The notes beneath the pieces were generated by a model, which worked only from the letters and a program-made list of their open reading frames with translations, was not told the origin of the DNA and did not search any database. A stretch of DNA of 14,366 nt, from positions 1-14,366 of the forward strand of contig JBJCIZ010000253.1 in NCBI GenBank assembly GCA_051294375.1. Reading direction: 5' to 3'. Positions 1 to 14,366 of the stretch are shown in pieces. A program made the translations under genes and the position numbers. Each line of letters begins with the position of its first letter. Positions within the stretch are counted from its first letter, which is position 1. The DNA is from Paraspadella gotoi. Taxonomy: Eukaryota > Animalia > Chaetognatha.

Positions 1-192
1 TTTGCCGAATGATAAAGGTTACGTAACTGAAAAAAAATCATGAAAGAAAATATATATTGAAATGATAATAACAATGGCTATTTCAAGATGTGAACTAAAG
101 TAATTTAAGTAACATGCACATCTCATGATCTAGTGGGACATCCACATTAAATAACTCTAAAACAAGTTTGAGCAAACAATGTCGGATCTGCC

Positions 193-477
193 NNNNNNNN
201 NNNNNNNNNNNNNNNNNNNNNNNNNNNNNNNNNNNNNNNNNNNNNNNNNNNNNNNNNNNNNNNNNNNNNNNNNNNNNNNNNNNNNNNNNNNNNNNNNNNN
301 NNNNNNNNNNNNNNNNNNNNNNNNNNNNNNNNNNNNNNNNNNNNNNNNNNNNNNNNNNNNNNNNNNNNNNNNNNNNNNNNNNNNNNNNNNNNNNNNNNNN
401 NNNNNNNNNNNNNNNNNNNNNNNNNNNNNNNNNNNNNNNNNNNNNNNNNNNNNNNNNNNNNNNNNNNNNNNNNNNNN
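193..477. other. Assembly gap
   Basis: Run of N. Confidence 1.
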
Positions 478-478
478 T

Positions 479-524
479 TCATCAGTGCTTTTGACAATTC
501 ACAATTTTCATGTTTTCAAAATTG
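479..524 (-). repeat. Inverted second copy of 1987-2032, running into the gap at CTGATGAA
   Basis: Its reverse complement CAATTTTGAAAACATGAAAATTGTGAATTGTCAAAAGCACTGATGA matches 1987-2032 with one mismatch. Confidence 0.85.
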
Positions 525-984
525 TCGCAAACGCGATTGCGACAATAAAAATGGTCATCATCGAATTCTTCAGACCTTATTACAGTAAAATAATTATGAA
601 TGGAATTTAATATCTTATATTTTATCTTTGAATGCTCTAGTACCCATACATCAAATTTAAACTTAATCCATCCATCCATTCACAAGATATTGAAGTCTAA
701 AGCGGGGATGGACAGACAGATGGACGGACTGACTTACGGATGGACAGTCAAATTTTTTTTGCAATTTTTTTTTAAATATAATGTTTTAAAATAACTTACA
801 TAACTGACCATTGTGACCAATCAAATTATGATGGGAACCGACTAAGTGAATTATATAACCGGAATCTGCGATAAGCGCATCTAAAAATAATAAAAGTCAA
901 ATCAAAGCTAAAAAAAAAACAAAAAAGTCGTAATCAAATTCAATGTCAATTGGCCATTCAGAGTCGAAATGTTGGACGATGTCG

Positions 985-1075
985 TTAGAATCGGAAATGA
1001 GTCTTCCTCGCCCGCCTTGACTCTTGACAGTCTCCACCACTTCCGGCGAGTCGCTGTGAATCCGCGAGGCCCTCG
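985..1075 (-). CDS. Possible extra last exon, or 3' remnant, of the membrane-protein gene
   Basis: GC-rich island after a ttttttttaaatgtcAG acceptor. With the donor at 3829 it would read HEGLADSQRLAGSGGDCQESRRARKTHFRF*. The frame is ambiguous. Confidence 0.3.
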
Positions 1076-1289
1076 CTGACATTTAAAAAAAATATAAAGT
1101 TAGCATTTTTATTGTTGGGAAAGGCTAACTATACCAATATGGGGGTGGGGAATCTGATGGTAAAATCGTCGCAAACCTCGATATCGCTTGACTACCGGGC
1201 CCTGAATGAGCATTTTTAGCATTTTTTCGAATTTCCAATAATTTTTGTAGTTTATTATTATCCAACTGTTTCCGAGAAAGAAGCTGGAC

Positions 1290-1450
1290 AGACGCTGCAG
1301 GAGCCGGAACTCGTTTTTAGACAAATCAGAAGAACAGTGACGGGAAGAAAGAGAGAGAGAGAGAGAGCACATATTATTTAAAGAAAGAGAGAGAGAGAGC
1401 GACATATAATTAAAATGTTTTTGTTTTGTTAAATAAAAGCATAAACAAAT
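1290..1450 (+). repeat. (GA)n-rich dispersed repeat related to 5120-5421
   Basis: Shares TCGTTTT-AGAC-AATCAG, CTGCAG-AGCC, GA tracts, GACAT-TAATTAAAA and CATAAACAAAT with the second copy. Confidence 0.6.
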
Positions 1451-2022
1451 ACGAATATTGATAGAAACATGAGATTTAAAGATTTTGATGATTTAGAAGC
1501 CAATATATGCAAATTTCAACTCCCTATGATATCACACTTTCAGAAGCCATGATTGCAAAAAAGCGTGACCGAAAGCTAAACCGAATCAAAATCTAGCCAG
1601 GACGGGCTTTGCCGACAGGAAGTGACCATTTTGAGCTTTCTCTTTTTCTCTTACTCGCTTTCACTTACCTATCCCTCAACATCTTTATTTCAATTTCATC
1701 TAAACTTCGCTCCTTTATTAATTTTTATCTGAATTAATTTAAATATTTAAGTTTGTTTAAGTCTGTCTACTTATTTATTAAATTTACGCATTGTTGTACA
1801 TTTTCTAATGTAACTTTTCTCTGTCTCTCTCTCTCTCTCTCTCTCCCTCACTCACTCAAATTTAATTTCTTTTCCCTCACATTCTTTCTCTCTCTCTCTC
1901 TACTAACTTAAAACCTGTCCTCACATTTCACTACTGTCCTGTCTCATATCTTTGTTGGTCATTTCTCTCTCTTCTCTCTTCCAAGTCAATTTGGAAAACA
2001 TGAAAATTGTGAATTGTCAAAA

Positions 2023-2069
2023 GCACTGATGAGTGATGAAGGCTTGAATGAAAACTGAAACTTGTCTGT
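2023..2069 (+). ncRNA. Degenerate minimal hammerhead ribozyme-like motif (Penelope-like)
   Basis: GCA-CTGATGA-(gtgatga duplication)-AGGCTT…AAAACT-GAAAC-TT-GTC-TGT. Confidence 0.5.
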
Positions 2070-2280
2070 ACAATGCTGTATCAAGACTTTGTCTTAATTT
2101 TCAAATATCTAAAAACACAACGAAAGAAAGTTTAATCACAATGTTTATATAATTAACTAATTTTGTTTCCGCTACAATAAGAAATAAAAATTTTTTTAAC
2201 CACTTTCCCGTGCAAAGAAAAATTAATGACTATCACCGTTCAAATTCCTTTGATGAATAGACGCCTTAAGCTTATATATC

Positions 2281-2450
2281 NNNNNNNNNNNNNNNNNNNN
2301 NNNNNNNNNNNNNNNNNNNNNNNNNNNNNNNNNNNNNNNNNNNNNNNNNNNNNNNNNNNNNNNNNNNNNNNNNNNNNNNNNNNNNNNNNNNNNNNNNNNN
2401 NNNNNNNNNNNNNNNNNNNNNNNNNNNNNNNNNNNNNNNNNNNNNNNNNN
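2281..2450. other. Assembly gap
   Basis: Run of N. Confidence 1.
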
Positions 2451-3593
2451 CTTATGATATCATTTTTATCACTGGGTCCCCTTAAACGAACAAAAGGAAT
2501 CCATAAGACGAATTTGACAAGCTCTTAAGATATAACGCTATCGGAATCATTAGTTTTTACAACTGTTTTTTACCCGAATTTCTAGCAATCGCGTTTGAAA
2601 TTTGGGAAGTCAGATTTTAGCGGCAATCTCTATTAGAAAAATGTTGAATTTTTTTTTTTAAGCGACCTTAAGAAATTTATTGATCTTCAGATGCCTGGAA
2701 AGTATCCTTTTCAAGAAAAAAGTGATGAAAAAGAAATAAAGATGATTACATTTAATGATAAAATATTAATAGGTAAAGACAGAAAATGAAAAAGACAGAA
2801 GTTTCTTATTTTAAATTAGATGTCAAAGATTTGCTTCTGTAAACTTATTTCAATAAAGAGAGATAGGATCAAGTCCTTTAAGGCTACCGGATAGGAATCT
2901 GAGATTCTGATCTTTCCCGAATTTCTGATAAAGGAAGAATTACTTCTTTTTCGTCATTTTCAATTTCACCTTTTTATGTCACTGGTTTTTTAGTAATTTA
3001 GGCTCCAATCTGCCACTTCCAGCAAAAAAGTTTTCTACTGTGAGATAGCATGTAAATAAGCTACCCTAACCCATAATTATAATAACGGCCCAACTTTAAT
3101 AACTTTTTCTTTAAAAATAAACAATAGTTTGACCTTTGCATTGTATAAATAAACCAAAATTATTTTTGTCTTTTTAATGTAAAAAAGTCGATTGGATTGC
3201 TTTCAATAATCATTTACTTAAAAAATAATAATTATTAAAATAATAAATATAAAATTAGCAAAGTTTCAACCTAGTTTTAAATGAAAGCAAACCTGTTTAT
3301 TTTTATACATTGAAAAATTTTGATTGAACTTCACCTTTAAAGTGATTGATAAGGTCAAAACAGGGGAAAAATGCTCGTTCTGGGCCCTGTTTTTTAAAAC
3401 TGTTACTTCAAATTATGATAAATACTAGAGTTTATATAATAAAAAATTTAACTTTCTCTTTAGTCTAAAAAAGTAATTTAAATAGATTAATGATCTTAAA
3501 CATTTTAAAATGTGGGGAAAATGAGAAAATGCTCGTTCAAGGCCCGGGAGTCAAACGATTTCGACTAAACAGAGCAATTTCGACCTCACCATC

Positions 3594-3691
3594 AGCAAAG
3601 TTTTTTGAATTTTTTTACAACGATTTTATTTGTAAAAAATGTCTGCTTTACTACAAATAAAATCGTTGTAAAAAATTCAAAAAACTTTGCT
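3594..3691. repeat. Palindrome with about 40-bp arms and a 17-nt spacer
   Basis: 3594-3634 is the reverse complement of 3652-3691 with one homopolymer indel. Confidence 0.92.
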
Positions 3692-3825
3692 AATCTCTTA
3701 CAACAATGAAAGAAAGGATTAGACCATGAAGACCTCACCATCAAATTTCCCACCCAAAAATTGGTCTAATAAGCCTGTCACACCATTAAAAAAATAATTT
3801 TGAGTTTTTTTGAAAGATTTTACCC

Positions 3826-4216
3826 TCACTGTTTCTGGATCCCGTGACACTTTACGCGTTCATCGGCTTCGCCAGTGCAGGTCTCGCAGACGCCTGTAAA
3901 GCGGATGAGGTGAGATCGACGGGTATAACGGTAATCGTCCATGGAGGAAGAGGAAGGAGCCACGTTGATAGAGGAACAGGCGGATTTATAACGAACAGAA
4001 CACGATTCACAAAGATGAAAGCCAGGGATATCCGAGTGATGAGGGAGAGCGGGGACCATAAAGTTTGAGTCAGGTGGCACCGAGTAGACGGAAGCCGCGT
4101 CGATTGTTGAAAAGGAGCTAAAGAATCTGTCGGCGTGGGAGTAATAGACCCCGGAACAGGTGCAATTTTCTTTTGCTTGACGAGGAGGCGATTGATGGGC
4201 ATGAAGACATGGCCCG
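3826..4216 (-). CDS. Distal cytoplasmic exon (GPCLHAHQSPP…CESC…CETC…GIQKQ*), possibly terminal
   Basis: 391 nt, in the frame of ORF 3826..4230. Removing the element and one TSD gives continuous HIHPPSGPCLHAHQ. The TGA at 3826-3828 overlaps a possible GTGAGG donor. Confidence 0.78.
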
Positions 4217-7200
4217 CTAGGGTGTGCCAAATTTCTTAAGTTTTAAATATCTCAAAGAAGATCTACCACAATTTGTAGAGAATACATCGTCTTTTTTCCT
4301 GGTGGCTCAATTTCGATAAATTTGGTACCGATCGACGTGGAATTACGTAGGACTAAGCTCTGACAAACAAAGCCAGAGGTTTTTTTAATATATTCTTATA
4401 CCGGCCAAGGTTGACTGATGGCAATATTGTTAATATTAAGTTTCAAAAAAATCCGACCATAAATATAGAAAATATTAACCAAAATCTTTGGAAAATCCAC
4501 CCCTTCTTTAAAAGATTTTTGCCATAGAAGATTTTTCCCGAATCTGACTCCCGGTTGAAAACTCTTAGAATTCCGATCATTAGCTCCTCTTTTACTTTTA
4601 CTTTACATAAAAATTTTACCAAAATGGACTAATTCACTTTCCCATGGTCGTATCATATCAAAAAAATCTAAAAAGCATAAGGATCGTCGCAATCGCATAA
4701 GAAAAATCTGGATTTACGACAAATTTTGATACTAAAAAAATCAAATTTGAGAAAAGAAAATTAATTTATAAACAGAAAGAAAAAAAAGAATAATAAATAT
4801 AAAACAGTAAAATAACTTATTTTCGAGTTAAATTTTTAGCAAGTGCTTTGTTTGGAGAGACATTATTGAAGGTACTTTTGTTTTACTTTTAGCCTGCATA
4901 AGCGAGCAGTTTGATCGAATGCGACCTCTCTAAACACTGTCAACATTCCCGGACAAACTTGAATCAGACTGACAAAGTGAAGTAAAATAAAATAATAAAG
5001 TAAATATATATTTAAAAAAATATTATTCTAATTGATATTTAGAAAAAAAATCCATGAAAATCTCGGATGTAAATTTAGGAATAAATGGCGATAATAAAAG
5101 TTTTTAGAGGGAAAAAATTAATCAGAGAGAGAGAGAAAGCCAAATCGTTTTCAGACGAATCAGCAGCGGCAGCAGCAGAGGCACCCAGAAAAAAAGAAAG
5201 AAATCAAAAGGCAGCAGCAGAAGCAGCAGGAGAAAAGAGAGAAAAAGTAATAGCCCCTGCAGAGCCAGCTGCAGATTCGTTTTTTTTACCTTTCTCTATG
5301 AATCAGTTACTAGGGAAAAGAGAGAGGGAGAGAGACATGTAATTAAAAGAGAAAAGAGAGAGAGAAAAAAATATGAAAATAAAAGAGAGAATTTGTTTGT
5401 TTTGATAAAACATAAACAAATCATATTTAATAACTGTCCAGACTCAATTTTAAGCATATCAATGATGAGAACCTGTATATAAATTTTCAACTTTATACAC
5501 CCAAATTTAATCATAAAAAAGGCGATCTATAATTTGGAACGCTGACAACGACGACGCCATTTATGCGCAAAAGTGTTACAATATCTAGGAAAGTCTGGCG
5601 TTAAGCGTCCGAGATTAAAATTAGCAAATAATAGTCGTTGTTTTACTCACTGAATAAAATTACTTAATAAAATTACAAAATATATAAAATTGATAAAATT
5701 ATTATTGTGATAACATTGTTCAATCACAGGCAACACATCCAGTACCCTTTTTTTCATTGAAATTGACAGATATCAACTATAAATATCAGAATTAATTTTT
5801 CTTTTTGATACAACAAGAGAACTGAACCTCTGTCGCTGGATGTCGTCAGGTTACTAGTAAATATGCGTTTGAGGATTCCAAATATGTTTTTAAAATTGAC
5901 CTACGTAAACGCTAGAGCGTTGAAAAATAACAAAATATAACAAATCAGGTGAGTTACATAGCTATTTTAGTGTAATGTAGTCTGTAGAATTCGATGGTGA
6001 TAACCTTTTTTTTATAATTTTATCTTTCTTGTCGGAAATGATGGTTTTTAAATGTATATAAAATTTTTATAAAATAGCAAAAGCATTATAAGTTATGATA
6101 AATCAAATTATTAAGATTTTATAAAATTTATATGAGCTTTTGAAATATAAAAAATAAAACTTATAAAAATATTTTGGTAAGTTTATTTCTAAATTTTATG
6201 TTTTATAAAAAGTTAACTATATTTATTAATAATTAATGAGTAAAAATTAGGTTAAAGTTAAAAAATAATAATTTCAAAATTTTTTTCATGGATTTGCATT
6301 CTTTGCAAAAGTTGATATAAGAAAATATAATTTTTATATCAAAATTATGTCATTAATTTGGTCAAAATTCAGAAAAACTATAATTTTTAAGCTAAAAAAT
6401 TGAAAATTGAACAAAAATAATAGTTTTGAAGAGACAGAAACCGTTCAATATAAGCAGTCCCTGAGCTTCGGATTCAGGCTGTAACACCATGTTACAGGCG
6501 GGTTAAGCGCCCCTCCCTCTTAACTGCCAGACGGCCACCGGGCGGCTAGAACCCCCGGACCTTTGGGTTGGGAGGCGAATGACTTGCCTCCGGCACCAAT
6601 GGCCGCTGATGACTGTTGGTGGATTTTAGTCCACCATACATCCCCCTCCCATAGGGAGAAGTCTGTTGCGTCTCTTCAGTGAATTGTTGTTGGTGGAAAG
6701 TTCGTCACCAAGAGTTGAGGCATGTCCGCCTGATGTGTTGTGGGCGGAAAAGTGCATCGCCAGGTTGAGGCATGTCGCCTGAAGTGTTGTTGTTGCTGTT
6801 GTGTTCGGAAATCGGGCTCACCAATGAAGAGACAGTAATTATTGATAAGTGTTATTGACAGAACCGTTCAATATAAGCAGTCCCTGAGCTTCGGATCAGG
6901 CTGTAACACCATGTTACAGGCGGGTTAAGCACCCCGTCCCTCTTAACTGCCAGACGACCACGGGCTAGAACCCCGGACCTTTTGGGTTGGGAGGCGACAT
7001 GACTTGCCTCCGGCACAATGGCCGCTGATGAACGGTTGTGGATTTAGTCCACCATAGTTTTTAAATATTTTTAACCTACTTAATGAAAGAATTTTTTTAA
7101 ATGGATTATACTTGCGGTAGCCGACCAAATTCAAATTTTAATGGGAACAGTAATTAAACTAATCCATTATTGCTATTAATTATTGTATTAAAATATTTTT

Positions 7201-10200
7201 TTGCCAAAAATGTTCCGAACCATGAGTAATTCGCTAATTAAATATTATTATATTGCTATATAATGTCAAAATTTTTTTTAGATATTTTAAGTTTTTTTAA
7301 TTGATTCTGATAGAGCTTAAAAAGTTAAGCAAAAATATAATTACAACTTTTAAAATTTTGCTGTTTTATTACTAAAAATTAATAAAAACTGCTAAATCAT
7401 CGGATGATGATGATGATTTTTTAAGGTTTTTCCCAATTTTGACCCACTTATCATCAAAATATTGAAAAAAAGAATATACTTTGTGTAGACAACTTTTTAT
7501 AAGCTATCTGAATCTGCTTTTAAAATTACAAATTTTAAAAAAATTTTGACATTTCCTATCTATAAATAAATATTAAAAATTAATTACTAATGCTTCTAGC
7601 CATTTTTAGAAAATTTTGGTCCATTGAAAAGTTTTCTCAGAAATGTATGAAGTTTCATTTAGAGAGGTTCCCCAAATCAAACTTCTGACCCACCCCATTG
7701 ACAAAGTTTGGCTCTAATTATACTTTCTTATACAACTTTTTGTAAAGGAATTCAAATCCGGTTTTAAAATTTAAATTTTTAAATTTTTTATTTTAGCTTA
7801 TTTTTTATTATTATTCAGTATTTACAGAGGAGGATTTAGCCTGCCGTCCAATTCTCCTCTTCCTCTTCTTCTTTTTCCTCCTCCTCCTGCCCCTCAGTAT
7901 ATTTTGTCTAGCGATATATTCTCTCGTTTCTACTCTTCGTGAAATATACCATTATTGTCCCTCTATTTCTTCACGCCTTCAATACCCCTCAAGTGACGCC
8001 CTCTTCGCGGCTCGACACCCTACTCCCCGTGGATTAAGTTTTCCGTGCAAACCCTCAGCAAAAAAAACTGGAAATTCCCTCAAGAAACTCGTGCATTAAA
8101 AACCAAAAACAGAAATTTGGAAATATGCTCAATTTGATAGAAGAAATATAACTATTTTACTAAATTACTTCAAAAAAGAAACTGCATAATTTTAAAAATA
8201 TAAAACCCTACCTTATGTTAATTACATGATAACTTTCTCCTTTCTCTTCACTCTTCGTCAACCGAAACTTGGAATTTTCAAAATCTAAACATCAAACTTT
8301 GAACCTGGCGACTAAAAACAAGATCGATTCAACTCTCTTTTTCTTTCTTTCTCTCTCTCTCTCTCTCTCGGCGACTGAAAATGGCAAAAGTTGAGATTGG
8401 ACTTTAACCTCTTAAAGAAACGGAAATAGCAAGTCCCTTAATGTGGAATATAGAATAGACACTCCCTGAAAATGGCAGCAATCAACTTTAAAGATCCAAT
8501 CAGTTCTGATGACCTCAAAGGAGAATATATTGGCATCTTGGATAACCTGATTAATTTTTCTAAAAGATTGCATACTAATAATGCAAACCCACGAATTCTG
8601 GACAAGAATATAATGAATCTACTTGCTTTGGTGCAGAATACACATATGTCCCCTCTGCCTTTAAAAACCCAAACTGTCTCCACCTCAACTCAAACCTATT
8701 TCACCCAAGCCAATGCTTCAACCCAGACCACAAAAACCAAGGCCAGTTGCAATCAATCTACTCAGACAAAATTTCCTTACTTAACCTCCTCTTCCCAAAC
8801 TACCCAAACCACCATCATTTCTGATTCAGTTTCAACTCAAACCAATGTTGCCAAGACTGATTCTCAAGTGCAGACCGACCTACCAACTGTCAAAGACTAT
8901 ACTAATGATGTGAAAACTCAAGCTGGAAAAATCCAAGGAGAAACTTCATTTGCAAGAATCAACTCAAACAAGAATCAACACAAAAATCAAGCCTGCTCTT
9001 ATCAGTCTTCGGTCAAGAAATGGGAAACAAAATCAAGAAATGAAAGAACTGGACCCTGGAAAGAATACATGATCCCTCAAACCTGCGCTGAAAAAATCTA
9101 TATCCCCCCTCATCGACGTGTTCCTCAAGACGGCAAGAAGGCAAGCAGCTTTTGGAAAATGCAAAAATACTTACCCTAAACTGATGGAAATAGACTTACG
9201 ACATGGTTGCGCCAGAAGTTTGCTGCATTTTTGGCTCAGACTTTACCATTGCTTTTTTTAAGAATCAATATCAGTCATGGTGCAGTGGCATAATTTGTCA
9301 ATGACTGTGACATAAATTAAAAAAAAACTTTTAATCATTTAAATAATAGCTTTGATAGAAATCCAATAGTTTTAGTTTGTGACTTCTCTCACTTTTTTAG
9401 TTCTGTGTCTTTGTTTTTTTTAGTCCAGAGGGAAGCATGACGATGTCATGCCACGCCATTGGGGGCCTGGACATGACATCTTGGTCAAGAATTCAGTTGT
9501 ATCCTGATATGATTGACAAGATTAAAACCTTGATCAAGAATGATTTAAAAATGTACACAAGACTCAAAGTCGCCCAAAAATGTTTTGTATCTATTTAGAA
9601 TGTCAAAGCTCATTATAATTCTTGCAGAATATGATATGGATTACTCAATACCTCCCTAGCTAATTATATTAAAAAATTCGAGCTCGATATGGATATGATT
9701 TCAAATAAAAAATATCTAAAAAATTATCCTTCCATTTTTTCATCATTTTCATCAAAATGACAATCCTGAACATACTGAAAATATTTATCTTAATTAAAAA
9801 CAACTATATAATAGACTCCAACCCCTGTCACCAAACACCAAACATATTTTTAGCTATTAATTTGTTTTTAAAAAATTCTTTTATCTTTCATTAAAATTTC
9901 AAAGTTTTATATTTTATAAAGATTTTGTTTAAAATTAATACCAAAAAATATCCTATTTTGTTATTTTTTTTAATTTTATATGAAAATTTGAAAAATTACT
10001 AGTTTCACTATCTTATATTTTATATTTTATGAATGTTTTACTATTTAAACTGTGTATAAACTATCAATTTTGTTGCGTTTTGAAATTTAGGAGAAAAAAA
10101 AATTTATTTGTTTTTATCAACGAATTGTATTATTGTTAATACATGTTTCGACTCTTGAGTTTTGATGAAGCTCTAAAACTCAAGAGTCGAAACATGTATT

Positions 10201-13200
10201 AACAATAATACAATTCGTTGATAAAAACAAATAAATTTTTTTTTTTCTCCTAAACTATTTAAACTATATTATTTAATTATATATATATTACTTTTTAAAA
10301 ATATTATTTGCTTATTATATCTAATAACTCATTTGGGAGGGGGAGGTCAGTGTTGTCTTCTGGAAATAGAGGGAGCATCTATACAACACAAGGTTAGACT
10401 ACAATAGAATACAATTAGACTACAATATCTAATTTAACATCATTTGGCTTCAAATTATTAAAGATAACCTTTCCCTTTTAAATCTTAGCAAATTAGATCA
10501 TAAGTTTATCAGTTATATCTTAGTTTTAAAGATCCTTTCCTCAATTAAAAATTGCCTCCTTTTATTCAGTTAACTACTAGGTAAACCAAATAATTACCTA
10601 TTACCTACTTAAGAAAAAATCTTTGCCTAAGTTCACCCTTTAATCTCCAGCAGATTGTTGGTGCTGTTGTTAAGCTCAGAAATGTAGTTGAGACTTGAAA
10701 TTCAACAAGAATAAACTTTTTACATTTCTTTAACTGTTTGATGAGAGTGGACGCTGATATCTCTCATAGTTTAGACACAATGAATTATGATGTGCAAGGT
10801 GTGCCAAAAATCCTTCAAGTGCCGGTAGCGCTAAGAGTGTTTGAATTTGAATAGCAATTGATGGAAACCTATTTTTTTAGGCCTCCACAAATTGTGTAAG
10901 ATGTTCTTTGAGATATTTAAAACTTGAGAAATTTGGCAAACCCTAATGGCCCGCTCGGCGGATGAATGTGCTCTGCCTTTTCTGAATGGATGTCGGCCTG
11001 GACGACATGGTATGGAGAACCGCAATCGTTGCCAGATGAATTGTAGTCTTCTTCCTGAAGGTCAGCAAAACTTTCCTCGCTGGCGACAGGCGAGACGTCA
11101 TTGAATAAGTGGCAATTGGGTTGTTGTGATCGATTCACGGACTTGCTCTTTGCGGAATCTTTCTTCGTCGCAGTTTTTTCTTTTATCCTTGCGTCCAATC
11201 GATTATAGGTAACTCCCCATTTGATTTTCTTTTTGCAACACGAGCAACAGAGATGTCCACATTCTACTTTTTTGAAGCAGACGGAATTTCCAGAGAGAAA
11301 TATATATAAAAATATTGCCATGGTAATAAGGGTGCCCACAACAGCAATTGGAATCCAAGTTGACCCTGGAACTGGTGTCGTCCATTTTTCGTTAACTGGC
11401 AAATCCGGATTTTCCCAATTATTCTTAATAATTTCAGGTTAGGGTATGCCAAATGCCAAAAGTTGCTCGGATTTCAAATGAGGTCCAGGATAATATGTGG
11501 AAGCCTAAAAAAATATGTTAGGAACGATCGCCATTTAAATAAGTTAATTACTGGCCGTGCTACCCTGCCTGAATGATCTTTGGCACACCTTTCAGTTCAT
11601 AATTCATTGTGTCTAAAAGTTTTTGGGTCCACTTAAGTTTATTAGTTGTAAAAGTATATGAAGTTAATTCAAATAAATTTTCAGATCCCAACTACCTTTG
11701 GAGGCTCTGCTGCAGCATTTATAACATGCTGGAGGAGGTGGTAGCTATTTTTTGAGTGCTGATGATACTATAAAAGGTTCCTATAAATTATATTCATTAA
11801 CAACTAATTTGTACAGTTTTTAAAATTAACAATTAAAATTTAAAACTAACAATTATATTCATTAACAGAGGAGGATTTAGCCTGCCATCCAATTCTCCTC
11901 TTCCTCTTCTTCTTTCCTCCTCCTGCCTCTCAGTATATTTTGTCTACTGTCTAGCGATACATTCTTTCGTTTCTACTCTTCTTAAATTATATACAAAATA
12001 TATATCTATTAATTAAATCGTAAGACAGTTTAATAAAAATTTTTGCTAAGTCTTATATTGATTGACCAACTACTTCTCATGGGGACCTTTTTTGAAGGAT
12101 TCTGAAAATTTATCCCCACACCTCATCAGTTAAATATGCTGGAGAATGTGGACAAAGGCTGCTGATGATAAAGCTTTTAATTAAAGAATAAAATCCTTAT
12201 TTTTGACTAAAATATGGTCATATAAATGATACGATAATCATACCATTACTTGTGATACATAATGATTATAGATCAATATATTTGCTATTAAAACTTGATA
12301 AAATATGATTTTATATATATGATACGACACCTACGCCACTTATGCCCAAAAGCGTTACAAGATAACTTCATATACTTTTACAACTAATAAACTTAAGTAA
12401 ACACAAAAACCTTTCTTACTTTAGATACAATGAATTATGAAGTGAAAAGTGTGCTAAAAATCCTTCAAGGCAGGGTAGCACGGCCGGTGATCAACTTATT
12501 TAAATAGCGATTGTTCCTAACATTTTTTTGGACCTCCACATATTATCCGAGACCTCACTTGAAATCCGAGCAACTTTTGGCATTTGGCACACCCTAATGG
12601 CAGGTGGAGGCGTCGTCGTAGTCTTGGCATTTTGAGTCACAGGCGCTGTCGTAGATTTGTCCATATGGGTAACTGTCGAAGATGTGTTTGTAGTCTTGGC
12701 GTTGTAAGAGGTACGGTCGTTGTCTTGGCGGTGAGGCGGAGGCATGGGTGAGGTTGTAACTGTGGCGGTTTGGGTAAGAGGAGGCGTCGGACGGTTTGTG
12801 AGAAGCTGCCTCAAACGATCTACTGGAAAATCAACGTACCTTGAAGAGAAAAGATTTTTTATTTCCTTCTGTTTTTGAATAAAATATTAAGTTGGATTGT
12901 TTTCTGGTCTCACCACATATTCACATTCTCCATCGACGCCTTTCCAGATTTTGTTTTCTCAATAAGAAATCCCATACAATAAGCGAGCATAAGGTGTCCC
13001 AAGTGAAACGTCCCGGTTGGCTTAGTGGAGCCTTTGTAGATCTTGATCCAGTTGGCCTTGGAGGAGTTATGACAATCGGCGTCGGCCGAGCCTTCGATCT
13101 CGAAGAGGAGCGGAGCCGAAGCCTCCGTTACCGACGTGAACGAAAAGTTGAGGACGACCTGAAGTGAATGAAAATCGAGACCAAATTTTAAATCACTGTC

Positions 13201-13500
13201 GTCTTTAATTTAGGATGGGGGAGGTTGATATTGAACCAATATTCGTTGTGGAATATCATTGCAGAAGGAATCAGAACCGAAAATAGAATCGGATCCGCGA
13301 CTCGGGTGAAATCCGCCGAAAGCCGGATTCCGCTCTTTCATTGGACGAACCACCAATGGAATTGACCAATCACAAGCTGGACTTCATGCCATCGAGAAAA
13401 CCAGCCCGATGATCCGATGGCTGGGTATTAGACACATTTGAATCCGACAAAGTTTTAATTAGATAACCAGTCTGGGTGTCATTCTGTTCGTTTTTCCAAG
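3826..13500 (-). CDS. Spliced gene, 5'-incomplete, for a single-pass type I membrane protein: discoidin/F5-8 type C-like ectodomain, Thr/Pro-rich stalk, TM helix, Cys cluster and Tyr-motif cytoplasmic tail
   Basis: Exons were joined by hand with GT-AG introns and consistent phases: about 13374-13500, about 13197-13332, 12914-13158, 12593-12839, 10942-11423 and 3826-4216. The last five join in one open frame. The exons are GC-richer than the surrounding DNA. Confidence 0.8.
5120..5421 (+). repeat. (GA)n/(GCA)n-rich dispersed repeat related to 1290-1450
   Basis: Same motifs as 1290-1450, with a low-complexity purine-rich strand. Confidence 0.6.
6427..6637 (-). mobile_element. tRNA-derived SINE-like repeat, copy 1 (tRNA-like head 6531-6606)
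   Basis: The minus strand reads GCGGCCA…TGCCGGAGG (A-box-like)…GGTTCTAGCC (B-box-like)…TGGCCGT, with pairing acceptor-stem ends followed by a non-tRNA tail. It is nearly identical to copy 2. Confidence 0.65.
6685..6825 (+). repeat. Degenerate tandem repeat, about 57-bp unit, 2-2.5 copies
   Basis: GTTGAGGCATGTC(C)GCCTGA-GTGTTGT occurs at about 6714 and about 6763, and GGAAA…CACCA/CGCCA recurs. Confidence 0.7.
6856..7056 (-). mobile_element. tRNA-derived SINE-like repeat, copy 2 (tRNA-like head 6954-7025)
   Basis: Direct repeat of about 6433-6637 with small indels. Acceptor-like stem GCGGCCA/TGGTCGT and B-box-like GGTTCTAGCC. Confidence 0.65.
7824..7938 (+). repeat. Dispersed repeat of about 115 bp, copy 1
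   Basis: ACAGAGGAGGATTTAGCCTGCC-TCCAATTCTCCTCTTCC… is nearly identical to 11865-11981. Confidence 0.9.
8472..9179 (+). CDS. 235-aa intronless ORF with multiple TQT motifs, nested antisense in the large intron; possibly a TE accessory or ORF1-like protein
   Basis: Longest ORF in the window, with good start context (AAAATGG). It has six TQT motifs plus SQT and VQT, and a C-terminal YIPPHRR. Confidence 0.6.
   Translation: MAAINFKDPISSDDLKGEYIGILDNLINFSKRLHTNNANPRILDKNIMNLLALVQNTHMSPLPLKTQTVSTSTQTYFTQANASTQTTKTKASCNQSTQTKFPYLTSSSQTTQTTIISDSVSTQTNVAKTDSQVQTDLPTVKDYTNDVKTQAGKIQGETSFARINSNKNQHKNQACSYQSSVKKWETKSRNERTGPWKEYMIPQTCAEKIYIPPHRRVPQDGKKASSFWKMQKYLP
10086..10254. repeat. Near-perfect palindrome with about 78-bp arms and an 11-nt spacer
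   Basis: 10086-10163 is the reverse complement of 10175-10254 except for homopolymer length. The spacer is GATGAAGCTCT. Confidence 0.95.
10158..10202 (+). ncRNA. Minimal type I hammerhead ribozyme-like motif (Penelope-like)
   Basis: tTGATGA-a-GCTC…GAGT-c-GAAAC-AT-GTA contains the core boxes, a helix II and a palindromic helix III (ACATGT). The first core C is T, and helix I is poor. Confidence 0.5.
10942..11423 (-). CDS. Exon with TM helix (WIPIAVVGTLITMAIFLYIFL), Cys/Lys-rich juxtamembrane segment and proximal cytoplasmic tail
   Basis: 482 nt, in the frame of ORF 10917..11402. It lies exactly between two transposon ends. The hydrophobic helix is followed by basic residues. Confidence 0.82.
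11440..12596. mobile_element. Non-autonomous TIR DNA transposon/MITE of the same family acting as an intron; 1157 bp
   Basis: About 180-bp TIRs at 11440-11620 and 12417-12596 begin TAGGGT(A/G)TGCCAAATGCCAAAAGTTGCTCGGATTTC. The TSD copies are ATTTCAGGT (11431-11439) and ATGGCAGGT (12597-12605), 7/9 identical. Confidence 0.92.
11865..11981 (+). repeat. Dispersed repeat of about 115 bp, copy 2
   Basis: Matches 7824-7938 in the same orientation. Confidence 0.9.
12593..12839 (-). CDS. Exon: YVDFPVDRLRQLL… Thr/Pro-rich mucin-like stalk …TTTTPPPAIR
   Basis: 247 nt. Acceptor is ttttctcttcaAG. It overlaps ORF 12500..12814 and ends at the AGG|GT inside the transposon TIR. Confidence 0.8.
12914..13158 (-). 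CDS. Exon: VVLNFSFTSVTEASAPLLFEIEGSADADCHNSSKANWIKIYKG…ENVNMW (discoidin-like core)
   Basis: 245 nt and open. It is bounded by a pyrimidine-rich CAG acceptor and a GTGAGA donor. P-x-x-F-x-I-E-G-S-x-D…W-x-x-I matches the F5/8C / galactose-binding fold pattern as I recall it. A 74-nt intron (12840-12913) follows. Confidence 0.8.
13197..13332 (-). CDS. Probable exon (…SAMIFHNEYWFNINLPHPKLKTT); 5' boundary uncertain
   Basis: The frame is open from 13337 to 13197. EYWFNINL resembles the discoidin WLQIDL motif. A 38-nt GTGATT…cacttcAG intron (13159-13196) follows and joins in phase 0. Confidence 0.6.
13374..13500 (-). CDS. Probable exon of the membrane-protein gene (WKNEQNDTQTGYLIKTLSDSNVSNTQPSDHRAGFLDGMKSS); 3' boundary uncertain
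   Basis: Acceptor ttaaaaatAG at 13502-13501 is followed by an open frame. FLDG resembles the AFDG motif near the start of discoidin-type domains. A candidate donor GTGATT lies at 13373. Confidence 0.5.
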
Positions 13501-14366
13501 CTATTTTTAACTAAAAAAGTTTTATTTAAAAAAAAAAAATTTTCGCCCGAGCCAGGGGTGTTGAAGAGTCAAAATATAGTTAATAGACACCTTTTTCCGC
13601 TGAAAATTGTCATAGAGTTATGAAAAAGGTATCATTCTTTTCGTATTATAGAGCTATACACAATGAAAGCATTTATAATGCATTTTTTTAAATATCTCGC
13701 CTTTCCCGGAAGCGTTAAAGTGCCACGGGCGTCAAAATAATTGATTTTCAGCAATTTCTGAGGTTTTTCATAACAACTTTTTAGATAATTATAAAAATAA
13801 GGATAAAATTTGTATTACCTGTTATACTTAAATGTTACCTAAAATATTTAATCGTAATTTAAACAACCTCAAACCGTTATTAAGAATTTTTAATAATATA
13901 ATAAAACTGGAAGTTAAATTATTAGCATGAAATTTTTCCTAAAAATGAAAAATTAAGATCACAGATTCAAATAATTTAAATTGCTACAAGAAAAATGGCA
14001 AAGACCAAGTTTTAAAAGATAAAAATAGATGTATTTTGTAACAAAAGTTTTATACAACACAATCCAGTACTACTGAAGGGACTATAGCTGAGTCAATAAG
14101 TGATGACCAAAATGGCCGTAACCGTTTTCAAGTTTAAATTTGGGATGGTCGCGTCGATTCATATCAATTGCCTGCAAAATTCATGAAGTTTGCTCAAGAT
14201 TATTGGGAATTGCAAAGGTCATTGCATTTGCAAACTTGACCTAACGCTCAGCGGCATCATTGAGTAAAGAAAATCCGTTTAAAAATGTGATGAAAGCTTT
14301 TAAATTTAAATTATCTTTCCATTTACTAGAACCAAATTCCTATAGACGATCCCAAACCTTTTTTCA

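Follow-up and report, generated by a model that had tools for sequence, protein, structure and literature searches.

Two related terminal-inverted-repeat elements as the likely source of consecutive introns in one gene of Paraspadella gotoi

The maize element Ds was reportedly found by Giroux et al. in 1994 to be spliced from pre-mRNA at donors near the element end, with a few extra bases left behind. Ds is a hAT element with an 8-bp target-site duplication (TSD), and its spliced insertions are laboratory alleles that depend on orientation. Introners of the Micromonas pusilla type are said to have been studied by Huff et al. in 2016. In the passages devoted to them, the IE1 introners of M. pusilla are short MITE-type elements with a 3-bp TSD (PMC11282704), and those of Aureococcus sp. 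add 12 bp, the sum of 4 bp of element and 8 bp of TSD (Gozashti et al., 2022, Fig. 2F; bioRxiv 10.1101/2022.06.06.494994, PMC9860276). As far as the relevant part of the survey goes, 835 genomes of animals and plants yielded introners in two groups of animals (PMC9860276), and a term search of the 2025 introner table returned animal rows for tunicate and sea urchin only (PMC12130899). The portions of that source on animals give introner introns of ~1.3-2.1 kb in Styela clava and ~0.9 kb in the purple sea urchin (Gozashti et al., 2025, PMC12130899); S. clava family 1 is described there with hAT-Charlie termini, 17-19-bp terminal inverted repeats (TIRs), an 8-bp TSD, the entry 'co-opt both' and GT in 2/6 (SI Fig. 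S1, S2, S7, Dataset S2), and Strongylocentrotus purpuratus family 1 is classed as non-LTR (PMC12130899). The introner families in the table rows concerned count 4 or more copies.

Ends, kinship and interior of the two elements

The window, that is, the whole stretch of 14,366 nt of P. gotoi DNA that was analysed, contains two elements, E2 and E1 (Table 1). Their coordinates had been given correctly by the initial annotation, as TAGGGNNTGCC ends occur exactly four times in the whole window, at 4218 (+), 10945 (-), 11440 (+) and 12596 (-), and all four carry the proposed TAGG|GT. The 9-bp TSDs assigned to both elements held for E2, which is flanked by ATGGCCCGC on both sides (9/9; chance 4.4e-6 at fixed register), whereas the copies at E1, ATTTCAGGT (11431-11439) and ATGGCAGGT (12597-12605), match at just 7/9 positions (chance 1.5e-3), an imperfection that had gone unmentioned. 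A true duplication of 4 bp, with the ATGGC next to both right-hand ends belonging to the element, would explain the two mismatches of E1, since at either element the two copies of the 9-mer agree perfectly in their final 4 bases, both right flanks start with ATGGC, and the corresponding empty site is also open. We regard this reading as improbable, however, because ATGGC is present in the left flank of E2 too (9/9), the TAGGG/CCCTA ends make the TIRs symmetrical, and an opposite orientation of the copies, if so, would not put an element-borne tail on the same side twice.

The TIRs had been put at ~180 bp. Those of E1 extend over ~230 bp (203 identities, 22 mismatches and 12 gaps; 14% divergence), and the two ends of E2 match each other over 63 bp only (57/63); further inside the element, the remainder of the left TIR did not rise above shuffles in 6/6 comparisons. 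Between the two elements the ends are ~66-70% alike, with 40-42 identities in the first 63 nt and with 156 identities, 69 mismatches and 13 gaps over ~230 nt, and BLAST detected this similarity between introns at two different sites of one gene at E 6e-20. Judged by these alignments, E1 and E2 are related subfamilies rather than near-identical copies. Beyond the TIR, the donor end of E2 aligned with the acceptor end of E1 at a score of 49, reached by 0/2000 shuffles, whereas its comparison with the donor end of E1 gave no alignment above chance (score 26.5; 586/2000 shuffles). Fifteen of the 587 windows scanned scored at least 49, comprising 11 self-overlaps and 4 at the left end of E1. The two copies are thus likely to be opposite in orientation, in which case both element ends have acted as donor.

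Table 1. Coordinates of the elements, introns and host exons within the window.
Feature	Position	Strand	Remarks
Host exon	3824..4216	-	contains stop codon 3826-3828
E2 TSD, left copy	4209..4217	.	sense-strand first base G (4217) completes acceptor AG
Spliced intron from E2	4217..10941	-	6725 nt; GTTTGC...CCCTAG; phase 2; net +12 nt
Element E2	4218..10945	.	6728 bp; TAGGG...CCCTA; no transposase found; interior rich in other repeats
E2 left TIR (acceptor end)	4218..4280	+	63 bp; 57/63 vs right end
Nested insertion in E2	6420..7061	.	634 bp; GC-rich; own 8-bp duplication (6420-6427, 7054-7061); skipped by X1 joint
E2 right end (donor end)	10645..10945	-	aligns over ~230 bp with both E1 ends and ~70 bp more with E1 left end
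Host exon between elements	10942..11423	-	482 nt; hydrophobic segment; Cys-rich stretch; last 4 bases are TAGG of TIR
E2 TSD, right copy	10946..10954	.	identical to left copy; exonic
Spliced intron from E1	11424..12592	-	1169 nt; GTGTGC...ATTAAG; phase 0; net -3 nt
E1 TSD, left copy	11431..11439	.	now intronic; differs at 2/9 bases; CTAAC branch-like motif together with TIR end
Element E1	11440..12596	.	1157 bp; TIRs ~230 bp (11440-11666, 12363-12596); no transposase found
Host exon	12593..12839	-	Thr/Pro-rich stalk; last 4 bases are TAGG of TIR
E1 TSD, right copy	12597..12605	.	exonic
Ordinary host intron	12840..12913	-	74 nt; spliced in X1
Host exon	12914..13158	-	resembles discoidin (F5/8 type C) in language-model features; no more than a lead

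Much of the 6.7 kb of E2 looks like later nested repeats. The kilobase scale, which the initial annotation had considered unusual, has precedents in the S. clava and purple sea urchin introners introduced above. Searches of 12 read-through frames of E1 and E2 for a transposase returned 0 Pfam families, a collection that lacks models for some transposon superfamilies such as Academ (PMC5751038). A protein-like stretch near the right end of E2 was rejected as a transposase remnant, as its frame scored 46 against 49 and 55 and was not the best of six; it found nothing in Pfam or PDB, and a 238-aa open reading frame in E2 had no match in the searches. The strict TIR pattern had 0 matches in metagenome contigs, and the relaxed pattern had 1 match in metagenome contigs and 0 in viral contigs. 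This single match was rejected as a family member, sharing only a 14-nt end motif and an inner inverted motif, with no second end in its contig.

With regard to the superfamily, AcademH elements have TAG-type ends and long TIRs, and hAT subgroups with a 9-bp TSD exist. The TAGGG/CAGGG terminal motif linked to hAT, where it goes with short TIRs, is present at the ends of E1 and E2, whose TIRs are long. Their 9-bp TSD differs from the 8 bp that is the rule for hAT (bioRxiv 10.1101/2021.11.26.470093). In the sections of PMC10045372 on these groups, AcademH transposons have a 9- or 10-bp TSD and MuDR-related elements one of 4-10 bp. The likeness to AcademH lies in TSD length, and the difference in that no transposase or helicase remnant was found in E1 or E2. 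The 'Mutator-like' label of the initial annotation found no support. Although the 9-bp TSD and the ~230-bp TIRs of E1 agree with the ~9-bp TSD and long TIRs of Mutator/MULE elements, the termini are TA..TA and not GG/CC, and no MULE transposase was found in E1 or E2; in the part of the 2025 table concerned, the sole Mutator introner was classed by its GG/CC termini (Dataset S2 row 590, PMC12130899).

Splice junctions in a public sequencing run

The junctions were examined in one public run (X1), presumed to be RNA, where the evidence consists of assembled contigs from a single study. None of the runs containing the sequence is registered as RNA, and two others, X2 and X3, contributed 1 and 0 records. 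The results showed that both predicted minus-strand junctions, 10942^4216 and 12593^11423, were present exactly, each in one contig and with GT..AG ends (CT..AC on the plus strand). The joint 4216^10942 lies in a 1358-nt contig with 0 differences over 483+393 nt (876 nt), and the joint 11423^12593 has a shorter side of 29 nt against a tool bar of 31 nt. The exon contigs of X1 showed 0 differences from the window, and splice-type ends occurred in 2/15 joints listed for this run, both of them the predicted ones. The skip lengths of 6725 and 1169 nt are unlike the 6737 and 1166 nt expected of an empty allele, and splicing rather than absence of the elements is therefore implied. These joints bear out the proposal that the spliceosome takes out both elements as introns, using a donor borne by the TIR.

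The joints could instead be DNA-level excision footprints or an element-free second gene copy if X1 were DNA, and a related gene (~90% alike in one exon) is indeed present in X1; its contig diverges before the E1 site. We consider this scarcely credible and already largely refuted, as both skips leave exactly TAGG with GT..AG ends, the joined contig is identical to the window over its 876 nt, and the 74-nt host intron is also skipped, which indicates that X1 contains spliced RNA. An excess of T>C/A>G differences in X1 contigs comes largely from the contig of the related gene.

In both introns the donor is located 4 nt inside the TIR, so that the transcript retains TAGG and is cut at the next GT. 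The acceptor AG of E2 is composed of the last A of the element and the first G of the duplication, 1 nt past the element end, and that of E1 is the first AG after the element end, 16 nt past it. Splicing is inexact at both sites, adding 12 nt at E2 (PPSGP-LGGP-CLH) and removing 3 nt at E1 (PPAI-IK-NN to PPAI-R-NN).

On the side of E1, it is worth asking whether E2 is a true intron and E1 a polymorphic or poorly spliced, leaky insertion allele. The contig with the E1 joint has a depth of 56, about half of the 107-120 of the flanking exon contigs, and joins over the short side of 29 nt; an unspliced 123-nt contig spans the left border of E1 (11395-11517; depth 12.8, 6 differences), and in the predicted RNA structure the donor and the branch-like motif are base-paired within a 230-bp stem. 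On the other hand, the upstream exon contig stops at 12593, after TAGG, whereas an empty allele would branch at 12595, as judged from contig breaks, no 1166-nt skip is among the listed X1 records, which the tool filters, and the 14% TIR divergence and the drift of the duplication point to an insertion that is old and has been retained. A leaky E1 allele is accordingly unlikely. Variant contigs on the TIRs of E1, up to 14 at one position, fit a multi-copy family, which is a hint only.

Compared with the partial descriptions available, the two introns resemble M. pusilla IE1 in being non-autonomous TIR elements with a TSD, an element-borne donor and an acceptor from the duplicated target. They differ from IE1 in the 9-bp TSD, the ~230-bp TIRs, the sizes of 1.2 and 6.7 kb and the inexact splicing, and in that E1 uses a second mode, with an exonic AG beyond the duplication. 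The net gain of 12 nt at E2 is the same sum as in the Aureococcus sp. introners, but the latter are described with both splice sites, whereas the acceptor of E2 is half element and half target and E1 gives -3 nt. S. clava hAT introner family 1 and S. purpuratus family 1 are likewise kilobase TE-derived animal introns checked by RNA-seq (PMC12130899), and E1 and E2 are distinguished from them, so far as these families are described there, by long TIRs, the 9-bp TSD and a donor in both ends. Ds shares with E1 and E2 the removal of an exonic TIR element from near-end donors with a few bases added, and differs from them as an orientation-dependent hAT element with an 8-bp TSD in laboratory alleles.

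Host gene and proposed origin of the introns

The joined exons form a 454-codon open frame (455 codons with the single terminal stop), the other frames having 10 and 15 stops. As claimed initially, removal of each element with one duplication restores the peptide (EHIHPPSGPCLHAHQ and TTTPPPAIIKNNWEN). The reconstructed empty sites have an open frame without a leftover intron, and the elements therefore did not land in older introns. Both insertion sites fall in low-complexity parts of the protein, the stalk and the cytoplasmic tail. Pfam matched 0/6 segments of the host protein, and word-index searches of protein collections with two host exons gave no match. The 8 phmmer matches, all repeat-rich proteins of other families, were rejected as summed weak matches; no relative was detectable in protein collections, and no empty-site ortholog or paralog was found. 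Rfam gave 2 miRNA-family matches at 3592-3693, both of them weak and well short of the gathering scores.

The intron ends coincide with transposon ends, the introns are removed in frame, similar introns occupy different positions, and TIRs and a TSD occur with no transposase found. We thus hold with considerable confidence that E1 and E2 are related non-autonomous TIR DNA transposons whose insertion likely created both introns, an introner-type gain. A DDE transposase encoded at another site of the genome would have mobilised them into coding sequence, where the TIR-borne donor would let the transcript be spliced in frame, in either orientation, since both TIRs carry a donor. Since a 9-bp duplication is divisible by 3, any target starting with G would add 4+9-1=12 nt, and the share of surviving insertions would roughly double. 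Insertions with the terminal TAG in frame would be lost, and phase-1 introns should consequently be missing. Once E1 had become an intron, its intronic duplication copy may have drifted, and E2 was probably enlarged through acquiring other repeats.

Insertion was simulated at 1056 positions of the host gene, with the first AG after the element assumed as the acceptor. The rescue rate was 21.8% with a 9-bp duplication, 21.7-22.1% for 3, 6 and 12 bp, and 10.9-12.0% for other lengths; 167 sites had no AG within 60 nt, and the rate is 230/897 (25.6%) with these outside the denominator and 21.8% of 1056 with them inside. The 230 rescued cases comprised 137 of phase 0, 93 of phase 2 and 0 of phase 1, and the observed introns are of phases 0 and 2. 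Reading frame alone is weak evidence, as two in-frame copies would arise by luck in ~5% of cases at the 22% rescue rate of this model.

The introner explanation has a competitor that differs from it solely in scale. E1 and E2 may be two one-off lucky survivors, spliceable ordinary TIR elements fixed in a fast-evolving, indel-tolerant membrane-protein gene, with no wider family. This is a serious possibility, if somewhat short of an even chance, given that the elements are merely ~66-70% alike and so represent separate, old events, that splicing is inexact (+12, -3), that both sites lie in low-complexity protein, and that ~22% of random insertions are rescued anyway in the simulation. However, the arrival of one lineage at consecutive positions of one gene is unlikely unless its exonic insertions are common, and the variant TIR contigs of X1 point to further copies. 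A genome-wide introner family may lie behind E1 and E2. More tentatively, an undescribed lineage with long TIRs and a 9-bp TSD might be a major, orientation-independent source of introns across the host genome, with donors at both ends, frame-neutral G-starting targets, TAG barring phase 1, and the sites of survival shaped by a preference for GCCAT-like targets or by a filter at splicing. If this were true, consecutive double insertions would be typical of hundreds of genes.

Searches of the openly accessible literature, and of 14 supplement files for TAGGG (0 matches), gave no description of the family. The mechanism is of a known kind, and the family is apparently undescribed. The origin of new animal introns is a long-standing question, and few animal introners have been reported. 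At the present locus, one lineage supplies two neighbouring cases with RNA support, which recruit the acceptor in two modes and probably represent both orientations. Under this mechanism, phase-1 introns should be absent, +12-nt insertions should be over-represented where the target starts with G, and duplication copies inside introns should drift faster. Such introns are easily overlooked, as nested repeats acquired later can lengthen them and obliterate the similarity of their interiors.

Splicing of the two elements in X1

The related TIR elements E1 and E2 lie within one minus-strand host gene, and all joints come from X1, a public sequencing run in the form of assembled contigs, which shares 0.39 of the sampled words with the window (single run matching; RNA status presumed). 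X1 gave three joints on 10700-13500 and 15 on 3000-12900. Splice-type ends were found at two of these 15, and these are the two junctions that the initial annotation had predicted, 10942^4216 and 12593^11423; the remaining 13 fall among repeats within the elements. The X1 skips measure 6725 and 1169 nt, versus 6737 and 1166 nt for an element-free allele, and the joined exons carry 454 open codons, whereas the two alternative frames contain 10 and 15 stops. Given the X1 joints, the skips unlike an empty allele and the open joined exons, the host gene is expressed, and E1 and E2 are both removed through GT-AG splicing. The two introns are real, RNA-supported and transposon-derived, with one contig per junction from one presumed-RNA run. 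The E1 joint lies below the 31-nt bar for the shorter side, its depth is half that of its exons, and the left border of E1 is crossed unspliced by an X1 contig with 6 differences.

Deleting each element together with one duplication gave both of the peptides that the initial annotation had restored. Insertion was simulated at 1056 positions of this gene, with the donor taken from the TIR and the nearest AG downstream as acceptor. The open frame was kept in 21.8% with a 9-bp duplication, at similar rates for 3, 6 and 12 bp, and in 10.9-12.0% for other lengths. The gain was +12 nt in 111 of the 230 rescued cases. Phase 1 occurred in none of the 230, because the terminal TAG then reads as a stop; the two observed introns have phases 0 and 2. 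Frame kept at two sites would arise by luck about 5% of the time and is weak evidence; the claim is carried by the RNA joints.

Features of the two elements and their surroundings
Feature	Position	Length	Remarks
E2	4218-10945	6728 bp	9-bp duplication perfect
E1	11440-12596	1157 bp	duplication 7/9
E2 joint	4216^10942		single 1358-nt contig; no differences on either side (483 and 393 nt)
E1 joint	11423^12593		CT..AC; depth 56.3; one contig; shorter side 29 nt
Host intron joint		74 nt	CT..AC; depth 119.7
Third joint	within 10700-13500		belongs to related gene
GC-rich insert in E2	6420-7061	634 bp	own 8-bp duplication; skipped by an X1 joint
E2/E1 common segment	7820-7948 with 11861-11991		same strand
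E2/E1 common segment	5554-5584 with 12333-12363		same strand
Open frame in E2	8454-9179 (+)	241 codons	TQT-motif-rich; several variant X1 contigs over it
Near-perfect palindrome	10091-10247		73-nt arms, 99%; skipped by X1 joint 10039^10254
Near-perfect palindrome	3602-3684		38-nt arms, 87%; weak miRNA-family matches
Upstream intron, probable	13159-13196 (-)	38 nt	
Upstream intron, possible	13335-13373 (-)	39 nt	
Inverted-repeat pair	479-524 / 1987-2032		98% over 46 nt
Inverted-repeat pair	1178-1216 / 3526-3564		87% over 39 nt

Element ends, splice sites and orientation

Four ends reading TAGGGNNTGCC occur in the window, at 4218, 10945, 11440 and 12596, and bound the two elements. The E1 TIRs are about 230 bp long with 86% identity; the E2 end-to-end match is limited to 63 bp, beyond which its right end still aligns with the E1 ends at about 66-70%. 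About 140 nt inside three of the four ends, the terminal motif recurs in inverted form, likely as a transposase-binding site. The target 9-mers share 6 of 9 bases, with GCCAT at the sense-strand end of both; equally alike pairs make up 1.2% of 828,828 9-mer pairs of this gene (2.2% if either strand is allowed). This likeness is a post hoc hint (n=2) of target preference or a splicing filter.

Both introns use the donor TAGG|GT, 4 nt within the element. The E2 acceptor is CCCTA|G, whose AG combines the last element base with the first duplication base, so that the mRNA gains 4+8=12 nt. The E1 duplication begins with A, and therefore the spliceosome takes the first AG past the element end, 16 nt on, with a loss of 3 nt from the mRNA. 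At E1 the TIR end and duplication together spell CTAAC, a candidate branch point 19 nt upstream of the acceptor and the sole case in four acceptors examined. In the predicted RNA fold the two 230-nt E1 TIRs are paired starting at their first base, which hides the donor; as a guess, this stem might account for the weaker splicing of E1 relative to E2.

Past the TIR, the E2 donor end aligned with the E1 acceptor end (score 49, 0 of 2000 shuffles as high) and not with the E1 donor end (score 26.5, 586 of 2000 shuffles), which suggests that the copies lie in opposite orientation. The two common interior segments are reversed in order between E1 and E2 and fit simple collinearity in neither orientation; since X1 depth increases across them, they were read as separate repeats. 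With these set aside, the orientation call depends on a single 70-nt stretch and is held with moderate confidence.

Interior of E2 and the host gene

X1 depth reached about 1,300-24,000 in bins across 4324-7964, versus about 107 at the middle exon. The 634-bp insert is SINE-like, contains a 200-bp unit twice plus a 51-bp tandem repeat, has the window's maximum X1 depth, and had no match in Rfam. All 12 read-through frames taken from E1 and E2 lacked a Pfam domain. From the X1 depth, the nested insert with its own duplication and the Pfam result, the preferred reading of E2 is a non-autonomous element that later insertions have enlarged. For the 241-codon frame, neither Pfam nor the protein collection nor the Atlas gave a match. 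Both palindromes are likely small foldback elements.

The window is eukaryotic DNA, AT-rich and full of repeats, its GC-richer islands being exons of the minus-strand gene (GC 44-52% in exons versus 32% in the elements). The host protein is a single-pass membrane protein with a Thr/Pro stalk, a hydrophobic segment, a Cys-rich stretch and a candidate discoidin-like segment (Atlas score 0.94, 150/256 features shared, a lead only), a make-up that would point to an animal. An X1 contig departs from the window match at 3824 (- strand), 2 bases past the stop, at AGG|GTAAAA, and 482 nt continue elsewhere; this departure at 3823/3824 is likely a further intron within the 3' UTR. A good acceptor lies near 1075 (- strand), as does a coding-like stretch of higher GC (about 930-1075). 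An X1 contig covers 13254-13406 gap-free with 10 differences, so that the gene model at its 5' end is provisional. X1 also contains a related gene, on a 4095-nt contig at depth 446 with 24 differences/250 nt over window 12912-13161; this gene has the 74-nt intron position in common with the host gene, diverges in the stalk near 12762, and is a candidate for empty-site comparison. Downstream of the stop, the two inverted-repeat pairs, from other TIR elements, interleave and are not nested.

Relation to known introners and superfamilies

The initial annotation had noted long TIRs with 9-bp TSDs as typical of Mutator-like elements, an assignment that fails on the termini. The 9-bp TSD rules against hAT; AcademH is a candidate whose TSD length fits (PMC10045372). 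A relaxed TIR pattern also matched a metagenome contig (L001:1642-1784, - strand), which is unrelated-looking apart from sharing the 14-nt end motif and, about 130 nt further in, the inverted inner motif; a second end was not found in this contig, and the likeness is either chance or a distant element of similar architecture.

Searches of the open literature turned up no record of the present combination, in which long TIRs bear a donor at each end, the TSD is 9 bp and a single gene shows two acceptor modes; the rest of Dataset S2 of PMC12130899 may list similar families. That dataset notes a 9-bp TSD in at least two rows, a clover and a dinoflagellate family. Earlier reports describe introners that carry a donor and co-opt an acceptor (Gozashti 2022, PMC9860276; review PMC11282704), kilobase introners in tunicate and sea urchin (Gozashti 2025, PMC12130899), a pipeline that provides for copies in opposite orientation (Gozashti 2022) and, in Aureococcus, a +12-nt mode of 4+8 (Gozashti 2022, bioRxiv; PMC9860276), the same sum as at E2. 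Because the donor-carried mode, the +12-nt mode, the kilobase size and opposite-orientation copies have all been described, the mechanism at E1 and E2 is of an already known kind.

Follow-up and report, generated by a model that had tools for sequence, protein, structure and literature searches.

How can a coding exon take in a 6.7-kb transposon and still be read in frame? For the Paraspadella gotoi locus studied here, the preliminary description had proposed that the last base of the element and the first base of its target duplication together form the 3′ splice site, and that removal leaves 12 nt in the mRNA. We examined this proposal in the whole 14,366-nt stretch of DNA (the window), which is AT-rich and repeat-rich, comes from a gapped assembly and contains part of a eukaryotic gene on the minus strand. 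Seven of 11 runs (X1, X2, X6, X7, X9, X10 and X11) were compared with the window, and X3, X4, X5 and X8 were left out. None of the 11 is on record as RNA: X1 (study P1) is presumed to be RNA, X7 (study P3) is listed as "DNA?", X2 and X6 are DNA-type runs (the assembly may derive from X2), and X10 and X11 come from other organisms in the same study as X1. Contigs assembled from these runs report the presence of a form and not its efficiency, and minor forms drop out of them.

The gene was traced through the following coding exons.

12912–13158, minus strand: upstream coding exon; resembles discoidin (F5/8 type C), a likeness seen solely in language-model features
12593–12837, minus strand: Thr/Pro-rich coding exon preceding element 2; placing its 5′ boundary 2 nt further makes the adjoining intron GT..AG and 74 nt long
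10942–11423, minus strand: coding exon between elements 2 and 1, with a hydrophobic membrane-like segment and the start of the tail
3824–4216, minus strand: last coding exon, stop codon TGA at 3828–3826

Spliced together, these exons give a single open frame, 454 codons long, that runs from 13158 to the stop, and the encoded protein combines a stalk rich in Thr and Pro with a hydrophobic segment and a tail rich in Cys, Ser and Tyr. The likeness of the upstream exon to discoidin (score of 0.93, 147 of 256 language-model features in common) is a lead only, and this exon gave no Pfam match. Downstream of element 1, the main frame was the best of the three by position-specific base use (+4.8 versus −3.8 and −20.9; scoring trained on two of the three exons). 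An alternative open frame of 127 codons over the last coding exon (3852–4235, minus strand) scored below the main frame and was rejected. Protein searches for orthologs with three exons yielded no match from 194, 28 and 41 candidates, and the two matches obtained from 50%-representative proteins were both tandem-repeat proteins and were dismissed as noise. Nothing in X10 or X11 aligned with the exons at 80%. The layout of the protein and the types of repeat in the window suggest, with fair probability, an invertebrate host.

The exon pair 10942–11423 and 3824–4216 is separated by the large insertion, element 1, whose parts are as follows.

4218–10945, no strand assigned: element 1, a non-autonomous insertion of 6728 bp in which many repeats are nested
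4218–4280, no strand assigned: left inverted end, 63 nt, mismatched with the right end at 6 positions
10883–10945, no strand assigned: right inverted end; its first four sense bases, TAGG (10945–10942), are kept in the mRNA, and the donor GT is at 10941–10940
10946–10954, minus strand: upstream target duplication, wholly exonic
4209–4217, minus strand: downstream target duplication; on the sense strand the intron ends with its first base, G (4217), and the other eight are exonic
4217–4219, minus strand: acceptor TAG, with TA from the element end (4219–4218) and G from the duplication (4217); the exon restarts at 4216 in the X1 and X7 contigs
4217–10941: element 1 intron, 6725 nt, GT..AG

The coordinates given in the preliminary description proved correct. 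The 9-bp sequence ATGGCCCGC occurs twice in the window, at 4209–4217 and 10946–10954, identical in both copies and in each case directly flanking element 1; the chance of an exact 9-bp match at a set place is about 2e-6 given the local exon composition. Together with the 63-nt inverted ends, this duplication provides the hallmarks of a transposon. Both ends open with TAGGGT[G/T]TGCC, so that the element reads TAGG/GT at its start on the sense strand (the slash marks the splice cut) and CCCTA at its end, followed by the G of the duplication. The summed contig depth of X2, which is not a copy number, was 8,087–17,581 over the element ends versus 197 in a unique exon bin, showing that the ends belong to a multi-copy repeat family. 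We searched for a transposase, and none of 66 reading frames of at least 45 aa matched one in Pfam. A 241-aa open frame inside the element at ~8454–9179 (plus strand), which had neither a Pfam match nor a usable Atlas match, is covered by diverged contigs from several runs and is probably part of a nested repeat. The interior also holds a G+C-rich repeat in two copies that are 91% identical (6433–6638 and 6857–7056), and these copies had the top summed depth across all same-organism runs compared.

The predicted junction was looked for in transcript-type sequence, and the joined sequence contains it as an 18-nt stretch. In the 1358-nt contig of X1 (record 1), letters 1–483 correspond to 11424–10942 and letters 484–876 to 4216–3824, with no other letters and no gaps. 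The 1796-nt contig of X7 (record 16) carries 3824–4216 as letters 483–875 and 10942–11423 as letters 876–1357, with one other letter in the latter piece. In both studies, 10942 is thus joined to 4216 with zero letters between, the joint being taken from abutting alignment pieces of the contigs. The donor at 10941 and the split AG at 4218/4217 are therefore those that had been proposed, and so is the outcome: relative to a single target copy, splicing adds 12 nt, and PSGPCL becomes PSGPLGGPCL with a four-residue scar. Other in-frame donor/acceptor pairs of the element were considered, among the GT/GC-AG pairs near its ends that keep the frame open, including an AG at 4235 that would give +30 nt; they are at odds with the contigs. 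Neither an allele with an empty site nor an ortholog or paralog across the insertion site was found in the runs compared (rows listed) or in the protein and metagenome searches, and the 12-nt gain is therefore stated relative to a reconstructed target. The duplication and the open frame suggest that the exon was once continuous.

Neither the ordinary 74-nt intron nor either of the two elements, 1 and 2, is present in the X7 contig (abutting pieces 13105–12912, 12837–12593, 11423–10942 and 4216–3824), and the X1 contig lacks the third intron described below. These contigs therefore represent processed transcripts or copies thereof. The latter possibility, i.e., that a processed copy of the gene or a deletion allele in the DNA gave rise to the joined contigs, which would then not report present-day splicing of the locus, would suit the "DNA?" entry of X7 and the guessed RNA status of X1. 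Paralogous sequence does exist, as a spliced 4095-nt contig of X1 (record 6; depth 446 versus 107–120 for the contigs of the window gene; 24 differences over 250 nt) and as a 3544-nt contig of X6 (record 30). However, the joined contigs match the window exons with zero to one other letters, while the paralogs differ at 24–40 places; they align only over 12762–13161, where they share the position of the ordinary intron, and not across the stalk, the tail or the scar. Among the rows listed, moreover, the DNA-type runs gave unspliced pieces only, and these run over the ends of both elements (3787–4263, 10909–11476 and 12570–12820 in X2; 3767–4305, 10909–11458 and 12568–13105 in X6). A retrocopy would itself record the splicing of element 1, and we consider a DNA origin of the joined contigs very improbable.

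The preliminary description had generalized from this junction that every insertion with a G-first duplication keeps the frame automatically and leaves four residues. The length part of this rule holds, as the reading frame is kept. Its extension to every G-first insertion proved false, because a duplication that starts on a codon boundary turns the retained TAG into an in-frame stop. We simulated the scar at 1332 positions of the coding sequence, 271 of which are G-first. An in-frame TAG arose at all 120 G-first sites in phase 0 and at none of those in the other phases (0/65 and 0/86), i.e., at 120 of the 271, and the G route passes at only 151 of the 1332 positions (11%). Elements 1 and 2 both lie off phase 0, which fits the stop constraint for the two cases available. 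The identity of the two duplication copies had been taken as a sign that both are exonic. It does fit that reading, and the intronic copy at element 2 has indeed diverged at 2 of 9 bases, but it is weak evidence of exonic constraint, because zero mismatches in nine positions has a probability of 0.26–0.41 at the divergence of the inverted ends with no constraint at all. At the protein level, the four extra residues are predicted from the scar; they would probably be harmless, because the scar is located within the low-complexity tail.

A second element in the same gene allowed a comparison of landing sites.

11440–12596, no strand assigned: element 2, a relative of element 1 of 1157 bp whose inverted ends (~230 nt) are 86% identical
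11424–12592: element 2 intron, 1169 nt, GT..AG, net −3 nt, in frame
12597–12605, minus strand: exonic target duplication, first sense base A
11431–11439, minus strand: intronic target duplication, 2 of 9 bases differ from the exonic copy
11424–11425, minus strand: acceptor, a host AG 7 nt past the downstream duplication; X7 record 16 joins 12593 to 11423

One end of element 2 resembles the right end of element 1 over ~190 nt (71% identical), 136 bases of the two interiors are 85% identical, and the donor is again TAGG/GT. The element end reads TAA and not TAG, because A is the first sense base of the duplication. The acceptor lies beyond the duplication, and the downstream copy is therefore intronic. 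A G at the first position is thus not required: with an A-first duplication, element 2 is spliced in frame via the host AG, a junction known from one contig (X7). The element end together with the following AC spells CTAAC, 19–15 nt before the intron end, which may serve as the branch point. X1 contigs stop exactly at the limits of this intron (12593 and 11424), while the junction of element 1 lies inside an unbroken contig. The breaks suggest mixed forms at element 2, retained or alternative.

The splice signals of these introns are weak. The donors GTTTGC and GTGTGC differ strongly from the usual consensus, and a pyrimidine tract is missing at the acceptor of element 1. Weak signals and long inverted ends raise the question of whether the elements are excised by SOS splicing, which is triggered by inverted repeats and, according to the available parts of PMC12779559, clears animal mRNAs of DNA transposons with inverted repeats, with small indels left behind. 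In the pre-mRNA, the two ends of each element are able to pair (duplex energies of −81, −323 and −53 kcal/mol for element 1, element 2 and element 3, the repeat at the third intron), and the X1 contig breaks at 12593/11424, if they do reflect more than one form, would agree with such a process, alone or as a hybrid with the spliceosome; the GT..AG junctions would then be the isoform that survived decay and contig cleaning. The same parts of PMC12779559 describe SOS splicing as spliceosome independent, with many junctions that are rarely GU-AG, whereas all three repeat-derived introns of this gene have GT..AG ends and single junctions, minor forms being invisible in contigs. The junction of element 1, moreover, was the same in two studies and inside unbroken contigs, and only 63 nt at the ends of this 6.7-kb element can still pair. 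An SOS splicing substrate is also defined by its dependence on AKAP17A, CAAP1 and RTCB. We therefore favor the spliceosome on the basis of the three GT..AG junctions and regard SOS splicing, including the hybrid form, as unlikely; pairing of the ends may nevertheless help removal.

The third intron of the gene coincides with a decayed inverted-repeat element (ends at ~1082–1161 and 3737–3815, 75% identical).

1076–3823, minus strand: third intron, 2748 nt, GT..AG; joint 1075–3824 in X1; net +5 nt, 2 nt after the stop
594–1075, minus strand: final piece of exon, modelled here as 3′ untranslated; X1 record 1

A likely 9-bp duplication flanks it (1070–1078 and 3823–3831, one mismatch). The donor is composed of the last duplicated base and the first base of the element, the acceptor comes from the duplication, and a CTAAC motif is found at −28. 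The mismatched base makes TGA in the upstream copy and CGA in the other. The 116 nt that follow the intron (960–1075) have a G+C content of 56%, like the coding exons and unlike the sequence beyond (30%), and contain two stop-free frames. Because of this resemblance, they may be a former coding tail that was cut off when the third element landed, and the protein may originally have extended further. Thus, the last three introns all appear to be transposon made, the third less securely than the others. Conversion of a transposon into an intron likely happened three times in this gene, each time within what seems to have been a single exon of ~1.6 kb. More palindromic or inverted-end elements are present at 3591–3694, 7200–7613, 10086–10254, 1178–3564 and 479–2032, several of them nested in the large introns, and in X6 a joint of 3581 to 3731 suggests that copies of the third element exist which lack the 3591–3694 insert. 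The last exon further contains a short (GGAC/AGAC)n-type repeat at 700–750 that is common to runs of two other organisms and that we take to be reminiscent of Helentron/DINE-1 microsatellites.

The explanation that we hold with high confidence is that element 1 is a non-autonomous inverted-end transposon which entered a coding exon with a 9-bp duplication and is removed, likely by the spliceosome, at a GT 4 bases inside the element and an AG made of its last base and the first duplicated base, at a gain of 12 nt. That the spliceosome makes the cut is our inference. The symmetric TAGG/GT end would provide a weak donor, and as both ends start in this way, either insertion orientation would supply it. 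The landing site would then set the acceptor: with G first, the element end would complete the AG (element 1), and with AC first, it would complete a CTAAC branch-point-like motif, a host AG 16 nt further on being used (element 2, net −3). Insertions that create a stop or a frameshift would be purged by selection, so the in-frame cases seen here may be the survivors. Splicing would have been established first, and the interior would then have been free to decay and to gather nested insertions.

Two wider readings of the family can be drawn from the locus. In the simpler one, the elements form a specialized introner family that follows the G rule genome-wide, with exonic copies mostly G-first and spliced at +12 nt. 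This reading is compatible with the explanation preferred for element 1, and it draws on the multi-copy ends, on the TAGG/GT donor of both copies in the gene and on the symmetric ends that were kept in two subfamilies although these ends are only ~71% identical. Against it, one of the two family members in the gene is A-first with a host acceptor, and the in-frame stop at nearly half of the simulated G-first sites (counts above) speaks against a simple G rule. The scans, too, provided no further copy with flanks: one metagenome scan for an end pattern gave no matches, another gave 331 pattern matches with no confirmed locus, and the viral scan gave no matches. We therefore treat a genome-wide G rule as a tentative possibility. 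Equally speculative is the broader reading, in which the Mutator-like TAGG/GT family would be a genome-wide intron maker whose 3′ end has two jobs, completing an acceptor before G and, before AC, a branch point that activates the next host AG. Old copies would swell to multi-kilobase introns that similarity-based introner surveys miss, transposon-made introns of animals would be undercounted, and the three consecutive introns described here would be such products.

Transposon insertion as a source of introns is well known; a classical case is reportedly the maize Ds element (Giroux 1994). In the available parts of Yenerall and Zhou 2012 (PMC3443670), intron gain by transposon insertion uses the element ends or latent sites nearby and results in near-precise spliceosomal removal, as at element 2, whereas the classical model involves an AGGT target duplication, which is not needed here. 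Element 1 works like an introner: it is removed at splice sites carried or co-opted on insertion, as seen in the GT..AG joints of the X1 and X7 contigs. The excerpts of Gozashti et al. 2022 (PMC9860276) consulted here describe splice sites that are wholly or partly recruited from the duplication or the adjoining exon. The closest parallel therein is provided by the introners of Aureococcus sp. (Fig. 2F–G), where a DNA transposon spliced from a coding exon leaves the mRNA longer by 12 nt (the paper counts 4 from the element and 8 from the duplication) and the protein longer by four residues. In that family, however, the element itself is said to bring both splice sites, whereas the acceptor of element 1 is split between element and duplication. 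The same excerpts give median lengths of 30–654 nt for introner families and define a family by at least four similar introns at different loci; by comparison, element 1, with its nested inserts, spans 6.7 kb and has a duplication of 9 bp, and we have two related introns in one gene, with multi-copy ends. IE1 of Micromonas pusilla and other introners that carry the 5′ site and co-opt the 3′ site, as presented in part of PMC11282704, likewise combine an element-borne donor, an acceptor from the duplicated target and inverted ends. IE1 is short with a 3-nt duplication, whereas element 1 co-opts just one base of its AG and its sister copy uses a host AG outside the duplication. In the accessible part of Dataset file 8 of PMC12130899, Trifolium repens fam11 is entered with "9bp TSD" and "carry 5′ co-opt 3′"; PMC12130899, as far as available, also lists a Mutator introner family in Amoebophrya, and labels for nematodes, rotifers, crustaceans, an annelid and insects are absent from that part of the file.

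By its structure, the element appears to be Mutator-like. Mutator-like elements share the 9-bp duplication (elements 1 and 2) and long inverted ends (~230 nt in element 2 and 63 nt left in element 1) according to the parts of PMC9168764 at hand, but their termini are given there and in PMC12130899 as GG or GGG, although not universally, whereas TAGGG is found here. Because none of the 66 frames encodes a recognizable transposase and the termini are atypical, element 1 was not filed as a member of Mutator. The TAGGG ends are, we presume, reminiscent of those of hAT elements. In the available rows of PMC12130899, however, hAT duplications are 8 bp; both related elements here have 9 bp, and an 8-bp parse breaks the symmetry of the ends. 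A literature search for Mutator-like elements that are spliced with a branch point gave no match, which does not show that the branch-point variant is unpublished.

The mechanism of intron gain, the 12-nt, four-residue scar and the co-option of acceptors are already published. The locus shows cleanly, and with transcript support, a large, decayed transposon that acts as an intron, and element 2 in the same gene serves as a natural control for the landing sequence setting the acceptor. For coding-exon copies genome-wide, this predicts G or AC/AT at the first duplication position and no phase-0 insertions. In the consulted parts of the two surveys, animal introners were found in only two groups in 2022 (PMC9860276), to which the 2025 survey (PMC12130899) added a sea urchin and a validated tunicate case. 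The present locus would add to this short list of introner cases in animals.
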